Virus record (IMG/VR): IMGVR_UViG_3300033153_015023
Span: 1 to 64,000 of that record
Source of the DNA: a virus
Strand: one strand, 5' to 3'
Length of the DNA: 64,000 nt
Shown here: in pieces, positions 1 to 64,000 of the stretch
How positions within the stretch are numbered: position 1 is the first letter of the stretch
Layout of the letters: each line of letters begins with the position of its first letter
The notes under the pieces: generated by a model
The model's input: the letters and a program-made list of their open reading frames with translations, nothing else
What the model was told of the DNA's origin: nothing
Database searches by the model: none
Translations under genes and position numbers: made by a program

Positions 1-160
1 GGTTTTGTTGGTATTGATGTAGATTCGTTTTTGATTCCACGTTTTTACGCTTGTGATCTCAAAACCGCAACGACCATGACCGAAGATTTGTCCTTCAAGA
101 TTTTTAAGTCCATCATAAGTACCAGTTTCTTTAGTAGTAAAAGTTCCAGTTATTTCCATT

Positions 161-358
161 TTAATCCACTTTATAAAATTCATTTTGATATTGTCTAACC
201 CATCTATTAACTGTTGTAAATAATATATATTGACCGGTAGCCAAACCAAGCTCAGCGTCAGCTTTTGAAGTTCTACCAAACCAAAGCCCGTCACCCTTGT
301 AATACATCACGTTACCTTTTTTAGTGATAATTTTCTTAATTCTTGAGTTTGTTACCAT
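161..358 (-). CDS. Hypothetical protein of the leftward transcription unit
   Basis: 65-aa ORF with GGGGG SD upstream; downstream of a leftward sigma70-type promoter. Confidence 0.55.
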   Translation of the reverse strand: MVTNSRIKKIITKKGNVMYYKGDGLWFGRTSKADAELGLATGQYILFTTVNRWVRQYQNEFYKVD

Positions 359-605
359 TCCTGGCCCCCTTTTAAAATTAATTTTGATATTGTACCATCA
401 AGATTATGAATCTTGCTAGCTATCTGAATGGTACCAGTACAAGGCTTTTCTTCCAGGACTCGTGTTTTTCCTTTATTCCGCCTTGTTTTTTCCTTCTCTA
501 GAGGTTTTAATCGGTTGCCAGGAAGTTCATTTTATCCCCGCCCAACCCTATCAAAACCTTATTTCAAATAACTTATAATTAATTAACTTAATTAACTATA
601 ATAAT

Positions 606-634
606 AAAATAGCATATTTTTAGACGGTTGTCAA
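606..634 (-). promoter_or_regulatory. Leftward sigma70-type promoter
   Basis: Minus strand TTGACA-17 nt-TATTTT with extended TG. Confidence 0.6.
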
Positions 635-883
635 ACATTTTAAAAAGTTTTTTCGCTTTTTTTGTGTTTTTTTACCTGAATTCGGCGTTTTTTACTATAC
701 AAATAACAAGTATTCTTGAGAATATATAACTTTTTATCATTTTTCTGAATTTAAAACTAAACTTTTAGGGCTCTCTGGCCGTATTAAAGAGTATTATACA
801 TTGATTTTACATTGTAATAGATTATTCTATTCAATATGAATTTATTAAGAGAGGGGGGGTATGTCGTTTTTTATATAAATTTG

Positions 884-966
884 TTTCCTTTCCAGATAAA
901 CTATTTTCCTTTCCATATAAAACATCTATATAACCCCTTCCCAGATAAAATATCTATTTTTCCAGG
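884..966. repeat. Short direct repeats in AT-rich intergenic region (candidate iterons, parS or operator)
   Basis: TTTCCAGATAAA, TTTCCATATAAAACATCTAT, TTCCCAGATAAAATATCTAT, TTTCCAGG. Confidence 0.5.
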
Positions 967-1036
967 CGGTAACTATTTTTTATGTTAGGGTGTATTATAT
1001 AGTAGAAAACAATTTTTAGGTATTAGAAAAAAGTTG

Positions 1037-1065
1037 TTGACAAAAAATATTGGGTAGTTTATTAT
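1037..1065 (+). promoter_or_regulatory. Sigma70-type promoter for the ParB-like gene
   Basis: TTGACA-17 nt-TATTAT with upstream A-tract. Confidence 0.8.
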
Positions 1066-1070
1066 TAATA

Positions 1071-1165
1071 GTATGAACGCTAAAGTATTAAATATATTGG
1101 CCCTTCTTCCCGGTGCCCTCCTTCGGGCGTGGCGTTCAGACCGGGAAGCCGGGCTTTATTTTTTA
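1071..1165 (+). promoter_or_regulatory. Structured 5' leader/attenuator, copy 1
   Basis: Stem ggcccttcttcccggt/accgggaagccgggct followed by a T-run; 5' tgaacgcta is complementary to loop tggcgttca. Confidence 0.65.
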
Positions 1166-1171
1166 TAGGAG

Positions 1172-1951
1172 GTGCATATGATAGCACATAGGTTAGCGAA
1201 ATACTTCCCTATACTTGAAGGGGAAGAGTTTGATTTACTTGTACAGGATATAAAAGATCATGGGCAACTTGAACCGATTGTTACTGTAAATGGTGAGATA
1301 CTTGATGGTGTGAATCGCTATAAAGCTTGTATGAAGTTAGGTATTGATACTATTACCGAAGAATATGAAGGTGATGATCCTTTAAGCTATGTTATCTCGT
1401 TAAATATTCGGCGTCGACATCTTGATACCAGCCAGCGAGCAATGTTGGCAACTGAGATGTTGCCGGAGTTTGAGAAGAAAGCGAAAGAAAGATTAAAAAC
1501 TTCATTGCCTGGTGGTGGACGCCTAGGGTCAGAAGACCCAGGGCAAACATGGGAAGACATACATCGCTCAAGGGATGATGCTGCTAAACAATTTGGTGTA
1601 TCTGGCCCGACAATTCAGCGAGCTAAACGCGTCAAAGAGGAAGCGCCTGAAAGAGTAGAAAAGATTATCAAAGGCGAGGAAACAGTAGGTGCCGTTGATG
1701 CAGAATTGCGTCAAAAAAAAGCGGCTAGATCCTATGCAAAGAAGAGAGAGAAGGAAGACAAAAAAGAGATAAAGCAGAAAACGCCTATTTTGGTGAAGGA
1801 ATATTTTGATGCTTTGAAGGCATATAAAAAAGCCTTAGGATTAGCTATCAGGGGAGCTTATCTATTTTCCCCTGAATCAAATAATATACTTCAGACAAAG
1901 CACGATGATCTGATAGAATTGATGCGTAGTCTGGAAGGAGCGATTAAATGA
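1172..1951 (+). CDS. ParB/Srx N-terminal domain protein with HTH
   Basis: GQLEPIV...ILDGVNRY motif, N-x-x-RRHL motif, AAKQFGVS HTH; GGAGG SD. Confidence 0.85.
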   Translation: MHMIAHRLAKYFPILEGEEFDLLVQDIKDHGQLEPIVTVNGEILDGVNRYKACMKLGIDTITEEYEGDDPLSYVISLNIRRRHLDTSQRAMLATEMLPEFEKKAKERLKTSLPGGGRLGSEDPGQTWEDIHRSRDDAAKQFGVSGPTIQRAKRVKEEAPERVEKIIKGEETVGAVDAELRQKKAARSYAKKREKEDKKEIKQKTPILVKEYFDALKAYKKALGLAIRGAYLFSPESNNILQTKHDDLIELMRSLEGAIK

Positions 1952-2445
1952 TCAAAGAAAGGAAAAGTGATATTAGGGAAGATCGACTTAATATAGGTGC
2001 GGATATCCTTTTGGATATGAGAGATGAAGACTTGCCACAAGCAACATTTCTAAGAGTTGCTTTGATTATGGTTAAGTATTTTAAGGAAGGCAAATATATC
2101 AAGGATTTAGAAAAAGTAGGCTATTCTAGTTCCTTTGGCTTAAGACCGAGCTATTGGAATAATAACAGGAAAGATTTAGAGAGAGTTATTCTTGAACGTG
2201 GTTACGTCTTTTATCATTCTCAGGAATGGGTTAAACCAGACAAGGAAAAAAATATACCTGGATTTTTTAGGCATGGCTGGGGATTTCCTACACCAGAAGA
2301 ATTTAATCACACACGTAACCAGCAAAGAAAGGGAATTGTAAAACGGAAAGATACTTATAATGAGAAAATAGAAAATGCACCGGCCAGTTATCAAGATGCC
2401 CTACCCTATCTAAGAACTATGGAAATAGCAGGTCCAAATAATTAG
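1948..2445 (+). CDS. Hypothetical protein, coupled to the ParB-like gene
   Basis: ATGA overlap; 165 aa. Confidence 0.7.
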   Translation: MIKERKSDIREDRLNIGADILLDMRDEDLPQATFLRVALIMVKYFKEGKYIKDLEKVGYSSSFGLRPSYWNNNRKDLERVILERGYVFYHSQEWVKPDKEKNIPGFFRHGWGFPTPEEFNHTRNQQRKGIVKRKDTYNEKIENAPASYQDALPYLRTMEIAGPNN

Positions 2446-2541
2446 GAAGTCCCTTTATTTACAAATTAACTTTGCAGATGTTTTAAGTTTTTTTGTATAA
2501 AGAATTGTTCAATAGATAATGTATTATAGAAGGAGGTTATT

Positions 2542-2769
2542 ATGAAGTTATTAAAACAGTTCGTATTAAAAAAAGATACGTCCACGTACAAACAGCTATT
2601 ATTTATCCTGCCTATAAAATGGCTTCAAAAGACAGGGATGGATAAAGGCGATTTTTTGAATGTGTATGAGATTGATGAATCTACTATAAAAATAGTTGCT
2701 GAGAAAAATCCTTTTGGTCAACCTGAGAATGTATCAAGGGTTGGCAGACCTGTAAAAAGTAAAGGATAA
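2542..2769 (+). CDS. AbrB/MazE/SpoVT-like DNA-binding protein
   Basis: ILPIKWLQKTGMDKGDFLNV pattern; AGGAGG SD. Confidence 0.65.
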   Translation: MKLLKQFVLKKDTSTYKQLLFILPIKWLQKTGMDKGDFLNVYEIDESTIKIVAEKNPFGQPENVSRVGRPVKSKG

Positions 2770-2825
2770 AGACTTGATAAAGACTATGTATTTATATTAT
2801 AATGAACTTCTTCTTCTTCTTTTTA

Positions 2826-2869
2826 GAGCAGGGAATTTGACGCAATGTCTTTTCCCTGCTCACTTTTTT
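2826..2869 (+). terminator. Leader hairpin/terminator upstream of the rep gene
   Basis: gagcagggaa...ttccctgctc followed by a T-run. Confidence 0.6.
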
Positions 2870-2880
2870 AAAGGGTAATT

Positions 2881-3309
2881 ATGTCCATAATTAATTTTTT
2901 TATTGATGATGACATAATTATATCTATCAATAATCGTTTTAGATATGCCAGACAACCTAGAACCATCTTAGAAAAAATTCCTTTTAAAGAAATCATCTAC
3001 TATCTCAATGACAAAACTGGAAAGAAATTCCGGTATACTAATCCTAAGTCGAAAGAAAAAATCACTAGTAGATGGAATGAAGGGTACAGGTTGGATGATT
3101 TTAAAAAGGTTATTGATGTAAAGGTAGCTGAATGGACAGGTACTAATTACGCTATGTATATCAGACCAGAAACTTTATTCGGATCTAAATTTGAAGGTTA
3201 TGTAAATCAAGAACGGGAAGGGACAAATATCTGTCCTAACCCAGAATGTCAATATTTATTAAATGGGACAGAAATAAATTGCCCCAAATGTCATTGGAGG
3301 ATTCGGTGA
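2881..3309 (+). CDS. Phage replication initiator-like protein (conserved phage C-terminal domain) with Zn ribbon
   Basis: IIYYLNDKTGKKF...YIRPETLFGSKFEGYVNQ; CPNPEC..CPKC. Confidence 0.8.
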   Translation: MSIINFFIDDDIIISINNRFRYARQPRTILEKIPFKEIIYYLNDKTGKKFRYTNPKSKEKITSRWNEGYRLDDFKKVIDVKVAEWTGTNYAMYIRPETLFGSKFEGYVNQEREGTNICPNPECQYLLNGTEINCPKCHWRIR

Positions 3310-4163
3310 AGATAATTAACGATCTTAAAATAGGCAAGGGGTTTATTTTTCGAGTAGGTGGACAGCTTGTTTGTGGTTTATGTAGAAAAGAAATTGAGGT
3401 TAGCCAGAAATGTATATACTGTTCTAATTCTTTTGAGCATGGGATAAAAGATGTAGACCATGCTACTAGAATAACAGATGCCTTTTTTAACCAGTTATTC
3501 CCTAAAGAAGATATTTATGATGAGAATAGTGATTACAGACCTAAAGTATTGCATGTAGGGAAACTTTACGATGTAATAGAATCCTGTGAAAAAGCAAAAC
3601 AGTATGATAAGATATATATGAAAGAGCGACTTCTTTCGGAGGCAAACATTCCAAAAAGATATTGTTTTTTAGGTTGGAAAGATTTCCATTCTAATCTAGA
3701 TCTAACTGGGTTAAAAGATTTGTGCTCGAATAATTCAAATGGGGAAATTATTTATTTGCATGGCGATAATAATACTGGTAAAACTTTATTAATGAGTATC
3801 ATGTTGCAAAGATTTCTTGATAATGAGCATAGTATTTATTTTATTACACCAGAGCAAATTGCTAATTTATACGCAAAACACTGGTATGATTCTACAGATA
3901 AGAGAAGTGATTTAGAAAAAATACGATGTTTAGATGTTGTCGGTGTTGATGATTTATTCGATCCGAAGAAGGTGTTTATAGGGAAGAATGGTGGTCTGAT
4001 TATCCCTTCTGTAGATAGTTTTTTACGCTATCGAGTACATAACAATTTAACTACTATTATTACAACTAATATCCCTCTCTTACAAGTTGCACAAACTGAA
4101 TTCCATCAAACTGGAAAACTTTTAGAAAGAGGCGATAAAAAGTTTCGTATTTTATTAACATAA
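3246..4163 (+). CDS. DnaC/IstB-like AAA+ helicase loader (real start probably GTG 3306)
   Basis: Walker A HGDNNTGKT, Walker B VGVDDL, TIITTN; ANIPKRY motif. Confidence 0.8.
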   Translation: MSIFIKWDRNKLPQMSLEDSVKIINDLKIGKGFIFRVGGQLVCGLCRKEIEVSQKCIYCSNSFEHGIKDVDHATRITDAFFNQLFPKEDIYDENSDYRPKVLHVGKLYDVIESCEKAKQYDKIYMKERLLSEANIPKRYCFLGWKDFHSNLDLTGLKDLCSNNSNGEIIYLHGDNNTGKTLLMSIMLQRFLDNEHSIYFITPEQIANLYAKHWYDSTDKRSDLEKIRCLDVVGVDDLFDPKKVFIGKNGGLIIPSVDSFLRYRVHNNLTTIITTNIPLLQVAQTEFHQTGKLLERGDKKFRILLT

Positions 4164-4177
4164 AGAAGGGAAGATGT

Positions 4178-5608
4178 GTGGATTTCTTTTTAAGTAGTGA
4201 TGAAGACAATGAGAGAATTGTTCTAGAAGGTGCTGTGAGAGTGGAAGAGTATTACCAGGTTTTTAGTAGTACTGTGCCAGCAGATTTCCTTAAGGCAGAA
4301 CACAAATGTATTGCAACTGCTCTAATAGAAATAGAAAAAACATCTTCCCCAGGGTTACTTCTTGCCTTTTGTAAAAAAACTGATTTTGTTGCGCCATCTC
4401 TTGAATACATAAAAAAGTTATTTTTCCCGCCACTACCTTCAATAGAAGACTACAAAAAACATGTTGAGATACTCAAATCTGATTCTAGAAGAAGGGTTAT
4501 TGAGGATAAATTGCTTCCTCAATTAATTGAGCATCTTGCTAAAAAATCAGAGCCTATCGGCAATATTTCTGATATAGCAATATCAATAAAAGATGTTGCT
4601 GACTCAGGCGCTGCTAAAATCTATATTCAGAATACAAAAGAACTGTTGGATTCATATAGCGTGGTAGAAGAAGCGCGAAGAAGCGGCAGTAGTTTTTATA
4701 GCTGTGGATTCAAACAAATAGATGAAGAATTAACAAGGGGGTTTTTTCCATCTGGTGTTACTATTATTGGTGGACGTCCAGGGATGGGTAAAAGTTCTTT
4801 TGTTATCAGTAGTGCAATGAGTCTTTCTTTCAAAAAAATTCCTATTCTGTTATTTTCTTTGGAGATGTCATCTATATCTGTTATGGATAGAATTCTATCG
4901 AGAGAGACCAGGGTACCCCTCTCTCAACTAGTAAAACATTCCCACGAATTACCACCAGCTCAATTACAACAAATAAAGGATGTAAAAAAACGACTTTGGG
5001 ATAACGAATATCTGTATGTGTGCGATAGACCAGGTGTATCATTACGTTTTATCAGGGAACAGATTAAAAGGTTCCAGAATATTCATGGGATCAAATACGC
5101 TATTGTATATATAGATTTGTTTGGAAAGATAAAAGATTTGAGTGAGGCTAATATGGCTCAAAGTTATGAGAAAAATCTGAATTTAGTGCAGGGCATGGCA
5201 AGAGAGTTAGGCGTGCATTTTGTTTTAGCAGCACAGATAAATAGAGCTGCTGAGAAAGGAAAAAGTATTTGGAATTACCGGCCTAAATTGCATGATATAA
5301 AGAATTCCGGTGCATGGGAAGAAGTAGCGGATCTGATACTATTTTTGTTTCGTGGAAAATATTATGATGATACTCTCGAAGAAGATGTTATAGAAATTCA
5401 GATAGCTAAACAGCGGGATGGTGCCATGAATACTGTAAAATATTTTCAATTTGTGGGGGAATATGCGTTAATATTAAATGCAGATGTTGTTCCCGCTGAT
5501 AAGAAGGGTAGGGATAGTGGAAAAGAAGATAGCTCGGATGTATATGAAAGCTCTGTTGAAGAAGTCGAGAGAATTAATTCAGCTCGACACCGAAAGATGG
5601 TTACTTGA
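4178..5608 (+). CDS. dnaB: Replicative DNA helicase
   Basis: GGRPGMGKS, FSLEMS, AQINR, SGAWEEVAD, IAKQRDG. Confidence 0.95.
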   Translation: MDFFLSSDEDNERIVLEGAVRVEEYYQVFSSTVPADFLKAEHKCIATALIEIEKTSSPGLLLAFCKKTDFVAPSLEYIKKLFFPPLPSIEDYKKHVEILKSDSRRRVIEDKLLPQLIEHLAKKSEPIGNISDIAISIKDVADSGAAKIYIQNTKELLDSYSVVEEARRSGSSFYSCGFKQIDEELTRGFFPSGVTIIGGRPGMGKSSFVISSAMSLSFKKIPILLFSLEMSSISVMDRILSRETRVPLSQLVKHSHELPPAQLQQIKDVKKRLWDNEYLYVCDRPGVSLRFIREQIKRFQNIHGIKYAIVYIDLFGKIKDLSEANMAQSYEKNLNLVQGMARELGVHFVLAAQINRAAEKGKSIWNYRPKLHDIKNSGAWEEVADLILFLFRGKYYDDTLEEDVIEIQIAKQRDGAMNTVKYFQFVGEYALILNADVVPADKKGRDSGKEDSSDVYESSVEEVERINSARHRKMVT

Positions 5609-6464
5609 TCTAGGGGCAGAAGAACTTCAGCAGCTTGAGAGGGGTTGGTGGGAATTCCGCTGCCTAAATCCTGATCATAACGACCATCATCCCAGCATGG
5701 GATACAATGAATTTACTGGGGCATGGTCCTGTTTTAGTTGTCTTTCAAAAGGCAGTGGCCCGGTGTTTTTAACCATGTTGGCGCTTGATAAACAATATGA
5801 AGAAGCGGTTGAGTTTGTTCTTGACTATGTGATAGGTAAAGAGGATTGGAAGCCTAGAGAGATCAAAAAGAAGCGTAGGATAAAAGTACCTATAGAAGGG
5901 TTTGTAGAACTTCCAGCAGCAGCAATTAAGTATTTAAAAGATAGAGGAATTCCTATAAAGTTTGCACAAAAAAAGGGTGTTAAATGGTCGAATAGTATGA
6001 GCAGGATTATTATTCCCATAACAGAATATTATTGGACTGCAAGGGCTATTGATGATTCAAAACCGAAGTACCTGCATACTAAAGGTTTTTCAAAAAGTGA
6101 AGTTTTGTACAATTTTGATTCTGTGCATAGGGTTGTTTCTGGTGTAGGTGTTGTCGAAGGTGTGTTTGATGCGTGGAAAGTAGAGCTCGCAGGATTCCCA
6201 TGCGTGGCAACTTTCGGCGCGGGAATATCGAATGGACAATTAAGGCTACTGGATGGATTTGTACGATTAGTAGCCATACCTGATAAGGATCAAGGTGGTG
6301 AATTATTTATTGAGAGAATTTCAAAAGTGAGGAATCCTGAATTATGGATAGCGGAACCACCTGGGAAGGATGTAGGGGCGTGTACTATAGAAGAAGTGAG
6401 GAAGATATGGGAAGAAAAGAGGCTGTTTTGGAAGGTATATTCACATATTTTTGTCAAGAAATAA
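5478..6464 (+). CDS. dnaG: DNA primase, CHC2 Zn finger plus Toprim (start probably ~5538-5544)
   Basis: CLNPDHNDHHPS..CFSC; VVEGVFDA; DKDQGG. Confidence 0.9.
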   Translation: MQMLFPLIRRVGIVEKKIARMYMKALLKKSRELIQLDTERWLLDLGAEELQQLERGWWEFRCLNPDHNDHHPSMGYNEFTGAWSCFSCLSKGSGPVFLTMLALDKQYEEAVEFVLDYVIGKEDWKPREIKKKRRIKVPIEGFVELPAAAIKYLKDRGIPIKFAQKKGVKWSNSMSRIIIPITEYYWTARAIDDSKPKYLHTKGFSKSEVLYNFDSVHRVVSGVGVVEGVFDAWKVELAGFPCVATFGAGISNGQLRLLDGFVRLVAIPDKDQGGELFIERISKVRNPELWIAEPPGKDVGACTIEEVRKIWEEKRLFWKVYSHIFVKK

Positions 6465-6472
6465 AAAAGTTG

Positions 6473-6501
6473 TTGACAATTATTATTGTGGGGTTTATAT
6501 T
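6473..6501 (+). promoter_or_regulatory. Sigma70-type promoter upstream of the repeat array
   Basis: AAAAAAGTTGTTGACA-17 nt-TATATT, same upstream context as the 1037 promoter. Confidence 0.8.
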
Positions 6502-6508
6502 ATAGAGA

Positions 6509-6606
6509 GTATGAGTATTCGACTATTTCAAAGATTTGTATTGCCTCCAAAAATTTGATATCTTTAGTCGGATACTCAGTCAAATTTGCGGGGGCTTTAT
6601 TTTTTA
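6509..6606 (+). promoter_or_regulatory. Structured 5' leader/attenuator, copy 2
   Basis: Stem gcctcc..aaatttga/tcaaattt..gggggc followed by a T-run; 5' tgagtattcgacta is complementary to loop tagtcggatactca. Confidence 0.65.
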
Positions 6607-6621
6607 TAAGGGGGAATTAAA

Positions 6622-6914
6622 GAGCGGGCCAAGAAGAATGAGAAAACCAGTGGTCACGAGCGAGCCAATCCCCGCGAGAAAACCACCAGAGGTGAGCGAG
6701 CCACGGAATATGAGAAAACCATGTTTCACGAGCGAGCCAATGATCAAGAGAAAACCACTCCCCTGGAGCGTGCCAAAGGTGTGGAGTAAACCAGAGTGTT
6801 AGAGCGTGCCACGAATATGGAGAAAACCATAGAAGGGAAGCGAGCCATTGATGTCGAGAAAACCATTGATAAAGAGCGAGTCAAGTGAAAAGAGAAAACC
6901 AGTGGGTGTGAGCG
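6622..6914 (+). ncRNA. TIGR-like dual-repeat guide array (8 units of 36 nt)
   Basis: GAGCG(A/G/T)GCCA-N8-GAGAAAACCA-N8, units starting at 6622, 6658, 6694, 6730, 6766, 6802, 6838, 6874, plus terminal GAGCG at 6910; 16 different spacers. Confidence 0.85.
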
Positions 6915-6972
6915 TTATTATTTATTAAAAGGTTAAATTGATTTTAAAAAAGTTCAATATAAGGAGAAGAAG

Positions 6973-7662
6973 GTGCGACGTATAAAAAAGAAAGTAATCT
7001 GGCAGGTAAAAGCAAATCCAGAAAAAATAAGGCTCTGGAAACAAAATATTTCCAGGGGATTAAAACTTTATTGGATGTCACCAGCAGGCATATTAAGAAA
7101 ACAGGTTATGAGGGAAAGTTTCTCTGGACCTGTTAAAGTAGAGTATCAAAAGAAGATACAAAGTAAGAAACCTTTTGAAGATATTCTGAAGGAATTTGCG
7201 CCATGGAAAGAAGGTTTGATACGTAAGTTCTCTAGTTACCCAGCAGAAGAAATTTCACAGGCAATAGATATTGGCATGTGGAAGGGGTATACAAAGTGTG
7301 TAGATAAAAAGTATCTAACATCTTCTGTAACCAGCTATGGATACTGGTCCCTGCTAGATTTTTTAGAGAGTGAAAGACATCCCGATGGAAAACTTGTTTC
7401 TACACCTACTGCTAATATGGATGTTTTTGAAGATGATGTCATATCTATCGAATCAAAACCTTTATTCTGGGCAGCTGTAAAATTTGTTAGGGATAAACTT
7501 TCAAAACCTGGAAAAGAAACACTAGATCTTCTGATCAAAGGATATAGCCAGCGGGAAATAGCAGAAATAAGGGGTGTTTCACCAGGAAGAATTTCACAAA
7601 TTATTACAAATATTATCCGGCCACGAATAGCAGAAGTTTTATCCTATGCAAGTATTATGTAA
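6973..7662 (+). CDS. Phage sigma70-family RNA polymerase sigma factor with basic N-terminal extension
   Basis: Region 2-like EEISQAIDIGMWKG...YWSLLDFL; region 4 HTH GYSQREIAEIRGVSPGRISQI; AAGGAG SD. Confidence 0.75.
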   Translation: MRRIKKKVIWQVKANPEKIRLWKQNISRGLKLYWMSPAGILRKQVMRESFSGPVKVEYQKKIQSKKPFEDILKEFAPWKEGLIRKFSSYPAEEISQAIDIGMWKGYTKCVDKKYLTSSVTSYGYWSLLDFLESERHPDGKLVSTPTANMDVFEDDVISIESKPLFWAAVKFVRDKLSKPGKETLDLLIKGYSQREIAEIRGVSPGRISQIITNIIRPRIAEVLSYASIM

Positions 7663-7690
7663 AGTATAGAAGGGTTTTTGTTGTATTATA
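7658..7690 (+). promoter_or_regulatory. Phage-specific promoter motif (one of ~9 copies)
   Basis: TGTAAA-N19-GTATTATA. Confidence 0.65.
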
Positions 7691-7794
7691 TATTGAGGTA
7701 AGGAAGATGGAAGATATTGTAAAAATTGATAAATTGATGAGTGACTTAAAAAAGAAATATATTAAAGGCCAAATAACAGTAATGGAGTAGTAGT

Positions 7795-8088
7795 ATGATT
7801 AAAACAAAAGATTTTTATGAGCCGTGTAATTGTCGATCAGCAGGTGAATGTCCTCATAATTGGTTTATTGAAGTGAGGGCACTTGCAGCTATGGTAGATA
7901 ATGCTAAAGAAGCAATGTTAAAGAAGTTAACTAAAAAATATACAGAAGGCTGGGGTGGGTGGGATAATCCAGAAGCTATGCCAATTTTAAAAAACAAATT
8001 GATTAAACATATCAAAAAAGATTTTACACCAGAAAATATGATTGATATAATGAATCTTGCTGCTATGATCAGGAATCAACAAATATGA
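7795..8088 (+). CDS. Hypothetical phage protein
   Basis: 97-aa ORF with SD. Confidence 0.65.
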   Translation: MIKTKDFYEPCNCRSAGECPHNWFIEVRALAAMVDNAKEAMLKKLTKKYTEGWGGWDNPEAMPILKNKLIKHIKKDFTPENMIDIMNLAAMIRNQQI

Positions 8089-8302
8089 ATATCTCAACTG
8101 CCGTACTAAAAATAATTGAATTGCATAAATTTGTCCCTGATAGTCTATACGATACTATGACACATCAGAAAACTATTGCGAAAATATTGCAGGAATTATT
8201 GGATACAAATGGTATTGCTGATGAATACTTAGATAAACAGAAATAAATAATAAACTATAAGCAGGTTTTTACTGTATTATAGGATAGGAAGGGGTAAACT
8301 AA

Positions 8303-8545
8303 ATGACTACAAAAGCAGCAGTAATTAAGGCACCTGATGAGGTGTACTCAGCAATGACAGATCAAGCAAAACTTCTTGATATTATGAAAGTTTTTAATAT
8401 AGAAATTACAAAAGAAACTCTCAGATCATTCTCAGTTGAAGGTAGGAAATTCTATTTTAATCTTAAAGGGGAATTAATAAAAATACTTGATAGTGATGGA
8501 AAAATATATAAAAGTTCAGAAGAAAATAAATTGGAGGTAGAGTAA
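8303..8545 (+). CDS. Hypothetical protein
   Basis: Follows promoter motif 8249-8281 and an SD. Confidence 0.65.
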   Translation: MTTKAAVIKAPDEVYSAMTDQAKLLDIMKVFNIEITKETLRSFSVEGRKFYFNLKGELIKILDSDGKIYKSSEENKLEVE

Positions 8546-9054
8546 TGGCAAGGAAAATAAAAGAGGTATCGTCCGCAGTGATAGATTGGTTTTGTCCTAA
8601 ATGCGGAAAGGATGTATCTATGGAAGATGAGAAGTGCTCTCACTGCGGAGCAAAGTTTGTTCCGATAGGGAGTATTTCTGAGGAGGAAGCACGACTTCAA
8701 AAATTGCAGGATGATATTAAAGAAGCTACTGCAAAGAAAAAAGAGGCTAAGAAAGAAAAGGCTGAAAAAAAGAAAGAGGCAGCTATTGAAGTAGAAAAAC
8801 CTAAGAGAAGAAAGATGAAAGAGGTTGCAAGTAAAACTGGTTCCCCTCGTCCTGGTACAAGGAAAGCTTTTGTGTTTGAAGCACTTACAACAGAAGGATT
8901 AAACTATGATACCTTTACCCCCCTGTTTGCAAAAGAATTTGAGCTAGATGATGAAGAGGCTGTAAAGGCTATCAAGATGATTATCTATCAATTCAAAAGA
9001 GATGATTTTTCTATAGTTGAAGAGGGTGGTATTTGGAAGTTGGAACAAAGATAA
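8545..9054 (+). CDS. Zn-ribbon plus C-terminal winged-helix-like protein
   Basis: CPKC..CSHC, Lys/Glu-rich linker, RPGTRKAFVF...LFAKEF domain. Confidence 0.7.
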   Translation: MARKIKEVSSAVIDWFCPKCGKDVSMEDEKCSHCGAKFVPIGSISEEEARLQKLQDDIKEATAKKKEAKKEKAEKKKEAAIEVEKPKRRKMKEVASKTGSPRPGTRKAFVFEALTTEGLNYDTFTPLFAKEFELDDEEAVKAIKMIIYQFKRDDFSIVEEGGIWKLEQR

Positions 9055-9060
9055 AAGAGT

Positions 9061-11457
9061 ATGAGAAGATTGATTATAAGGGAAAGACAGGCAAGAGTGC
9101 TTGCAACAAAAGATTGTTCTCTATGTGGTCTTTGTAAAGATAGTGTATCTAATAGTGGTGTAAAAAGATGTGAGCTTAAAGGTATTGGCCCTATAGATGC
9201 AAATATTATGTTTGTTGGGGAAGCGCCTGGAAGTGACGAATTGGAACAGAACGAATTCTTTGTAGGTTCTGCCGGTAATTTTCTAACTGATATGATGGAA
9301 GTTGCTGAATTAGATAGAAAGACTGTGCGTATTGAGAATATTGTACGCTGTAGACCACCTAATAATAGGGATCCGAAACCTACAGAAATTAGAGCTTGCC
9401 TTCCTTTCCTTGTAGAACAGATAAAAATTATTAAACCCACTGTAATTGTTACGCTTGGTTCTATTGCTTTTTCTGCATTAACAGGTCTATCAGGGATTAT
9501 GAAGTGGTCTGGCAGGAAATTATATTCAAGGAAATATCAATGCTGGTTACTACCTGCTTTACATCCTAGTTATTTTATTCGTTCTGGTGGGGCCTTTACA
9601 GCGGAAGGTGAATTGAGGTACGAGGTAGAAAGGTTCATAAAGACAATTGAGCTTGCAAAGAAAATACAATACAAAGCTCAAAGAGCTTCAGTTATTGAAA
9701 AGCATTTTGTTACTTCTCAAGCAGAAGCAAACGAAGTATTTACAAACTGTTGTCAGTCTAAAGTATTTGCATTTGATTTTGAAACTCATTTAGATGGTTC
9801 CCCTAGGGGCATTGGCCTTTGTTGGGAACCTAACAAAGCTTATTATATCCCAGAACTATTCTTTCAGGATGATATATTATTTCATTTTTTCAAGGATGCA
9901 GAGAAAGCAACAAAAGTAGCACATCATATTGCATTTGATCGTCCGGTTGCTAGATCTGTAGGGGCGGAAGTAGGTGATAACGTATTTTGTACCATGCTCG
10001 CTCATCATCTTATAGACGAAAATATTTCTCATGGTCTAAAAGAGATCGAGTGGGAATATATTGATAAGGGTGGTAGAGCAGATTTTTTAAAACCACACTA
10101 TGGAAAACCTTCTTGGGAATTAATTCCAGAAAAAATAATAGGTGATTATTGCTGTGAAGATGTAGAGAGCACTTTCCTATTATATTTCAAATTTAAAAAA
10201 TTGATGATAGAGGAAGGTGTTGATTATGTTTTTGATAATATAACAATGCCTGCAACCAGGGTTGTAGAACATATTGAATACGTGGGTGCACCTGTTGATG
10301 AGATAGCGCTGGAAAAACTGCAAACTAAATGTGAAGAAAGAGAAGAGCTTTGTGAGACTAGAATCTGGACAATTGCTAAAAAAGAATTTAATATAAATTC
10401 AGGTAAACAGTTAGGTGATGTGTTATACCTTGATCTAAACCTTCCTAAAATTAAAAATAATATAGATGAAAAAAATTGGCAGACAGGAAAAGGGAATTGG
10501 AAAACAGATGAAGAGACCCTTAAGGCACTTCAGAAGTGGGATACTCATGGAATTATAGAGCAGCTTCTTGATATAAAGGCACAACGTAAATTAATTTCTA
10601 CTTATATAAATGGTACTAAAAAACGGATGAGAGATGGAAGGTTGTACCATAGATTTTTACAACATGGAACTGTAACTGGCAGATTTGCAAGTGGTTTTCA
10701 TACCTTCCCAAAAGACCCTGATGTGCGTGCAATTATTGGTGCGCCTTTAGGTAGAAGTTTAGTTGATCTTGACGGTGATCAAATGGAATTGAGAATAGGC
10801 GCATCTCTTTCAGGTGACAAAAAAATGATAGAAGTTTTCCAGCGTGGTGATGATATTCATGCCTGGGTTGCAAGTTTTTTGTTTAATTGCAAATTGGAAG
10901 ATGTAACAGATAAACAAAGAGACATTGCAAAAGGATTTGATTTCGGTGTATTTTTTGGTAGGGGTATTAATTCAATCAGGGATGAATTTAAAGTTTCTGA
11001 TGCACAGGCACATAAATGGTATGATATGTTTTTTGAATTGCTTTCAGGTTTGTTAGAATGGATAGAAAATCAAAAAATTTTTGTTAAGGAAAATAAATTT
11101 GTTGTAAATTCATTTGGTAGAAAACGTCGTTTATCGTTAATTGACCATGATGTAAGTGATTTCCAGGCAGAGGCAGAAAGACAGGCTGTTAATACACCAG
11201 TTCAGGGCACTGCTTCTGATTGTGTTATTATCGCTTTAAGACGAATTTATAATAGGATAGTAAGGGAACATCTAGATGCAGTTATTTTTGCAACTGTGCA
11301 TGATTCTATTATGGTAGAATGTAATAATGATATAGCTGCATATGTCGGGCAGATGATGAAAGAAGAGTTTGAAAAACCTTATCCTTTTATAAAAGTTCCG
11401 ATAGTTGCAAGTGTTAATATCGAAAAAAACTGGTATGAACATGCAAGAAATAAGTAA
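9061..11457 (+). CDS. polA: Family A DNA polymerase with N-terminal family-4 uracil-DNA glycosylase domain (SPO1-like)
   Basis: UDG: VGEAPG..E, CRPPNNRDP, HPSY; exonuclease DFET; Pol motifs TVTGRF, DQMELR, NTPVQGTASD, VHDS. Confidence 0.95.
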   Translation: MRRLIIRERQARVLATKDCSLCGLCKDSVSNSGVKRCELKGIGPIDANIMFVGEAPGSDELEQNEFFVGSAGNFLTDMMEVAELDRKTVRIENIVRCRPPNNRDPKPTEIRACLPFLVEQIKIIKPTVIVTLGSIAFSALTGLSGIMKWSGRKLYSRKYQCWLLPALHPSYFIRSGGAFTAEGELRYEVERFIKTIELAKKIQYKAQRASVIEKHFVTSQAEANEVFTNCCQSKVFAFDFETHLDGSPRGIGLCWEPNKAYYIPELFFQDDILFHFFKDAEKATKVAHHIAFDRPVARSVGAEVGDNVFCTMLAHHLIDENISHGLKEIEWEYIDKGGRADFLKPHYGKPSWELIPEKIIGDYCCEDVESTFLLYFKFKKLMIEEGVDYVFDNITMPATRVVEHIEYVGAPVDEIALEKLQTKCEEREELCETRIWTIAKKEFNINSGKQLGDVLYLDLNLPKIKNNIDEKNWQTGKGNWKTDEETLKALQKWDTHGIIEQLLDIKAQRKLISTYINGTKKRMRDGRLYHRFLQHGTVTGRFASGFHTFPKDPDVRAIIGAPLGRSLVDLDGDQMELRIGASLSGDKKMIEVFQRGDDIHAWVASFLFNCKLEDVTDKQRDIAKGFDFGVFFGRGINSIRDEFKVSDAQAHKWYDMFFELLSGLLEWIENQKIFVKENKFVVNSFGRKRRLSLIDHDVSDFQAEAERQAVNTPVQGTASDCVIIALRRIYNRIVREHLDAVIFATVHDSIMVECNNDIAAYVGQMMKEEFEKPYPFIKVPIVASVNIEKNWYEHARNK

Positions 11458-11501
11458 CTTATTTGTAGTATACAACTGTATTATATATTGAGGTTAATAG
11501 A

Positions 11502-12029
11502 TTGGATTTGATGGAATGGTTATTAAAACAACATGAGACAATAGTTCAAAGAACAAAAATTATACATGAAGAAGAAATTTATTTTTCAGAGTTAAATAGG
11601 AGAATGGCTGAATATGGTGGGGATTATTCCTGGGCAATATCTGAAAACATAATTGCAGAACATGCTTATCAAAGAAAAAAGTTATCTTTTGATAAATGGT
11701 ATAATCCACTTTTTGTAAACTTAAAAAAAGAACTTCCTGCAGGTGCATCTGCAAAATCTGTTGAAGCTCTTATGTCAACAAAATACAAAGAAGAATGGGA
11801 TCGATGGAAAGAAGAACTACTACAATTAGAATTACAACAGAAAACAAGAGAACACTTTTTAAAAGTATGGGGTTCCATGAAAGATATTTATGTCGAATTA
11901 TCCAGGAATATGCGATCTGATTGGAAGTCTGCTGGTGGATTAAACATAAAATCTTTTGGTGAAGAGAATGTTATAAAGATAAAGAAGATTAGAAAACTAA
12001 AAAAACAGGAGGAAAAAGATGGATCTTGA
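11502..12029 (+). CDS. UvsY-like recombination mediator (putative)
   Basis: Helical coiled-coil protein immediately upstream of SSB; ELSRNMR C-terminal motif. Confidence 0.45.
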   Translation: MDLMEWLLKQHETIVQRTKIIHEEEIYFSELNRRMAEYGGDYSWAISENIIAEHAYQRKKLSFDKWYNPLFVNLKKELPAGASAKSVEALMSTKYKEEWDRWKEELLQLELQQKTREHFLKVWGSMKDIYVELSRNMRSDWKSAGGLNIKSFGEENVIKIKKIRKLKKQEEKDGS

Positions 12030-13020
12030 AAAGATCAGAAAATTAAAAGAACAGAGGGAAGAAAAAGCAGTACAGGATTTTTCTTCAGAACTTAAGTATA
12101 CCTTGAAGCCTGGCTTTAATGTACTTCGTCTTGTAGGTGATCCTGAAATCTGTTTACAGGCATGGATAAAACAGGCAGATGGTAAAAATCATCCGTATAT
12201 TTTTGAAGCAGATGGGATAATGATGGAGCTTATTAATAGTATCCTTGATTATACCATGGAACAGAAATCCGATGGGAAATTTGCCAGGCGATATACGTAT
12301 GAAGGAACGGATATATTTCAGATTATAAAAAGTCAGAGATGGATGCCACGGGAAGTATATTTGTTCAACTGTATTCCTAGAGAGCTGCAGAAAGATCCTT
12401 CAGCAAATCAGATGGTCCGTCTTGCTGAGGTAAAAAATCATACTCTATTACTGACTCAATCGAAGGCAGGTATAGGGATCGGCCCGATGCTCTTTGAATC
12501 TATTGCTGGAATTATTGATAACTTCGGTGATGCGGAAACATATGATATTGTAGTATCAAAAAGTGGATCAGGTTTCGATACTGTGTATGATGCACAAATG
12601 GCTGTTGCAAAAAATAACAATTATGGGGAACGTGTGGCGGCAGAAGGTGCTCTCTCTGCAAAAGAACTTGAATACGAAAAATACGATTTATCTCTTTTGA
12701 TACAACCGACACCAATAAAATCTGTTTTAACTACTATGGGGGATTCTATTAAGCTTGCAGATTCTGTTTTGAGTTCAAATTTCTATCAGCGTCTTTCAGA
12801 AGCTGCAAAAAAAGAGGTTGCTCCAGAAGAAGTTTCCACAGTTGCAGAAGAAGTACCAAAACAATTTTCTCGGAGAAAGAAAGTGACTGAGGAAGTGGAT
12901 CCGATAGCAGCCTCTTTCCCAAAGGGCGCTGTATTAGAACCGTGTGAGAAGTGCGGTAAGAAGTTTCCGGATAACGAATCTAAATGTCCATACTGTGGAC
13001 AGGAGTATGATGTAGTTTAG
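12019..13020 (+). CDS. gp32-like single-stranded DNA-binding protein with C-terminal Zn ribbon
   Basis: LKPGFNVLRLV, YDIVVSKSGSGFDTVY motifs; context. Confidence 0.65.
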   Translation: MDLEKIRKLKEQREEKAVQDFSSELKYTLKPGFNVLRLVGDPEICLQAWIKQADGKNHPYIFEADGIMMELINSILDYTMEQKSDGKFARRYTYEGTDIFQIIKSQRWMPREVYLFNCIPRELQKDPSANQMVRLAEVKNHTLLLTQSKAGIGIGPMLFESIAGIIDNFGDAETYDIVVSKSGSGFDTVYDAQMAVAKNNNYGERVAAEGALSAKELEYEKYDLSLLIQPTPIKSVLTTMGDSIKLADSVLSSNFYQRLSEAAKKEVAPEEVSTVAEEVPKQFSRRKKVTEEVDPIAASFPKGAVLEPCEKCGKKFPDNESKCPYCGQEYDVV

Positions 13021-13111
13021 GATGCTCTAGCTCCTGCTAAAGTAACGACGCCTACGTGCGCGGGTTTAAATATCGTCCAATTGCAGGTGCATTTTTAAAG
13101 AGGGGAATACT

Positions 13112-13444
13112 ATGATAAATGATAAAACATATCCTTTATGGGATCAGTTTGTAGAAAAGAAAGAGGGGTGGATTGGAGGTCTATTAGAGGATAGTGGTGA
13201 TTCAATGGATCGAGCTATGGGAATGAAAGACGCACGTACAGAAATTATTGATATACAATTAAATCCTAATGGAAAAGATTCAGCTTTTTTTGAAATAGTT
13301 GGTAAAAAGTTTTCATGTGGTTTTGATGTGCAGTGTGGAGGAGTTACAGCAGGTGAAGAAGATTGGATAACTTTTTCTGAATATGGCGATTATACATTTA
13401 GGGCTAAAAGAGCTGTGGAGACAGTATGGAAACAAAAGAATTAA
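13112..13444 (+). CDS. Hypothetical protein
   Basis: GAGGGG SD; 110 aa. Confidence 0.65.
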   Translation: MINDKTYPLWDQFVEKKEGWIGGLLEDSGDSMDRAMGMKDARTEIIDIQLNPNGKDSAFFEIVGKKFSCGFDVQCGGVTAGEEDWITFSEYGDYTFRAKRAVETVWKQKN

Positions 13445-13632
13445 CTTTTGAATTTGGATATACTAAGGCAATACCTGTTCCTGGAAGTGACTACTCAAAT
13501 TTTATAAAAGCATCTTATCGTAAGGTAGTTGAATTAGGGCCTTTTGAAAAAGAGGATGAAGCTAGAGAAAAATTAAGTGATGATGTAATCGATTTTGTTA
13601 TCAAGAAAATAATTGAGGTGGAAGAAGCATGA
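13426..13632 (+). CDS. Hypothetical protein
   Basis: GGAG SD; overlaps the next gene. Confidence 0.6.
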   Translation: METKELTFEFGYTKAIPVPGSDYSNFIKASYRKVVELGPFEKEDEAREKLSDDVIDFVIKKIIEVEEA

Positions 13633-14711
13633 AAGTTGGCGCTATTGCAGACCTGCATTTTGGAAAAAATGTTGATGGGAATACTAATTTTAACAGGAGT
13701 GAAGAAACTCTTATCCAGCTTGATAAAGCAGTTGACTATTTACAATCTGAAAGAGTAGATGCAATTGTTGTATTAGGAGATATTGCCCATACAAATCATC
13801 CATCTATAAAATCAAATATTTATATCCGAAAAGCTTTAAAACTTTTAGGTGATTTTGGACGACCTGTTCTTATTTTTCCAGGGAACCATGACTATACTCA
13901 TGAAGGAAATCATATTCTACAACCTTTTATGTCAAAAGATCAATCAAGAATTGATATTGTAGATAAACCTTGTCTATGGAATGGAATGTGTGTTATGCCA
14001 CATATGCCTAGAAAATTATTTGCTGATATAAAAAGTAAAGAAGATTATGATTTGCAAATAAAACAAATGTACAAAGGTGTGTTAAAAAAATATCCTTCAA
14101 ATATATTATTAACCCATGCACAAATTCAAGGTTGCGTCGTTAACAGTGATTATATGTTTGAAAGTGGTGTATTAGAATTTCCACAATTGGATAATAAACA
14201 ATTAAAATTAGTTGTAGCTGGGGATATTCATAAAGCGCAAATGTTTGATCTTGGTGGTGTATCTGTTGTATATCCTGGTAGTTTAATCCAAACTGATTAC
14301 GGTGAGAAAGATGATGTTAAAGGGGTTGCACTGTTTGATACAAGTACTTTAGAGAATACCTTGCAAGAAATACCTGGATATAAAAAATATTATCATCTTG
14401 AATTGAACAGTTTGAAAGATGTTGATGTTATTAAAAAATCTATATGGGGCAATATTCTTGATATAGAAATTAAAGATTGTGGTGAAAGGGATTTAATTGA
14501 ACAAAGAGTAAATGAATTAAGCGCCCTGTCAATTCGTGATATAAGAATCCAGAGAGAAGAGGACAATATAAAAAATGAAGGATTTGAGATTGCCGGAAAG
14601 CCTCACGAAGAACAGTTTTTGGAATATTTAAATTCACTTGATTTTACGGAAGCGCAAAAAGACAAATTACTTTTTGCAGCTAAAAATATTATGGGGGAAA
14701 TTAGAGGATGA
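13629..14711 (+). CDS. sbcD: SbcD/Mre11 metallophosphoesterase nuclease
   Basis: ADLHFG, LGDI, PGNHD, GDIH, YPGS motifs. Confidence 0.92.
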   Translation: MKVGAIADLHFGKNVDGNTNFNRSEETLIQLDKAVDYLQSERVDAIVVLGDIAHTNHPSIKSNIYIRKALKLLGDFGRPVLIFPGNHDYTHEGNHILQPFMSKDQSRIDIVDKPCLWNGMCVMPHMPRKLFADIKSKEDYDLQIKQMYKGVLKKYPSNILLTHAQIQGCVVNSDYMFESGVLEFPQLDNKQLKLVVAGDIHKAQMFDLGGVSVVYPGSLIQTDYGEKDDVKGVALFDTSTLENTLQEIPGYKKYYHLELNSLKDVDVIKKSIWGNILDIEIKDCGERDLIEQRVNELSALSIRDIRIQREEDNIKNEGFEIAGKPHEEQFLEYLNSLDFTEAQKDKLLFAAKNIMGEIRG

Positions 14712-16687
14712 TTGTCAATAAAATATTTGTAGAAAATTATGGTTCCATCAAATCTGCTACTTTCCATCCACAAAAAGGATTGATTGGTATCTTTGGTGAG
14801 AGTAGTGATAACGCTGAAAAATCAAATGGGGCAGGTAAAAGTACTTTAGTTGAAGCAATATTATTTGGTTTATTTGGTAGATCTCAAAAAGGCACTATTT
14901 CAGAATTAAAAGCAGATTTTTCTACAACCCCTCTTATTGTAGATATAGAATTTTATCTTTTAAATAGACAATTTAGAATCAGGCGCACATGGGACAAAAA
15001 AGCAGGTGGGTTTTTACAGTTGTGGGAAGATGATAAAGAGTTTGCCGGGGCTATTAAAGAAGTACAAGAAAAAATAAATAAATTATTAGGTGTGTCTTAT
15101 CCAGTTCTTACAGCAATATCTTTTTTCCTTCAAGGTGATAACGATTCTTTCTCGGGTGCAGCCTCATCTGAACGTTTATCTTATATGAGAGAAATCCTAT
15201 CTCTAACTTTCTGGGATAATTGTTATGATGTTGTTCTTAAAAAGAAAACTTCTGCAAACCTTCTTCAGATCACAGCAGTAGTGGATTCTACAAAACAGAT
15301 TTTATCAGTAAAGAGAGCGTCTTTTTCTTTAGATGATCTTGAAACATCACAAAAGACTGTAAGAAATATAAAAAATACTCAGATACAACTCAAAGAGAGA
15401 CAGGAAAATTTACGAAGAGAAAGAGAAGTTGCATCTGAAAACCTTGTTCAGAAAACCTTTTTGAAGGAAAAACTGGACACTCTTATTGATAGTCTTGATT
15501 CTTTGATTTTCCTTGAAAGAGATTTTGAGAACAAACTACCTGTTGAATCTTCTGTTAAAGCCTATCGATCTGTAGAAAGTTTTATCCAGAAAAATAGAAA
15601 AGAGATAGATAAACAAAATTTATATTTAGGAGAAATAACTTCAGATATAAAAAGAGAAAATAGTTTCTTATCTATGTCACCAGAGGCAGGTGTTATCTGC
15701 CCAACTTGCAGGCAAGAAGTTAAAGCCTCTGATATAGAAATACATATAAAAGAAGCTGAAAAAAAGGTAGTTGATTTAACAAAAGAAGCAGGGCAGATTA
15801 AAAAATATGTTGAGGGCTTATCATATGATATAGGCACGTATGAGAATTTTATTTTTCTAAATAAAAAATCTGTTGAATATCTAACAAGTAGATTGTCTTA
15901 TATGAAAGAGATGGAAGAGTTAGAACTAACAAAAGAAAAAATTGTTACTACAGAGTTATTAATAGAAGATATAAATTCACAATTGGAAGGTATTGAAGAC
16001 AGCTCTCAGCTTATAGAAAGTCTTGATTCACAACTTTTAGAGTTAGAACAGGATATGGGTAAAAATGAAGTTTCTCTTAGAGGAATATCTGATAAGGTAG
16101 TAGAACTAAAATTAATAGAAAAACAGATAGATGAATTAGATATAGAGTTGTCAAAAAAAGAAGATGAGCTTAAAACAACAACAGAACAGGTTTCTACTTT
16201 AGAATTATTACAGAGGCTATTTGGAAAGACAGGTGTATCTTTTTATATTGTCAAGAAAGTAGTGAAGTCTTTCTTAGAAAAGAACTGTAATCAAATATTA
16301 GAAAAGCTTTCTCCATATAGAGTAGAGTTTAATTTAAAAACTTCTACAGATAAAAATACTTTGGATATTCTTATTCGTAGAAATGATGGTATGCGGAAGT
16401 ATGAAACCTTTTCTGGTGGTGAAAAAGAATTATTGAATTTTGCAATTAGAATGTCATTAAGTCAGCTATTAAAGAAAAGAGGGACTGGTGCAGCAATTAA
16501 GTTTGTGGTACTTGACGAAATCTTTGGTTATCTTGATAATTACAATAAGGGTGTTTTAGAGAATGTATTAATGATGTTACGAAAAGAGTTTAGTCAACTT
16601 TTTGTTATATCGCATATTCCACTTGATTTATCTTTTGATCAAACAGTTACTATTAAAAAAGTTGGCTCATATAGTATTATAGAATAG
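14708..16687 (+). CDS. sbcC: SbcC/Rad50 SMC-like ATPase
   Basis: NGAGKST, CPTC zinc hook, FSGGE, LDE, ISH. Confidence 0.93.
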   Translation: MIVNKIFVENYGSIKSATFHPQKGLIGIFGESSDNAEKSNGAGKSTLVEAILFGLFGRSQKGTISELKADFSTTPLIVDIEFYLLNRQFRIRRTWDKKAGGFLQLWEDDKEFAGAIKEVQEKINKLLGVSYPVLTAISFFLQGDNDSFSGAASSERLSYMREILSLTFWDNCYDVVLKKKTSANLLQITAVVDSTKQILSVKRASFSLDDLETSQKTVRNIKNTQIQLKERQENLRREREVASENLVQKTFLKEKLDTLIDSLDSLIFLERDFENKLPVESSVKAYRSVESFIQKNRKEIDKQNLYLGEITSDIKRENSFLSMSPEAGVICPTCRQEVKASDIEIHIKEAEKKVVDLTKEAGQIKKYVEGLSYDIGTYENFIFLNKKSVEYLTSRLSYMKEMEELELTKEKIVTTELLIEDINSQLEGIEDSSQLIESLDSQLLELEQDMGKNEVSLRGISDKVVELKLIEKQIDELDIELSKKEDELKTTTEQVSTLELLQRLFGKTGVSFYIVKKVVKSFLEKNCNQILEKLSPYRVEFNLKTSTDKNTLDILIRRNDGMRKYETFSGGEKELLNFAIRMSLSQLLKKRGTGAAIKFVVLDEIFGYLDNYNKGVLENVLMMLRKEFSQLFVISHIPLDLSFDQTVTIKKVGSYSIIE

Positions 16688-16696
16688 GGGGTTAGA

Positions 16697-17236
16697 ATGT
16701 TTGTAGGAGATCTTTTTACTGGGGTCCGCTTTGGCGGTAAGCACCACGGTATGTTGGGCGTGTTTGTATTGCTATCTTCACTCGCTGAAGATACTATATC
16801 TCCAATAAAGTTAGTTAATCGTGTCAGTAAGTTAGTAATACCAAAGCATCGAAGAGTCTTTGTTGTAGGTAATGTGTCTGCTCAAAGTTCTCATGAGCTT
16901 GCTCTGTTTATAGGAGATCTATTAGATACAAAATGTGAGGTGATAGTTGAGTTGAATGAAAGAGAATCTCTGGGAGGGGTTCATAAAATGCCTTCCTGGG
17001 TTATTGTAAAAACAAATGGTGGTATGTGGATTTCTGAAAGGGTAGATGAACTAATATGGGTAGTTGATAATATGTCACTTTTAACACAACCAACAGATAT
17101 TCGACCAGCTTTAAAAATACCTGTGAGTGTGGTACCTATGAAGACAAAGGATATTCCAGAGTGTTTTAATATCGTAGAAAGCAGGCCAGGTTGGAAAATG
17201 TTTTCTGAAAAAACATCTGTATTGAGAAGACGATAA
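16697..17236 (+). CDS. Degenerate QueE-like protein lacking the radical-SAM cysteine motif
   Basis: Colinear similarity by eye to the QueE at 46223, but no CxxxCxxC. Confidence 0.55.
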   Translation: MFVGDLFTGVRFGGKHHGMLGVFVLLSSLAEDTISPIKLVNRVSKLVIPKHRRVFVVGNVSAQSSHELALFIGDLLDTKCEVIVELNERESLGGVHKMPSWVIVKTNGGMWISERVDELIWVVDNMSLLTQPTDIRPALKIPVSVVPMKTKDIPECFNIVESRPGWKMFSEKTSVLRRR

Positions 17237-17237
17237 A

Positions 17238-18389
17238 ATGATATCTAAAGACCTGCAAAAAATACTTACTAAAAAGTTTGGTACTGGTGTTATTGCAAAA
17301 GCTTCAGATGCAAAGGCATTGATTTATAAACGTATCCCAACAGGGTCAATGCAATTAGATGCAGCTTTGGGGGGTGGTATTCCATTAGGTAGGATTATAG
17401 AATTTGCAGGCCCGGAAACTCATGGTAAAACAACTGTTCTGTTAAAAATTATAGCAGAAAATCAACAAAAGGGTGCAACCTGCGCTTTTATTGATACAGA
17501 AGGATCGTTTGATTCTACCTTTGCAAAAAAGTTAGGTGTCAATTTAAAAACTTTAGAATTTAATGCCCCTGTTTCCCAGGAAGCAATGATCGATCTGGTA
17601 GAAATATTTGTTGCTTCTAGGGAAGTAACTGTAATAGGAATTGATTCTATAACAGGCCCTGTCCCTACCCATATACAGGGTAGAAGCGCTGCTGATCCTA
17701 CAATGGGTGTTGAGGCAAAACTAAATAATTTGTTTTGTAGGAAAGTTGTAACTGCTATGGCCCCTGGTGATTTAACAAAAAAAGAAAACCAACCCTGGTG
17801 TGCAGTTATTTATACTAATCAATTACGTGATACAATAGGGAAGCTGCACGGTATCCCAACAGGTGGTGGTGGTTGGGGGTTAAAGTTTTTTAAATCCATC
17901 GGTGTAGAATTCAGAAGATTAAATTGGTTAGGTAAAGATGGGGAATCAATTATAGCTACAAAGGCTGATAAGTGGGGGCAGACGATTTCTTTTGTAGTGA
18001 AGAAAAATAAAACTGCTATCCCTCATAGTGTAGGTGAGATAGATTTTTATTTTAAAGATACTGCTATTATAAAAGCTGGTGAATATGATCTTTTAAAAGA
18101 AGCTATTATAACAGCAACTAAAAATAATATAATTAGACAAAGTGGCGCTTATTTTTATATAGGCGAAAATAGTTTTCAAGGGATGGATAATTTTGTTTCC
18201 GCTATAAGAACAGATCGAGGGATAGTTACTTATCTTGAAAAACAATTTGTTGATGAGAAGAAGTTCTGGTATTTTAAACAGGATATAAAAAGATTACCAC
18301 GGGGATTAGTTGATGAACAAACTACCATCATGGGTAGAGAAAGAAAACCACAAAAGGGAAAGTCAAAAGCAGGAAAAAAGGATAGCTAA
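17238..18389 (+). CDS. recA: RecA/UvsX recombinase
   Basis: IPTGSMQLDAALGGGIPLGRIIE, GPETHGKTT, IDS, NQLR. Confidence 0.95.
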   Translation: MISKDLQKILTKKFGTGVIAKASDAKALIYKRIPTGSMQLDAALGGGIPLGRIIEFAGPETHGKTTVLLKIIAENQQKGATCAFIDTEGSFDSTFAKKLGVNLKTLEFNAPVSQEAMIDLVEIFVASREVTVIGIDSITGPVPTHIQGRSAADPTMGVEAKLNNLFCRKVVTAMAPGDLTKKENQPWCAVIYTNQLRDTIGKLHGIPTGGGGWGLKFFKSIGVEFRRLNWLGKDGESIIATKADKWGQTISFVVKKNKTAIPHSVGEIDFYFKDTAIIKAGEYDLLKEAIITATKNNIIRQSGAYFYIGENSFQGMDNFVSAIRTDRGIVTYLEKQFVDEKKFWYFKQDIKRLPRGLVDEQTTIMGRERKPQKGKSKAGKKDS

Positions 18390-18636
18390 AGAGTTTGATG
18401 GACATGCTCAGCCTGCTTCAGGTGCAACCCCTCTTTTTAAAGGTGATGTCAGGAACAAAAATTATCTTATCGAGTGTAAACGGACAGGCCATGCCTCTTA
18501 TACAATATTCTTAAAAGATTTAAAAAAGATAGAACGTTTTGCAAAAGACAAAACAAAATTGCCGATGATGATTATTGAGTTTGTTGGGAATAAAGAATAT
18601 GTTATATTAAGGAAGGAAGATTTTTTGAATGTATGA
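18310..18636 (+). CDS. PD-(D/E)xK nuclease, Hjc-like resolvase
   Basis: QEKRIAK..PASGA..KGDV..IECK. Confidence 0.75.
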   Translation: MMNKLPSWVEKENHKRESQKQEKRIAKEFDGHAQPASGATPLFKGDVRNKNYLIECKRTGHASYTIFLKDLKKIERFAKDKTKLPMMIIEFVGNKEYVILRKEDFLNV

Positions 18637-19450
18637 TATTTGTGTAATAGATGCAAAAAACTTTGTCTATAGAATGGATTGGGCTTATAGAGTTCTCAAA
18701 GATTCTAAAGATAGATCTACCAGTGTTTTGTATGGAACCATAAAAGGTCTTTTAAACTTAAAAAAATATTATCCTATAAAACGATTTATGTTTTTATGGG
18801 ATTCCTTTAACAGTTGGCGTGTTAATATCTATCCGGAATATAAAGCAGGTAGAAAAAAAGACTATCAGAATACGTTTACTGATCAAATAGATATTCTAAG
18901 AAAAGATATACTTCCATATATTGGTATAGATCAATTAGAGGCGAATGGTTATGAAGCTGATGACTTAGCTGCATGGATAGTAAAAAATTGTTGTGGTGAT
19001 ATATTATTAGTTTCTAATGATCATGATTGGAAACAACTTTTATGGAATGATTACATTTGGTTATTTGTACCTATTAAAAAAACTGTTCTAGGTAAACATT
19101 TAGTTTTAAAAGAAGAGGGTTTGACGCCACAACAGCTTCCTTATTATTGGAGTATAATTGGTGATACTTCAGATAATATAAAAGGTATTTATAGATTCCC
19201 AAAAAAAGAAGCTAAGTTATTAGTTTTAAAAACAGATTGTTTTATTAACTTTTCGCCTATTCAATCTAAATGGGAAAAGGTGCTAATAGAAAATATTGAT
19301 ATTGTAGAACGCAATTTAAAATTAATTCAATTGAATGGTAAAATAACTAATATTGCATGGACTAGATCTCTTAAAGATAAAAAGGTTTTTCAAGAAATTT
19401 GTAATGAATATGGTATTGTATCCCTGGTTGTAAAATTTGGGTTTTTATAA
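18629..19450 (+). CDS. 5'-3' exonuclease (FEN/RNase H-like)
   Basis: YPEYKAGR, EADD, SNDHD, GDTSDNIKGI. Confidence 0.92.
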   Translation: MYDICVIDAKNFVYRMDWAYRVLKDSKDRSTSVLYGTIKGLLNLKKYYPIKRFMFLWDSFNSWRVNIYPEYKAGRKKDYQNTFTDQIDILRKDILPYIGIDQLEANGYEADDLAAWIVKNCCGDILLVSNDHDWKQLLWNDYIWLFVPIKKTVLGKHLVLKEEGLTPQQLPYYWSIIGDTSDNIKGIYRFPKKEAKLLVLKTDCFINFSPIQSKWEKVLIENIDIVERNLKLIQLNGKITNIAWTRSLKDKKVFQEICNEYGIVSLVVKFGFL

Positions 19451-20013
19451 TGCTGTGGTTTATTATAACTTTACCAGCAAAACTTGCAGAATACCATCTT
19501 GAAAAAGCAATTAGACGGGGGTTATTGAACAGTCATTTTATTAGAAAAGATATAATTATCTATATTCCAGTACTTACACAGATAACAAATGGACATACAA
19601 CCAGCATATCTTTATATGAAGGTTATGCGTTTTTAGGTCTGCCTGATAAAGAAGACGTCTTTCAATTTTTTGAAGGTTTTGAAGACAGATATAACTTTTT
19701 GACGGTGCTACGAAAGGTTGTTACTGAAAAAAATCATGTTGGGAAATCTGTTGATAATAAAATACCTGCAATAATCTCTCGAAGTATTATAACTGATGCA
19801 AAGCGCAGATGTAGTACATCACGAAGGGAATCAGATAAATCTTATCGATTTAAAATTAAGGATAGAGTCCATATTACAAAAGGTGTGTTTGAAGGATTTG
19901 AAGGAACTATAAAACAAATAAGTTCTTTAGGGACAGAAGTGTTTGTCGATATTTTCTTTTTAGGTGCGACTACATCAATTCGTACGGATAAAGAAGATCT
20001 TGAAAAAATATAG
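19450..20013 (+). CDS. nusG: NusG-family antitermination factor (NGN plus KOW)
   Basis: LYEGYAFL; FKIKDRVHITKGVFEGFEGTI KOW. Confidence 0.8.
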   Translation: MLWFIITLPAKLAEYHLEKAIRRGLLNSHFIRKDIIIYIPVLTQITNGHTTSISLYEGYAFLGLPDKEDVFQFFEGFEDRYNFLTVLRKVVTEKNHVGKSVDNKIPAIISRSIITDAKRRCSTSRRESDKSYRFKIKDRVHITKGVFEGFEGTIKQISSLGTEVFVDIFFLGATTSIRTDKEDLEKI

Positions 20014-20022
20014 GAGCCGTTT

Positions 20023-22449
20023 ATGTCATCAAAGAAACTTAGTAAAACAGCAGAAGTAATTTTAAAAGAAAGATATTATAATCCAGGAGAGGATTGGCAG
20101 AGGTTATGCAGGCGAGTTGCAAAGTATATAGATATAGATGGAAAATATGAAGATCAGTTTTTTGAGATGATGTATGAATTGGATTTTTTACCTAATTCAC
20201 CGACATTGATGAATGCAGGAACTGAGTTGAAGAATCTGAGCGCATGTTTTATATTACCTATTCCAGATTATATGGATGGTATTTTTAATACTCTTAAAGT
20301 CGCTGCTTTGATTCAAGCATCTGGCGGAGGAACTGGATTTGATTTAAGTGACTTGCGACCGAAAGGATCTCGAGTTAGTAGTACAGGTGGGGTTACTTCT
20401 GGTCCCATTAGTTTTTTAAGAGTTTATGATTCTGCATCAAATGTGATTAAACAAGGAGGAAAACGGCGTGCCGCGAATATGGCTATTATGAGATGTGATC
20501 ACTTAGATATAAAGGAATTTATACGATGTAAAGCTGCGGAAGATAAAATTACGAATTTCAACGTTTCTGTGGCTGCTACAGATGATTTTATGAGAGCATG
20601 TGAAGAGGATACAGATTGGAAGCTTGATTTTAACACTCATAATTTAGAGCCTATTACTCTTCCTGCAAATGAATTAATGGATATGATTATCAATGGTGCG
20701 TGGAAGAATGGAGAACCTGGATTGTTTTTTATCGATACTGCTAATCGTTTATCTTCTATCGATGAGCGTATTGTTGCTACAAATCCGTGTATTGCTGGAG
20801 AGAGTCGTGTTGAGATTGTAGGAGATCGATTAAAATATCCGGAAGGTGTTCCGATCAAGAGTCTTGTAGGAAAGTCCGGTTTTTACGTACACAGCTATTG
20901 CAATAAAAGAAAGCGACTTGTATTAGGAAAGGTATCTCGCGTATGGAAGACCGGCAGAAAAAAAGTCTATAGAGTCACATATCAGTGGAAGGGTGGTAAG
21001 GGAAGAAAGGTACTAAAGGTAGGTTCTATTTGTGTTACAGCAGATCATGAATTTATGATGAGAGGTGGTCGTTCGAATGCTCACTCTCGGTTTATCGACG
21101 GAGAGTATGTTGCTGCTAAAGACTTAAGAGCGGGAGATGCTTTGATGCCATTAAACCATAAAGTTGTGTCTGTAGAGGAAGTCGGCTATAGAGATGTGTA
21201 TGATATGGAAGTTGAAAAATATCATAATTTTGCTGTTGAAGGTATAATAGTTCACAATTGTGGGGAAATTCCACTCCCACCGTATGGAAGTTGCAATCTA
21301 GGTTCAATTAATCTTTCTCAGTGTGTTGATGATGAGAGTGTAGCCTGGGATAAATTGAGCCAATTAATACATCTTGGAATTCGATTTTTAGATGATGTAG
21401 TTGAGCGGAATGAATATATAATTCCGGAAATTGGCGATTCTGCAAAAAAATATCGTTCTCTCGGTTTAGGTATAATGGGTTGGGCAGATATGCTTTTAAA
21501 GATGCAGATTAGATATGGTAGTGATAAGAGTTTAGATCTTGCTCGACGGATTGGTTCCTTTGTGAAAAAGGAGGCTAAAAAGGAGAGCTGGCGACTCTGT
21601 AAAAAAAGAGGAGAGAACAGCGAAGGTAAAGATCGGAGAAATGCAATGCTAACATCTATAGCTCCTACCGGAACGATTTCTATGTTAGCTGGATGTAGTT
21701 CTGGAATTGAACCGAACTTTGCATGGACGTGGCAATCAAATAGAATGGATAGAGTATTTGAACATTTTCATCCTTTAGCACAAAAATATTTAAAACAAGG
21801 AAAAGAGCTGCCGGATTATTTTGTAACTGCATTTGACGTATCTCCGAGCGATCACGTTCGAATGCAGGCTGTGTGGCAGGAAAACATTGATCATTCTATT
21901 TCGAAGACGATTAACTTGCCTAATGATGCTACGAGAGGAGATATTAGAAATGTATTCTTTCAGGCGTGGAAACTTGGTTGCAAAGGAATTACTGTTTATA
22001 GAGATGGTAGTAGGAGAGAGCAAGTTTTGGTTTCAAAAACAAAGACGGATATTGTCGGAGTTGAGAAAGTGGCTCCAATAAAGAGACCAGAGAAACTGTA
22101 TGGAACTACAATAAAACAGCAGACGAAAAGCGGTACTGTGTATACGACAGTGAATTTTATAAGTGACGCTCCGGTGGAAGTGTTTCTCAATACAGAGACT
22201 CGTCCGACAATTGATGGTTTAGGAAGATTGATTTCTCTTTCGTTGAGAAGCAATATCTCTGCGGAGGAAGTTATTGAGCAATTAAAGCAGAGTGGTGGAG
22301 TTGTTGAAGTTGCTGTTGCAAATGCAATTGATACATCTATTACAATAGAGAAGGATGAGCCGTGTCCGAATTGTGGTGTTAATTTAGTTCGCCGTAACGG
22401 TTGTAGAGAGTGTCTTTCGTGCGGATGGTCTGCATGTACAATATCATAG
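20023..22449 (+). CDS. nrdJ: Class II (B12-dependent) ribonucleotide reductase with intein
   Basis: FLPNSPTLMNAG, LSACF, QGGKRRAAN, TNP|CGE, APTGTIS, GCKGITVYRDGSR, C-terminal Zn ribbon; no small-subunit gene adjacent. Confidence 0.92.
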   Translation: MSSKKLSKTAEVILKERYYNPGEDWQRLCRRVAKYIDIDGKYEDQFFEMMYELDFLPNSPTLMNAGTELKNLSACFILPIPDYMDGIFNTLKVAALIQASGGGTGFDLSDLRPKGSRVSSTGGVTSGPISFLRVYDSASNVIKQGGKRRAANMAIMRCDHLDIKEFIRCKAAEDKITNFNVSVAATDDFMRACEEDTDWKLDFNTHNLEPITLPANELMDMIINGAWKNGEPGLFFIDTANRLSSIDERIVATNPCIAGESRVEIVGDRLKYPEGVPIKSLVGKSGFYVHSYCNKRKRLVLGKVSRVWKTGRKKVYRVTYQWKGGKGRKVLKVGSICVTADHEFMMRGGRSNAHSRFIDGEYVAAKDLRAGDALMPLNHKVVSVEEVGYRDVYDMEVEKYHNFAVEGIIVHNCGEIPLPPYGSCNLGSINLSQCVDDESVAWDKLSQLIHLGIRFLDDVVERNEYIIPEIGDSAKKYRSLGLGIMGWADMLLKMQIRYGSDKSLDLARRIGSFVKKEAKKESWRLCKKRGENSEGKDRRNAMLTSIAPTGTISMLAGCSSGIEPNFAWTWQSNRMDRVFEHFHPLAQKYLKQGKELPDYFVTAFDVSPSDHVRMQAVWQENIDHSISKTINLPNDATRGDIRNVFFQAWKLGCKGITVYRDGSRREQVLVSKTKTDIVGVEKVAPIKRPEKLYGTTIKQQTKSGTVYTTVNFISDAPVEVFLNTETRPTIDGLGRLISLSLRSNISAEEVIEQLKQSGGVVEVAVANAIDTSITIEKDEPCPNCGVNLVRRNGCRECLSCGWSACTIS
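20788..21258 (+). mobile_element. Mini-intein (157 aa) in NrdJ
   Basis: Starts CIAGESRV, block B VTADHEF, ends VYDMEV..HNFAVEGIIVHN before the C of CGE; no LAGLIDADG motif. Confidence 0.93.
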
Positions 22450-22967
22450 TCGGTTTAGATTTATCTCTTACTCATACTGGTGTAGGTATTATCTTTAATG
22501 GTAAGAGGGGTTATTTTAGTCTTATCCCAAAAAAGCTTTCTGCTGTTAAAAGATTAGCTTGGATTGAGACTCAACTAAAGTTGTTTATTGATTCTACATC
22601 GATTTGTTGTGCTGTGATTGAGGGTTATAGTTTTGGTAGTGTGGGAAGAGCTATTTTTAATATTGGTGAGTTAGGTGGTGTTGTTCAGTTATTATTATAT
22701 AAACATAATATCCGTACTATAATTATTCCCCCAGCAATTGTTAAAAAGTTTTGTTGTGGGAAAGGCAACGCTTCTAAAGATATTATGATAGAAGCTTATA
22801 ACTTATCCCACAATACAAATTTTACGTTAAAAGATAATAACGAAGTGGACGCTCTTTTATTAGCAGAAATACTGTATTCTTATTTCTATAGATATAATGT
22901 ATTCTTATTTAACTATCAGGAAGATATTATAAATTCTTTGGGGAAAACATGCGAGGTATTATATTAG
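22410..22967 (+). CDS. ruvC: RuvC-like Holliday junction resolvase
   Basis: GLDLSLTHTG, VIEGY, VKKF..GKGNASK, NEVDA. Confidence 0.85.
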   Translation: MSFVRMVCMYNIIVGLDLSLTHTGVGIIFNGKRGYFSLIPKKLSAVKRLAWIETQLKLFIDSTSICCAVIEGYSFGSVGRAIFNIGELGGVVQLLLYKHNIRTIIIPPAIVKKFCCGKGNASKDIMIEAYNLSHNTNFTLKDNNEVDALLLAEILYSYFYRYNVFLFNYQEDIINSLGKTCEVLY

Positions 22968-23566
22968 TAGATGATATTGATAAGCTTGCATACAAGCCTG
23001 CTTTTCCACATCAACTCGCAAAAGATCGTTGTCGAGAGGATAGACGTAAAAGATTGATGCTGAAAAAAATAAATGTGATTGCCGGCAAGTTCCTTCTTTT
23101 TCGAGAAAGAGAGATGTTAGAGATCTATATGTATCACAATCATCGAGTAAGAGATCTTAGGCCGTTTGTCCATTCGAAAACCCGATATTTAGTTTTATCG
23201 AAGATGCATCATATACTATATCTGCTTCAGCAATATCTTAAGTTTTTTTTCGAATACGATTATAAAGAAATCGATCAAGTTGCGAGAGAAGTATTGCTTC
23301 CAAAACAGTATATCTTTCTTTGTGATTATTTACGTTTGCATTCTTATCGTAGATGTAGTTTGTTGTATAGTATTTCTATTCAAGCGGTTTATTGTCGATT
23401 GCGGTATATTAAAGATCGGTTGCAAGGAAAATTATTTGTGGATAAAAAAGATATTGAGTTAAAAAAGGTTCGTAAAAATATAGAACGGGCAAGATATGTC
23501 CTGGAAGTAACAAAGCCTTTGGTAGAATTAATTACAACCTTACAAAGATATAGAGCAAAATTATGA
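22949..23566 (+). CDS. Hypothetical protein, possibly with sigma region 4-like HTH repeats
   Basis: LLPKQY...ISIQAVYCRLRYIKDRL pattern. Confidence 0.5.
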   Translation: MRGIILVDDIDKLAYKPAFPHQLAKDRCREDRRKRLMLKKINVIAGKFLLFREREMLEIYMYHNHRVRDLRPFVHSKTRYLVLSKMHHILYLLQQYLKFFFEYDYKEIDQVAREVLLPKQYIFLCDYLRLHSYRRCSLLYSISIQAVYCRLRYIKDRLQGKLFVDKKDIELKKVRKNIERARYVLEVTKPLVELITTLQRYRAKL

Positions 23567-23922
23567 CCATTGTATTTGATTGGAGTGTGTTGTGTATTCC
23601 TTCAAAGAAAACACGCTTCGGGTATCCTAGAAGATTCTCACGCAGCCTTGTAAAGTGGTTGATAAGACATGGTTGGAGAGTTTGTGTTATAAGCCCATTC
23701 TGGTTAGAAAGATTTCCTACAATGGAATTAGCAAGGCATTTTTTACGATTGAAATTTCCTTTTGTTGAAATAGTTCGTTTTAAATCACGTCCTGAATTTT
23801 CTATAATTGTTTCTTTTGATCAATTTATACAGAAAAAAAGATTTTTCTTTCTAAGATTATTTTTAAATTTACGTAAACTAACTAAGAGAAAACATCGTAT
23901 TACTGTATGGAAGAAAAGATGA
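23563..23922 (+). CDS. Hypothetical basic protein
   Basis: ATGA overlap with the upstream gene. Confidence 0.5.
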   Translation: MTIVFDWSVLCIPSKKTRFGYPRRFSRSLVKWLIRHGWRVCVISPFWLERFPTMELARHFLRLKFPFVEIVRFKSRPEFSIIVSFDQFIQKKRFFFLRLFLNLRKLTKRKHRITVWKKR

Positions 23923-24070
23923 AAAAAGAAAATGAAGTTGAGAAAGAAACTTATGCTCCATTTTGGGCTTTTGGTCATAAATTTATTGGGTATTATTATC
24001 AAACAAAAGAAGGAAAACAATTTACTTGTATTGCTGCGGATATAACTATAGCAAGATGGAAAAGAGATAA

Positions 24071-24310
24071 ATGGTTAAAAAAATGATTTGTGAAAGTTAT
24101 GAACCATATACTGGTTTTTATGATTTACGTACATTCATATTGCCTAAAAGAGTGTTTATAAAATTATGGATAGGACAGGATATGCTGGCGCATATGCGGG
24201 ATAGGGCTGAATACTATAAACGTTGGCATCCTAGCCAATGGCAAAAGGCAAAAGAAATGTGTGGTCAATATCAACAAATATTATTTCAATATAGGAGAAA
24301 GGAAAAATGA
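24071..24310 (+). CDS. Hypothetical protein
   Basis: Part of a run of coupled small ORFs. Confidence 0.55.
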   Translation: MVKKMICESYEPYTGFYDLRTFILPKRVFIKLWIGQDMLAHMRDRAEYYKRWHPSQWQKAKEMCGQYQQILFQYRRKEK

Positions 24311-24537
24311 GTAGAATAGAAAAGGATATGTGTGATAGTTGTGGTAGAATAACATCAGATAGATATGCTGAGACAGGATGGATACACTTTGCTGTTAATG
24401 GTGGGCTTACTATTACAGTATCGGAAGGGCGTGATAAAAAAGATCAAGCAATAACTATTTTTCATAAATTAAGTGATGATCTTGATTTCTGTTCTTTAGC
24501 ATGTTTTAGTGAATGGATTAAAGAGGAGAAAAGCTAA
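24307..24537 (+). CDS. Small Zn-finger-like protein
   Basis: CDSC...DFCSLAC. Confidence 0.65.
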   Translation: MSRIEKDMCDSCGRITSDRYAETGWIHFAVNGGLTITVSEGRDKKDQAITIFHKLSDDLDFCSLACFSEWIKEEKS

Positions 24538-24923
24538 TGCGTTTAACAGGTTTTTATTTAACAGATGAACAAATAAAAGAACGTGTAGAATGTTTTCGAT
24601 ATATTAGGGATGAAAAGAAGAATCCTATCGGGATTGTCGTTTTAGACAAACATGGTAGAATAGGCTGGAGTCTATACAACGATGTAGCGGAGAGAAGAGC
24701 TGCTGAGGAGAATGGATGTATACAGGAGATGGCTACTACAGATAAAGGATTGTTGATTGCTTTAAATAGAGCATCGGATGTTGCTGATCCAGAAACTGAT
24801 ATTCGTACCAGAATTGCGCAGGCTCATGAATATCGTATTGTAACAAGGTTGCTTGCAACACATATAGTTATCAAGGAAATGATTAAGCTAAGATATATCT
24901 GGAAAAGTGTTCCGAAGGAGTAA
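24537..24923 (+). CDS. Hypothetical protein
   Basis: TAATG coupling, GAGGAG SD. Confidence 0.65.
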   Translation: MRLTGFYLTDEQIKERVECFRYIRDEKKNPIGIVVLDKHGRIGWSLYNDVAERRAAEENGCIQEMATTDKGLLIALNRASDVADPETDIRTRIAQAHEYRIVTRLLATHIVIKEMIKLRYIWKSVPKE

Positions 24924-25095
24924 AAATATGGATACAGATAATAGATTGTGTATTAATTGTAGATATGTAAAAAGACTAGATAGTGTTGTTGGTAGATGTT
25001 TGGCAGTGAAAGGACGTGTATTTGCGTTTTGTAAACTCAAAGAACCGGGTCATGTTTGTGAAGATTTTAAATTGGCTAAAGAAGTAAAAACATGA
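24907..25095 (+). CDS. Small Cys-rich protein (start probably 24928)
   Basis: CINC...C...C; AAGGAG SD before 24928. Confidence 0.55.
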   Translation: MFRRSKNMDTDNRLCINCRYVKRLDSVVGRCLAVKGRVFAFCKLKEPGHVCEDFKLAKEVKT

Positions 25096-25196
25096 TCGAA
25101 TTAATTTTATTGGTTGTGGGATGGGTTGCAATTATCTGGATGATAATAGGGATAGTTAAGATTTTTATAAATAGGAAACAAGGAGGCAAAATGCCA

Positions 25197-25376
25197 TGAC
25201 AGAAGAGACAAGAGTTCGTTTGGGAGCGAAACAAAGTGCAAAAGGCGGGATTCAGCTTGACATTACCGCAGAAGCTTCTACAGTAGAAAAGGCTGGGGAA
25301 TTACTTGGTGAAGCGTTGGATACGTTAAAAGTGAAACTCCAGGAAAAAGGCTTTGAGTTAGTCAAAGCAGGGTAAA
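25197..25376 (+). CDS. Small hypothetical protein (not in ORF track)
   Basis: AGGAGG SD; MTEETRVRLGAKQSAKGG...VKAG*. Confidence 0.55.
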
Positions 25377-25447
25377 ATTATATAAGGGGGTGGATGATCT
25401 TATAATTATTTATCCCCTTGCCCTAAATATATAAGGAGAAAATAAAA

Positions 25448-25684
25448 GTGGCAGGGTATGAAGATATTACAACAGAAAAAATTGATGCAAGTAAGATTAC
25501 TGCTGAGAGATATGATCCTAAAACTTTTGAGCAATTGGATACTACTTATATAGGTCCGAAAAGAGATAAAGAATTACATAGAAAAATCTTAGAAGCGGAA
25601 TTTCTTAAAGAGAAGATAAAGAAAAAAGTAGTCAAAGAAAAAAACTGGCTATGGAAGATATTAAACCAATCTACGGAAAAGTAG
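25448..25684 (+). CDS. Hypothetical protein
   Basis: AAGGAG SD. Confidence 0.55.
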   Translation: MAGYEDITTEKIDASKITAERYDPKTFEQLDTTYIGPKRDKELHRKILEAEFLKEKIKKKVVKEKNWLWKILNQSTEK

Positions 25685-25706
25685 TAAATTACGTGGGGAG
25701 GGCAAA

Positions 25707-26345
25707 ATGAAAATAGATTTTGTTATAATAGTTATTTCTATATTAGTTTTATTTGGAATAGGTGTGAGGATGCAGAGTGAGGCTGAGATACAGGATATTT
25801 ATAAATCGAGTCAACATACTATAACTATGCAACAAATTGAGATCACTGCTCTTACTAGATCAATTAAATATTTGGAGACTAAAAGGAAAATTGTATATCC
25901 ATATCTTTGCCCGATTCATGTAGATGATTATAAACGGTTATCTTCTCCTTTTGGATTGCGAAAAGTACCATCTGGAATATATACAGGTGGTTCATTGACA
26001 CGGGAACATTTGGGAATTGATTTGGTGGGTACTAAATGGGCACGTGTTGTGCCTGTAGCTGCTGGAAAAGTACTTGAAAAATGGTATGTACCAGATGGTA
26101 AGCAGCGGGTAGGACATCCGTTGATGGGGGGATATGTTAAAATCAAACATAATGATGGATATATTTCAGGTTATGGGCATCTTTCGGCTATCTACGTTAA
26201 GGAAGGTGATACTATAAAGATTGGTGACATATTGGGTCGTGTAGGTTCCACGGGGGACAGTACTGGTCCGCACCTACATTTTAGTTTACAAGATCAAACA
26301 GGTAAATATCTTCAACCATTAAATTATATCGACATAGAGGATTAG
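25707..26345 (+). CDS. M23 family metallopeptidase with N-terminal TM segment
   Basis: HLGID, YGHL, GSTGDSTGPHLHF. Confidence 0.92.
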   Translation: MKIDFVIIVISILVLFGIGVRMQSEAEIQDIYKSSQHTITMQQIEITALTRSIKYLETKRKIVYPYLCPIHVDDYKRLSSPFGLRKVPSGIYTGGSLTREHLGIDLVGTKWARVVPVAAGKVLEKWYVPDGKQRVGHPLMGGYVKIKHNDGYISGYGHLSAIYVKEGDTIKIGDILGRVGSTGDSTGPHLHFSLQDQTGKYLQPLNYIDIED

Positions 26346-26457
26346 GAAAAATAAATGATTTCATATAAATTATGCAAAACGTAGAAAAATACGCTGGTTA
26401 TGTGTCAAGTGTCATGGTAAGTTAAGGAAGAAAAAATAATATTAGAAGGGTGGTTAT

Positions 26458-26712
26458 ATGAGTAAAACTGGAACTGTTAGAAGACTACCTTCAAGAAAAC
26501 CAGTAGGGACTTTTATTAAAATTGCTAATAGAGACCCAGAAGGTTCCCGAAAAGAGAGACGGAAGAAGTTTAAGAACTTCAAAAAAACTTATAAGTCCCC
26601 CTGGGGTTATAAGGGAATAACTAAAAGTATTATCTACTGGTATAAACGTATTAAAAAGAGACGTGTTCGTAGAAAACTGGCTTTAAAAAGTCAAAGGGAA
26701 AATAGGAAATGA
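26458..26712 (+). CDS. Hypothetical basic protein
   Basis: 84-aa ORF. Confidence 0.5.
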   Translation: MSKTGTVRRLPSRKPVGTFIKIANRDPEGSRKERRKKFKNFKKTYKSPWGYKGITKSIIYWYKRIKKRRVRRKLALKSQRENRK

Positions 26713-26921
26713 TGGAATCCTTTATTGTTTATTATCATTATGTAGTTAACAACAAAACAATTCTTGCTCATAGTGTAATAAAGGTTAATTCTATTGATGA
26801 AATAAGGGATATTATGAAAAGAAGGATGCTCAAAAATAAACTTCAGGGATTAGAAATTGATTCAATTATAACTAAAGAAAAAGAAACAGCTATGAATAGA
26901 GGAAGATTAAATACGTTATAA
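26709..26921 (+). CDS. Hypothetical protein
   Basis: ATGA overlap. Confidence 0.5.
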   Translation: MMESFIVYYHYVVNNKTILAHSVIKVNSIDEIRDIMKRRMLKNKLQGLEIDSIITKEKETAMNRGRLNTL

Positions 26922-26934
26922 GAGGGTATGATAA

Positions 26935-27321
26935 TTGAATACAAAAGAACTTAAATTCAGGATTACATATCAACATGAAGATACAGGACGATTTGTACAA
27001 AGAATTATAGAGCTGGGTGAGGCCTTTCCATATTTAGCAGAAAAGTGGTTTATAGTTGGAAAGGATCAATATATTGGCCTTAAGGATAAATCAGGTAATA
27101 AAATATATGATGGGGATATTGTTTATATATATGGAAGCGAATTTAATGATATACCTATGAGCAAAAGAACAAAGCAAAAAGTTGTTTGGGCTGAACCATG
27201 TTATGCTTTTGTGAATATGGATGTAGATATAAATACTACCTGTTGTATTTCAACTTATATTACTGGTAGGGATATGGAAATCATTGGTAGTATTTATGAA
27301 AATCCAGAATTGTTTGATTGA
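26935..27321 (+). CDS. YopX family protein
   Basis: LKFR...QYIGLKDKSGNKIYDGDIV...EIIGSIYENPEL. Confidence 0.85.
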   Translation: MNTKELKFRITYQHEDTGRFVQRIIELGEAFPYLAEKWFIVGKDQYIGLKDKSGNKIYDGDIVYIYGSEFNDIPMSKRTKQKVVWAEPCYAFVNMDVDINTTCCISTYITGRDMEIIGSIYENPELFD

Positions 27322-27500
27322 ATAAGGATAATAAGATGAAAGCAGGTTTAAAAAAACCTTACTGGTGTGGAATCTGTGGTCAAGAATTAGATAAAGAGGA
27401 TATAGAAGATGGATTAAAGGTGGGTGAGTTTATCGCAATTTTTTGTAGTAACTGTGATCAATATATTATTATAGATGTAAAAGATGATAAGAAAATATAA
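27318..27500 (+). CDS. Small Zn-ribbon protein
   Basis: CGIC...CSNC. Confidence 0.55.
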   Translation: MNKDNKMKAGLKKPYWCGICGQELDKEDIEDGLKVGEFIAIFCSNCDQYIIIDVKDDKKI

Positions 27501-27723
27501 GTATATTCATTTTATAAAAATAAAAGAGAGGCTTAAGAGGTCAGTTTGGATATGTTTAATTAATGACAATGGCCCTGAGATAGGTATTATAAAGTGGTAT
27601 CCACAGTGGAAAAAGTATTGTTATTTTCCGCATTGTATGGCTGTTTACAGTATTATCTGTCTTAAAGATATTGCTGATTTTATAGATTGGTTGGGAAAAT
27701 ATAGGGGTAAAAAAGAATGTTAG
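27484..27723 (+). CDS. Hypothetical phage protein
   Basis: GIIKWYPQWKKYCYFP...CLKDIADFI motif. Confidence 0.65.
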   Translation: MIRKYKYIHFIKIKERLKRSVWICLINDNGPEIGIIKWYPQWKKYCYFPHCMAVYSIICLKDIADFIDWLGKYRGKKEC

Positions 27724-28029
27724 CGATAATGATACTATCTCTTATAATAGGTTGGTGGTTAGGTTTTTTCACCTGCGCACTTTTTAAAGTGGATGGACAG
27801 GCACCAAGACCTTTAAAAGATAAACAGAAAAATAATTATAATAGGGGATAAAGAGCATGTGTAGAAAATGGCTAGTTCACGCAGTAGCTGAATGTAGAGA
27901 TTGTGATTTCAGAGAAGAAGATTACAAGAAGGCGCAGAAAACCGGTAGAAGTCATTATATAAAAACTGGTCATATGGTTACAATAGAAACTGGATATTGT
28001 CAGATTTATGGTGATAGGGGGCAAGGGAA

Positions 28030-28212
28030 ATGACTACTAAACAGTTAATTAAAATATTAAAAAAAGTACCAGCAAATACACGAGTATATATTATAGGTAA
28101 AAGAGAAGATATTTATGATGAGACTGTCGATAATGTTTTGATTCAATTTGAAAAAAGAACTGGAGAAACAACAGTATATCTTGATAGTGATTATATAAAT
28201 TGCGGAGATTAA
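28030..28212 (+). CDS. Hypothetical protein
   Basis: MTTKQLIKILKKVP type small phage protein. Confidence 0.6.
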   Translation: MTTKQLIKILKKVPANTRVYIIGKREDIYDETVDNVLIQFEKRTGETTVYLDSDYINCGD

Positions 28213-28213
28213 A

Positions 28214-28552
28214 ATGAGTAGAAAACTATTATTTTCTGTAACTAAGAAAGACTTAAAGATAACTTGGTTCTCCGGTAAAGGTGGTGGAGGACAGTATAGG
28301 AATAAGCACCAAAACTGTTGTAGAATTCAGCATGAAGATAGTGGAGTAACTGTAACCGGTCAAGATGAAAGGAGTCAGAAGCAGAATTTGAAGAATGCTT
28401 TTTTGAGACTGACAAAACATCCTGATTTTAAGAAGTGGTTGAGAATAAAGGCGTCGGAAATGACGTTGGATAAGATTGAGTTTGAAAGGGAAGTGCAAAG
28501 GGCTGTAGATGAAATGATGAAATCAGAAAATCTAAAGATAGAGTATTTTTAA
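28214..28552 (+). CDS. Peptide chain release factor-like (RF-1 domain/ArfB-like) peptidyl-tRNA hydrolase
   Basis: SGKGGGGQYRNK...RIQH..SG...ERSQKQN. Confidence 0.85.
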   Translation: MSRKLLFSVTKKDLKITWFSGKGGGGQYRNKHQNCCRIQHEDSGVTVTGQDERSQKQNLKNAFLRLTKHPDFKKWLRIKASEMTLDKIEFEREVQRAVDEMMKSENLKIEYF

Positions 28553-28563
28553 GGAGGAATAGT

Positions 28564-28767
28564 ATGTTAGAATGGACAGAAGAAAAACCGCAGAATGAAG
28601 GTAGATATCTTTTCAAATCTTGGAAAGAGTGGAGGGTGTGTGTAGTAGAAGTTCATTACGGAAAGTGGCAGAGCGCTCAAAATCCTGATTGGCTTTATGC
28701 TACTACCGATCCTATAGATAGTATGAAAGGTCAGTGGTACGGACCTATTCCGGAGCCGTTGAAATGA
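28564..28767 (+). CDS. Hypothetical protein
   Basis: AGGAGG SD; WTEEKP..GRY...WYGPIPEP. Confidence 0.65.
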   Translation: MLEWTEEKPQNEGRYLFKSWKEWRVCVVEVHYGKWQSAQNPDWLYATTDPIDSMKGQWYGPIPEPLK

Positions 28768-29027
28768 TTCCTAATATGGTTCATCCTCTAAGTAAGCATT
28801 GGGATCAGCCTAGTAGAAAAGATATTGCAATAGACGATATGTATGCACTTATGGGCAGGGAATCTTTTCAACAATTAAAAAGATATTCTACGTCAATCCC
28901 TACTGGAATTTATGAAGGTAAGATGTGGAAAGCAAGAATTGGAGGCAAATGGTTTTTGAGATGGTTTGGAATTGAAAATAAAGAGGGGTTATTGCCACTT
29001 CTGATTAGAGAGATAATTGTAGTGTAG
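28734..29027 (+). CDS. Hypothetical phage protein (start probably 28764)
   Basis: YSTSIPTGIYEGKMWKA motif. Confidence 0.65.
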   Translation: MVRTYSGAVEMIPNMVHPLSKHWDQPSRKDIAIDDMYALMGRESFQQLKRYSTSIPTGIYEGKMWKARIGGKWFLRWFGIENKEGLLPLLIREIIVV

Positions 29028-29045
29028 AGCGAAGGAGCGCGAAAA

Positions 29046-29252
29046 ATGAGTGATAGTATGAGTGAAGAAATTAAAATCTTCGATCAACTAAAGAATTTGG
29101 CTGATGGTATTATTGATAATATTAGTAATATATCAGATGAAGAGATCATCGAAGAAGTAAGAGAAGAGCATAATGATCCCGAATTCGAAGCTAATATCAT
29201 GCGAGATATCATTAAAGAAGTAAAAGGTAAGATGGAGAGAGGGGATGAGTGA
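29046..29252 (+). CDS. Hypothetical acidic protein
   Basis: AAGGAG SD. Confidence 0.55.
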   Translation: MSDSMSEEIKIFDQLKNLADGIIDNISNISDEEIIEEVREEHNDPEFEANIMRDIIKEVKGKMERGDE

Positions 29253-29521
29253 AATACAATTAATAAATAAACTAGATGTGCCTCTCTATATAGATGTAAT
29301 ATGTTATGGTTGTAAAAGACGTGTAGCATTATCAAATACACATGAATTTAAATTGATACTATTATAGTGGCAGTTAGGAACTGGAGTATTGCTAGACGTT
29401 TAGAAATATTAGAACACAAAACAGGTATATCAAGGAGAAAACTGAAAAAGTTTGTATGGTAAGGATTTTTACTGATTGAGGAAGAGTGTGTAAAAATAAA
29501 TCAATTTAAAACATAACTTGG

Positions 29522-30928
29522 TTGGAAATAATGAGAAGGATAAAATTAGATTATAGGGATAAAATACTTTGTGGTGATACATTGGAGGTTTTAAAAAGTA
29601 TGGAGGCTGGTATTGTAGATATGTGTATAACATCCCCGCCATACTGGGGCTTAAGAGATTACGGCACGGCACAATGGGAAGGTGGGGATAATGGATGTGA
29701 TCATATAAAAGAATATGCTAGAGCAAACGAATCATTGAAAAATAGTACCCTAGGGCCTTTAAAAAAAGGGCTAGGGGCTAACAATGCGGCTCATATTGCA
29801 CAAGAAAAACAATATGGAAAAACTTGCCTTAAATGCGGCGCTATCCGAATAGATAAGCAACTCGGCCTTGAACCGACCATCGATGAATATATCAGCAACA
29901 TGACGGCAGTATTCGAGGAAGTGAAAAGGGTGCTGAAGGATACGGGAGTACTTTTTTTAAATATGGGGGATGCTTATGCGAGTGCCAATAGTTGTCGTAT
30001 CATTGATGGTAATGGGCGAGCAGGTTTATCATATAATAGCACACCACCCCATAAACGTTCTAATAGATTAGCGAGTAATATTAAAGAAAAAGACCTGATC
30101 GGCCAACCCTGGCGCCTTGCTTTCGCTCTCCAGGCCGACGGATGGTATCTTCGCAGCGATATTATCTGGCATAAGCCCAATCCCATGCCTGAGAGCGTAA
30201 CTGATAGACCAACCAAGAGTCATGAGTATCTATTCCTGCTCACTAAGAAAAGCAAGTATTTTTATGATGCGGATGCGGTGAGGGAAGAGCATAAGGAAAT
30301 CAGCATAAAGAGAAGTCATAGAAAATGGGATGGTAATAGGGATATAGGGTCCATTAAGCCTTCTTGGTCAACCTTGAAGGCAGAGAATATGTGTCATCCC
30401 GCTGGCCGCAACAAGCGCACTGTCTGGACTATAGCAACACAAGCATATTCTGGAGCCCACTTCGCAACTTTTCCCGAAAAACTTGTAGAACCATGTATCC
30501 GTGCTGGAACCAGTGAGAAGGGTAACTGTGCTGAATGCGGCAAGCCGTGGGTGCGGATGGTGGAGAAAACAGATCCTCCCCGGCGTGATGTGAATAGTAC
30601 ATATCCCGGCAGGCAAACCCTTGCGACTCAAAAATATAAACATGATGAATCGGGTCCCGTAAAGCATACCATCGGCTGGAAACCTTCCTGCTCCTGCGGT
30701 GCGGATACCGTGCGGCCTATTGTACTTGACCCATTCATGGGCAGCGGGACCGTCGGCCTAGTAGCGAAAAAGCTGAATCGGGATTATGTTGGCATAGAAT
30801 TAAATCCAGAATATATTAAAATGGCGGAAAAACGGATCCGGGGGCAGATGGGATTATTTGTAAAAAATAATGAGCCTTCAGTTAAGATAAAAAAGAAAAG
30901 AAGAATAAGAATGAGTATAGGAATATGA
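29522..30928 (+). CDS. DNA methyltransferase (N4-C/N6-A, beta class) with Cys-rich inserts (start probably 29531)
   Basis: TSPPYWGLRDY, IIWHKPNPMPES, HFATFP, LDPFMGSGT. Confidence 0.92.
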   Translation: MEIMRRIKLDYRDKILCGDTLEVLKSMEAGIVDMCITSPPYWGLRDYGTAQWEGGDNGCDHIKEYARANESLKNSTLGPLKKGLGANNAAHIAQEKQYGKTCLKCGAIRIDKQLGLEPTIDEYISNMTAVFEEVKRVLKDTGVLFLNMGDAYASANSCRIIDGNGRAGLSYNSTPPHKRSNRLASNIKEKDLIGQPWRLAFALQADGWYLRSDIIWHKPNPMPESVTDRPTKSHEYLFLLTKKSKYFYDADAVREEHKEISIKRSHRKWDGNRDIGSIKPSWSTLKAENMCHPAGRNKRTVWTIATQAYSGAHFATFPEKLVEPCIRAGTSEKGNCAECGKPWVRMVEKTDPPRRDVNSTYPGRQTLATQKYKHDESGPVKHTIGWKPSCSCGADTVRPIVLDPFMGSGTVGLVAKKLNRDYVGIELNPEYIKMAEKRIRGQMGLFVKNNEPSVKIKKKRRIRMSIGI

Positions 30929-30949
30929 TCAATTCCTTTATATTCCCTA

Positions 30950-30967
30950 TGTTTTTATGTTATTATG
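30950..30967. repeat. 18-bp direct repeat, left copy
   Basis: TGTTTTTATGTTATTATG, identical to 32646-32663. Confidence 0.65.
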
Positions 30968-31001
30968 AAGTTTAGAAAATATATTTTTAAAAGAGAGTAT
31001 T

Positions 31002-31202
31002 ATGAAACTTGGAAAAATAGTAGAAGGATTGAGGGATAAAAGTTTCCCTTTTTCAGTACGTATTGCTTGTGAAGGTAAAGAGTATATAGAACTAGATGTT
31101 TTTAAAGAGTTTCAAGGGAAACTCAAGACACGTACAGAGACAGATATTATAAAAATATTAAAATCTATTCGTGGGCCGTCTTCTAGCATTACAATTATAT
31201 AA
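31002..31202 (+). pseudogene. N-terminal fragment of a ParB-like domain, split from the downstream MTase
   Basis: EFQGKLKTRT..IIKILKSI breaks off; the domain resumes as GRLLAL..AKQKLLRLNSRYG in another frame. Confidence 0.6.
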
Positions 31203-32244
31203 GAAGATAGGTGGAAAAATACCTAAATTACCTGCTTGTCGAATAGAGGCTAGAAATGAAGCGGATGCAAAACAAAAATTATTACGGCTTAATAGTAGAT
31301 ATGGTATAATTGATTTTGATGGTATGAGTGAGTTTGTTAATGATATGGAAATTAATATTGATGATTTAGCGTTACCTGATATTAATATAGATGATTTAAA
31401 AGTATTATTAACTGGTGAAGAAGGTACAAAAGCTGATGATGAGCTGCCTGAAGATATCCTTGTAATATCTAAGTTAGGTGATTTATGGGAATTAAATAAT
31501 CATAGGATACTATGTGGGGATAGTACGGACGCTGAACAGGTTGGAAAACTGATGGCTGGAGAGAAGGCGGACATGGTGTTCACCGATCCGCCTTATGGGA
31601 TGTTTTTAGATGCTGATTATTCGAGCATGGAAGGGATAGGGAAAGGGAATAAATACAGCAATGTTAAAGGAGACCATAAAGATTTTAACCCTGAATTAAT
31701 CAACTCAATTTTTATAAACTTTTCGTATTGCAGAGAAATATTTTTATGGGGAGCCGATTATTATGCCGAATTGATCCCGAAAAGAAATAAAGGTTGTTTT
31801 ATCGTATGGGATAAAATGAAAGGCGGAGAAGGTGCCAATGATAAATATGATAAAATGTTCGGGAGCAATTTCGAATTGTGCTGGAGTAAAACAAGACATA
31901 AAAGGGCGATTGCAAGAGTCTTATGGAAAGGCATATTTGGATTAGAAAAAGAACACGATCACAAAAGGCATCATCCCACCCAGAAACCGACAGAGCTTGT
32001 TTTATGGTTTTTGGATAAATTCTCAAAAAACAATAAACCGATCACCGACCCCTTCCTCGGCTCCGGCTCTACCCTCATCGCCTGTGAGAAAACCGATCGC
32101 ATCTGCTACGGCATGGAAATCGAACCGCACTATGTAGATGTATCTGTTCGTAGATGGATTGATTGGTGTAAACAAAATAATAGAGCTATAAAAATAAAAC
32201 TGAATGGGAAGATTGTAAAAGAAGATATATTGATAAATAAGTAA
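31171..32244 (+). CDS. DNA methyltransferase with partial ParB-like N-terminus
   Basis: GDLWELNNHRILCGDST, TDPPYG, HPTQKP, DPFLGSGSTLIACE. Confidence 0.85.
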   Translation: MGRLLALQLYKKIGGKIPKLPACRIEARNEADAKQKLLRLNSRYGIIDFDGMSEFVNDMEINIDDLALPDINIDDLKVLLTGEEGTKADDELPEDILVISKLGDLWELNNHRILCGDSTDAEQVGKLMAGEKADMVFTDPPYGMFLDADYSSMEGIGKGNKYSNVKGDHKDFNPELINSIFINFSYCREIFLWGADYYAELIPKRNKGCFIVWDKMKGGEGANDKYDKMFGSNFELCWSKTRHKRAIARVLWKGIFGLEKEHDHKRHHPTQKPTELVLWFLDKFSKNNKPITDPFLGSGSTLIACEKTDRICYGMEIEPHYVDVSVRRWIDWCKQNNRAIKIKLNGKIVKEDILINK

Positions 32245-32275
32245 AAAGTTATTATGTTAATATATGAGGTAAGAG

Positions 32276-32635
32276 ATGGTAATTAAATTAACAGAAGATT
32301 TAGAAAAACAAATATGCACATATGTAGGGCAGGGAAATACGTTTGAAAGAGCATGTAGATTGGTAGGTTTAAATGATAAAATATATAGGTTATGGAAAAC
32401 ACGAGGTGAAAAGGAAAAGAGTGGTAAATATTTTAAGTTACTACAAAATGCAAAAGTTGCTGAAGATAAATATAAAGCGTTTAATATTGCAACTATTCTA
32501 ACTGCTGCAAAGGGTGGATCATGGCAGGCATCAGCATGGTTACTTGAACGTAATTATCCTGTAGAATTTGGTAAACAACAGCATACTTGTTCTAATAGTA
32601 GCACAAAAATGGCTAAAAATGCTGGTTTAGAATAA
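32276..32635 (+). CDS. Terminase small subunit-like HTH protein
   Basis: KLT...GNTFERAC...WQASAWLLER motif typical of genes preceding terL. Confidence 0.65.
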   Translation: MVIKLTEDLEKQICTYVGQGNTFERACRLVGLNDKIYRLWKTRGEKEKSGKYFKLLQNAKVAEDKYKAFNIATILTAAKGGSWQASAWLLERNYPVEFGKQQHTCSNSSTKMAKNAGLE

Positions 32636-32645
32636 GATTTCTTTG

Positions 32646-32663
32646 TGTTTTTATGTTATTATG
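32646..32663. repeat. 18-bp direct repeat, right copy
   Basis: TGTTTTTATGTTATTATG. Confidence 0.65.
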
Positions 32664-32743
32664 GATCATATTTGATTAAAAAACGTTTATTATTATATAG
32701 AATTTGATTGTTTTTTAGTCTTTGTTAGAGGAATAGGGATAAA

Positions 32744-33220
32744 ATGAAATTATCTGATAGGCAAAAAATAGCAGCTCGATTGATGGCAGCAGGGGTTTCT
32801 CAAGTAAGAATTGCTGAGCGGTTAGGAGTAGACCCTAATACTGTTCATCTTTGGAGAAAGAAAAAACCTTTTCGTAAAGAATGGGATTTCTGGAGAAGGA
32901 AGGGTGTAGAAGTTTTTGAAAAACGAATGGAACAATTACTTGGGCTTGGAGCAGACAGGGTAACGGATATTTTATTAGATGGTAAAGATAATGATGCACT
33001 AACAGCTTTTGATAAAGTTATGAGAGCTACTGGGAGGTATAAAGACAAGATAATTGTTGAGGAACCTAAGCCGGAGGAGGATCCGATTGAGCAAATCAGA
33101 GGCATTGTTAGAGATATCAACGATACTCTCGGAATCCCAGATACAAAAGTGGGAGAAGAAGATAGCAAAACTGAAGAAGGCAGGCGACCCAGACAGCTTG
33201 ATGAAAGCAACTCTAAGTGA
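32744..33220 (+). CDS. HTH protein, probable terminase small subunit
   Basis: LSDRQKIAA...IAERLGVDPNTVHLWRKK..F; overlaps terL. Confidence 0.7.
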   Translation: MKLSDRQKIAARLMAAGVSQVRIAERLGVDPNTVHLWRKKKPFRKEWDFWRRKGVEVFEKRMEQLLGLGADRVTDILLDGKDNDALTAFDKVMRATGRYKDKIIVEEPKPEEDPIEQIRGIVRDINDTLGIPDTKVGEEDSKTEEGRRPRQLDESNSK

Positions 33221-34889
33221 AGATAAATTTAACGAGTTAATAGATTTCCATATAGAGATAAAAAAAGTACATCAAGAAGAGAAAATATTAAAAAGATATG
33301 AAACAGATCCGGCTACTTTTATAAATAACGAATGTTGGGTTTTCAACCCAGATAAAAGTCCATCTATTCTTAGATTTAAACTATATGATTATCAGAGAGA
33401 ATTTGTTAAAAAACTATATAAAAAGTATTTGAACCAAGAAAATATATTGGATGAAAAAACAAGGCAGATGGGATTAAGCTGGTTATACATGGCTTTTTTC
33501 TTATGGGGATTACTATTTGATCCAGGTTTTTCTGGCTTTGTAATGTCATATAAAGAGAAGTTGGTTGATGATGGTGGTTCAGAATCTACAATAGATAGTT
33601 TACTTGGCAAACTTAGATTTATGAATGATTATCTTGGTAGGGATAGTGAGAGTAAAATCATTAATGAAGATATAAGCAGACTGAGCCAGGAACTTCATTT
33701 TAAATATCTTAGAATTAACAATAAAACAACTGGTGCATATTTAGTCGGCTCAAGTGCTAATCCTAATGCTGGTAGAGGAGGTAGTTATAGAATAGGTCTT
33801 TGGGATGAGACTGCATCTACTCCTAAATCAGAAATCATCTTTCCTGCGTTTCATCAAGCAGTGAGATGTCAGTGTTTAAATAGTACAGTTAGAGGTAAAG
33901 GGAATGTCTTTGCAAGACTTCGACACACACCGGATTCCGACTATGAAGTTGTAACACTACACTGGGCTTTGCATCCGGAGAAAGCGGAAGGGATGACGTG
34001 GGAGAATGGGAAGCCGACTTCTCCCTGGTATGAAAAACAATGTCTTGATCTTTCCCCAACACAGGTAGCACAGGAAATTGATATTGATTATGAAGCATCT
34101 GTTGAAGGAAGAGTTTACGATAAGTTTAGTAGATTAGTACATGTAAGAACGCTAGACTTTAATCCAGATTGGAAGAGCAGTTCGATTATTGCTTGGGACT
34201 TAGGTGTATCTGATGAGACGTTTGGTAGTGTAATGCAGATGGATAATCAAGGTAGTATTGGCGTTATAGATGAGATAGTAGGAACAGATGAAGAGATTTC
34301 GTTTTATATAGGTTTGATTTGTGGAGTTGAACCTGCGGAGTTGAAGTTTATGTCTGCGGATAGAAAGAAGATGTATTTAGACTTTTTAACTCGATCTCGA
34401 AAGTTTGGATATAGAGATTTGATTCAAGTTGCAGGACCAGATGCTGTTCAGCGTAGTATAACTTCAAAGAGATCTGTTAGAGATCAGTTTTTGAGAGCCG
34501 GTTCGTTAGGAAGAGATTCACAGGGTAAAATTACTGATCGTCGGTATAGGAACTTAAGGATGATTCCTCTAACTGGCTATAAGATAATGGATCGGATTAT
34601 TGCTGCAAAGAAGTTGATGAATCCTCAAAATAATCATTTAGTTATTTCAGATAGATGTGTTAATTTAATAGAACGATTGTTAAACTATAAGTGGACAAAA
34701 ACAACTGAAGGGATGAATAAAGAGTCTCCAGAGCATGATTGGGCAAGTCACGGAAGTGACTCATTTGGATATGGAATTTTGTGGTATATGAAACATAGAA
34801 GTGTTTTGAGAAAACCATTACTAGGAGAAACAAGATCAAGGGGGCAAAGGCAGGGAATAATTTCAGTAATGAAGGTAGGTACAAAATAA
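33054..34889 (+). CDS. terL: Terminase large subunit (start uncertain)
   Basis: LYDYQ, EKTRQMGLSW, WDE, STVRG, AWDLGVSD, HDWASHGSDSFGY. Confidence 0.92.
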   Translation: MLRNLSRRRIRLSKSEALLEISTILSESQIQKWEKKIAKLKKAGDPDSLMKATLSEDKFNELIDFHIEIKKVHQEEKILKRYETDPATFINNECWVFNPDKSPSILRFKLYDYQREFVKKLYKKYLNQENILDEKTRQMGLSWLYMAFFLWGLLFDPGFSGFVMSYKEKLVDDGGSESTIDSLLGKLRFMNDYLGRDSESKIINEDISRLSQELHFKYLRINNKTTGAYLVGSSANPNAGRGGSYRIGLWDETASTPKSEIIFPAFHQAVRCQCLNSTVRGKGNVFARLRHTPDSDYEVVTLHWALHPEKAEGMTWENGKPTSPWYEKQCLDLSPTQVAQEIDIDYEASVEGRVYDKFSRLVHVRTLDFNPDWKSSSIIAWDLGVSDETFGSVMQMDNQGSIGVIDEIVGTDEEISFYIGLICGVEPAELKFMSADRKKMYLDFLTRSRKFGYRDLIQVAGPDAVQRSITSKRSVRDQFLRAGSLGRDSQGKITDRRYRNLRMIPLTGYKIMDRIIAAKKLMNPQNNHLVISDRCVNLIERLLNYKWTKTTEGMNKESPEHDWASHGSDSFGYGILWYMKHRSVLRKPLLGETRSRGQRQGIISVMKVGTK

Positions 34890-35098
34890 ATGTAAAGAAA
34901 TTTGGTTAAAGATATGTATTATAGAGTAGAGAGGTAATATAAAATGGAAGCAAGACTTGAAGTTAGTTATGATGGATTCGATCCAAAACTTGATGAGAAG
35001 ATTATAGAGATCATGAAAAAAATTGATGCTGAATGGTATATATCGGGGTATGATCATAAAACAAAAAGACGAGATATTTGTTTTGATTTGGAGGTAAA

Positions 35099-35416
35099 AT
35101 GAAAAGACCGGAGAAGGTGAAGTTGGGATGGAAGGAATTAGAGATTACATACAAACCGCATGTGATTTCAGAAGACGGAAAGGATTGTTTTGGTTTGGCT
35201 CAATATCATAAGGGAGTGATCTTTATTTCTGAAGATCACTATACTGAGGCAAATCTAAAGATCAGGGGTTTGCTTCATGAGCTGCTGCATATGATCGACT
35301 TTCACTATGCAACCGAGCTTTCGGAAGCACAGGTATCTATGCTTGCAATTGGATTGGGAGATCTCTCTGCACAGAATCCAGGATTGATGAAATACATATT
35401 TGAGGATATGAAATGA
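35099..35416 (+). CDS. HExxH metallopeptidase-like phage protein
   Basis: LLHELLH...EAQV motif. Confidence 0.65.
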   Translation: MKRPEKVKLGWKELEITYKPHVISEDGKDCFGLAQYHKGVIFISEDHYTEANLKIRGLLHELLHMIDFHYATELSEAQVSMLAIGLGDLSAQNPGLMKYIFEDMK

Positions 35417-36363
35417 TTGACGTTGCTCTTGTAGGTTGCGGACGAATATCTAAAAGGCATGTTGAGGCAATTTCAGCTACACGCGGCATTCGTATCAATA
35501 TGGTATGTGATATTGATAAAGTGAGAGCACATGCACTTGCAGGTCCACTTGGTGTTTCATATTCAACAGATATGCAAATGATTCACGAAGCAGATGTAAT
35601 TGTAGTTGCAACTCCCTCAGGTCATCATCCGAAGCACGTAATCAGTATAGCAGAGAATTGTAGCGTGAAGTACATTCTCTGTGAGAAACCTCTTTCGCTT
35701 ACCGTTAGGGAAGCTATTGAGATGTATAATTTTACAGAGAAGAAGGGTAAGTGTCTGTTGCCTATTTATCAGAATCGATATAATCCAATCATTCAGTACA
35801 TGAAGCAATTTCTGACTAATAGAAGGTTAGGAACGATTTATCAAGTAATTGTAAATGTGTTATGGAATAGGGATGATGAGTATTATAAAATTGGTTGGCA
35901 TGGGACAAGAGATCTTGATGGAGGCGTTCTATATACACAAGCAAGTCATTATGTGGATATGTTACTCTACCTCTTCGGACCAATTTCAGAAGCGAAAGGA
36001 TTCGGAACTCATCGGAGAGGTTGGGAAGTTGATGATTCGGTTTCTGCGACAATCCGGTTTGGAGAGGGTGCCGTTGCGAGTCTAAATGCTACCGTTAGCG
36101 TATACGAAAAGAACTTTCTTACTGAGATGACAATAATTGGTGAGGAAGGTACTGTTCGACTTTCTGGAACAAATTTGAATGAGGTTGATTTTTGGAACGT
36201 TGAAGGAATGAAGAAACCTGATATCGATTTCAAGCAGGATCACATTTATGGTAAAGGACACGATGCTGTGTATAAGTATATTGTCGATGAGAATTGGAAA
36301 ATGTTTCCGGCAAAACAGGAAGTGATAGATGGAATTTCATTAATGGAGAAATTATCTTTTTAG
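35413..36363 (+). CDS. Gfo/Idh/MocA oxidoreductase, WbpB/WlbA-like NDP-sugar 3-dehydrogenase
   Basis: [33 protein letters not shown]. Confidence 0.85.
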
Positions 36364-36371
36364 GAGGTTGC

Positions 36372-36905
36372 ATGCAGGGTTATTTTATTCATGAAAGTAG
36401 TTATATCGACAGCAACGTTGATATTGGAGATGGTACAAAGATATGGCATTTCTCTCATATTTTAGAGGGAGTGCGAATTGGAAAAAATTGTACTATAGGG
36501 CAGAATGTAATGATTGGTCCAGACGTTGAAATAGGAGATGGATGTAAGATCCAGAACAATGTTTCTATTTATAAAGGAGTTACTTTAGAGGACGGTGTCT
36601 TTTGTGGACCATCATGCGTATTTACAAATGTTATCAATCCACGGGCTTTCATTGATAGGAGGAGAGAGCTTAAACCGACTCTCGTTAAGACGGGAGCAAC
36701 TCTCGGAGCTAATTGTACAATTATTTGCGGCGTTACAATTGGTGAGTATGTAATGGTAGCTGCCGGAGCTGTTGTAACAAAAGACGTTCCTGATTATGCA
36801 TTGGTTATAGGAGTTCCTGCTCGAAATATAGGTTGGGTATCGAAAGAAGGAATAAGAGTAAAGAAAACACCATGTAAACAGGTATTATATAATAGAAGGA
36901 GGTAG
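36372..36905 (+). CDS. Hexapeptide N-acetyltransferase, WbpD/WlbB-like
   Basis: [30 protein letters not shown]; AGGAGG SD before 36372. Confidence 0.88.
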
Positions 36906-37099
36906 AGAGGTTTGAATAGGGATCTTAAAAAGGTTAGAGAAATTGGAATAATTAGATGGTTGCTGATTTCTCTAACCGAAGGAGAAGCCAATGAAGTAGT
37001 GAAAGCTCGCGAGAGTATAAATCAAGAACTTGTTTTATAGATTAAAGTATTTCGTTGCGGAAAATCGAAAGCAATTTGTAGTGAGATTGTGAGTAGGGT

Positions 37100-37217
37100 A
37101 GCAAGGTGGTGGAATTGGTAGACACTAAAAAGCGCAAGATGTAGCGACCTTGCGGTGTCCGATTAAGTTACGGTTCGATAAGAAAACGTCTTGCAGGTTC
37201 GACTCCTGCCTTTGCTA
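37100..37217 (+). ncRNA. tRNA-like RNA with non-canonical central domain
   Basis: Acceptor AGCAAGG/CTTTGCT-A, Leu-type D arm GTGGAATTGGTAGACAC, T arm GCAGGTTCGACTCCTGC; ~65 nt in place of the anticodon/variable arms. Confidence 0.65.
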
Positions 37218-37279
37218 TAGCTTCTTCTTACAATATAGAGGAAGCAGTTCTCCCGACATCAATTGTTTGAGGAATTTGG

Positions 37280-37439
37280 AGCTGTGAAAGGTATTGGCAG
37301 TACCTGGGTAAAGCTTATTCAGCTGCCACTGAGTAAGTGAGGATCTAATAAAGTGGTCACCTCTACTAGAATTGGAAACTGGAAGAGGAGCTGTTATTGA
37401 AGGCAGCGGTTGCCTGTGGTGGTAAGCAGGCTCACAGTT
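37280..37439 (+). ncRNA. Putative multi-branched structured RNA
   Basis: Closing stem agctgtga/tcacagtt enclosing several hairpins. Confidence 0.45.
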
Positions 37440-37459
37440 TTTATTTAGAGGAGAATAAA

Positions 37460-37603
37460 ATGCTTTGCAAATGGTCTCACGGACGCGATGTATATGAGTT
37501 TGATGCAAATACGAAAGCAGAAGAAATACAGAAGATAAGAGGGCTTGCAAAGGCTCAAGGTTGGAAGTTTAAAGATATGAAGAAGGAAAATAGCAATGAA
37601 TAA
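37460..37603 (+). CDS. Small hypothetical protein
   Basis: GAGGAG SD before ATG 37460. Confidence 0.55.
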   Translation: MLCKWSHGRDVYEFDANTKAEEIQKIRGLAKAQGWKFKDMKKENSNE

Positions 37604-37856
37604 AGGATTAAGAACATATGGGGCCATTGTTATCCTCGACGATCGAATAACAGAGCTGGAAACTGAAATGAAACAGGTACTAAAAGAATTTGATGAGGTC
37701 GAGAAACAACGCGATGAGTTGCTTGAGATATGCAGAACAGCGGAAAAGACAGCAATAGAAATACACTCTGGCAGAAGGCATGAAGGCTCTATGCCTTGTG
37801 GAATATTGGCAAGAAAACTAGAAGACATTATAGGGAAAATAGAGCTTGTTATATAA
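37596..37856 (+). CDS. Hypothetical coiled-coil protein
   Basis: SD; QRDELLE motif. Confidence 0.6.
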   Translation: MNKGLRTYGAIVILDDRITELETEMKQVLKEFDEVEKQRDELLEICRTAEKTAIEIHSGRRHEGSMPCGILARKLEDIIGKIELVI

Positions 37857-38080
37857 TGTGTAACCACGGTAGGACTATAAATTGTCCAAAATGTAAAGAC
37901 TACTATGCTTGCTTAGCAGAAGAGACGCCAATTGATTGGGATAAGTTTCCACCTGAATTCTGGATTGCTGCACATAGAAGAGTTTTGAGAAGATTAATGC
38001 GAAAGCATCCTGGATTCTTTCTTAAAAGATTTGGTATAATAAGATCGGTTGGAAAGTATGTGCGTGTAGGGAAACCATAA
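37856..38080 (+). CDS. Hypothetical protein
   Basis: TAATG coupling on both sides. Confidence 0.5.
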   Translation: MCNHGRTINCPKCKDYYACLAEETPIDWDKFPPEFWIAAHRRVLRRLMRKHPGFFLKRFGIIRSVGKYVRVGKP

Positions 38081-38406
38081 TGATACTAGAAGACGCATTA
38101 AAATTATTCCAGATTAATATTTCTCAAAGAATGGGGGGTGTAAGAAGCTTTGGAGAAGCAACTACTCGACTAGAGAATCTAAAGAAATCCGCTCGGAAAG
38201 AATATCGTAGGAAGGCAAAAGAGCTTCATCCAGATATAAATGGTTCACATGAAAAGATGGTTGAGTTGAATACTGCAATGCAGTTAATTGGCATGATGCA
38301 TGTAGAACCTCCTCGACCACAACCTGTAGTGATAGTTTATAGACAATCATATCCTAGTTATTCTGAGGGAACCTCGACTACTGGAACGTGTACTTTTTCA
38401 TGGTAA
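38080..38406 (+). CDS. J-domain (DnaJ-like) protein
   Basis: YRRKAKELHPD..G...MVELNTA. Confidence 0.8.
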   Translation: MILEDALKLFQINISQRMGGVRSFGEATTRLENLKKSARKEYRRKAKELHPDINGSHEKMVELNTAMQLIGMMHVEPPRPQPVVIVYRQSYPSYSEGTSTTGTCTFSW

Positions 38407-38417
38407 GGAGATAAAGA

Positions 38418-38693
38418 ATGGGATTTTTAGCAGAAGATACAAAACATGAAGGAGCAGATATTGTTACTAAAGCAACTCAAGCTTTAGCTAAAGAAACAAA
38501 AGCCAGACGTATCTTTCTTTGCTATTCTATCCTTAATCCAGATGCGGTACATGATGATGATGAAGTGGTTTTCTTTTCCGAATTAGTAGATGTTAATCGA
38601 AAATCTCACCCTGTAGAGGAGCTGGCTATTTTGCGGAAATATATTGCTGAATATATTTGTCAACCACCTAATTTTGAAGACGCTAAAAAATAA
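38418..38693 (+). CDS. Hypothetical protein
   Basis: AAGGAG SD. Confidence 0.6.
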   Translation: MGFLAEDTKHEGADIVTKATQALAKETKARRIFLCYSILNPDAVHDDDEVVFFSELVDVNRKSHPVEELAILRKYIAEYICQPPNFEDAKK

Positions 38694-38707
38694 AAGGAGA
38701 ATAAAAT

Positions 38708-38977
38708 ATGAAGTACAGAAAAAAACCAATGGTAGTTGAGGCGATGCAGTTTTGGAATGGTGATGGGAAAAATACTATTAAGGAATGTGAAGAGTTTGTT
38801 AAGAATTCGGCGTATTATTTCTCTGATGTCGATGGATGTTTGCATATTTTTACTCTTAAAGGTGAAATGATATCTAATAACGGTGATTGGATTATCAAAG
38901 GGATTCAAGGCGAATTTTATGCATGTAAACCAGACATATTCGAACAGACATATGAAAGGGTAACGGAGGAAGAATAA
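38708..38977 (+). CDS. Conserved phage protein (KYRKKP/GDWIIKG family)
   Basis: MKYRKKPMVVEA...GDWIIKGIQGEFYACKPDIFEQTYE. Confidence 0.85.
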   Translation: MKYRKKPMVVEAMQFWNGDGKNTIKECEEFVKNSAYYFSDVDGCLHIFTLKGEMISNNGDWIIKGIQGEFYACKPDIFEQTYERVTEEE

Positions 38978-39216
38978 TGGCAATAGGAAAGTTTTCTAAT
39001 GATCGTAGACCACAAAAGAAATCGGGAGCTGTTAAAACTCGAGGTAGTGTTGATGAATCTCGAAATGACGATATTCTGAGAAACAGAGATTTTTCAATGG
39101 AGGAAACAACTATTGGTAAGAGTGGAGTACTCAAACCAATCAGACCTGGTTATAGCAAGTCCGGTGTAAAATCTGTTGGTGGCTATGAAGAAGGTGAAGT
39201 AAGAAAAAAAGCGTAG
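38977..39216 (+). CDS. Hypothetical protein
   Basis: TAATG coupling, GGAGG SD. Confidence 0.6.
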   Translation: MAIGKFSNDRRPQKKSGAVKTRGSVDESRNDDILRNRDFSMEETTIGKSGVLKPIRPGYSKSGVKSVGGYEEGEVRKKA

Positions 39217-39226
39217 GAGGAATATT

Positions 39227-39433
39227 ATGGCTGAAGTTATGTCTGCAGAGAGTCGACGCTGGCAAGCAGAGAGCGATGCGCGTACTTTAATCGATGCGGA
39301 AACAATTAATTTAGACGCTGGTCGAAAGAGAAGAGCATTAACAGAAGCAAAGAAGATTGCTCTGTTAAAAAAGAAAGAAATGAAAGCAGCAGAAAAGGTT
39401 GCTAACAAGAAAACCAAGAAAAAGGGTAAATAA
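39227..39433 (+). CDS. Hypothetical protein
   Basis: AGGAGG SD; WQAESDARTL motif. Confidence 0.65.
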   Translation: MAEVMSAESRRWQAESDARTLIDAETINLDAGRKRRALTEAKKIALLKKKEMKAAEKVANKKTKKKGK

Positions 39434-39434
39434 A

Positions 39435-39653
39435 ATGACTATAGAAGAATGGGAAAAAAGAATGGATACGGCTACGGATGAAGCCGAAATAAAAAGCTTG
39501 TTCAGAAATAAACCGAAGGGAGCAAAGACTATTAGAACAGGTGCTCCGATGGTAGGTGCTGGAGATATGGGCAATGGAGTTGGAGTTCTATTACCTGGAG
39601 ATGCCCGGGGAGATTTACCGCTTCTCAATAGATTGACAAGAAGCAAGAAATAG
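39435..39653 (+). CDS. Hypothetical protein
   Basis: ATG just after the previous stop. Confidence 0.55.
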   Translation: MTIEEWEKRMDTATDEAEIKSLFRNKPKGAKTIRTGAPMVGAGDMGNGVGVLLPGDARGDLPLLNRLTRSKK

Positions 39654-39686
39654 TAAGAGATTCCTTACAAAACAAGGAGTCATTAA

Positions 39687-41348
39687 ATGTACGAAAGAAA
39701 CGACGAACAAGGGATTCGTAAACTCAATTACTCTCGATATAGGAAACTAGTCGAGAAAGGTTATTCTATTGCAGAGGATACTGCAAATACTTCTCTATAC
39801 TACATCAACGAGGATCCATTTGGTAGAACATACTACCAAAAATCTTTAGGTGAGGTAACAATTCGAGATCCTCTTACAGGAAGGATGTATACACAAGAGG
39901 AGTGGGCAACAAAGGAATTTATTGTTGACAATAAAGCACAGTTGGTTGCAAAGGTTAGTGCTGATTTGGTTGTAGGAAAGAGCGTATCTATAAAGTTTAA
40001 GGATACAGATAGTCCTAAAGAAGAAAAAATTGCATGGTTGGAAGAGTTTATAAAATGGAATAAGTTGCGGACTAAACTTTATGAGTCTGCGATGAGAAAT
40101 AGCGGCTTAGGAGATCAATACTTTGAGTTAGAAGTTATAGATGATAAGATAAAGGTTATTTATCGGGATCCATACTATGTGGATATAGAGTATGAAAATG
40201 ACGATGTAAAGTTTTATGAGATTGCGTGGGAGATTGATGTAGAGAAACCTGTCTCTCGAAGTCTTCTTAAAAAGAAGCGGCAAAAAACTACTTACATTCA
40301 AAAGAAGCTTCATTATAAGGGAATGATTCGATGGGAGCTATGGGAGAAGAGGAAAAAGGAAATGATCCCAATTCCTCTCAATGAGAATCCAGAAAATGAG
40401 GAACTGTTGACGCGTGCTTTGAGCGAATCGCATATGAAGACGTTATTGGCTCGAGAGTCCGGAGAGGAATATGAAACCGATGATATAAACTATGTATATG
40501 TAGTTGAGGAGTATACAGGGATAGACACCTTCCTTTTAATTCATTGGCCAAACTATCGAATGTTTGATCTCTTCGGTGTTTCAGATGCCGGTATGATAGA
40601 GAATTTACAAAACGCTCTCAATAACAGACAGACTCAGCTTCACGACATTCTCGACAAGCATGCAGATCCTCCTATGTATGGTAGTGATTCATATTTAGAT
40701 GAGAATGGTAATCTGGTAATGACTGGTGGAGGAGGAAGATACTTTCCAGTTACAGAGGGCGGAGATCCTCCAGGTTATTTAACATGGAATGGGAATATAA
40801 CTGATTCACAGGATGAAATCAAACGTCTCTATGAAGCAATTCTTGACAATACAGAAACTTCGCCAGCGCTACTCGGTAGAGACAAAGGTGGCATAGAATC
40901 TGGTAGAGCTTTGATGTACAAGTTAATCCGATCTCTTGCAATGGCAGCTCGAAAATCTGTGTATATGAAAACAGCAATTAATGAGTTAATTCTAACTGCG
41001 CAGAAACTTGAAGAGATTTGGATAGTTGGTGATGGGATAAAGAGCCTGGATGAAGAGATAAAAACAGAGTGGAGTGATCTTCTTGAAGTAGTGATTGAAA
41101 TTCAGTCTGCTATTCCAACCGACACTCAAGAGATAATTGGTGAAGTTGGGACGTTAGTAGAGAGAGGACTTATTTCAAAGGAAACTGGATTGTTGATTAT
41201 TGAGAAATATTTTGATGAGATTGATCCAGAGACGGAAAAGAAACTACTTGCTGCACAAGAGGATCGGGAAGCGGAATTAGAGAAGAAGAGAATGCCTGAT
41301 CTGTTAGCAGGTATTCCAGAAGAAACAGAACCAGGACTTAATGAATGA
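39687..41348 (+). CDS. Portal protein (SPP1-like)
   Basis: 553 aa; FGVSD..IENLQNALN, YLTWNG, ESGRAL motifs; position before the minor head gene. Confidence 0.85.
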   Translation: MYERNDEQGIRKLNYSRYRKLVEKGYSIAEDTANTSLYYINEDPFGRTYYQKSLGEVTIRDPLTGRMYTQEEWATKEFIVDNKAQLVAKVSADLVVGKSVSIKFKDTDSPKEEKIAWLEEFIKWNKLRTKLYESAMRNSGLGDQYFELEVIDDKIKVIYRDPYYVDIEYENDDVKFYEIAWEIDVEKPVSRSLLKKKRQKTTYIQKKLHYKGMIRWELWEKRKKEMIPIPLNENPENEELLTRALSESHMKTLLARESGEEYETDDINYVYVVEEYTGIDTFLLIHWPNYRMFDLFGVSDAGMIENLQNALNNRQTQLHDILDKHADPPMYGSDSYLDENGNLVMTGGGGRYFPVTEGGDPPGYLTWNGNITDSQDEIKRLYEAILDNTETSPALLGRDKGGIESGRALMYKLIRSLAMAARKSVYMKTAINELILTAQKLEEIWIVGDGIKSLDEEIKTEWSDLLEVVIEIQSAIPTDTQEIIGEVGTLVERGLISKETGLLIIEKYFDEIDPETEKKLLAAQEDREAELEKKRMPDLLAGIPEETEPGLNE

Positions 41349-41501
41349 ACACAGAGGAAGCAGAATTTCGAGTAAAAGAAATAATGGAAGATGTTCGTCA
41401 AGTAGAAAAGCAAAAAGTATTTTTAGGGAAGGGTTGGTGGGGGTGTAAAGAGAGACATCGGTTAGCTCGTATTTTAAGTTGTATAAGAAAGAAAGGAAAA
41501 G

Positions 41502-41882
41502 ATGAAAAGTGTCTTTAAACCAGAAAAATCTTATGGAAATAGATTCTTTAGAACTACCTATGCTATCGTTGCTCGACGATTGAAAATTGATCCCGTTGCA
41601 GAGGGGGCAATTTTACACAAGCGTATTCAGAACCTCTTCTGGGGAAACGACTTTGTTAAGCTGGAGAGTAAAAAAGAAAGAGAGAAGCGACAGGAGCTTG
41701 CAGATCGACTAGTAGATCGGTATGGTAGGCGATCAAGAAAGTTTTATCGAATTTTCCAATTATACTGCTACTCTCGAGGACAGTTGAGAGGGCTCGCTTC
41801 TATGCAAAACTTTATATTAGGTGAAGAAGATAAGCGAGAAAGAATAGATAATAGCATAAAAAAATTATTTAGGGATAATTAA
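41502..41882 (+). CDS. Hypothetical protein
   Basis: 126-aa ORF with SD. Confidence 0.6.
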   Translation: MKSVFKPEKSYGNRFFRTTYAIVARRLKIDPVAEGAILHKRIQNLFWGNDFVKLESKKEREKRQELADRLVDRYGRRSRKFYRIFQLYCYSRGQLRGLASMQNFILGEEDKRERIDNSIKKLFRDN

Positions 41883-41883
41883 T

Positions 41884-42681
41884 TTGAGAGCTGATTTATA
41901 CCAGGGTGATTGTTTACAAGTGATGGATTTACTTATTAAAAAAGGTATAAAAGTAGATGCAATTATTACGGATTTACCTTATGGAATTACGGCGTGCAAG
42001 TGGGATTCAGTTATTCCATTAGAGCCTATGTGGATATTGCTAAAACAACTTATTAAAGACAAGGGTGCTATAGTATTATTTGGTAGCCAGCCTTTTACAA
42101 GTAAAGTAATTGTAAGTAATTTAAAGATGTTCAAATATTGTTGGGTATGGAATAAACGATTGGCAGGAAATGGAATATTAGCAAAAAAACAACCACTAAA
42201 AATACATGAAGATATAATGGTTTTTAATAGTAGGATATATTATCCAGAAATGAGGAAAGGGAGGGCAAGATGGAAAGGTGGGATTAAAGATAAACATGGT
42301 ACTTTCTCAAATGCGGAAAGTAAAAAAGTATGGAATGATAAGTATTATCCAACTTCTATTCTTGAATTTTCAGGAGCAGGGATGAGGTATATAAGAGTTC
42401 ATCCTACTCAAAAACCAATACTATTACTAGAATATTTAATTAAAACATATACGAATGAAAAAGAACTTGTTCTTGATTTTACTATGGGTTCAGGCACAAC
42501 AGGGATAGCTTGTAAAAATCTAAACAGAAATTTTGTAGGAATAGAATTAGATAAGAATTATTTTGAAATAGCAAAATATAGAATTTTAGATATAGCAAAT
42601 AATGATGATAGTATAATATGTCATTTAGAAAGAACTTTATATAGTAAAAGGAGGATAAAGAATGAAAATCAGATTACCTAA
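41884..42681 (+). CDS. DNA methyltransferase (beta class)
   Basis: TDLPYGITACKWD, HPTQKP, LDFTMGSGTTG. Confidence 0.92.
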   Translation: MRADLYQGDCLQVMDLLIKKGIKVDAIITDLPYGITACKWDSVIPLEPMWILLKQLIKDKGAIVLFGSQPFTSKVIVSNLKMFKYCWVWNKRLAGNGILAKKQPLKIHEDIMVFNSRIYYPEMRKGRARWKGGIKDKHGTFSNAESKKVWNDKYYPTSILEFSGAGMRYIRVHPTQKPILLLEYLIKTYTNEKELVLDFTMGSGTTGIACKNLNRNFVGIELDKNYFEIAKYRILDIANNDDSIICHLERTLYSKRRIKNENQIT

Positions 42682-42871
42682 AACAGGAGAGGTGAATGTA
42701 AGGAATGGCAGCCCTCCTTATGTTGCACCGAAGAGATTGGCATGTAATGCAATCGCTCGACATAACCGCAAATGTGAGCAGGCAGAAAAAGCATATCTTC
42801 GAAAATGGGGTGTAGGTAAAAAACATCCTATCGGTATAAAGAAGAGATCAAGAGTGTTGGAGGGAGAATGA
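42662..42871 (+). CDS. Hypothetical protein
   Basis: AGGAGG SD. Confidence 0.55.
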   Translation: MKIRLPKTGEVNVRNGSPPYVAPKRLACNAIARHNRKCEQAEKAYLRKWGVGKKHPIGIKKRSRVLEGE

Positions 42872-43036
42872 AAACAAGTTCCGGAACTGGAAAGAAAGGT
42901 AGTCGAAAAATCGGTCGTAACTCTACAAAAAGTGCTCGTTACAAGTCTCAAGGAATAAGGGAGAAGAATAAAGAAAGACGGAGACTGAAACGAGAGAGAA
43001 AGTTTGCACGTAATAAAGAGAAACGGAGTTTAGTTA

Positions 43037-43672
43037 ATGCCTTATAAAGTAGTGCACAGCGATGAAAACCATATTTGGTATCGTGAAGGAACTACAGATT
43101 TAGAAAGAATTCAGGAGCAACCTATATATCGAGAGTTGTTTTTTAATGATATAGATACCGCTCTCGATGTTGGAGCTCATATAGGAGCATTTGCTCGTTA
43201 TGCAATACAATTTGTTAAAAGAGTTGTTTGCGTGGAACCTGAGAAAGATAATTTTTCGATGTTGCTTCGAAATATAGAGGATTTGAATACCATTATTCCT
43301 ATTCGAGCTGCAGTTACTGATGATAAAAAGCTTTTGTATGGAGGTAGTGCCGCGTTTCGACTGGCAAGTAATCTGTCAGCACACCATTTAGGGGTAAGTA
43401 CGTTACGTGTTCCTGTTATTTCATTTCGAAAGCTTATTTGCGTTTTTGAACCAGATGCAATAAAGATAGATATAGAGAAGGAAGAGAGGAAATTAGATTT
43501 TCAAAATCTTCCTCCTTTTGTAAAGTCTATTGCGATTGAGTATCATCCAGCATCCTCTGGTAGAAGAGTTCACGAGATATTACTAAAGCAAAATTTCGAC
43601 GTTGTTCGATTGCCGAATTTTTTAAAGGGAACTAATGATGTAGGGATTTATCGGAGAGTAAAAAATGCCTAG
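43037..43672 (+). CDS. FkbM-family SAM-dependent methyltransferase
   Basis: LDVGAHIGAFA, VEP...NF, IKIDIE, IEYH. Confidence 0.85.
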   Translation: MPYKVVHSDENHIWYREGTTDLERIQEQPIYRELFFNDIDTALDVGAHIGAFARYAIQFVKRVVCVEPEKDNFSMLLRNIEDLNTIIPIRAAVTDDKKLLYGGSAAFRLASNLSAHHLGVSTLRVPVISFRKLICVFEPDAIKIDIEKEERKLDFQNLPPFVKSIAIEYHPASSGRRVHEILLKQNFDVVRLPNFLKGTNDVGIYRRVKNA

Positions 43673-45404
43673 CAAAGGGTGGTATGTAAATGGGTTGGAT
43701 GAACTCCTCGAAGACTCTATTGATCGGATGAAGGGATTCAACCGTCAATATATGAGAGATATGAGAAGTCTGTTTTCCGTAGAGAAAGTCTTTCAAGGTG
43801 TTGATATGAATGAGTACTCTATCCCCGACCTCAAAAAAATGGCTCTAGATACAATCCACAAAAAGAATTTGCTGGATCCTGCTCACGGTGGAAAACTTCC
43901 AATTCTTTGTAAAGACAAAAAGGTTCGATACTATAATCCAGAGCAGTGGTCAGAAACAATAGCAAGAACGAGATCGAGAGCGCTGCAAGAAAAAGGCTTG
44001 CACAATGAAATGGCGGAAGCAGGATTTGATTTGGTGATTGTGTCTATTGGTGGCTCCGGTGATATGTGTAAACACTGGGAAGGGAAGATTCTTTCTATCT
44101 CTGGAAAGACATCTGGTGTTGAAACGGTAACTCATGCTCAAAGTATTCATTTGTTTCATCCAAATTGCGCACACAGCAGTTCTCCCGTAATTATTACAGA
44201 AGATGAAGCTGGTCCGAAGATATGGGGTAGAAGTGACTTACCTAAGGTTGCAAGAGAGAGTTTGCGACAAATACTAGATCAAGCAAAAGCGTTTCAACTA
44301 GAACTTCAAATGACAGGTCTTCAACAGTTTGCAGGCTCTGTAGCTGCGTTAAAACCTGGTACGCGAAAGTATTTTGTTTATAAAAAGATTAGTGATGGAA
44401 TAGATGAAGATGAGTTAATACGACTTTTTGCAAAAGAGTATGGAATGGACGAAGCTACAGCTCGCGGAAAGGTTCGATTTTATATTAGTGATTTAAAGAA
44501 GAATGCAAAGTTGCCTGTTCTTAAAAAAGATGGATTTCTAAGCGTCGAGAAACCTGTTAAACCGCATTTTGTAAGTTCTGTGAAAGCTTTGAAATCTGAT
44601 ACGAAAGAATATTTTGTCTATAAAAGAATAAAAGTTGGAGTAGATGAACATGAATTGATGAGACTTTTTGCAGAGGAATATGGATTAAAAAAAGCAGAAG
44701 CTCGAGGATGGGTTAAGTTTCATATCCGCAATTTGGAAAAAACTGGAAAGTTGTCTATAGTCAAAAAGGACGGATTCTTAAGCACGGTTAAACCAGTTAA
44801 ACCGCTCTTTGCCGCAGGACCTCCTTCAGAAGAAGAGATGTTACATCCTTGGTTATCTAAAAAAGAGGCGAAAAAACTTATGGGTGATGCTGATCTTGAA
44901 AGACTTGTTAAAGAAGATAGTCCAAAAACAGATTTTGAAAGAAAAGTCTATGACAGAATACGTGATTGGACTAAGAGGGGATATGTTTCTATAAGAAGTA
45001 CTGAACAAGAATTATTTAGTGGAATTGCTGTTGATAAATTAAAAATAAAAGATAGGTTTGTTGATGTAGTATATCTTGAATCGTTTCTTGATAATGCTCC
45101 AAAGTACCATGGTAGTGTTGCTCGAGGGACGAATACTCTGTTAAAAAAGAAGATCGGAGATGTTTATGAAACAAGAGCAATGTCGTCTTTTTCTAAAGGC
45201 ACTCGTCCTACGGAAGCGTTCAGTGAAACGAATACGGTTCTTGTTATTGAAAATAGTAGAAAGGGAGCTGATATTTCTAAACTCTCTGCCGTCGGAGTAG
45301 AAGGTGAGGTGCTTATGCCAAAAGGTCGATATTATATAAAGAAAATCATAGAGAGCTTTGAGACATCTGTTAATCAGAAGATTTATTTTTTAGAAGAAAT
45401 GTAA
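43665..45404 (+). CDS. MuF/minor capsid protein with tandem wHTH-like repeats and C-terminal ADP-ribosyltransferase
   Basis: C..WEGKILS..LFHPNCAH; two ~79-aa repeats; R-S-E ART motifs (ARG, SSFS, EGEVL). Confidence 0.8.
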   Translation: MPSKGWYVNGLDELLEDSIDRMKGFNRQYMRDMRSLFSVEKVFQGVDMNEYSIPDLKKMALDTIHKKNLLDPAHGGKLPILCKDKKVRYYNPEQWSETIARTRSRALQEKGLHNEMAEAGFDLVIVSIGGSGDMCKHWEGKILSISGKTSGVETVTHAQSIHLFHPNCAHSSSPVIITEDEAGPKIWGRSDLPKVARESLRQILDQAKAFQLELQMTGLQQFAGSVAALKPGTRKYFVYKKISDGIDEDELIRLFAKEYGMDEATARGKVRFYISDLKKNAKLPVLKKDGFLSVEKPVKPHFVSSVKALKSDTKEYFVYKRIKVGVDEHELMRLFAEEYGLKKAEARGWVKFHIRNLEKTGKLSIVKKDGFLSTVKPVKPLFAAGPPSEEEMLHPWLSKKEAKKLMGDADLERLVKEDSPKTDFERKVYDRIRDWTKRGYVSIRSTEQELFSGIAVDKLKIKDRFVDVVYLESFLDNAPKYHGSVARGTNTLLKKKIGDVYETRAMSSFSKGTRPTEAFSETNTVLVIENSRKGADISKLSAVGVEGEVLMPKGRYYIKKIIESFETSVNQKIYFLEEM

Positions 45405-45449
45405 AGATAGTAAATAGTATCTTCGTATTATATAATAGAAGGGAATAAA

Positions 45450-45620
45450 ATGACAGAAGATGAAAAGTTTGATAATATATTTAACGAACCTCTCTCAGAT
45501 AGAAGGGGAAAACCTGATCCTAACTACAAGCCTCCACAGAAGATGAAAAGGGAGTCTTGGGAAGAATATTTTGAGAGAGTAGCAAAATATGAAGAGGAGT
45601 ACAAAGAGGAGAAAAAATGA
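45450..45620 (+). CDS. Small acidic protein, candidate immunity partner (not in ORF track)
   Basis: MTEDEKFDNIF...YKEEKK*, 56 aa; own promoter motif at 45400-45432. Confidence 0.55.
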   Translation: MTEDEKFDNIFNEPLSDRRGKPDPNYKPPQKMKRESWEEYFERVAKYEEEYKEEKK

Positions 45621-45901
45621 AGAAGGTTTTTCTAATGGAGTTTGCTTACCTTAAGGATGCAGAAGGAATTGCTGAATCGTTTGGTACAACACCAGAGGAG
45701 TTATCAAATGTATCAGCACAGATGATGAAACTTGGTTGTAAGGATGAGATTACGAAAAAGACTACATCACTAATGGAGTTAATCGAGTCCGGAGAAATTA
45801 CAGGGGGTCAGGTACTAGCACTGACAACTATGCAGTTGGCGGATACACAAGAGAAAGCTATGATTCATTTTTTGAAGACGTTGATGAAAGGAAAAATATG
45901 A
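45617..45901 (+). CDS. Hypothetical protein
   Basis: GAGGAG SD; coupled to queD. Confidence 0.65.
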   Translation: MKKVFLMEFAYLKDAEGIAESFGTTPEELSNVSAQMMKLGCKDEITKKTTSLMELIESGEITGGQVLALTTMQLADTQEKAMIHFLKTLMKGKI

Positions 45902-46248
45902 AAAAGCGATACAGAATCAAATTAGACTTTGATGCAGCTCACTACTTACCTCACTACGCTGGACCCTGTGCCAATCTCCATGGTCATACTTGGCATATTG
46001 AGTTCTATATTACAGTTCCAAAGAAGTTAGATGAGAGTGGAATTGGACTTGATTTCAAGGTTTTGAAAGAAAAGCTGAAAGCAATTCTACCGGATCATCA
46101 ACTTATAAACGACATCATAGAACATCCGACAGCAGAGATTATTGTTGAGAAACTCTATTATAAAGCTGCAATGGAATTTCCGATGATGGTGGAAAAAGTT
46201 ATATTATGGGAGACAGAGAAAAATGGAATTGAGTTTTCCAATAGTTGA
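45898..46248 (+). CDS. queD: 6-carboxytetrahydropterin synthase
   Basis: FDAAH, CANLHGHT, DH..IND, PTAE, LWET. Confidence 0.92.
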   Translation: MKKRYRIKLDFDAAHYLPHYAGPCANLHGHTWHIEFYITVPKKLDESGIGLDFKVLKEKLKAILPDHQLINDIIEHPTAEIIVEKLYYKAAMEFPMMVEKVILWETEKNGIEFSNS

Positions 46249-46813
46249 GGTATTCGATAGCATCCAGGGAGAAGGTGCTCGAGTAGGTACTGCTTGTCGC
46301 TTTGTACGTTTTGCGGGATGCAATTTAAAGTGTGACTTTTGTGACACTGATTACAAAGAGCGAGAAAGAGTTGGGATAGACGAACTTGTGAGAAGGATGG
46401 AAGGAGCTCCTGGAAAGAATATTGTCATTACCGGCGGTGAACCTACTATTCATAAAGATCTACTTAAGTTTGTTTGGAAATTACGTGCTCATGGATATCA
46501 TATCGCTCTTGAGACAAATGGTGAAAACAACGTTGGGTTTGAGGTCGATTGGCTCACGGTTTCTCCAAAGAGTTATTTGTTTAATCAATTATACGGTGAT
46601 GAAATGAAGGTTCTTTGGATGCGTAATAATGCCTCTGATAATGCTGTCCGCTCTCATTCTTTACGAAGAGGTAGTAATTTTAAACACTATTTCATCCAAC
46701 CAATTGAGCGAAAAGGTAAGTTTGAAAAAATAGATGAGATAATAGAATTTATAAAGGAGAATCCAGAGTGGAGACTGAGTATACAAGCACATAAGATATT
46801 AGGAATTCGTTAA
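46223..46813 (+). CDS. queE: 7-carboxy-7-deazaguanine synthase
   Basis: SIQGEG, FVRFAGCNLKCDFCDT, ITGGEP, ETNG, VSPK, WRLSIQAHK. Confidence 0.93.
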   Translation: MELSFPIVEVFDSIQGEGARVGTACRFVRFAGCNLKCDFCDTDYKERERVGIDELVRRMEGAPGKNIVITGGEPTIHKDLLKFVWKLRAHGYHIALETNGENNVGFEVDWLTVSPKSYLFNQLYGDEMKVLWMRNNASDNAVRSHSLRRGSNFKHYFIQPIERKGKFEKIDEIIEFIKENPEWRLSIQAHKILGIR

Positions 46814-47343
46814 TAGACATTATTTCTTACATTGGAGATGATCCTAGTCGAGAGGGTTTAGTTGATACACCAGATCGAATAATTCGTTCCTGGAAAAAAC
46901 TGTTAGGTGGTTATAAGGAAGATGCAATAGAGATTCTTCAAAAAGCAAGTTTCGATGCTGAGGGTTATGATGAGATGATTATGTTGAAGGAAATTGAATT
47001 CTATTCGACATGCGAACATCATTTCATGCCTTTCTTCGGGAGGGCTACTGTTGCATATATTCCTCAAAACAGAGTAGTTGGTATATCAAAACTTGCACGT
47101 ATTGTAGAAGTGTTTGCAAGACGACTGCAGATTCAGGAAAGAATGACCACTCAGATTGCTAATGCGATAGACGATATTTTACTTCCGCAGGGAGTAATGG
47201 TTGTATTAGAGGCGCAGCATTTATGTATGGTTGCGAGAGGTGTTGAGAAACAGCATTCGTCAATGGTCACATCTGCTGTCCGAGGAGTTTTTCGGACGGA
47301 GTCAGAAGTAAGAGCAGAATTTTTTAGTTTGAGAGATAAATAG
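46813..47343 (+). CDS. folE: GTP cyclohydrolase I (frame extended upstream of the called ATG at 46975)
   Basis: IGDDPSREGLVDTPDR in frame upstream of CEHH..PFFG, GISKLAR, QIQER, HLCMVARG. Confidence 0.9.
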   Translation: MDIISYIGDDPSREGLVDTPDRIIRSWKKLLGGYKEDAIEILQKASFDAEGYDEMIMLKEIEFYSTCEHHFMPFFGRATVAYIPQNRVVGISKLARIVEVFARRLQIQERMTTQIANAIDDILLPQGVMVVLEAQHLCMVARGVEKQHSSMVTSAVRGVFRTESEVRAEFFSLRDK

Positions 47344-47354
47344 GAGGTAGAGAG

Positions 47355-47777
47355 ATGAAGAAGGTTGTATGTTTACTAAGTTTATTGTTTCTTCTAAGTT
47401 CTTGCGCTTATGAATTGACTTCAACTATTGAAGCGTGGAACTGGACCTTTAGTCCAATTCGAGACTTAGAAGTAAGTGTTGATGGAGATGTGAAAGTTGT
47501 TCCTGGTTTGGCTCCTTATATGAGGTCGTGGGAAGTTACTTGGGAAGTTGGTTTTTTGGGAAGTGAAGATTACGATCTTGAAATAGGAGTAAAAGAAATT
47601 GGTGGTGCATGGATATGGGTAACAGGAATGATTAATACTACTGACACTCATTATATCACTATATACGATACCTATTTTACATATCCTAAAAGTATTTCTG
47701 TGGATGATAACCTGCATATGATGATTTCAACTGAACCTCCGAATATTAAAGAGCTTGTAAAGTTGAAAGGAGAATAA
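47355..47777 (+). CDS. Lipoprotein
   Basis: MKK-hydrophobic-LLSSC lipobox; AGGAGG SD. Confidence 0.75.
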   Translation: MKKVVCLLSLLFLLSSCAYELTSTIEAWNWTFSPIRDLEVSVDGDVKVVPGLAPYMRSWEVTWEVGFLGSEDYDLEIGVKEIGGAWIWVTGMINTTDTHYITIYDTYFTYPKSISVDDNLHMMISTEPPNIKELVKLKGE

Positions 47778-47778
47778 A

Positions 47779-47949
47779 ATGCCTATAACATCATGTACAA
47801 AGAAAGGTAAACCTGGTTTCAAGTGGGGTAAGAGTGGGAAATGTTATCCTTATACTCCTGGAAACAAAGTAAGTAAGACAGCTGCAAGGAAGAAAGCTGC
47901 TAGACAAGCCGCCGCGATTCATGCTTCTGGATATAGAGAGAAAAAATAA
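47779..47949 (+). CDS. Small basic phage protein (not in ORF track)
   Basis: MPITSCTKKGKPGFKWGKSGKCY...QAAAIHASGY; AGGAG SD. Confidence 0.7.
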   Translation: MPITSCTKKGKPGFKWGKSGKCYPYTPGNKVSKTAARKKAARQAAAIHASGYREKK

Positions 47950-48016
47950 TACCTCCTCTTTTCCTTTATGAAACCTATGTATTTCTATTATTACAGATAA
48001 ACAGAAAAACTTTTAA

Positions 48017-48709
48017 TTGGAGGACGCAATGGAAATGTTGCACGAGTATCTCTTTATGGATCTACAGTGGTTCGCAGAAGGGGATGAAGGGGAAACAGAA
48101 GAAGAAAGAGAAGCAAGAGAGGCAAAGGAAGCTGAAGAGGCTACTAAAAAGCTTGAAGTAGATGGTCTTTCTGAAGAAGAACTAAAAACTCTTGTTAGAA
48201 AATTGGATGAGAACAATAAGAAGCTTTCTGGTCTCTCTCGAGAGCGGCTTCATGAAATCATGGAGAAAAAAGCCAAGTTGAGAGAGATTGAGAAAAAGGA
48301 GAAAGAGGAAAGGGAAGCAGCTCTTAAAGAGAAAGAGAAGTATAAAGAGCTGTACGAAGGACTAAAACCAAAATATGATGTTCTTGAGAAAGATGTAGCA
48401 AAGACACACACTCTTTTTGAAGAAGAGTTTGAATTGCTAAAGGAAAGTCTTCCAGAAGAGTATCATAAACTGATTCCGAAAACAGACATTCGAGAACAGG
48501 TAAATTGGATAAAGAATTTTCAGTTGACTGTTGTTGAAAAGGAAGAGCCTGCTGGCGAGAAAAAGAAAAGTGTTGGCGGTGGTAGTGAACCTTCTAAGAA
48601 GGGTTCAAAGGAAGAAGCAGGGAAATCTGCAATTGAAGAGCAAATTCAAAAATGCGAGACGGCAGAAGAACTAGAAGAACTGCTAAGTAAATACGGTCGT
48701 ACTGTATAA
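48017..48709 (+). CDS. Capsid scaffolding protein (start probably 48029)
   Basis: Glu/Lys-rich coiled coil before the MCP; LQWFAE N-terminal motif. Confidence 0.8.
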   Translation: MEDAMEMLHEYLFMDLQWFAEGDEGETEEEREAREAKEAEEATKKLEVDGLSEEELKTLVRKLDENNKKLSGLSRERLHEIMEKKAKLREIEKKEKEEREAALKEKEKYKELYEGLKPKYDVLEKDVAKTHTLFEEEFELLKESLPEEYHKLIPKTDIREQVNWIKNFQLTVVEKEEPAGEKKKSVGGGSEPSKKGSKEEAGKSAIEEQIQKCETAEELEELLSKYGRTV

Positions 48710-48786
48710 AAAAGAATTGTTGAGATTACAACTAGGCTTGGATCCAGGATAGGACAACAAAAAAATCTAACACAAGGAGATAAGCA

Positions 48787-49770
48787 ATGAAAACTAAACT
48801 TTTCAGTAATGTCCATTTACAGTGGTTTGCTGAGACTACAACTGCGACCCTAACCGGTCTTGTTCAGACTGCTTACAGTAAAGCTGTTGAGTTTGCTTTC
48901 CAGCCCAACTTGCTCTTTGCACAATTTGCTCAGAGCAAAACGTGGAAGATCAGCGACAGAGATCCAATGCCTGGTGACGTTGTTACCTTTACGATCTTTG
49001 GCGCGCTTAGTACCGCGACAGGCGCTCTTTCTGAGACAGGAGATCCTACTGCAGCTACAATGACTAAAACTCAGAGGAGTGTAACTCTTGCTGAGTACGG
49101 TCAGTTAGTGACTACTACTTCAAAACTTCGGACTCTGTCTTTTGCGAACATCGATCTTTCCGCTGCAAGAGTGGTTGGTGACAGTATGGGGAAGAGTATA
49201 GATTTAATCGCTCGAGCTGCTTTTGATTCTCATACAGGATCTTCGTACGTTAAGTACGCAAGTGGTTCAAATGCTACTGCAGTTTTATCTTCATCAACTA
49301 TTACAGCTGCAGACATTCGTTATGCGCACAACAGGTTGGCAAGAGGTAATGTTATCAAGCCCGATGGTATGTTTTATGTTGCAATAGTGCATCCAGATGT
49401 ATCTCATGACTTGAGAGCAGAGACAGGCAGCGGTGCTTGGCGTGCTCCGAAAGAGTATGTCGATCCGGCAAATATCTACAATGGAGAGATTGGCTCTTTC
49501 GAAGGCTTTCGCTTCGTTGAGACTTCAAATGCAAATCTATCGACTGATGGTGCTTCTGGTTCTGTTGATCTTTATACTTCGTACTTCTTCGGCTATCAAG
49601 CTGTTGGGTATGGAGAAGGGATTGCACCGGCGATGGGTATATCAGGTCCGTTTGATGCCCTGCAACGCCTGATGAATGTGTATTGGTACAGTTTGTGTGG
49701 GTTCGGAGAATTACGGAGAGAGAGTCTCTTCAAGTTCTACAGTGCATCCAGCGTAGGTTCTAATAGTTAA
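48787..49770 (+). CDS. Major capsid protein (HK97 fold, N4-gp56-like)
   Basis: EYG, YVAIVHPDV..DLR, GEIGSFEGFRFVET, DALQR; followed by a terminator. Confidence 0.9.
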   Translation: MKTKLFSNVHLQWFAETTTATLTGLVQTAYSKAVEFAFQPNLLFAQFAQSKTWKISDRDPMPGDVVTFTIFGALSTATGALSETGDPTAATMTKTQRSVTLAEYGQLVTTTSKLRTLSFANIDLSAARVVGDSMGKSIDLIARAAFDSHTGSSYVKYASGSNATAVLSSSTITAADIRYAHNRLARGNVIKPDGMFYVAIVHPDVSHDLRAETGSGAWRAPKEYVDPANIYNGEIGSFEGFRFVETSNANLSTDGASGSVDLYTSYFFGYQAVGYGEGIAPAMGISGPFDALQRLMNVYWYSLCGFGELRRESLFKFYSASSVGSNS

Positions 49771-49790
49771 GAGTAGTGAACAAAAAAAAT

Positions 49791-49823
49791 AAATGGGGAG
49801 CTTAAACTAGCTTCCCATTTTTT
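49791..49823 (+). terminator. Rho-independent terminator
   Basis: aaatggggagct-taaact-agcttcccattt followed by Ts. Confidence 0.85.
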
Positions 49824-49848
49824 CTAAAAAAGAAAAGGAGCCAAGAAA

Positions 49849-51954
49849 ATGGTAGAGAGTGTAAAAAGAGCAACAGTTTCTGTTGCTTTGATCGTAAAGG
49901 ATGAGGCAGCTACATTAAATCCTTGCCTCAAGAGTGTGCGAGATGTAGTTGATGAAATAGTCGTTCTTGTAGATGATCGAACTACTGACAGGACCTTTGA
50001 GATTGCAAAGAAGTACGCCGACATAGTAGAGTATTTCAAGTGGAGTGATTTTTCTACCGCAAGGAATGCTTCTATTAAAAAGTGCGGTAGTGAATGGATT
50101 TTGATAATGGACGGTCATGAAGTCCTGCATCCGAAATCAAAACCTATTCTCACTAATCTTTTAGAGAGAGTATTGCCTCAGAAAGATTTAAGTGATACCG
50201 GGATGTTTAGCGCATTCGTTTATATGAACCCGAAGGGAAAAGGTTCTATTGAGGAGATGATTCCGGATACATTTTTTCTTCAGCCACGGTTGTTCATAAA
50301 CAATGGAGATTATGCTTATACCGGACGCGTACATAATTGGTTAAATACGAAAGCAAAAAGTAAGTTACAGAAACGTCCGGTGAATGAACTAGTATTCATT
50401 CACAAGAGAACAGAGAAGAATAGTAAGCTTCGAAAAGAGGAGCGACGGAACGTAAATATTCCAGCACTTAAATTAGATATTAAAGATAATCCAAAAAGTC
50501 CTCGTCCATATTTCTATCTTGGGAATGCATATAATGAATTAGAAGAGTGGGAAGAAGCGCTTTCGTGGTATAAGAAATATCTAAAGTTATCTACTTGGGG
50601 AGCAGAGCGTGCTCATGCAATGTTGATGATGGGAACAATCTACGCACAGAAAAAAGAATATAAGGAAGCAACTCAGATATTAAAAGAAGCTATTAAAGAA
50701 GATTGGGAAAGAGCTGAAATATATCTAGTGCTCGGTGATATTGCATTCGATCAGAAAGATCTTTATCAAGCAGAGCATTGGTGGAAGTCTGCAATAGAGA
50801 TGAAACCTCCGATGAATAATCTATTTTTACATGGTCCTGCTTATACATACATGCCTCATCAAAGTTTAGCAAAGTTATATTCTACAGTTGGTGAGTGGAT
50901 GAAAGCTCTTCAACATGCAGAGAAGGCAATATCTCTTGGTTGTGCCAATCAGGATATGATATCGAAAATGGCTATATGGAAAACGAAATTAGGTTTAGAT
51001 TCTAATAAGAAGAATATTATCCTTTACGATGAAAACAATCAGTTTGCTTTTCTGAAAGATATCCGGAGGAACTTGACAAAGAAGTTTAATGTCGCTACTT
51101 CTGTAGAGTATGATACCGAGCAAGCTGGTTGGGCAGATGTTGTTTGGTTCGAGTGGTGTAATAAGAACATTTTACGTGCGTCTGAAATGGTGAAACCGGA
51201 AGGGCAAACATGGATCGTTCGTCTGCACGGATATGAAGTATTCAATCCTGATAGAATGACATATGTAAATTGGAGTAAGATTGATGTGTTGATATTTGTT
51301 GCCGATCATATACGGAAACACTTTGACGAGAATTATTGGATTCCAGATAATGTAAAGACTGTTGTAATTCCAAATGGTGTTGATCTTAACAGATGGAGTT
51401 TTGCAAAGAGAGAGTATAGCAAACAAAAGAATATTGGTATTATAGGTATTTTGACTGAGAAGAAAGGGCCCCTCCTCCTTGCAAAGGTGATAAGACATTT
51501 TTCAAAGACACATCCTGATTATAGATTTCTGCTCCGGTTTGATTCTTTGAAGAAACCAAACGTTTTTGAGCATGTCTTGCAGTATGAATTGAGAGACTTG
51601 ACAAATTGGGAATGGATAGACCGTGTTGAATCAATAAATAGCTGGATGGAGGATATAAAGTTTCTTATATCAACAAGCGTATTAGAGTCGTTTAGCTACG
51701 TAGTTGCAGAGGCAATGGCGAAAGGAATTAAACCTCTGATTCATGATTTTAAAGGATCGAGGGATCTATATCCAGCAGAGTTTATTTGGCGTGATATAGA
51801 TGAGCTAGAAAAAGTGTTTGATGGAGAATATAAGTCTGATGAGTATCGTAAATGGATAGAAGATCATTATTCTATTGACAAACAGATGAAGCAGATTTTT
51901 GAGTTGCTGGAAGATAAAACCAATAAAGAAAATAATCCTCAGAATAGTGGGTAA
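49849..51954 (+). CDS. GT2-TPR-GT4 multidomain glycosyltransferase
   Basis: VALIVKDE..CLKSV..DEIVV..D.T.D.T, DFSTARN; TPR repeats; ESFSYVVAEAMAKG. Confidence 0.88.
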   Translation: MVESVKRATVSVALIVKDEAATLNPCLKSVRDVVDEIVVLVDDRTTDRTFEIAKKYADIVEYFKWSDFSTARNASIKKCGSEWILIMDGHEVLHPKSKPILTNLLERVLPQKDLSDTGMFSAFVYMNPKGKGSIEEMIPDTFFLQPRLFINNGDYAYTGRVHNWLNTKAKSKLQKRPVNELVFIHKRTEKNSKLRKEERRNVNIPALKLDIKDNPKSPRPYFYLGNAYNELEEWEEALSWYKKYLKLSTWGAERAHAMLMMGTIYAQKKEYKEATQILKEAIKEDWERAEIYLVLGDIAFDQKDLYQAEHWWKSAIEMKPPMNNLFLHGPAYTYMPHQSLAKLYSTVGEWMKALQHAEKAISLGCANQDMISKMAIWKTKLGLDSNKKNIILYDENNQFAFLKDIRRNLTKKFNVATSVEYDTEQAGWADVVWFEWCNKNILRASEMVKPEGQTWIVRLHGYEVFNPDRMTYVNWSKIDVLIFVADHIRKHFDENYWIPDNVKTVVIPNGVDLNRWSFAKREYSKQKNIGIIGILTEKKGPLLLAKVIRHFSKTHPDYRFLLRFDSLKKPNVFEHVLQYELRDLTNWEWIDRVESINSWMEDIKFLISTSVLESFSYVVAEAMAKGIKPLIHDFKGSRDLYPAEFIWRDIDELEKVFDGEYKSDEYRKWIEDHYSIDKQMKQIFELLEDKTNKENNPQNSG

Positions 51955-51966
51955 AGGATTTAGTTT

Positions 51967-52857
51967 ATGGAACAAATTAGAATATTTCCAGTTTGTAGAG
52001 GTAGACGCGATCTCTTCCAAAAGCTTGTAGATTATTGGGATACTGTTTCTTATTATATCCCTGTTAATTCATTTGAGGATGCAGATGTTATATGGGTTGA
52101 GTGGGCAAACGAACAGAGTGTGTATGCTTCTCAAAAATCTCCAAAGAAAAATGTGATAGTTCGGATTTGTGGTAGTGAATACTATCAAGAATTTTGGAAG
52201 GAGTGGGGATCACAGATCGCTAGAGTGATTTCTATAAATGCAGTTTTTAAGACACCATTTCCAACTATACATATTCCGAACTTTGTTGATACTGAGTTTT
52301 GGCGTTCTTTGACAAGAGAGAGATCGAGAACTATTGCAATGCTGGGAGATTTTACTTATCGTAAAGGACAGATTGGATTGTTACGAATGCTTACTGAGCG
52401 ATCAAAGTTCTTTGAAAAGGTGTTGATGGTAGGTCCATTAAAGTTGGATAATAAAGGATATGAAGCAGAGGCGAGAGGGAATATAATGCAGCTTAAATAT
52501 CTCGCTGAAGACCAGGGAGTTGAATTAGAAATTCGGGATGTTCAATCTCCTGAAGACGTAAGAGAGATTATTAACTCTGTTTCTTTTGTTGTAAGTAGTT
52601 CAATAAGTGAAATGTGTCATCGTGTGATGCAAGAGGCTATGAGTTGTAATACTCCGGTACTAATAGCAAATTGGTTGGGCTCAAAAGAAGTGTATCCAAA
52701 GGAATTAATATATTCAAACGCAAAAGAGTTTTGGTCTCTCGTAGATAATTATCCAAATATAGATTTAAGACAGTACGTTTTGGATCACTTCGCACGAGAA
52801 GTTATCCTTCCACAAATTGATAGAGTAATCAAGGAAGTTGCGGAGGAAGTGAAATGA
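51967..52857 (+). CDS. GT4-like glycosyltransferase
   Basis: IWVEWAN, IPNFVD, KG, SISE....MQEAMSC. Confidence 0.75.
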   Translation: MEQIRIFPVCRGRRDLFQKLVDYWDTVSYYIPVNSFEDADVIWVEWANEQSVYASQKSPKKNVIVRICGSEYYQEFWKEWGSQIARVISINAVFKTPFPTIHIPNFVDTEFWRSLTRERSRTIAMLGDFTYRKGQIGLLRMLTERSKFFEKVLMVGPLKLDNKGYEAEARGNIMQLKYLAEDQGVELEIRDVQSPEDVREIINSVSFVVSSSISEMCHRVMQEAMSCNTPVLIANWLGSKEVYPKELIYSNAKEFWSLVDNYPNIDLRQYVLDHFAREVILPQIDRVIKEVAEEVK

Positions 52858-53855
52858 AAATATTAATTACTGGTGTTGCTGGTCTATTAGGATCAAGATT
52901 AGCCGATTGGATTATAGAAAATACAGATAATACAGTTATCGGTATTGACAATCTAAGTGGAGGATATATAGAAAATGTAAATAAAAGTGTAATTTTTTAT
53001 AAGTTTGATCTATCTACAGAAGTAATAACATTAGATAGTATATTTTCTAAATATAAACCAAGTATTGTATATCATTTTGCAGCATATGCCGCTGAAGGAT
53101 TGAGTCCATTTATGCGACGATTTAATTATATGAATAATTTAATCGCATCTATCAATTTGATCAATAGTAGTATTAAATACAGCGTAAAAAGATTCGTTTT
53201 CGCAAGTTCAATGTCAGTATATGGAGATAAATATTCGACACCATTTGATGAAAATATGATACCGGCTCCTATAGATCCATATGGAATAGCAAAGTATGCT
53301 GTTGAGCAAGATTTACATGTTGCATATATACAACATAATCTGGAATATACTATTATACGACCGCACAATTTTTATGGCGTTAATCAAAATATATGGGACA
53401 AGTATAGAAATGTAATAGGGATCTGGATGTATCAAATACTCAATAAGATTAGACCAACTATATTTGGAGATGGAGAACAAAAAAGGGCGTTTAGTTATGT
53501 TGACGATTCGATCGTACCTTTTTGGAATGCATCGCAGAGAGATTTATGTATAGGAGAGATTATAAATCTAGGCGGTATTAACGTATATACTATTAATCAA
53601 GCTATGAAATTAGTGTTAAAAGTTACCGGTACTAGTTTGAAACCTGTTTATTTAGAAAAAAGACATGAAACAAAAAACGCGTGGAGCACATGGAAGAAAT
53701 CTGTTGAACTGCTGAATTTTAAACACAGAACCGCATTGCAAGATGGTATTCAAATAATGTGGAATTGGGCTAAGAGGCAACCAAACAGAGAACGTCGTAT
53801 TTGGAAGCAGTATGAGTTAGAAAAGAATATTTACAATTATTGGAAAATAATGTAA
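52854..53855 (+). CDS. NAD-dependent epimerase/dehydratase
   Basis: ITGVAGLLGS, SSMSVYG, YGIAK, IFGDGEQKRAF. Confidence 0.92.
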   Translation: MKILITGVAGLLGSRLADWIIENTDNTVIGIDNLSGGYIENVNKSVIFYKFDLSTEVITLDSIFSKYKPSIVYHFAAYAAEGLSPFMRRFNYMNNLIASINLINSSIKYSVKRFVFASSMSVYGDKYSTPFDENMIPAPIDPYGIAKYAVEQDLHVAYIQHNLEYTIIRPHNFYGVNQNIWDKYRNVIGIWMYQILNKIRPTIFGDGEQKRAFSYVDDSIVPFWNASQRDLCIGEIINLGGINVYTINQAMKLVLKVTGTSLKPVYLEKRHETKNAWSTWKKSVELLNFKHRTALQDGIQIMWNWAKRQPNRERRIWKQYELEKNIYNYWKIM

Positions 53856-53924
53856 AAACCGTCTTGAGAAGTAGAAGACAATTAAATGATATAGAAATAA
53901 TTATCTCATAGAAGGGAGTGGATA

Positions 53925-54074
53925 ATGGCTAAGAAAATAAAGAAAGGTGTTCCGAAGAGAGATGGTAGTGGAAAAGGAATAGGAGCAAATCGAAATACCG
54001 ACAGTTGTTCAAAAGGCGGCCCTGGATTTGGTCGAGGTGGTGGTAGAGGAAAGGGGTCTAACAGAAAGAAGTAA
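53925..54074 (+). CDS. Small Gly/Arg-rich protein (not in ORF track)
   Basis: GGAG SD; PKRDGSG..GFGRGGGRG. Confidence 0.55.
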   Translation: MAKKIKKGVPKRDGSGKGIGANRNTDSCSKGGPGFGRGGGRGKGSNRKK

Positions 54075-54091
54075 ACCAAGGAGTTTATGAT

Positions 54092-54637
54092 ATGGGAGAG
54101 CAGGCGTATTATATAAGAAAATTACTTAATATAGTGATGGGGAATAGAGATACCTCTTTTGTGGTAATCGACGCCGCTTATGAGATGATTCGTCTTGGTT
54201 GGAGTTTTTCTCGATCTACATCATTTACAAAAGGAGATGGAGAGAATGCGGATGTTCTCATTGTGGTACCTGATATTGACATTGAGTTTCATTTTATAAT
54301 GGCTTACTCTTCATCTGGTCCGGGAACAATTTATTTATATGAAGGGGCAGATGGTAGTGGTGGTTCTGCAATTCCTTTGTATAATGACAATCGGAACTCT
54401 TCAAATATAAGCAACATTATTGCAACATCTACTCCATCAATCACTACACCTGGAACGGAGTTATCCTCAAAACAAATTGGATCTAATGGAATAGGTCAGA
54501 CGTCTTTCGGTGCAATAAGTGCATCGCGACATGAATGGATTTTAAAGCGTAATACAAAGTATTTGATTCGCTTTTCATCAACAGCTGCGGGAAATGTAAT
54601 GGTTTTAACTGTCAATATATTTGAATATGGTCATTAA
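54092..54637 (+). CDS. Hypothetical beta-rich protein, possibly structural
   Basis: NRNSSN..EWILKRNTKYLIR; AAGGAG SD. Confidence 0.6.
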   Translation: MGEQAYYIRKLLNIVMGNRDTSFVVIDAAYEMIRLGWSFSRSTSFTKGDGENADVLIVVPDIDIEFHFIMAYSSSGPGTIYLYEGADGSGGSAIPLYNDNRNSSNISNIIATSTPSITTPGTELSSKQIGSNGIGQTSFGAISASRHEWILKRNTKYLIRFSSTAAGNVMVLTVNIFEYGH

Positions 54638-54646
54638 AGAGGTAAG

Positions 54647-55546
54647 ATGAATAACTTAATTACGGTTGTAATACCGACGTATAATGAGAAGGAAGAGCTC
54701 CTTCGAAAAGCGATTGAGAGCGTGCTTAATCAGACCTACAGAAAAATTGAGTTAATTGTAGTAGACGACGGCTCTACAGACAGTACTCCAGAAATCCTAA
54801 AGGGTTATGGAAAAGACATTCGAGTGTTTCGACGAGAGAGAGATTCTGAATTCAGATCTGTCTCCCAAGCACGTAACATAGGATTGGAAAAAGCAAAAGG
54901 GAAGTGGTGGAGTAACTTAGACGCGGATTGGTGGCTCGAAAAAGATTGGGCAGAAAGATGTATTGAATTTATCGCTGGGAGGGAGAATGAGATTCTCGGT
55001 GTTCACGTCGACTTTGCTGTACATCATTTTGATGGTAGGATAGAACATGTGCATGTTGGCGAAAGATACGATCCTTGTCTAAGCACTCTCGAAAACTACA
55101 AGAAACATGAAGCTTTGTTTGGTAAGTTTTTTAGGATGGACGTCTGTAGGAAAACCGGTCCTTTTGATACGAGATTTCCTAGAAAGCAAAATCGAGAGTG
55201 GACTCTTAGATTTCTTCAGCATGGAAACTTAGTTTATCTTCCAAAGGAGTTGGCTCACTTTGTCTTTCACGAACCCGATCAAATGAAGGAAAGGGCTTCT
55301 GTAAAGTATCGGATTCTTGCCGATTTAAAGAATGGAATCGACATCGAGCACAATATGAGAATCGCATATGATTCTGAAGATGGTAGGTATTCTATGGTGG
55401 ATGCCTTTAGAACATTTTTTACTGTTCCTGAGTGGAGTAAAGAAAGAACCTCCGGAAAAACTTTCGAGAGAATCGAAAAAGCAAAAAAAATCTGCGATGA
55501 GGAAGCATCCGAATCGTGGGAGAGAGGGTATAGTAGAAAGAAATGA
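54647..55546 (+). CDS. GT2 glycosyltransferase, paralog 1
   Basis: VVIPTYN, VVDDGSTD, ARN.G, LDAD. Confidence 0.9.
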   Translation: MNNLITVVIPTYNEKEELLRKAIESVLNQTYRKIELIVVDDGSTDSTPEILKGYGKDIRVFRRERDSEFRSVSQARNIGLEKAKGKWWSNLDADWWLEKDWAERCIEFIAGRENEILGVHVDFAVHHFDGRIEHVHVGERYDPCLSTLENYKKHEALFGKFFRMDVCRKTGPFDTRFPRKQNREWTLRFLQHGNLVYLPKELAHFVFHEPDQMKERASVKYRILADLKNGIDIEHNMRIAYDSEDGRYSMVDAFRTFFTVPEWSKERTSGKTFERIEKAKKICDEEASESWERGYSRKK

Positions 55547-56424
55547 ACAATTTAATTACTGTTGTAATTCCTACTTACAATGAAAAAGAAGAGCTTCTCA
55601 GAAAAGCGATTGAGAGTATCCTTAATCAGACGTATTCAGAAATTGAATTAATTGTTGTAGATGATGGAAGTACAGATGACACTCCCAGAATCTTAAAAGA
55701 ATATGGAAATGATATTCGAATGTTTCGTAGAGAACGAGATTCTGCGTTTAGGTCTGTTTCACATGCATTTAATATTGGATTAGAGAGTGCAAAAGGAGGT
55801 TGGTGGCATCATGATGCAGCAGATTGCTATCACGAGCTTGACTGGGCTGAGCGCTGTATGGATTTTATTGCCAGGAGAGAAGATATTGTTCTCGGTGTTC
55901 ATACTGATTTTGCTGTACATCATTTTAACGGACAAATCGAACACGTTAAAGTAGGACAGCAGTGGCGACGAGGTCTCAATTCTCTTGAAAATTATCGAAG
56001 ATGCGAAGCACTTGGTGGAATGATCTTTCGAATGGATGCTTGTAGAAAAGCAGGACCTTGGGATATTCGATTTCCTCGAAAACAAACAAGAGAGTGGACG
56101 ATGAGAGTTTTACAGTTAGGAGATCTTGCTTATCTACCCAGAGAACTCTGGCATTTCGTATTTCATGAGAGTAATCAGATGAAACGGAATGCTACCGTAA
56201 AGTATCGAATTCTTGCCGATCTGAAAAACGGATTTGATATTCAAGGAAATATAGAAATCGCTTATGGCTCTGAGAGCGGTAGATATGCGATGGCAGATGC
56301 ATTTAGAACATTCTTCACTACTCCGGAATGGGGGAAAGAAAGGTTATCAGGAAAGACTTTCGATCAATTAGAGAAAGCAAAAAAAATCTGTGACGAGGAA
56401 GCGTCCGAACAATGGGAGAAGTAA
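55543..56424 (+). CDS. GT2 glycosyltransferase, paralog 2
   Basis: Highly similar tandem copy; HDAAD replaces LDAD. Confidence 0.9.
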   Translation: MNNLITVVIPTYNEKEELLRKAIESILNQTYSEIELIVVDDGSTDDTPRILKEYGNDIRMFRRERDSAFRSVSHAFNIGLESAKGGWWHHDAADCYHELDWAERCMDFIARREDIVLGVHTDFAVHHFNGQIEHVKVGQQWRRGLNSLENYRRCEALGGMIFRMDACRKAGPWDIRFPRKQTREWTMRVLQLGDLAYLPRELWHFVFHESNQMKRNATVKYRILADLKNGFDIQGNIEIAYGSESGRYAMADAFRTFFTTPEWGKERLSGKTFDQLEKAKKICDEEASEQWEK

Positions 56425-56425
56425 A

Positions 56426-56848
56426 ATGGCTTGGACTGAAATATCTACAGTAGCACAGCTACGAAAAAATATTCCGATGCTAAAAGATACAGACATTAGC
56501 GAAGCAACTCTTGAAGCTAATATTGAGGATGCAAAGGATATAATATACGACGATTTGAGTAAGTTTGTAGATTGGGATGAGGCTGAAAAACTCGATGTTG
56601 TTCCCAGAGTCATTAACCGTCTTGCTCAGTACCAAGCAGCAATGGTAACAATCATCCGAAACTTTCATAGTGATGAAAATATGATTGGAAGTGAAGAAGG
56701 TGAAAATACAATTTACAATCACTACAAAGGTCTCTATGACAAATTAATGGCTCAAATAGAGACCGGAGATATTCGCATCTTAGATAGTGATAATGAAGAA
56801 CTGGAACCAGATGTAATGCGGAAACCTGGTCTAGGAAGGATAATATAA
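56426..56848 (+). CDS. Head-tail adaptor protein
   Basis: IEDA..IIYDDLS..VPRVI pattern; position. Confidence 0.65.
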   Translation: MAWTEISTVAQLRKNIPMLKDTDISEATLEANIEDAKDIIYDDLSKFVDWDEAEKLDVVPRVINRLAQYQAAMVTIIRNFHSDENMIGSEEGENTIYNHYKGLYDKLMAQIETGDIRILDSDNEELEPDVMRKPGLGRII

Positions 56849-57328
56849 TTGGCTGAAACTGCCGTTACAATCGACTTTCATAATACACTTCACGTTCTCA
56901 AGTCAATTAAGCTAATTGCAAAAGATCAGCGTAAGTACAAGCTCTTTCGAAAAATAGCAAAGCTGCTTTTTCATAGTTGGTGGGGAGAGACATTTCAAAA
57001 GCAGGGTGCTAGGAGAGGACATCCGAGATGGAGACCACTAAATTCTAAATACGCGAGATGGAAAAGAGTGCATGGAAAGGCAACAGAGCCTTTGATTCTT
57101 ACAGGACACTTACAAGGTTCTCCTCAGATACTAAAAGAATTTAAAACAAGATTGATTTGGGGAACAAAAGTTCCGTATGCTCAATATCATCAGAAACCTA
57201 CTGTTTCTGGTAGACCTCCGAAGAGAGAAATGGTTTTCATTACTGCAAGAGATAAAGTTGAACTAAAGACTTTCATTGAAAGGTTTATTGAGAATGTATT
57301 AAGGAAGGCAAATAAAAATGGTATCTAA
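56849..57328 (+). CDS. Virion morphogenesis protein (Mu gpG-like)
   Basis: WRPL..Y..WK..LILTGHL..GTKVPYAQYHQ..PPKR. Confidence 0.75.
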   Translation: MAETAVTIDFHNTLHVLKSIKLIAKDQRKYKLFRKIAKLLFHSWWGETFQKQGARRGHPRWRPLNSKYARWKRVHGKATEPLILTGHLQGSPQILKEFKTRLIWGTKVPYAQYHQKPTVSGRPPKREMVFITARDKVELKTFIERFIENVLRKANKNGI

Positions 57329-57491
57329 ATGTCGTATATGGGATCGAGTACTCACTGACGATGAAATAAAAACTATGTACAAATATCCTTATTTAATACC
57401 TGCGGGCAGCGAGGTTTTAATAATTTATAAACCTTTCTTTCAAAAGGTAAAGGAAATGTTATTAAATGTTTTTAAAGGGATAAATAAATGA
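57318..57491 (+). CDS. Small ORF resembling a LamG C-terminal remnant (not in ORF track)
   Basis: RIWDRVLTDDEIKTMY..P. Confidence 0.4.
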   Translation: MVSKCRIWDRVLTDDEIKTMYKYPYLIPAGSEVLIIYKPFFQKVKEMLLNVFKGINK

Positions 57492-57958
57492 GTCGATTAT
57501 ACATGGAAGATGCTCTTGATAATCTTAAGAGCTACTATGAGGACAATCTCGATGGTAAACTTACTACAATCGAAAGTGAGCGAGGAGAGAACATCCCTCG
57601 GTTAGGAAATCTCACGGTTGGAGAGTCTACTGTTCAAAAGTTTCCTCGAATGGAGATTCTTCCTGATGATACAGATCACGATTATGGATTCGAAGATCGT
57701 CCTCTCACTCATCCATGGTTAGTTCACTCGATTTTGATTTGGGTTGAACATACATCTGGAAGCAAAGAAGTTGTGAGAAAGACGTTGATGAGATATGTCG
57801 AAGCAATAAATAAACTAGCAGAAGATAATAACAATACATTTGCAGGATTTGTAAATGTGGAATTGGGGGTAGAAGATTACACTCCTATGATCGAGGATCA
57901 GAAAGAGAAAAAAATGATCCAGGGTGTTTCAATGCAAATGACGTGTAAGTCTTTGTAA
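57488..57958 (+). CDS. Tail terminator-like protein
   Basis: Size and position before the tail tube gene. Confidence 0.55.
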   Translation: MSRLYMEDALDNLKSYYEDNLDGKLTTIESERGENIPRLGNLTVGESTVQKFPRMEILPDDTDHDYGFEDRPLTHPWLVHSILIWVEHTSGSKEVVRKTLMRYVEAINKLAEDNNNTFAGFVNVELGVEDYTPMIEDQKEKKMIQGVSMQMTCKSL

Positions 57959-57979
57959 ATATTTTAATGGAGGAAAACA

Positions 57980-59284
57980 ATGCCTAGTATAAATAATATA
58001 AAATTGACTGTAGGTGTTGAAAGTGGTATGTCTGCTGGGTCGGCGGCTCCTCGTACAAAGGTAGTTCCGATCTCTGGCGTTGTTTCTATTGATCGAAAAG
58101 CAAATACAGGTGAAGACCCTGCGATCGTAGGAAATAACATGACGTCCGGAGAATATATTCTCTTTGCAGATGTAGGAGGTGAAATTCCTTTAGCAGTTCG
58201 TCCTACTGGAGGTTATGCAGCACTTGTAAAATCTGCTCTTGGAACTGAGGAGGATCCACCCGTGCAAGTTGGTGGGTGTATGAGATTTCGGTATACCGGA
58301 TCAGAAGCAAGTTGTCAGGTAGAAGTGAAACCTGATACTGATAATGAGATAGTATCGAAAATTGGTGTGAAGGGTTCAGAGGCTGTTGACAGTAATTTTG
58401 GAGCCGATGGTATTCTTGATTTGTCTGCAGTAGATCAAGATACTCTCGGAGAACTTGTAACTGTGATTGATGCGTATGATGACTATGATGCAGAGAAGGT
58501 TTTCGGCGGAGATTCTTTAGACATTAAAACGGTTGCTGTAGAACTTCAGTATGGACAAGGAAAAAATACTTGGGTGTATGTTTGGTTTAGTGCCGCTGCA
58601 TCTGGAGTGTATCGTCATGTTTTTACAGCAGATTTAAGTAGCTCAGAAAAGCCGACTCTCTCACTTCAGAAAGACGGTTACCAGGACAACTTCCTTTATG
58701 CAGGATGTGTTATTGATGTACTTTCTCTAAGTGGTGCATTAAAAGCTATTATAGAGGGGAGCGCGACTGTTCTTGGTTTTACAGAAACAGCAAGTCAGAG
58801 TGCAAGCAGCTTATCTCTTGCAGATGTTGATCCGGTTATCTTTTACAACGGAGACTTTTCGATTGGTGGTAAGGACTATGACTACATCCGGAACTTCGAC
58901 CTTTCAATTGCAAATAATCATAATCCGGATGGGTATGGAGTTGCATCACTTGATCGACAGTATCATCAAAAAGGGAAGATGGAGATTACTGGGACGATGG
59001 TAGTCAGATTAGATTCAGATTCTTTTGCAGAAAGAGCAAAGGTATTTGCAGATACACAAGTTGCACTGAGCTTTTATTTTAAAGGCGATGATATTGCAAC
59101 AGATATTCCAGAATTAATGCTTATTGAATTACCTTATTGTAGCTTACAGAACTTCGACTTCTCCGAGAATGCTGGAGTATTTGATGCTTCTATGGGATTC
59201 AAGGCAACTAAGCCAAAGGGTACTGTATACAATGAGCCGATTACTTTTACGATGCTGAATACAGATAGTGCTGTGTGTAAATAA
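57980..59284 (+). CDS. Major tail tube protein
   Basis: FDLSIANN, EITGT, position before TAC and TMP; GGAGG SD. Confidence 0.75.
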   Translation: MPSINNIKLTVGVESGMSAGSAAPRTKVVPISGVVSIDRKANTGEDPAIVGNNMTSGEYILFADVGGEIPLAVRPTGGYAALVKSALGTEEDPPVQVGGCMRFRYTGSEASCQVEVKPDTDNEIVSKIGVKGSEAVDSNFGADGILDLSAVDQDTLGELVTVIDAYDDYDAEKVFGGDSLDIKTVAVELQYGQGKNTWVYVWFSAAASGVYRHVFTADLSSSEKPTLSLQKDGYQDNFLYAGCVIDVLSLSGALKAIIEGSATVLGFTETASQSASSLSLADVDPVIFYNGDFSIGGKDYDYIRNFDLSIANNHNPDGYGVASLDRQYHQKGKMEITGTMVVRLDSDSFAERAKVFADTQVALSFYFKGDDIATDIPELMLIELPYCSLQNFDFSENAGVFDASMGFKATKPKGTVYNEPITFTMLNTDSAVCK

Positions 59285-59299
59285 TAAAGGAGAAAAGAA

Positions 59300-59758
59300 A
59301 TGGGTTGGAAAGATGATGCCAGAAAGGTGCAAAGAGAACATAAAGTAGAGTTAAAAACTTTACCAGAACATTGGGTTATCGTTCGCAAGTTTACTATTTT
59401 ACAAAATGAAAAAATGAATGCTTGGCGGGATCGTATTGAGTTGGATAAAGACGGAATTCCGAAGCTAAAGAAGGAAGGAGAGTTTCACGGGTTTTTTAAA
59501 CTTGTGCTCTCTTTTGGCATTCTTGACTCCAATTTTACAAAAGAAGATAATGTTACTGAAAGCTTTCAAGATACAGAGTTTTTAGATGAGTTAATGCAGT
59601 ATGCAGAAGTTGCAGAAGAAATATATACTGCAGTGTTGGAGTATAACCGCCCTTTAGCAAAAGCGAACGACAAGCTATTAGAGACTGTACAGAATGGATT
59701 AGTAGAGGAACAAAGTTCAAAGAAGGAGAAAAACTCCCAGACGGAACAGACCCGGTAA
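59300..59758 (+). CDS. Tail assembly chaperone (gpG-like)
   Basis: Position; contains a slippery site. Confidence 0.75.
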   Translation: MGWKDDARKVQREHKVELKTLPEHWVIVRKFTILQNEKMNAWRDRIELDKDGIPKLKKEGEFHGFFKLVLSFGILDSNFTKEDNVTESFQDTEFLDELMQYAEVAEEIYTAVLEYNRPLAKANDKLLETVQNGLVEEQSSKKEKNSQTEQTR

Positions 59759-59985
59759 ATAAACTTCAGAAATGGGGTCCATTTATCGCTGACTGCCTTC
59801 GGTTTCTTGATGGTGATGGAACATATCGGCATTGGAAGTATGGCTCAGACTACAGTGAACAGCCGTGGATAGACGTTCAGATTTACGATGAGATTCGTAG
59901 TAGACATGCACAACTAGAGAACGAAAAAATTAAACAGATGACAAAAGTATCACCTAATCTTTCTATGCGACCGAGGAGTAGATAA
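59650..59985 (+). CDS. -1 frameshift extension of the tail chaperone (gpGT-like)
   Basis: C CCT TTA slippery heptamer at 59650-59656; -1 frame open to TAA 59983-59985 abutting the TMP start. Confidence 0.8.
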   Translation, partial: PFSKSERQAIRDCTEWISRGTKFKEGEKLPDGTDPVNKLQKWGPFIADCLRFLDGDGTYRHWKYGSDYSEQPWIDVQIYDEIRSRHAQLENEKIKQMTKVSPNLSMRPRSR

Positions 59986-62364
59986 ATGGGTACTCGTACC
60001 AATGTTGATATAGAAATAAGAGCAAAAGATAAAGCCTCAAAAGAAATAAAGAAGACAGAGAAGTCTCTTGGTGGTATAGAAAAGAGTGCCGGTGCTCTGA
60101 TTGGAAAAATGGCTGGAGTAGCTGCCGGGGTTGCTGTAGCTGGAGTAGCTTTGACAAAAGCATTCGATGCTGCTCAATATGCAGCGACAGTTCAGCAGAC
60201 AGAAATGTCATTTCGATCAATAGCAGCTGAAGCTGGAGTGATGGCAGACGATGTTATTGATAATATGAAGAGAATGTCCGGAGAGACAATTAATGAACTT
60301 GATATGATGTTAGCTGCAAATAGAGCTAACTTATTAGGTTTGCCTGTAGATAAGTTTGATGAGTTAATGGCAATTGCTCGTGCGTCTGCTACTGCTACCG
60401 GTGGTGCAGTAAAAGATATGTTTAGCGATATTGTAGTTGGTATTGGTCGTGCGTCTCCAATGATTTTAGACAATTTAGGTATTGTAGTAAAAGTCGGTAA
60501 AGCCAACCTGGACTATGCAACTGCAATTGGTAAAACTGTTAAACAATTAACTGATCAAGAAAAGAAAACTGCTCTTCTTAATGCTGTTCTCAAAAGCGGT
60601 GAAGATATAATTCGAAAAGTAGGAGAAGCAGGCCAAACAGTTACAGCAGCAGAATACTTTCAGCAAGCAGAAGCCGCTGCAACCGATTTAAAGGCGACTA
60701 TCGGTGAGCTTCTACTTCCTACCTTTATAACATTTTCAACCTACCTTACAAAAGCCCTTCGTGCAATTCGTGACATGATTCAACAAACTCAGGCAGTTAG
60801 AGAAGCAATGTCTATTGATGTTTTAACCGGAACACTGGCAGAGCTACAAAAAAGTTATGATGTATTAACAGAACAGATTAATACGTTAACCGCTTCTCAG
60901 GAAGCAGGAATGAAAACACAGGGTAGAACTAGAGAGGAAACCGATGCGGAAATACGTGCGTTAGGACAACAGAGAGAAGCAATTGGTGCCAATATCTATT
61001 GGCTAAAGCTTCAAGCAGCAACAAAAGAGAATAATATTGACGCAGCAAAGGGTCTTATCGAAGTAGAAACTAAATTAAAAAATCTTTGGACAGATACTCA
61101 TGGTTTGGAAGAATATGGTAAATGGTTGGATAAATTGTATCAGCAGACAGAGCAAGCGGGATTAGATAAGCTTTGGATTCAAGTAGAACGTGCCCAAGCT
61201 AATCTTGTTACTGCAACTGGAGAAGAAGCAGATAAATTAAAATTAGTTATTGACATGCTTCAAGAAAAGATACTAGCACAGTCAAAGTATGTTGATGACG
61301 AAGCAGAGATCATGGCTATTCTTGATGCAGAAAATGAAAAAAGAAAAGCTCTGTGGGAAGAAGAAAAAGCACGTCAAAAGGAATTGGCAGATGCAAAAAA
61401 GGTAGCAGAAGCCACTTTAGCTCAATTAATGATGACGGATTTAGAAAGACAATTATCAATGATTGATATGCAAAAAGATGCCTTTATAGAAGCAGGTCTC
61501 TCTCGAATAGAAGTAGAATTATGGTATCAACAGGCACAGGAAGAGACATGGGAAAAGAACAAAAAAATTACAGAGGAGATGGAGAGGCAAGCTGAGATAG
61601 CCGCTAGTAGAGCTGGTTTTGGAGTTTTCCTAGGTGCAGCAGAAAGTTTTGCAAAGACAGAAGTTGGAAAAGGAGCCGTTGGTGAAAAGCTTGGTTTAGA
61701 CGTCAATCCATTAATGGATGCAATAACTGCAATCGCAGATGCATTTTTAAATGTTACTTCCATCCTTGCTCTTTTTAATCCAATAAAAACAATATTGCAA
61801 GGAGTGATGTCCGTTTTAGGTCCTCTAATAGATGAAGTACTTGCTCCGATTATTGGTATTCTTAAAGTTATAGGAAACGTTGTTGGAAAATTGTTAGTGC
61901 CTGTTTTTAAAGTATTGGGATTAGCAACTGAAGCGATAGGAAAAGCATTTGTTTGGTTATATAATAACGCCATTAGACCGCTAGGTAATTTTATTTTGAA
62001 GGTAATTACTACTGTTGGAAACTTTTTTATCGGTGCTATAAATGCAGTAATCCGAGCATTAAATAAAATCCCTTTTGTAAATATTAGGACTATTGCAAAA
62101 TTAAATTATGAGGCAATGAAGTTACAGGCAATTACGTATGAAGGTCTGGTTGGTGCTGGAACCGAAGGTGAACCAGGTGAGCCGGGTGCACCGGGTAGTA
62201 CCACTTCTATTCAACGTGCTCCAGATATTTATATTACAATTAATGTAGATGGTAGTGTTTATGGCGCAGGAGGTCCTCTAGAAGTAGGAGAACAAATGGC
62301 AAGAGCTCTTGAAGAGTATGCTGGAATTGGTGGAAGAATTCACATTGCGGAGGCAATAGCATAA
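59986..62364 (+). CDS. Tape measure protein
   Basis: IEIRAKDKAS start, GIGRASPMILDNLGI, Ala-rich helices, amphipathic C-terminal repeats. Confidence 0.9.
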   Translation: MGTRTNVDIEIRAKDKASKEIKKTEKSLGGIEKSAGALIGKMAGVAAGVAVAGVALTKAFDAAQYAATVQQTEMSFRSIAAEAGVMADDVIDNMKRMSGETINELDMMLAANRANLLGLPVDKFDELMAIARASATATGGAVKDMFSDIVVGIGRASPMILDNLGIVVKVGKANLDYATAIGKTVKQLTDQEKKTALLNAVLKSGEDIIRKVGEAGQTVTAAEYFQQAEAAATDLKATIGELLLPTFITFSTYLTKALRAIRDMIQQTQAVREAMSIDVLTGTLAELQKSYDVLTEQINTLTASQEAGMKTQGRTREETDAEIRALGQQREAIGANIYWLKLQAATKENNIDAAKGLIEVETKLKNLWTDTHGLEEYGKWLDKLYQQTEQAGLDKLWIQVERAQANLVTATGEEADKLKLVIDMLQEKILAQSKYVDDEAEIMAILDAENEKRKALWEEEKARQKELADAKKVAEATLAQLMMTDLERQLSMIDMQKDAFIEAGLSRIEVELWYQQAQEETWEKNKKITEEMERQAEIAASRAGFGVFLGAAESFAKTEVGKGAVGEKLGLDVNPLMDAITAIADAFLNVTSILALFNPIKTILQGVMSVLGPLIDEVLAPIIGILKVIGNVVGKLLVPVFKVLGLATEAIGKAFVWLYNNAIRPLGNFILKVITTVGNFFIGAINAVIRALNKIPFVNIRTIAKLNYEAMKLQAITYEGLVGAGTEGEPGEPGAPGSTTSIQRAPDIYITINVDGSVYGAGGPLEVGEQMARALEEYAGIGGRIHIAEAIA

Positions 62365-64000
62365 TGGCACTTTTTGTTCCTACAACTGAAAACTTTAGAA
62401 CCGCTGTAGAAGATAGGAAATCTCTCCGCTATATAAAAGTTTTAATTGATATAGATGATGATGATGTACTTGAAGATGTTACTTCTAAACTCGATAGTAA
62501 TTATGTTCAGGGCGGAGGAAGCGGTCAAGGTGAGCTGGGTGTTTCCACAAAACAATATTCTGTAAAATTAAGAAATTCTGATCAAACATACGCAGACGGT
62601 GATTTTGCCGGAGCTATCTGTGCAATTGAAGCTCAGGTAGGATCGACAGAATATGTGCGTATTTTTACAGGGATTGTTTCTGATGAAGGGTGTCAAAGAA
62701 GTAAGAAGACGAAGTCAGATGATGTGGTTACAATCAGAATGCACGACTCTTCCAAGTCAAGAGGAATGCGTGTAAAACCCAGACCAACTACATACATAGG
62801 TTATAAAATATGTGATACCGTAACTCCAGCAGCTTCTCTCTTTCACCAATTAGCCTATCTATTGGGTCTCTCAGAATCCGATCTTGTAACAGTTACAATT
62901 GACCAGACAAAAGACTATTTACCACTCGATGGAAAAGTTACCGCATGGCAGGAATTACAAAACCTGTGTGCACAGTATATTGGACACATGTGTTTCCGTT
63001 ATGACGGAAAACTACTATTTGTTTCAAGGCATCAAACAGGTTGGACTGATCCTACTTCGGAATGGACTTTTGATGACAGTAATATTCATAGCTGGAATGG
63101 AAGAAACAGCTCAGTTGTTTGTAATAAAGTAAAAACAGTTTTTGAAAAATATGAGAATCTCGGTGCAAGAACAATATATAAAAATACCGATGATTGGGAT
63201 TCGACGAACGAGAGAAATGCAATTACAATAGCAGCAGGTGATTATTGGCCGGGACCTAATTCTCAGGATTTAGCCAGACTTATGTATAAAGATCCTGCCT
63301 CTGGTGAAAGTTTTCCTATTGGAATTAGTATTCAACCACCTTCAATTGGTGCTGTTGGTAGCGGATCTGATATTGAATGTGAAGGTGGTTTATTAACTCT
63401 TATCAGTTTTAATGGTTCAACTGGAGACACTCATCAAAATCCTGGAAGCTCTGAAATAATTCTACGGAATAATACAGGTTCTACTATTACTATTCGTAAG
63501 TTCATAATTAGAGGTACTCCTTTAAGAATACAAAAAAAATGTATTGTAGAGGATGTTGATGCTGATATTGTTGATGACTGGGATTATATAGAAAAAACAA
63601 TTTCTGGAAAATACGCTGTTAGTGATACACAGGCTCATATTTCTACACAGCGGTGGCTTGAGTTTGGAAAGGTTCCGAGAAAGATTTTTGATTTTGTGAC
63701 TGATTGGATTCCGCAGATTCAGGAAGGCGCTGTAGTTACATTCAATCCTGACGCTTCGATCGATCTATCTGGTGTTGTCGAATCGTATTCTCATACAATA
63801 AATGGTCCTTATCGAAAATGGAAAACAAAAATATCTATACGTGAGAAAGAAGATTTTACACCTTCAGGTGATGCAAATGTAGTAGAGGAGGATCAAGGTG
63901 ATTCCGCTACAGAAACAGCAGAAACTTTTGTAACTCATGAAGAAGCTCAAAATGGTTATGATGATGCCCCTAGTGGAGGAACAACTACTCCTACTCAACC
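62364..64000 (+). CDS. Large tail tip/baseplate-hub protein, truncated at window end (not in ORF track)
   Basis: TAATG coupling to TMP; frame begins MALFVPTTENFR... and appears to run to the window edge. Confidence 0.75.
   Translation, partial: MALFVPTTENFRTAVEDRKSLRYIKVLIDIDDDDVLEDVTSKLDSNYVQGGGSGQGELGVSTKQYSVKLRNSDQTYADGDFAGAICAIEAQVGSTEYVRIFTGIVSDEGCQRSKKTKSDDVVTIRMHDSSKSRGMRVKPRPTTYIGYKICDTVTPAASLFHQLAYLLGLSESDLVTVTIDQTKDYLPLDGKVTAWQELQNLCAQYIGHMCFRYDGKLLFVSRHQTGWTDPTSEWTFDDSNIHSWNGRNSSVVCNKVKTVFEKYENLGARTIYKNTDDWDSTNERNAITIAAGDYWPGPNSQDLARLMYKDPASGESFPIGISIQPPSIGAVGSGSDIECEGGLLTLISFNGSTGDTHQNPGSSEIILRNNTGSTITIRKFIIRGTPLRIQKKCIVEDVDADIVDDWDYIEKTISGKYAVSDTQAHISTQRWLEFGKVPRKIFDFVTDWIPQIQEGAVVTFNPDASIDLSGVVESYSHTINGPYRKWKTKISIREKEDFTPSGDANVVEEDQGDSATETAETFVTHEEAQNGYDDAPSGGTTTPTQ

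Follow-up and report, generated by a model that had tools for sequence, protein, structure and literature searches.

Directly ahead of a ParB-like gene in a viral genome, a strong promoter is followed by a short leader that ends in a terminator, and this arrangement raises the question of what decides whether transcription reaches the gene. The stretch of DNA that was analysed, here called the window, is the first 64 kb (64,000 nucleotides) of a viral record that measures 80,025 bp, carries direct terminal repeats, and has a G+C content of 36%; nearly all of its genes are on the + strand. The leader in question (leader copy 1, 1073-1165) is located at the head of a rightward replication block, in which the ParB-like gene comes first and is followed by DnaD-like, DnaC-like, DnaB-like, and primase genes. 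A second leader of the same layout (leader copy 2) is found farther along. The features of the two loci are as follows.

1027-1065, + strand: promoter P1 (-35 TTGACA at 1037-1042; 17-nt spacer; -10 TATTAT at 1060-1065)
1073-1075, + strand: AUG, 7 nt past the -10 element and at, or no more than 2 nt from, the expected transcription start
1074-1082, + strand: strand A, UGAACGCUA, the 5'-terminal strand of helix A:A'
1083-1098, + strand: linker L1, 16 nt, AU-rich, mostly single-stranded in predicted folds
1099-1114, + strand: strand B, 5' arm of the terminator pairing
1115-1128, + strand: small inner hairpin, GCCCUCCUUCGGGC, inside the terminator loop
1130-1138, + strand: strand A', UGGCGUUCA, in the terminator loop, partner of A
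1139, + strand: linker G1139, the sole base between A' and the 3' arm
1140-1154, + strand: strand B', 3' arm of the terminator pairing
1155-1165, + strand: U-tract, UUUAUUUUUUA, directly after B'
1167-1951, + strand: ParB-like gene including its Shine-Dalgarno sequence (AGGAGG at 1167-1172; likely start ATG at 1178)
6463-6503, + strand: promoter P2 of leader copy 2 (AAAAAAGTTGTTGACAA as in P1; -10 TATATT or TATTAT)
6511-6606, + strand: leader copy 2 (AUG at 6511; A 6512-6525; L1 6526-6542; B 6543-6559; L2 6560-6564; A' 6565-6578; B' 6579-6595; U-tract 6596-6606)

Two interleaved helices in both leader copies

Promoter P1 is a near-consensus sigma70-type promoter (11 of 12 consensus matches), with an A-rich stretch, AAAAAAGTTG, upstream of its -35 element. 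Leader copy 1 begins GTATGA, the ATG being at 1073; we infer both termination and, from promoter geometry, the transcription start. The terminator arms (1099/1100-1114 and 1140-1154) are 87% complementary and are followed by TTTATTTTTTA and then by AGGAGG. Strand A forms nine contiguous pairs, one of them G-U, with strand A' in the terminator loop (1074-1082 with 1130-1138), and this loop pairing was equalled by 3 of 1000 shuffles of the 5' segment. In some predicted folds, L1 also contains a weak 5-bp local hairpin. An earlier note on this DNA had described a promoter, a start, a terminator, and a pairing of the 5' end with the terminator loop at this locus, and all four were found where it had placed them.

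The same note had reported that the architecture recurs with a different sequence, and leader copy 2 bears this out. It has the layout of copy 1, the GTATGA start, and an GGGCTTTATTTTTTATA tail, and differs in its interior. Its A:A' helix is 14 bp long (6512-6525 with 6565-6578), and none of 1000 shuffles of the 5' segment equalled the loop pairing. When the whole 80-kb genome was scanned for this layout on both strands, copies 1 and 2 alone were recovered.

Promoters P1 and P2 have 17 identical nucleotides. The promoter motif AAAAAGTTGTTGACA was tried as a marker of the leader family and was rejected; it matches more than 117 unrelated viral contigs and is thus that of a generic strong promoter. 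Several other elements lie near the promoters. Just 5' of P1, at 866-964, there are three direct repeats of the CCTTTCCAGATAAA type, 21 and 49 nt apart, which could be candidate binding sites for a regulator or an initiator. A divergent promoter-like site (TTGACA-17-TATTTT with TG) is present on the - strand at 606-634; its -35 context resembles those of P1 and P2, and no leader of the P1/P2 type lies downstream of it. An inverted repeat, TTGTCAA-N15-TTGACAA, at 6451-6479 ends on the -35 element of P2 and does not occur at P1.

Covariation across seven leaders and their distribution

Relatives were found through a ParB-like protein search. The resulting family is small and comprised seven distinct versions of the leader from about five lineages, with five versions on phage or metagenome contigs beyond the two copies in the window. 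Four of the five are upstream of ParB-like genes, in L005 (= L006; genome G001), L128 (5'-truncated), L129 (= L139), and L142. The fifth is the orthologue of copy 2 in G001 (G001-2), where it stands ahead of an ordinary 125-aa gene; G001, a complete 58-kb phage unrelated to the window phage, therefore has two leaders. Counted from the AUG through the U-tract, the seven versions measured 93, 96, 102, 93, 93, 93, and 95 nt, the missing first base of L128 being counted in. The AUG is 4-8 nt past the predicted -10 element (6-8 nt except in L142), a spacing that puts it no more than about 2 nt from the expected start.

The seven leaders were registered from U2 together with a covariance-model alignment; MAFFT gave no common register. 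In six of the seven, A:A' runs ungapped from U2 over 6-14 bp, and in L142 the register is shifted. The partner of U2 is nt 66 in copy 1, nt 74 in the ParB-type leader of G001 (G001-1), and nt 68 in copy 2, G001-2, L128, and L129. In every version strand A occupies the extreme 5' end and opens with AUG, and the rest of it varies freely: the helix sequences differ throughout, with two to five standard pair types at positions 4-14. The gap between A' and B' is 0-2 nt in all seven leaders, without overlap in any of them. The B:B' helices comprise 13-17 pairs with duplex energies of -19 to -27 kcal/mol, and a U-rich tail of 7-11 nt follows in six leaders and is weak in L142. B:B' with its U-tract qualifies as an intrinsic (Rho-independent) terminator, and a simple terminator scan missed it because the loop, at 17-25 nt, is unusually long.

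Pairing between A and A' was specific to each leader. Cognate A/A' duplexes had a mean energy of -16.6 kcal/mol, compared with -6.0 kcal/mol for swapped partners, and in a permutation test only 1 of 5040 assignments, the true one, reached the observed pairing sum. Cross-pairing between copies 1 and 2 gave -5.0 and -3.5 kcal/mol, compared with -13.9 and -20.4 kcal/mol for the cognate pairings. When copy 2 was compared with its G001 orthologue, 28 of 28 pairs were kept across the two helices, with seven double-sided changes, whereas slid controls retained pairing in 27-50% of cells. Moreover, A:A' has G-U pairs and no A-C mismatches, so that the signal belongs to RNA of the + strand.

Trained solely on copy 2 and its orthologue, a covariance model picked up G001-1 (31 bits) and placed copy 1 precisely at 1073-1165, with 18.9 bits and E=0.03-0.06. 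A covariance-model search had been proposed in the earlier note. Model R2, run over 542 kb, recovered its four training leaders and, with 20.4 bits and E=1.5, L129; it returned nothing else, missing the truncated L128 and the variant L142. The structured leader that had been described from one phage is thus backed, with its two interleaved helices, by covariation across seven versions. Judged by this covariation, both helices are real and under selection, and the leader is a conserved, previously undescribed phage RNA motif. It is probably an unusual attenuator that serves as an on/off switch for early and replication genes.

The true relative of the window phage is G004, in which most genes are 35-73% identical, and G004 has neither a ParB-like gene nor any leader; ahead of its sigma-like gene (L125) there is a plain promoter. 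G001 and the window phage have only a few cassettes in common, the leader and the ParB-like gene among them, so the leader travels in a mobile module. No leader with this layout accompanied ParB-like loci of at most 45% identity. ParB-like relatives in bacterial genomes amounted to two distant matches, and there are about 60 metagenomic ParB-like homologues with 50-70% identity, the surrounding DNA of which lies outside the seven-version set. Searches with blastn of both leaders against a phage collection gave no match, and viral contigs scanned by exact pattern gave only the known G001 copy and two chance matches for the copy-2 type of leader, and nothing for the copy-1 type. The earlier note had also pointed to Rfam; among the seven leader loci, no family, C4 included, matched at its gathering threshold or at E<=1.

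One further candidate, L007 of genome G002, was considered and rejected. It has a long terminator at the same place, and its 5'/loop pairing is weak (33 of 1000 shuffles equalled it); this pairing is neither 5'-terminal nor adjoining the 3' arm, and L007 was not counted. Elsewhere in G002, at L161:18005-18100, there is an interleaved A-B-A'-B' arrangement followed by a U-tract (UUGCCGUAAACG / GCGUUUACGGCGU; ACGCAAAU.. / ..AUUUGCGU). Its geometry differs from that of the seven leaders in that A adjoins B and the start lacks an AUG.

The two leader promoters of G001 have features of their own. Both contain a common spacer, AATCGGATAT(G/A)TGGTA (L005:360-430; L157:6345-6400, - strand), and in both an inverted repeat, ATATCCG / CGGATAT, flanks the -35 element. 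These operator-like repeats suggest that in G001 control at the promoter is added to that by the leader.

The 5' helix as a candidate default antiterminator

Given that strand A pairs with the terminator loop, how might it act on termination? The reading that we favour, and to which we give an even chance, is that the 5' helix is the first to form and obstructs the terminator sterically, and that termination needs an occupied 5' end. Host RNA polymerase would start at the strong promoter, at the AUG or no more than 2 nt from it. The first 9-14 bases (strand A) would pair with A' once A', the last part of the loop, leaves the polymerase. A:A' would then trap B in a closed loop and sit directly against B', the full terminator hairpin would come too late, and transcription would read through into the ParB-like/replication operon (copy 1) or into the repeat array and the sigma-like gene (copy 2). 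The paired 5' end of the mRNA would also be expected to gain protection from 5'-end-dependent RNases. If A were kept from pairing, transcription would terminate and an RNA of ~90 nt would be released.

The predicted folding of the nascent RNA is consistent with this order of events. In pseudoknot-free prefix folding, A:A' was the minimum free energy structure of every nascent prefix after the emergence of A', and in four of the seven leaders it was still so at the RNA length exposed with the polymerase on the U-tract. At full length, the terminator fold surpassed the A:A' fold in stability in six of the seven. An A:A' helix that comes early, together with a terminator that is more stable when finished, is the pattern of a kinetically set switch. 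In copy 2, A:A' can be extended to 19 pairs, with B enclosed in a 24-nt loop. In the three leaders where A:A' is 13-14 bp long, L2 measures only 5-7 nt, and L2 shortens as the helix lengthens. Because A' abuts B', B is trapped, and L2 is short, the two helices probably exclude each other. We infer that A:A' opposes termination, the exclusion resting on steric and topological reasoning since the helices have no bases in common. There is a precedent in the 'tug-of-war' riboswitches (bioRxiv 10.64898/2026.06.17.733018), in which structures that abut a terminator without base overlap suppress termination, and it is on this precedent that A:A' is read as a default antiterminator. The steric antitermination without sequence overlap would be the same in both cases. 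In those riboswitches, however, a ligand-bound aptamer stands upstream of the whole terminator, whereas the phage leader is without a conserved ligand pocket and its competing helix consists of the terminator's own loop and the 5' end of the transcript.

Without an effector, a terminator preceded every time by A:A' would stand idle. A leaderless start bound by a 70S ribosome is suggested by the invariant AUG at the very 5' end, and such a ribosome is the favoured occupant of strand A. Leaderless leader ORFs are reported to act as attenuators in mycobacteria (bioRxiv 10.1101/834739). However, the reading frame that follows the AUG in our leaders is not conserved (2-40 codons, unrelated peptides). 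Its avoidance of stop codons is weak (P=0.035, or an estimated ~0.12 when the fixed ATGA is discounted).

The earlier note had spoken of an attenuator or pseudoknot switch. The attenuator is the best reading, and a stable pseudoknot is doubtful, because an L2 of 5-7 nt must span a helix of 13-14 bp. The topology of an H-type pseudoknot is nevertheless present, with interleaved helices, an L1 of 16-23 nt, and an L3 of 0-2 nt, and the strict abutment of A' and B' without overlap could mean coaxial stacking in one fold. The two helices would then coexist, A:A' would stack on the terminator, and the 5'-triphosphate would be buried at the junction. The product would be either a small RNA of ~90 nt, very stable and with both ends closed, or a terminator that the 5' helix strengthens; in this fold the 5' helix would promote termination, or tolerate it, and might hide the AUG. 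The zero overlap and 0-2-nt separation of A' and B' in all seven leaders fit such a fold, as do the nearly fixed total length and position of the U2 partner. An AU-rich L1 of 16-23 nt could run along the 26-33 bp, threading into a closed terminator loop would call for a free 5' end, and the energies of both helices summed (-34 to -47 kcal/mol) are far beyond that of either alone. However, L2 is at or below the span needed for 13-14 bp, and in copy 2 and both G001 leaders it (UCUUU) can pair with AAAGA of L1. By our reasoning, moreover, a helix of 13-17 bp inside a closed loop needs threading that is impossible while the 3' end is held by polymerase. We therefore consider a compact pseudoknot rather unlikely.

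Returning to the default-antiterminator reading, the second choice of effector after the ribosome is the released leader itself, which would pair in trans through its exposed A' loop. Taken further, the leader would be a self-addressed riboregulator, in which A' of the released ~90-nt RNA captures nascent 5' ends before the antiterminator locks; this we hold to be unlikely. If it were so, terminated RNA would drive further termination, as a built-in timer or a copy-number brake. The A and A' sequences differ in all seven leaders, and copies 1 and 2 do not cross-pair, so that under this self-addressed reading each operon or phage would have a private address and the leaders would make orthogonal, easily reprogrammed switches.

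A different explanation is that the terminator is a fixed barrier, overridden by a processive antiterminator of the phage, either a promoter-loaded one like Q or a NusG paralogue, as at lambda PR'-tR'; the 5'/loop helix would then be incidental or serve only to stabilise the RNA. A strong constitutive promoter, a short leader, and a strong terminator directly ahead of genes would suit this arrangement, and the near-identity of the promoter pair within each genome (17 nt in the window; spacer and flanks in G001) fits a promoter-bound factor. The window phage does encode a NusG-like protein, which the earlier note had proposed to act on the leader. The ORF (19450-20013, 187 aa) is divergent: it matches TIGR00922 with E=2e-9, below the curated cut-off, and phrog_6386 ('transcription antiterminator'), and is missed by PF02357 and the KOW domain alone. 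The NusG-like gene is found only in the window phage (G000) and G004, whereas the leaders are found only in G000 and G001. Because G001 has two leaders and no NusG-like gene, and G004 the reverse, the proposed link to NusG fails. In addition, no Q-like gene was identified in a non-exhaustive search, and the covariation and fixed place of A:A' would be left unexplained. An override of this kind is distinctly unlikely in our view.

The AUG could instead open a real small gene, or a pyrBI-like leader peptide, with readthrough decided by its translation across the terminator. An AUG is present at the expected 5' end of every version, and in four of the five ParB-type leaders its frame is open through the terminator (31, 30+, 38, and 40 codons), ending on the Shine-Dalgarno sequence in copy 1 and L128 or overlapping the ParB-like start (ATGA) in G001-1. 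However, the frame closes after 7 codons in L142, after 15 and 18 codons in the copy-2-type leaders, and after 2 codons in L007, a non-member at the same position. Given also that the peptides are without similarity and the stop-codon bias of the frame is weak, we regard a functional leader peptide as quite improbable. Least credible of all, and very improbable, is an ordinary terminator with a chance loop complement or a protein-bound DNA inverted repeat: the sequence is AT-rich with many short chance complements and the promoter motif is generic in phage contigs, but the shuffle P value was about 0.003 or less in three independent leaders, the permutation result was 1/5040, compensatory changes are present, G-U pairs are tolerated only in the + strand reading, and A and A' differ in every copy, which leaves no common DNA-binding site.

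If, as in the favoured reading, the 5'/loop helix gates the terminator, the leader would be a natural case of protein-free antitermination without sequence overlap. It would be a device of ~93 nt with a freely exchangeable 'address' of 9-14 nt, and a compact, modular addition to the repertoire of transcription attenuators. The genes under its control would be those of replication, joined in one phage by a guide-like repeat array and a sigma-like gene, and the leader travels with the ParB-like gene between otherwise unrelated phages.

Comparison with known leaders, and neighbouring elements

The trp, pyrBI, and pT181/pIP501 'preemptor' attenuators likewise have a short leader with an intrinsic terminator before the first gene and an alternative helix, made earlier, that is expected to prevent the terminator. 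As in a classical attenuator, A:A' is the earlier helix and the finished terminator is the more stable one (six of seven leaders). In classical attenuators, however, there is base overlap between the alternative helix and a terminator arm, whereas A:A' has none in any of the seven leaders; here, the helix joins the extreme 5' end to the terminator loop and lies against the 3' arm. The leaders yielded no regulatory codons. Countertranscript attenuation in pT181/pIP501 involves an antisense promoter in the leader, whereas a consensus scan of the - strand at 1000-1300 and 6450-6700 gave no promoter with at least 9 of 12 matches.

Control of the P4 CI and P1/P7 c4 RNA type is similar in that complementarity within the transcript of a phage leader leads to premature termination, and it is possible that leader-derived RNA acts in trans on nascent copies as P4 CI RNA does. 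The P4 and P1 systems rely on a processed RNA that has two target sites to pair with and acts by way of Rho or a translational block. The phage leader differs in having one cis partner per strand, an intrinsic terminator, and no Rfam match. In the 80-kb genome, no complementary target for A or A' was found beyond the cis partner when up to 1-2 mismatches were allowed; the few near-matches were same-sense chance copies. The likeness to P1 c4/P4 CI-type control that the earlier note had drawn thus holds as a loose analogy, there being no Rfam match and no second target site.

Lambda PR'-tR' (6S RNA) with Q, and HK022 putL/putR, resemble the present leaders in that two promoter-proximal copies occur per phage and a short terminated RNA would be made from a strong promoter. 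Neither has a counterpart of the covarying 5'/loop helix, and no Q-binding element or put-like two-hairpin element was identified in our leaders. RNAs of the ompA, ermC, and SP82 type carry 5'-terminal stabiliser hairpins, in which the helix likewise starts 1-3 nt from the 5' end. In the phage leader, by contrast, the partner strand is located ~55 nt downstream in the terminator loop, which would link stability of the RNA to the termination decision.

Directly 3' of copy 2, at 6622-6914, there is an array of eight 36-nt units in which GAGCGAGCCA-N8 alternates with GAGAAAACCA-N8. The array ends ~60 nt 5' of the sigma-like gene (6973-7662), is overlapped by a repetitive ORF of 54 aa (6638-6802), and received no score from Tandem Repeats Finder. 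The leader is not confined to such an array, given that in G001 the orthologue of copy 2 is followed by a plain protein gene.

The two phages with two leaders have other sequences in common. At genome positions 67648-68791 (L248:3648-4791), there are four small ORFs that are 38-96% identical to a cluster in G001 (three of them 76-96%) and are common only to these two phages. The proteins found only in both (67648-68791; window 1948-2445) belonged to no informative family and offered no effector candidate. Finally, the segment at 37445-37867 of the window is 82-88% identical to G001 at the translated level, and may represent an RNA cassette common to the two phages instead of a gene.

Follow-up and report, generated by a model that had tools for sequence, protein, structure and literature searches.

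Organization of the two loci

The window, the whole stretch of DNA analyzed here, comprises bases 1-64,000 (64,000 nucleotides) of an 80,025-bp virus record that is rated 100% complete and whose ends are 114-bp direct terminal repeats. Nearly all genes of this phage are oriented on the + strand. A scan of genome contigs with the ParB-like protein described below returned distant matches only and thus gave no clue to the host.

The first locus holds a pair of overlapping genes. The ParB-like gene (1178-1951, + strand) encodes a protein of 257 aa from the ATG at 1178, with a DGVNR motif, an HTH and a coiled-coil C-terminus; it matches phrog_21315 (7.6e-28), further ParB-like PHROGs and TIGR00180 (8e-6). 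The second gene (1948-2445, + strand) encodes a protein of 165 aa, and its start overlaps the stop of the ParB-like gene. The second locus, which lies 4.2 kb from the ParB-like gene, is a dual-repeat TIGR array (6622-6914, + strand) of eight 36-nt units followed by a terminal truncated edge repeat, GAGCG, at 6910-6914. Each unit consists of the edge repeat GAGCGAGCCA, the 8-nt spacer A, the loop repeat GAGAAAACCA and the 8-nt spacer B. Directly behind the array lies a gene for a sigma-70-family factor (6973-7662, + strand), a core gene of the lineage.

Each locus is preceded by the same promoter-leader cassette, that at 6463-6614 being a second copy of the one at 1027-1173. The cassette reads, in order, an A-rich block with the -35 element, a spacer, the -10 element, AGTATGA, a middle of ~75 nt, GGGCTTTATTTTTTATA and a Shine-Dalgarno (SD)-like run. 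Three blocks are identical between the copies and keep their order: AAAAAAGTTGTTGACAA, in which the A-rich block is fused to a consensus -35 (17/17), AGTATGA at the predicted start site (7/7) and the GGGCTTTATTTTTTATA tail (17/17). The ~75-nt middle has no sequence similarity between the copies, and the SD-like run is AGGAGG in copy 1 and AGGGGG in copy 2. Across the whole 80,025-bp genome, none of the three blocks is found outside these two copies (blastn-short E 7.8e-4 per block). An earlier sequence-only reading had described 6463-6614 as a second copy of the leader, and all the letters and positions it gave proved correct. Among viral contigs, the 17-nt tail had 29 matches, all of which are ends of ordinary terminators or unrelated small RNAs; neither the promoter nor ParB accompanied any of them.

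Promoter P1 (1027-1065, + strand) consists of the block AAAAAAGTTGTTGACAA at 1027-1043, with the -35 element TTGACA at 1037-1042, and the -10 element TATTAT at 1060-1065. Promoter P2 (6463-6501, + strand) has the block at 6463-6479, TTGACA at 6473-6478 and the -10 element TATATT at 6496-6501; its first base doubles as the final base of the primase stop codon (ORF 5478-6464). Both promoters match the consensus at 11 of 12 positions, with a 17-nt spacer. Because the same promoter and leader occur twice, the array and the ParB-like gene pair are probably switched on together, from the same signal. Identical promoters mean common initiation, not necessarily common regulation.

Two crossing helices in the leader

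The leader spans 1071-1165 in copy 1 and 6509-6605 in copy 2 (both + strand), and each begins with GUAUGA. We found two helices in each copy, referred to here as T and A. T is a GC-rich hairpin with the U-run UUUAUUUUUU directly behind its 3' arm, as in intrinsic terminators. In copy 1, T has 14 pairs (1099-1114 with 1140-1155), its 5' arm being made of 1099-1103 and 1106-1114 and its 3' arm of 1140-1148 and 1151-1155; the U-run at 1156-1165 is followed on its 3' side by the ribosome-binding site (RBS) AGGAGG at 1167-1172. In copy 2, T has 6 + 8 pairs (6543-6558 with 6580-6595), with the 5' arm at 6543-6548 and 6551-6558, the 3' arm at 6580-6587 and 6590-6595, and the U-run at 6596-6605. This second T is weak, with a 21-nt loop, a 2x2 internal loop and one G-U pair. 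Copy 2 ends in the SD-like tail AAGGGGG (6608-6614, + strand), and no ORF stands behind it, which suggests that the tail is a relic and that copy 2 goes back to a version of the cassette that preceded a gene.

Helix A pairs the very 5' end of the transcript with a segment in the loop of T that ends one base before the 3' arm of T; in both copies it begins 1-4 nt from the predicted start site. The 5' segment of copy 1, UGAACGCUA (A5', 1074-1082), pairs with UGGCGUUCA (A3', 1130-1138) within the terminator loop. In copy 2, tgagtattcgacta (A5', 6512-6525) pairs with tagtcggatactca (A3', 6565-6578) over 14 pairs with one U-G, and beyond A3' come g6579, then the second stem's 3' arm (6580-6595) and finally GGGCTTTATTTTTTATAAGGGGG. 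This 14-nt pairing, already pointed out from the letters, was recovered as the stem of the minimum-free-energy (MFE) fold. In both copies A and T cross, in the topology of a pseudoknot, with zero bases in common.

The MFE fold of copy 2, which is the A stem, has an energy of -25.8 to -26.0 kcal/mol (z -3.44), and 0 of 200 shuffles were as good; its terminator fold reaches -20.8 kcal/mol against -26.0 for A. In copy 1 the terminator fold has -31.9 kcal/mol and the fold with A forced has -27.1 kcal/mol. We also shuffled the mononucleotides of the 5' segment 1000 times and scored its duplex with the terminator interior, and the native pairing energy was reached by 3/1000 shuffles for copy 1 and 0/1000 for copy 2. 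Rfam covariance models run against 600-7200 of the window gave no family match at E <= 1.

The leader design recurs before related operons in other phages

The ParB-like protein has relatives on 3 viral and 13 metagenome contigs. At all 7 loci where the contig extends further, the ParB-like gene is followed by a homologue of the 165-aa protein, which marks the pair as a conserved two-gene operon. In four other lineages in which this operon is promoter-proximal (L001/L002, L003, L085 and L086/L096), it is preceded by the same leader design with unrelated sequence. Here, too, the promoter is followed by an ATG at the start and by the 5' arm, whose partner stands between the 5' and 3' arms of T; behind T come a U-run and an RBS. 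The same shuffle test gave 3/1000 for L001, 1/1000 for L086 and a marginal 57/1000 for L003; it was not significant for L085, where the contig end cuts the arm. The leader set amounts to five independent sequences, of which L003 is marginal and L085 is cut by a contig end. In the four strongest leaders, the partner segment abuts the 3' arm of T (0-1 nt). By sequence, no second copies of the relatives' own leaders were found within their fetched loci.

The sequence-only reading had held that the paired segments differ between the two copies with complementarity kept, as in natural covariation. Two sequences alone are thin evidence of covariation, and the same design in independent relatives strengthens it; the changes between the copies are compensatory. 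The only mismatches in the A helices are G-U pairs of the + strand, an indication that the folding molecule is RNA and not DNA. In a helix-only alignment, 6 of 7 A-helix pairs changed on both sides; this alignment is structure-guided and built from the helices, hence circular, and serves as an illustration only.

These comparisons bear on the simplest account, that a promoter and a terminator tail were merely duplicated and that the long-range helices are accidents without function. AT-rich leaders do fold easily, and the overall fold of copy 1 is not exceptional (z -1.94). However, the pairing from the 5' end into the loop was found at the same place in four independent sequences, with p <= 0.003 in each, and we regard the account of accidental helices as highly improbable. 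Since the same architecture with different sequences precedes the operons of four other lineages, the leader appears to be a real, conserved RNA element, new to Rfam, and judged from these sequences it is most likely a transcription attenuator. Its distribution suggests that the cassette is native to the ParB-like/winged-helix two-gene operons of several phage lineages.

A candidate transcription attenuator

Our preferred reading, to which we assign a probability of roughly 0.55, is that 6463-6614 is a second copy of a promoter and attenuator-leader cassette in which A modulates read-through of T before the cargo. The near-consensus sigma-70-type promoter is predicted to give a transcript that starts at or beside the conserved UAUGA. 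The first 7-14 nt of this transcript (A5') are complementary to A3' in the loop of the downstream T, and the cargo lies beyond T. T would stop RNA polymerase before the cargo. Helix A would be complete before the 3' arm of T is made; crossing T, it would interfere with it and so set the level of read-through. In copy 2, where A is the more stable (-26.0 against -20.8 kcal/mol), the array and the sigma-like gene would be read through well. In copy 1, where T is the more stable (-31.9 against -27.1 kcal/mol), the ParB-like operon would be throttled. In this phage, one copy of the cassette and the TIGR array would have been inserted together between the primase gene and the sigma gene. The closeness of the A and T energies is as expected of a switch, and on steric grounds the two helices would exclude each other.

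A less probable reading is that the leader does not switch. A and T would together form a compact pseudoknot that buries the 5' end where the two stacked helices meet, acting as a constitutive leaky terminator or insulator and as a 5' stabilizer, and the main product may be a stable RNA of ~95 nt. The direct abutment of A3' on the 3' arm of T in four leaders favors coaxial stacking, A and T have no nucleotides in common, and the A helix lies close to the predicted start in both copies. By a geometric estimate, the 15-17-nt connecting loops of copy 1 are long enough for both helices to form. Judged by loop lengths, A and T would thus be able to coexist, and A need not be an antiterminator. In copy 2, however, a 6-nt connector would have to span the 14-bp helix, a strained arrangement, and the near-equal fold energies resemble those of a switch.

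Another way to regulate T would be ribosome-coupled attenuation. A leaderless mini-ORF would start at the 5' AUG and run through T, the translating ribosome would mask the 5' arm of T, and A, once formed, would sequester the AUG. An ATG stands at the predicted start in 6 of 6 leaders, and frames of 31, 38, 40 and 31 codons run through T in four ParB leaders. The frames end 9 nt before the ParB-like start codon in copy 1 of the window, overlap it in L001 and end 24 nt before it in L086; in copy 2 the frame has 15 codons and ends inside the 5' arm of T. However, compared with shuffled sequences the frames are only weakly more open than chance (fractions 0.24, 0.31, 0.05 and 0.10), the frame of L003 has 2 codons, and the peptides are not conserved. 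The ATG may be conserved merely as a consequence of UGA/UCA closing the A helix. We consider translation-coupled control of this kind doubtful.

Genomic context of the cassettes

The context of the cassettes was compared with that of a complete 86.8-kb phage (G056, locus L100), which is syntenic with the window at 27-50% identity. Synteny spans a 75-aa gene and the DnaD-like, DnaC-like, DnaB, primase and sigma-like genes. In G056 the homologue of the sigma gene directly follows the primase, with a gap of ~100-125 nt between the primase stop and the sigma start that holds a plain promoter; in the window the corresponding gap is 509 nt and accommodates the array together with P2 and the leader. 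Neither an array nor a ParB of this family is present in G056, where both cassettes are missing along with their cargo. On this comparison, both cassettes appear to be accessory. The absence of the cassettes from G056 supports the earlier proposal that the two loci are co-regulated or derive from one kind of insertion module, a proposal also favored by their common promoter and leader.

Between the array and the sigma gene at 6973 no + strand terminator was found, and the sequence around this junction (6890-6985) lacks structure (z +0.55). The sigma gene, and probably further genes downstream, would thus be under the control of P2 and its leader along with the array.

The window also encodes a NusG-like specialized paralogue (19450-20013, + strand), a candidate processive antiterminator. 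Its product matches phrog_6386, "transcription antiterminator", at 2e-5, and its Atlas structure has a TM of 0.65 to NusG; against the NusG, UpxY and LoaP models it scores 2e-8 to 4e-5, below their cut-offs. The leader might accordingly be a loading site at which this paralogue renders the polymerase terminator-resistant for the long + strand operons. The phage does encode such a protein, and the leader terminators stand ahead of long co-directional operons. However, the NusG-like gene is absent from the leader-bearing relatives G002 (100% complete) and G003 (92% complete) and present in G056, which has no leader, and an ops-like element was not identified. Because gene and leader do not co-occur, the link to the NusG paralogue was rejected as a general explanation, and we judge it improbable; the paralogue may still assist read-through in this phage.

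An orphan TIGR array

In published dual-repeat TIGR arrays, repeats of 8-12 nt alternate with spacers of ~9 nt in units of ~36 nt, and the edge and loop repeats share end motifs, with a 5' motif that covaries between the two (PMC12045711). The array of this phage has two alternating 10-nt repeats, 8-nt spacers and eight 36-nt units, and both of its repeats read GAG....CCA, sharing their end motifs with the box C CCA at the 3' end. The exact repeat pair also occurs in 52 IMG/VR viral contigs, where a TasA gene, and sometimes a TasParB gene, adjoins the arrays. Among 70 array starts of this repeat family, 29 are no more than 60 nt from the stop codon of a gene whose 235-320-aa product has the conserved C-terminus ..DLYVAWRTLEGLPV..; we take this protein to be TasA, and it shows a weak match to the RNA-binding region of the IS110 family. 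At seven loci with the same repeats, a ParB-like gene with a DG[FMN]HR motif, corresponding to the published TasParB, lies just upstream. A few of the arrays have a plain promoter of their own 10-20 nt upstream. A leader with a hairpin and U-run was found at 0 of the 70 array starts.

An HMM of Tas built from 12 same-repeat loci had no match in the phage genome; as positive controls, the same model found Tas in control records and in 9 of the 10 complete phages that carry these repeats. The remaining complete phage without Tas is G009 (locus L008). With hhalign, the Tas probability was at most 1.7% across all 71 ORFs of at least 130 aa, and Pfam Nop had no match in the genome. Because the complete genome has no recognizable tas gene, we regard the array as an orphan. 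When the spacers (8 + 8 nt) were compared with the phage itself and with 0.85 Mb of fetched loci, the target matches, with 1-2 mismatches, were at chance level only.

The sequence-only reading had gone further and put forward the ParB-like protein and the 165-aa protein as candidate partners of the array, which would make the two loci one system in two places, with the pair serving as a Tas substitute or a TasParB-like accessory. Several observations are in line with this: promoter and leader are common to both loci, the phage has no Tas of its own, the array repeats are exactly those of tasParB-type loci, and both cassettes are missing together from G056. Operons in which tasParB accompanies tasA and arrays with 10-nt repeats are on record (PMC12045711).

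The two proteins themselves give a different picture. The model of the 165-aa protein (pLDDT 78) consists of helices, a beta hairpin and a long C-terminal helix, and its best structural matches are winged-helix domains with Z of 5-7.3, among them the cullin WHB (Z 7.3) and TubR (Z 5.3). The protein is predicted to be a winged-helix domain with a long C-terminal helix. No Nop or TasR chain was among the fold matches listed, and the hhalign probability against the Tas profile was 0.3%; the predicted structure, which the earlier reading had named as a check on the partnership, looks more like a winged helix than a Nop domain. The 165-aa protein has ~15 distant relatives among 1.8 billion representatives; a pattern search of viral contigs found no close relatives, and a word-index homology search found one relative with 75% identity. 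When the ParB-like protein was aligned with five TasParB proteins by hhalign, only 50 residues of the ParB core aligned, at a probability of 5%. Its motif is DGVNR instead of DGFHR, and no tasA lies behind its gene.

The distribution of the two elements points the same way. Phages with the ParB/165-aa operon lack both Tas and arrays of this family; these include the two near-complete genomes G002 (100%) and G003 (92%) as well as several contigs. Conversely, five Tas-less or incomplete array-bearing records have no ParB of this kind. The search for the leader at other TIGR loci came back empty, as given above. As for a ParB-like neighbor, TasParB-type genes do occur at seven of these loci, but they belong to a different ParB family. 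In relatives, the leader was not seen before many unrelated genes. An association between this ParB and arrays was likewise not found, as the operons without arrays and the array starts without the leader indicate. Given also that the spacers have no match to the phage itself, we consider a partnership between this gene pair and the array unlikely.

The presence of the array raises the question of whether it serves a Tas protein in trans or interferes with one. Under the latter view, the array might be transcribed early as a decoy or hijacker of the TasA, or TasA with TasParB, of rival phages with the same repeats, in effect an RNA anti-TIGR, and the ParB-like/winged-helix pair, behind the same kind of promoter and leader, would be the protein arm of one module for conflict between phages; this is a speculative proposal, and we think it quite unlikely to be correct. 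The complete phage genome lacks a Tas gene and retains a well-formed array whose repeat family is widespread; the array lies behind a predicted strong early-type promoter and terminator-bearing leader, and ahead of a sigma-factor gene. Published TIGR surveys start from tas genes, a design that leaves tas-less arrays and the signals for array transcription outside their view. The leader itself is a candidate for a new kind of cis-regulatory RNA, one whose 5' end would pair into the loop of its own terminator; five independent examples are associated with ParB-like operons of phages, and no Rfam family corresponds to it.

Comparison with known systems

The array is closest to the dual-repeat TIGR systems with TasA and TasParB (PMC12045711; 10.64898/2026.09.09.750476), with which it shares 36-nt units, 10-nt repeats ending in CCA, 8-nt spacers and a truncated edge repeat. 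Unlike those systems, it lies in a complete genome without tas and has no terminator behind it. It also has a terminator-bearing leader of its own, as do none of the 70 other array starts. In contrast to TasParB, the ParB-like gene nearby belongs to another ParB family and lies at a distance.

Leader-dependent NusG paralogues include LoaP, UpxY and RfaH (PMC12691694, PMC11685472). The phage resembles these systems in having a leader with intrinsic terminators and a NusG-like gene on the same element, but leader and gene do not co-occur in its relatives.

The leader can also be set beside the cis-acting antitermination units of phages, such as putL and putR of HK022 and the PR'-qut-tR' region of lambdoid phages. 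In common with these, there are paired elements behind two promoters, similar in fold and different in sequence, and a short terminated leader ahead of long operons. The phage leader is unlike the two-stem put fold, however, and a Q-like gene was not found in this phage.

Phages reportedly also carry orphan CRISPR arrays or repeat units, including RNA anti-CRISPRs. The TIGR array is comparable in being a guide-type array without an effector gene, although the guide system is a different one.

Bacterial attenuators are known from trp with TRAP, pyr with PyrR, and the RAT elements of bgl and sac with LicT and SacY. The phage leader is similar to these in its promoter-proximal intrinsic terminator before the first gene and in its earlier helix of similar energy. 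Whereas the alternative helix of those systems overlaps a terminator arm, that of the phage leader pairs with the loop of T, does not overlap the arm and crosses the terminator.

Sequence features around the two leader copies

Upstream of the operon encoding the ParB-like and predicted winged-helix proteins, three direct repeats of CTT(T/C)CCA(G/T)ATAAA occupy positions 888-949 (starting at 888, 909 and 937), and the operon promoter P1 lies approximately 90-150 nt downstream of them. The motif was found nowhere else in the phage genome. These repeats look like iterons or operators, and they could be binding sites of the ParB-like/winged-helix pair or, alternatively, an origin. At L001, a locus in a related contig that combines a ParB-like operon with the same leader design, the promoter is overlapped by a pair of direct repeats differing from those at 888-949.

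Both leader copies carry an ATG at the predicted transcription start. The resulting frame spans 31 codons in copy 1 (1073-1168), with a TAG stop just 5' of the ParB ribosome-binding site, and 15 codons in copy 2 (6511-6558), with the stop within the 5' arm of the terminator. The equivalent frame at L001 has 38 codons, and its end overlaps the ParB start codon as ATGA.

The segment comprising promoter P2, leader copy 2 and the array is flanked by an exact 10-nt direct repeat, TAAAAAAGTT (6462-6471 and 6945-6954), and positions 6597-6618 and 6918-6939 are 77% alike. These repeats may represent microhomology or a duplication scar of insertion, or chance similarity in AT-rich DNA.

The GGGCTTTATTTTTTATA tail of the leader also ends the terminator of another unit, in which a consensus promoter precedes a structured RNA of approximately 110 nt. 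This unit is nearly identical among three large viral contigs (loci L068, L073 and L078). It shows no sequence relationship to the leader and may encode a small RNA of phages.

Other genes of the window

A specialized NusG-like paralogue (19450-20013) matched models of NusG, UpxY and LoaP, in each case with a score under the model's cut-off, and its Atlas structure gave a TM of 0.65 to NusG. The gene belongs to the core set of the lineage; the copy in G056, the syntenic phage, is 35% identical. The middle genes include a YopX protein (26935-27321) and a small RF-1-domain protein resembling ArfB/peptidyl-tRNA hydrolase (28214-28552; 4e-14).

Arrays of the same repeat family in other phages

An array of this repeat family is also present in a second complete phage, G009 (89,129 bp, 100% complete), where a plain promoter lies immediately 5' of it (locus L008). 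No Tas was detected in G009 with the Tas profile used on the window phage, nor does it carry a ParB of the window's type. Many other same-repeat phages (L005, L013, L025, L028 and others) have two to three separate arrays each; these are spaced by 1-2 kb, and the intervening DNA holds tasParB and tasA. Across the contigs of same-repeat phages, the repeats are identical, whereas the Tas proteins have diverged (29-78% identity).

Follow-up and report, generated by a model that had tools for sequence, protein, structure and literature searches.

A dual-repeat TIGR array in a complete phage genome that encodes no Tas protein

The array at positions 6622 to 6914 of the DNA analysed here is, with certainty or nearly so, a genuine dual-repeat TIGR array, and its repeats belong to the class of the TasA/TasH-like clade (10-nt repeats, 8+8-nt spacers). 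It is equally certain or nearly so that the complete phage genome in which this array is found encodes no Tas, and that the array is an accessory element, which is dispensable. The reading that is preferred here, to which a probability of roughly 0.5 is assigned, is that of an orphan array, which would be served in trans by a Tas of the matching clade from another genome in the same cell.

The stretch that was analysed, hereafter called the window, has a length of 64,000 nt and corresponds to bases 1-64000 of a virus record that is 80,025 bp long and has a GC content of 36%. The record is complete, as judged by 114-bp direct terminal repeats (DTR) and a CheckV estimate of 100%, and 133 ORFs were called in it, nearly all of which are located on the + strand. 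No relative at the DNA level was found among isolated phages, the nearest of which share at most 31% PolA identity. The array sits in the replication/early region of the genome: genes for a DnaC-like ATPase, a DnaB helicase and a primase (5478-6464) lie upstream of it, and a gene for a 229-aa protein (6973-7662), several small ORFs and the gene for a family-A DNA polymerase follow downstream. The features on which the analysis is based are the following:

1028-1171, + strand: twin promoter and leader of the ParB-like operon; hairpin GC-rich and terminator-like
1172-2445, + strand: ParB-like gene (1172-1951) and 165-aa ORF (1948-2445); PHROG ParB-like families, weak Pfam ParB_N
6464-6501, + strand: array promoter, A-tract and GTTGTTGACAA; 11/12 match, -35 box TTGACA at 6473-6478, 17-nt spacer, -10 box TATATT at 6496-6501
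6511-6578, + strand: leader hairpin with a 14-bp outer stem, tgagtattcgacta / tagtcggatactca; fold -24.5 kcal/mol, z -3.3
6592-6614, + strand: conserved leader end GGGCTTTATTTTTTATA and SD-like AAGGGGG (6608-6614), with no start codon after it
6622-6909, + strand: dual-repeat array, eight units in an exact 36-nt register; the repeat pair occurs in 77 other loci, mostly beside Tas
6910-6914, + strand: terminal 3'-truncated edge repeat GAGCG; the same ending is found in Tas-linked arrays and is described in PMC12045711
6915-6972, + strand: AT-rich spacer, which ends in the RBS AAGGAG of the sigma gene; fold -8.5 kcal/mol, z +0.7
6973-7662, + strand: phage sigma-factor gene, 229 aa; PHROG 1740 over aa 57-216, Pfam HTH and Sigma70_r4 at the C-terminus

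TIGR arrays have been defined as two alternating repeats of 8-12 nt, which are separated by spacers of 8-12 nt and form a unit of around 36 nt that is repeated 5-15 times (PMC12045711). The repeats start with a box D and end with the box C CCA, both of which covary between edge and loop repeat; furthermore, the interior of the loop repeat is A-rich and that of the edge repeat contains an extra pair (PMC12045711). The window array agrees with this definition in unit length and repeat length. It consists of eight consecutive units of exactly 36 nt each (6622-6909), in every one of which an edge repeat and a loop repeat of 10 nt are each followed by an 8-nt spacer, and it ends with GAGCG at 6910-6914. 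The edge repeats are GAGCGGGCCA (one copy), GAGCGAGCCA (three copies), GAGCGTGCCA (two copies), AAGCGAGCCA and GAGCGAGTCA (one copy each), with the consensus GAGCGAGCCA and a variable position 6 (A, G or T); the loop repeats are GAGAAAACCA (seven copies) and GAGTAAACCA (one copy). The first-pass annotation, which was made from the DNA letters, had described the eight 36-nt units, the repeat variants, the 16 eight-nt spacers and the terminal GAGCG, all of which are present as listed there. Box D, GAG, opens 15 of the 16 repeats and box C, CCA, closes 15 of the 16, the two changes being AAG in unit 7 and TCA in unit 8. The boxes covary in both repeats, with the layout GAG-AAAA-CCA in the A-rich loop repeat and GAG-CGAG-CCA in the edge repeat, which has a GC core, and box D is GAG here as opposed to the UG of TasR. 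Published arrays typically have truncated edge repeats and are followed by a terminator (PMC12045711). The window array has the 3' truncated GAGCG, whereas its first (5') edge repeat is of full length and no terminator was detected at its end. Since 36-nt tigRNAs are cut in the middle of the edge repeat (PMC12045711), the predicted products of the array would be 6627-6662, 6663-6698 and onward to 6879-6914.

The periodicity of the array is unique in its genome. Over 144 nt, the self-identity at a lag of 36 nt reaches 0.65 in the array, while the genome averages 0.295 (sd 0.045) and peaks at 0.44 outside the array, which places the array around 8 sd above background, and no second array of 18-nt-spaced GAG....CCA motifs was found elsewhere in the 80 kb. 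A search of the window against Rfam gave no match. The spacers have a GC content of 44.5% versus 36% for the genome, around 2 sd above expectation (6622-6909), which hints, at most, at a foreign origin or at foreign targets.

The assignment to the TIGR family is based on loci in which the same repeats accompany Tas proteins. The exact pattern GAGCGAGCCA-N8-GAGAAAACCA is present in IMG/VR (52 contigs) and in prokaryotic metagenome-assembled genomes (MAGs; 25 contigs). The MAG contigs with the identical repeat pair (L061-L085) come from very different phyla, archaea among them, with assignments to Dehalococcoidia, Spirochaetes, Patescibacteria, Omnitrophota, Halobacteriota, Aenigmatarchaeota and other groups. 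Accordingly, both the repeats and the Tas clade have a very broad distribution, for which mobile elements are the probable vehicle. Clustering of the ORFs near the 52 viral arrays by BLAST revealed one dominant family of around 235-325 aa, which is found in 37 loci. A Tas HMM was built from these 37 array-linked proteins and run over six frames; it matched 38 of the 52 viral array loci, and 15 of the 17 loci with at least 2 kb on both flanks of the array. The identity of the family was established with the profile A1, built from 24 of its members, which finds the solved structures of TasH (21kl and others) with an E-value of 6e-52 and of TasR (9mty) with 5e-46, the next-best matches being the IS621 and IS110 transposases. 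Pfam gives a weak Transposase_20 signal alone for the family, as expected for Tas. A second cluster of around 228 aa, which is encoded just upstream of tas in nine loci, has a ParB-like DGxHR motif and probably corresponds to the published TasParB; it was not recognised by Pfam. The repeats of the window array are thus common to Tas-adjacent arrays, and the Tas-linked arrays share its truncated GAGCG end and show a repeat variability equal to its own. In the phage TasH system the guide comprises 16 nt, and repeats of 10 nt are found in tasParB-tasA loci (PMC12045711). The call of a TIGR-type array in the first-pass annotation is borne out, as the identical repeat pair adjoins Tas proteins with matches to TasH and TasR of the PDB in dozens of loci.

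A complete TIGR-Tas system has a Nop-domain Tas in the same locus or genome, and such a protein is lacking in the window phage. The Pfam families Nop and Transposase_20 have no match in the six frames of the whole 80,025-bp genome. The Tas HMM of 37 members, run with all filters off against the stop-to-stop six-frame pieces of at least 30 aa from this genome, reached a best E-value of 0.5, and no tas fragment was found among these pieces. Likewise, the profile A1 does not match the 80,025-bp genome, whereas the same profile does detect tas in two other phage genomes with arrays of this type (G003 and G004, see below). When all 133 ORFs of at least 50 aa were compared to the Tas alignment with hhalign, the maximum probability was 4.6%, and the sequence that gave it was the translated array itself. 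The array-linked Tas clade is well conserved, with profile E-values mostly between 1e-59 and 1e-105. Because the boxes covary with Tas and the repeats of the window array are identical to those of this well-conserved clade, a cognate Tas would not have escaped the searches. The domain and profile searches over the full record, which had been proposed as a check, therefore returned no Nop, no Transposase_20 and no Tas match, and the earlier statement that no Tas gene is present in the window extends to the entire 80,025-bp genome.

The window phage is not the only phage with an array of this class that lacks Tas or holds it elsewhere. The 89-kb genome G001, which is 100% complete, has an array and no Tas; this array (at around 21030-21165 of contig C1, also recovered as locus L005) consists of four units with perfect repeats. 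At the corresponding site, the locus L022 carries a 2.46-kb block with the order array-tas-array-parB-like-array (2879-5339) where L005 has a single array, and the flanks of the two loci are 96% and 93% identical, with 0 spacers in common. L005 and L022 constitute a natural presence/absence polymorphism of tas with complete spacer turnover. The TIGR inserts of both loci are bracketed by a direct duplication (around 60 nt) of the downstream gene's promoter and RBS (L022:3040-3122 and 5467-5560; L005, reverse complement, 4240-4324 and 4469-4560), and these duplications may be the footprint of the insertion of an array or cassette. An array without Tas is also present in G005 (63 kb, DTR, rated 75% complete). 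In G003, which is rated complete, the array at C1:1025-1196 lies 27 kb from tas at 28978-29766; the tas match contains one in-frame TGA. In G004, which is also rated complete, the array at C1:82614-83651 lies 59 kb from tas at 23118-23927. Both of these genomes also carry arrays adjacent to their only tas gene. It is plausible that guides act at a distance from tas, and arrays without Tas can look maintained, as the perfect repeats and the distinct spacers of the G001 array illustrate.

Comparison with relatives of the window phage revealed that the array is not part of the conserved gene order. The 86.8-kb DTR phage G006, which is complete, shares 47 collinear homologous ORFs with the window phage, including DnaB (52% identity) and PolA (49% identity). 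In G006, the primase gene is followed by around 100 nt and then by the sigma gene, with no array in between, and no array, Tas, ParB-like gene or homologue of the ORF at 1948-2445 was found in the whole G006 genome. A closer relative is the metagenomic locus L087, whose primase is 80% and whose sigma factor is around 61% identical to those of the window phage. There, the stop codon of the primase gene is followed by around 90 nt and then by the sigma gene, and this locus lacks the hairpin leader, the array and the first ~65 codons of the sigma gene.

The first-pass annotation had ascribed a TTGACA promoter to the array, and a match to this description is indeed present: TTGACA-17-TATATT at 6473-6501 agrees with the consensus at 11 of 12 positions, as a sequence match. 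The leader hairpin at 6511-6578, which is absent in L087, folds better than all shuffled versions (0/200 shuffles fold as well), and it is followed by GGGCTTTATTTTTTATAAGGGGG. Between the array and the sigma gene (6915-6972), neither a promoter nor a terminator was detected on the + strand, and hence the array most likely makes up the 5' portion of the sigma transcript; it probably lies in the 5' leader of the sigma gene and is co-transcribed with it. The 16-mer AAAAAGTTGTTGACAA around the -35 box occurs in the 80 kb only at the array promoter and at 1028, and the 17-mer GGGCTTTATTTTTTATA occurs only at 1151 and 6592. At 1151, the 17-mer precedes AGGAGG and the ATG of the ParB-like gene. The SD-like GGGGG in front of the array had been taken to suggest the loss of a gene, as no start codon follows. 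The start codon is indeed missing; however, this does not prove gene loss, because the twin copy uses the same 17-mer ahead of the RBS of the ParB-like gene, and a Shine-Dalgarno-like sequence without a start codon is thus the normal end of such a leader. The AAGGGGG at 6608-6614 marks a junction and does not prove that an ORF was lost.

The likeness of the two leaders comprises the A-tract/GTTGTTGACAA promoter, an AGTATGA start region and the leader end GGGCTTTATTTTTTATA, a combination that is found only at 1028-1171 and 6464-6614 in the 80 kb. The hairpins differ between the twin leaders, being GC-rich and terminator-like in front of the ParB-like gene and formed by a 14-bp AU-rich stem in front of the array. 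The modules downstream of both leaders are absent from G006. In addition, TATAAGG(G/A)G is present on both sides of the window array (6605-6614 and 6958-6968), which, like the duplications around the inserts of L022 and L005, may be a trace of insertion.

The neighbouring genes were tested as effectors. The 229-aa product of the gene downstream of the array was considered as a hidden Tas and rejected: its HH probability against Tas is 0.4%, and its structural model, PHROG and Pfam all assign it to the sigma factors. The AF2 model is weak (pLDDT 61), and its top PDB matches are all sigma factors; furthermore, sigma homologues sit directly after the primase in the relatives without an array. The protein has a 65-aa N-terminal extension (6973-7167), which is rich in K/R and W and is kept in the homologues P0017 and P0018, which are 93% and 62% identical to the window sigma factor. 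This conservation indicates that the extension is real coding sequence and that L087 may be a deletion derivative. It is absent from L087 (P0019) and G006, both of which also lack the array. Neither is the 165-aa protein (1948-2445) a Tas, given an HH probability of 0.2% and a model without a Nop-like match. Its AF2 model (pLDDT 78) gives weak matches to winged-helix (wHTH) regulators. The protein belongs to a small uncharacterised family of 14 remote homologues of around 150 aa without a Pfam or PHROG family, in which R13, P30, Y69, R133, N138 and P153 are invariant. Its ORF overlaps the ParB-like ORF (1172-1951) by 4 nt, and the two are translationally coupled. The ParB-like protein was rejected as a specific relative of TasParB, as the likeness is limited to the DGxxR motif (probability 0.8%). 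The locus does not have the form of a tasParB-tasA locus either: the ParB-like ORF lies 4.7 kb from the array and is followed by the gene of the 165-aa protein instead of a tasA partner. None of the three proteins (ParB-like, 165-aa and sigma) is present in the 52 viral array loci.

As 16 nt are too short for database-wide searches, the search for targets was kept to small sets. For each spacer pair, sites with the geometries rcA+B and B+rcA were sought, and A+B and B+A served as controls. The eight spacer pairs have no site with up to two mismatches in the 80-kb genome of the phage itself in either geometry and none with up to one mismatch in 701 kb of related loci. In G006, there is one site with two mismatches, which is equalled by one control hit. 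In the search for bipartite targets that the first-pass annotation had proposed, no enrichment over the controls was observed in the phage's own genome, G006 and the 701 kb of related loci. Conversely, none of 604 foreign spacer pairs matches the 80,025-bp phage exactly, no spacer pair of the window array is common to other arrays, and the genome of the phage itself shows no depletion of the spacer 8-mers.

Maturation of tigRNAs requires Tas (PMC12045711; PMC13421893). Since the phage encodes none, the guides would act only together with a Tas from another genome. According to the preferred reading, the strong sigma-70-type promoter would drive the array as the 5' part of the sigma-factor transcript, and the eight guides would be cut out and used only in infected cells that contain a Tas of the matching clade. 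This Tas might be supplied by the host chromosome, a prophage or a co-infecting phage. In this way, the phage would borrow a foreign Tas and aim it at sites of its own choice, either in the competition among mobile elements or for the manipulation of the host. In its more detailed form, namely that the phage expresses the array early and uses the Tas of the host, of a prophage or of a co-infecting relative, which would be re-aimed at rivals or host genes or else swamped as by a decoy, the proposal is tentative and stands at a little under even odds. The finding that the degeneracy of the window repeats does not exceed that of Tas-linked arrays argues for use in trans; however, the lack of detected targets, the two box changes, the full-length 5' edge repeat, the lack of a terminator and the absence of the array from L087 argue against it. 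If the array does lie in the leader of the sigma mRNA, cutting by Tas would couple the expression of the sigma factor to the presence of a foreign Tas.

The main competing account is that the array is a relic of a tas (or tas-parB) cassette, which recombination between flanking arrays, for instance, might have removed. The array would then still be transcribed owing to its position between a promoter and the sigma gene, and would be a long 5' UTR without guide function. Such an event is suggested by the L022 block and the single array of L005 with their 93-96% identical flanks, which document the gain or loss of tas between arrays, and the two box mutations, the missing terminator and the lack of detected targets of the window array, together with the loss or lack of the whole stretch in L087, are consistent with decay. 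However, the exact 36-nt register is kept over eight units, GAG and CCA are each intact in 15 of 16 repeats, the degeneracy does not go beyond what Tas-linked arrays show, L005 is an orphan array whose repeats are perfect and whose spacers are its own, and no tas fragment is left in the six frames of the genome, so that this history appears unlikely, though not strongly so. Less probable still is that the array serves as a decoy or anti-TIGR element, which would be over-expressed early, load or titrate the Tas of the host or a prophage and thereby blunt TIGR-Tas interference. By analogy, RNA anti-CRISPRs built from repeat mimics have reportedly been described by Camara-Wilpert et al. in 2023. 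The strong promoter match, the identity of the repeats to a widespread consensus, that of a Tas clade which occurs in many phyla, and a phage that has no Tas and no detected targets would fit this role, yet a decoy has no need of eight different spacer pairs, and a TIGR-Tas defence against the window phage is an assumption.

The first-pass annotation had named three options, namely use in trans with a distant Tas gene, an orphan state and a different effector, and the first two of these remain. The third, a phage-encoded effector without a Nop domain, is disfavoured by the neighbouring genes, which encode a sigma factor and a 165-aa protein that resembles winged-helix proteins weakly and is not Nop-like. 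In its specific form, with the ParB-like and 165-aa pair or the sigma factor with its 65-aa extension as the effector, this option is very improbable. It draws on the promoter and leader motifs, which are unique to the array and the ParB-like operon in the 80 kb, on the joint absence of the array and the ParB-like module from G006, on the published tasParB-tasA operons, whose arrays have 10-nt repeats, and on the sigma extension, which P0017 and P0018 keep, whereas L087 and G006 lack both it and the array. Against these points stands the fact that identical repeats are accompanied by canonical Tas elsewhere; moreover, the candidate proteins are found in none of the 52 viral array loci, the 165-aa and sigma proteins have no similarity to Tas, with models that indicate a wHTH protein weakly and a sigma factor, and the likeness of the ParB-like protein to the putative TasParB cluster is confined to the DGxxR motif. 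Finally, that the sequence is no guide array at all and reflects a coding tandem repeat or chance periodicity has a probability close to nil. An 88-aa ORF (6536-6802) keeps frame +1 open over most of the array, but stops are present in all six frames across the array and the spacers are mutually unrelated while the repeats are kept at the nucleotide level, so that the array is not a coding repeat. Chance periodicity is contradicted by the distance from background and by the occurrence of the same repeats beside Tas genes elsewhere.

Among known systems, the closest are the TIGR-Tas arrays (Faure et al. 2025, PMC12045711), and in particular the 16-nt-guide type of the TasH of Salicola phage CGphi29 and the tasParB-tasA loci with 10-nt repeats. 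The window array shares with them the 36-nt unit, the alternation of edge and loop repeats, the covarying GAG/CCA boxes, the A-rich loop, the 8+8-nt spacers, the 3' truncated edge repeat, the phage setting and, with many Tas-linked arrays, the repeat sequence itself. It differs from them in that its phage lacks Tas genome-wide, that its first edge repeat is complete and no terminator follows, and that it has a promoter of its own and a structured leader and probably lies within the 5' leader of a sigma gene. The Tas-remote ('satellite') arrays of G003 and G004 resemble it in standing alone and far from tas, which implies that guides and Tas meet in trans; however, those genomes still encode one Tas, whereas the window phage encodes none.

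Outside the TIGR family, virus-borne or orphan mini-CRISPR arrays without cas genes have reportedly been described by Medvedeva et al. in 2019 and in a review by Faure et al. of the same year. Like the window array, these are guide arrays without effector genes, and they are thought to use a resident effector in conflicts between viruses; in the preferred reading, the window array would be their counterpart in the TIGR family. In contrast to them, the window array belongs to another guide chemistry and another protein family, and the spacers of mini-CRISPR arrays match competing viruses, whereas no match was found for the window spacers.

Published TIGR catalogues were built outward from tas genes, and arrays without a nearby Tas are therefore invisible to them; a description of orphan TIGR arrays was not found in the literature searched. 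In itself, the array described here is an unremarkable representative of a family that was published in 2025. New with respect to the literature searched are the Tas-less state in complete phages and the presence or absence of tas between phages with near-identical flanks. The window array combined with a Tas of the matching clade in trans offers a simple experimental handle. With regard to the biology of the family, guides and protein may be exchangeable between genomes that meet in one cell, close relatives may be polymorphic for the gain or loss of tas genes, and the natural role of TIGR-Tas systems may lie in conflicts among co-infecting phages.
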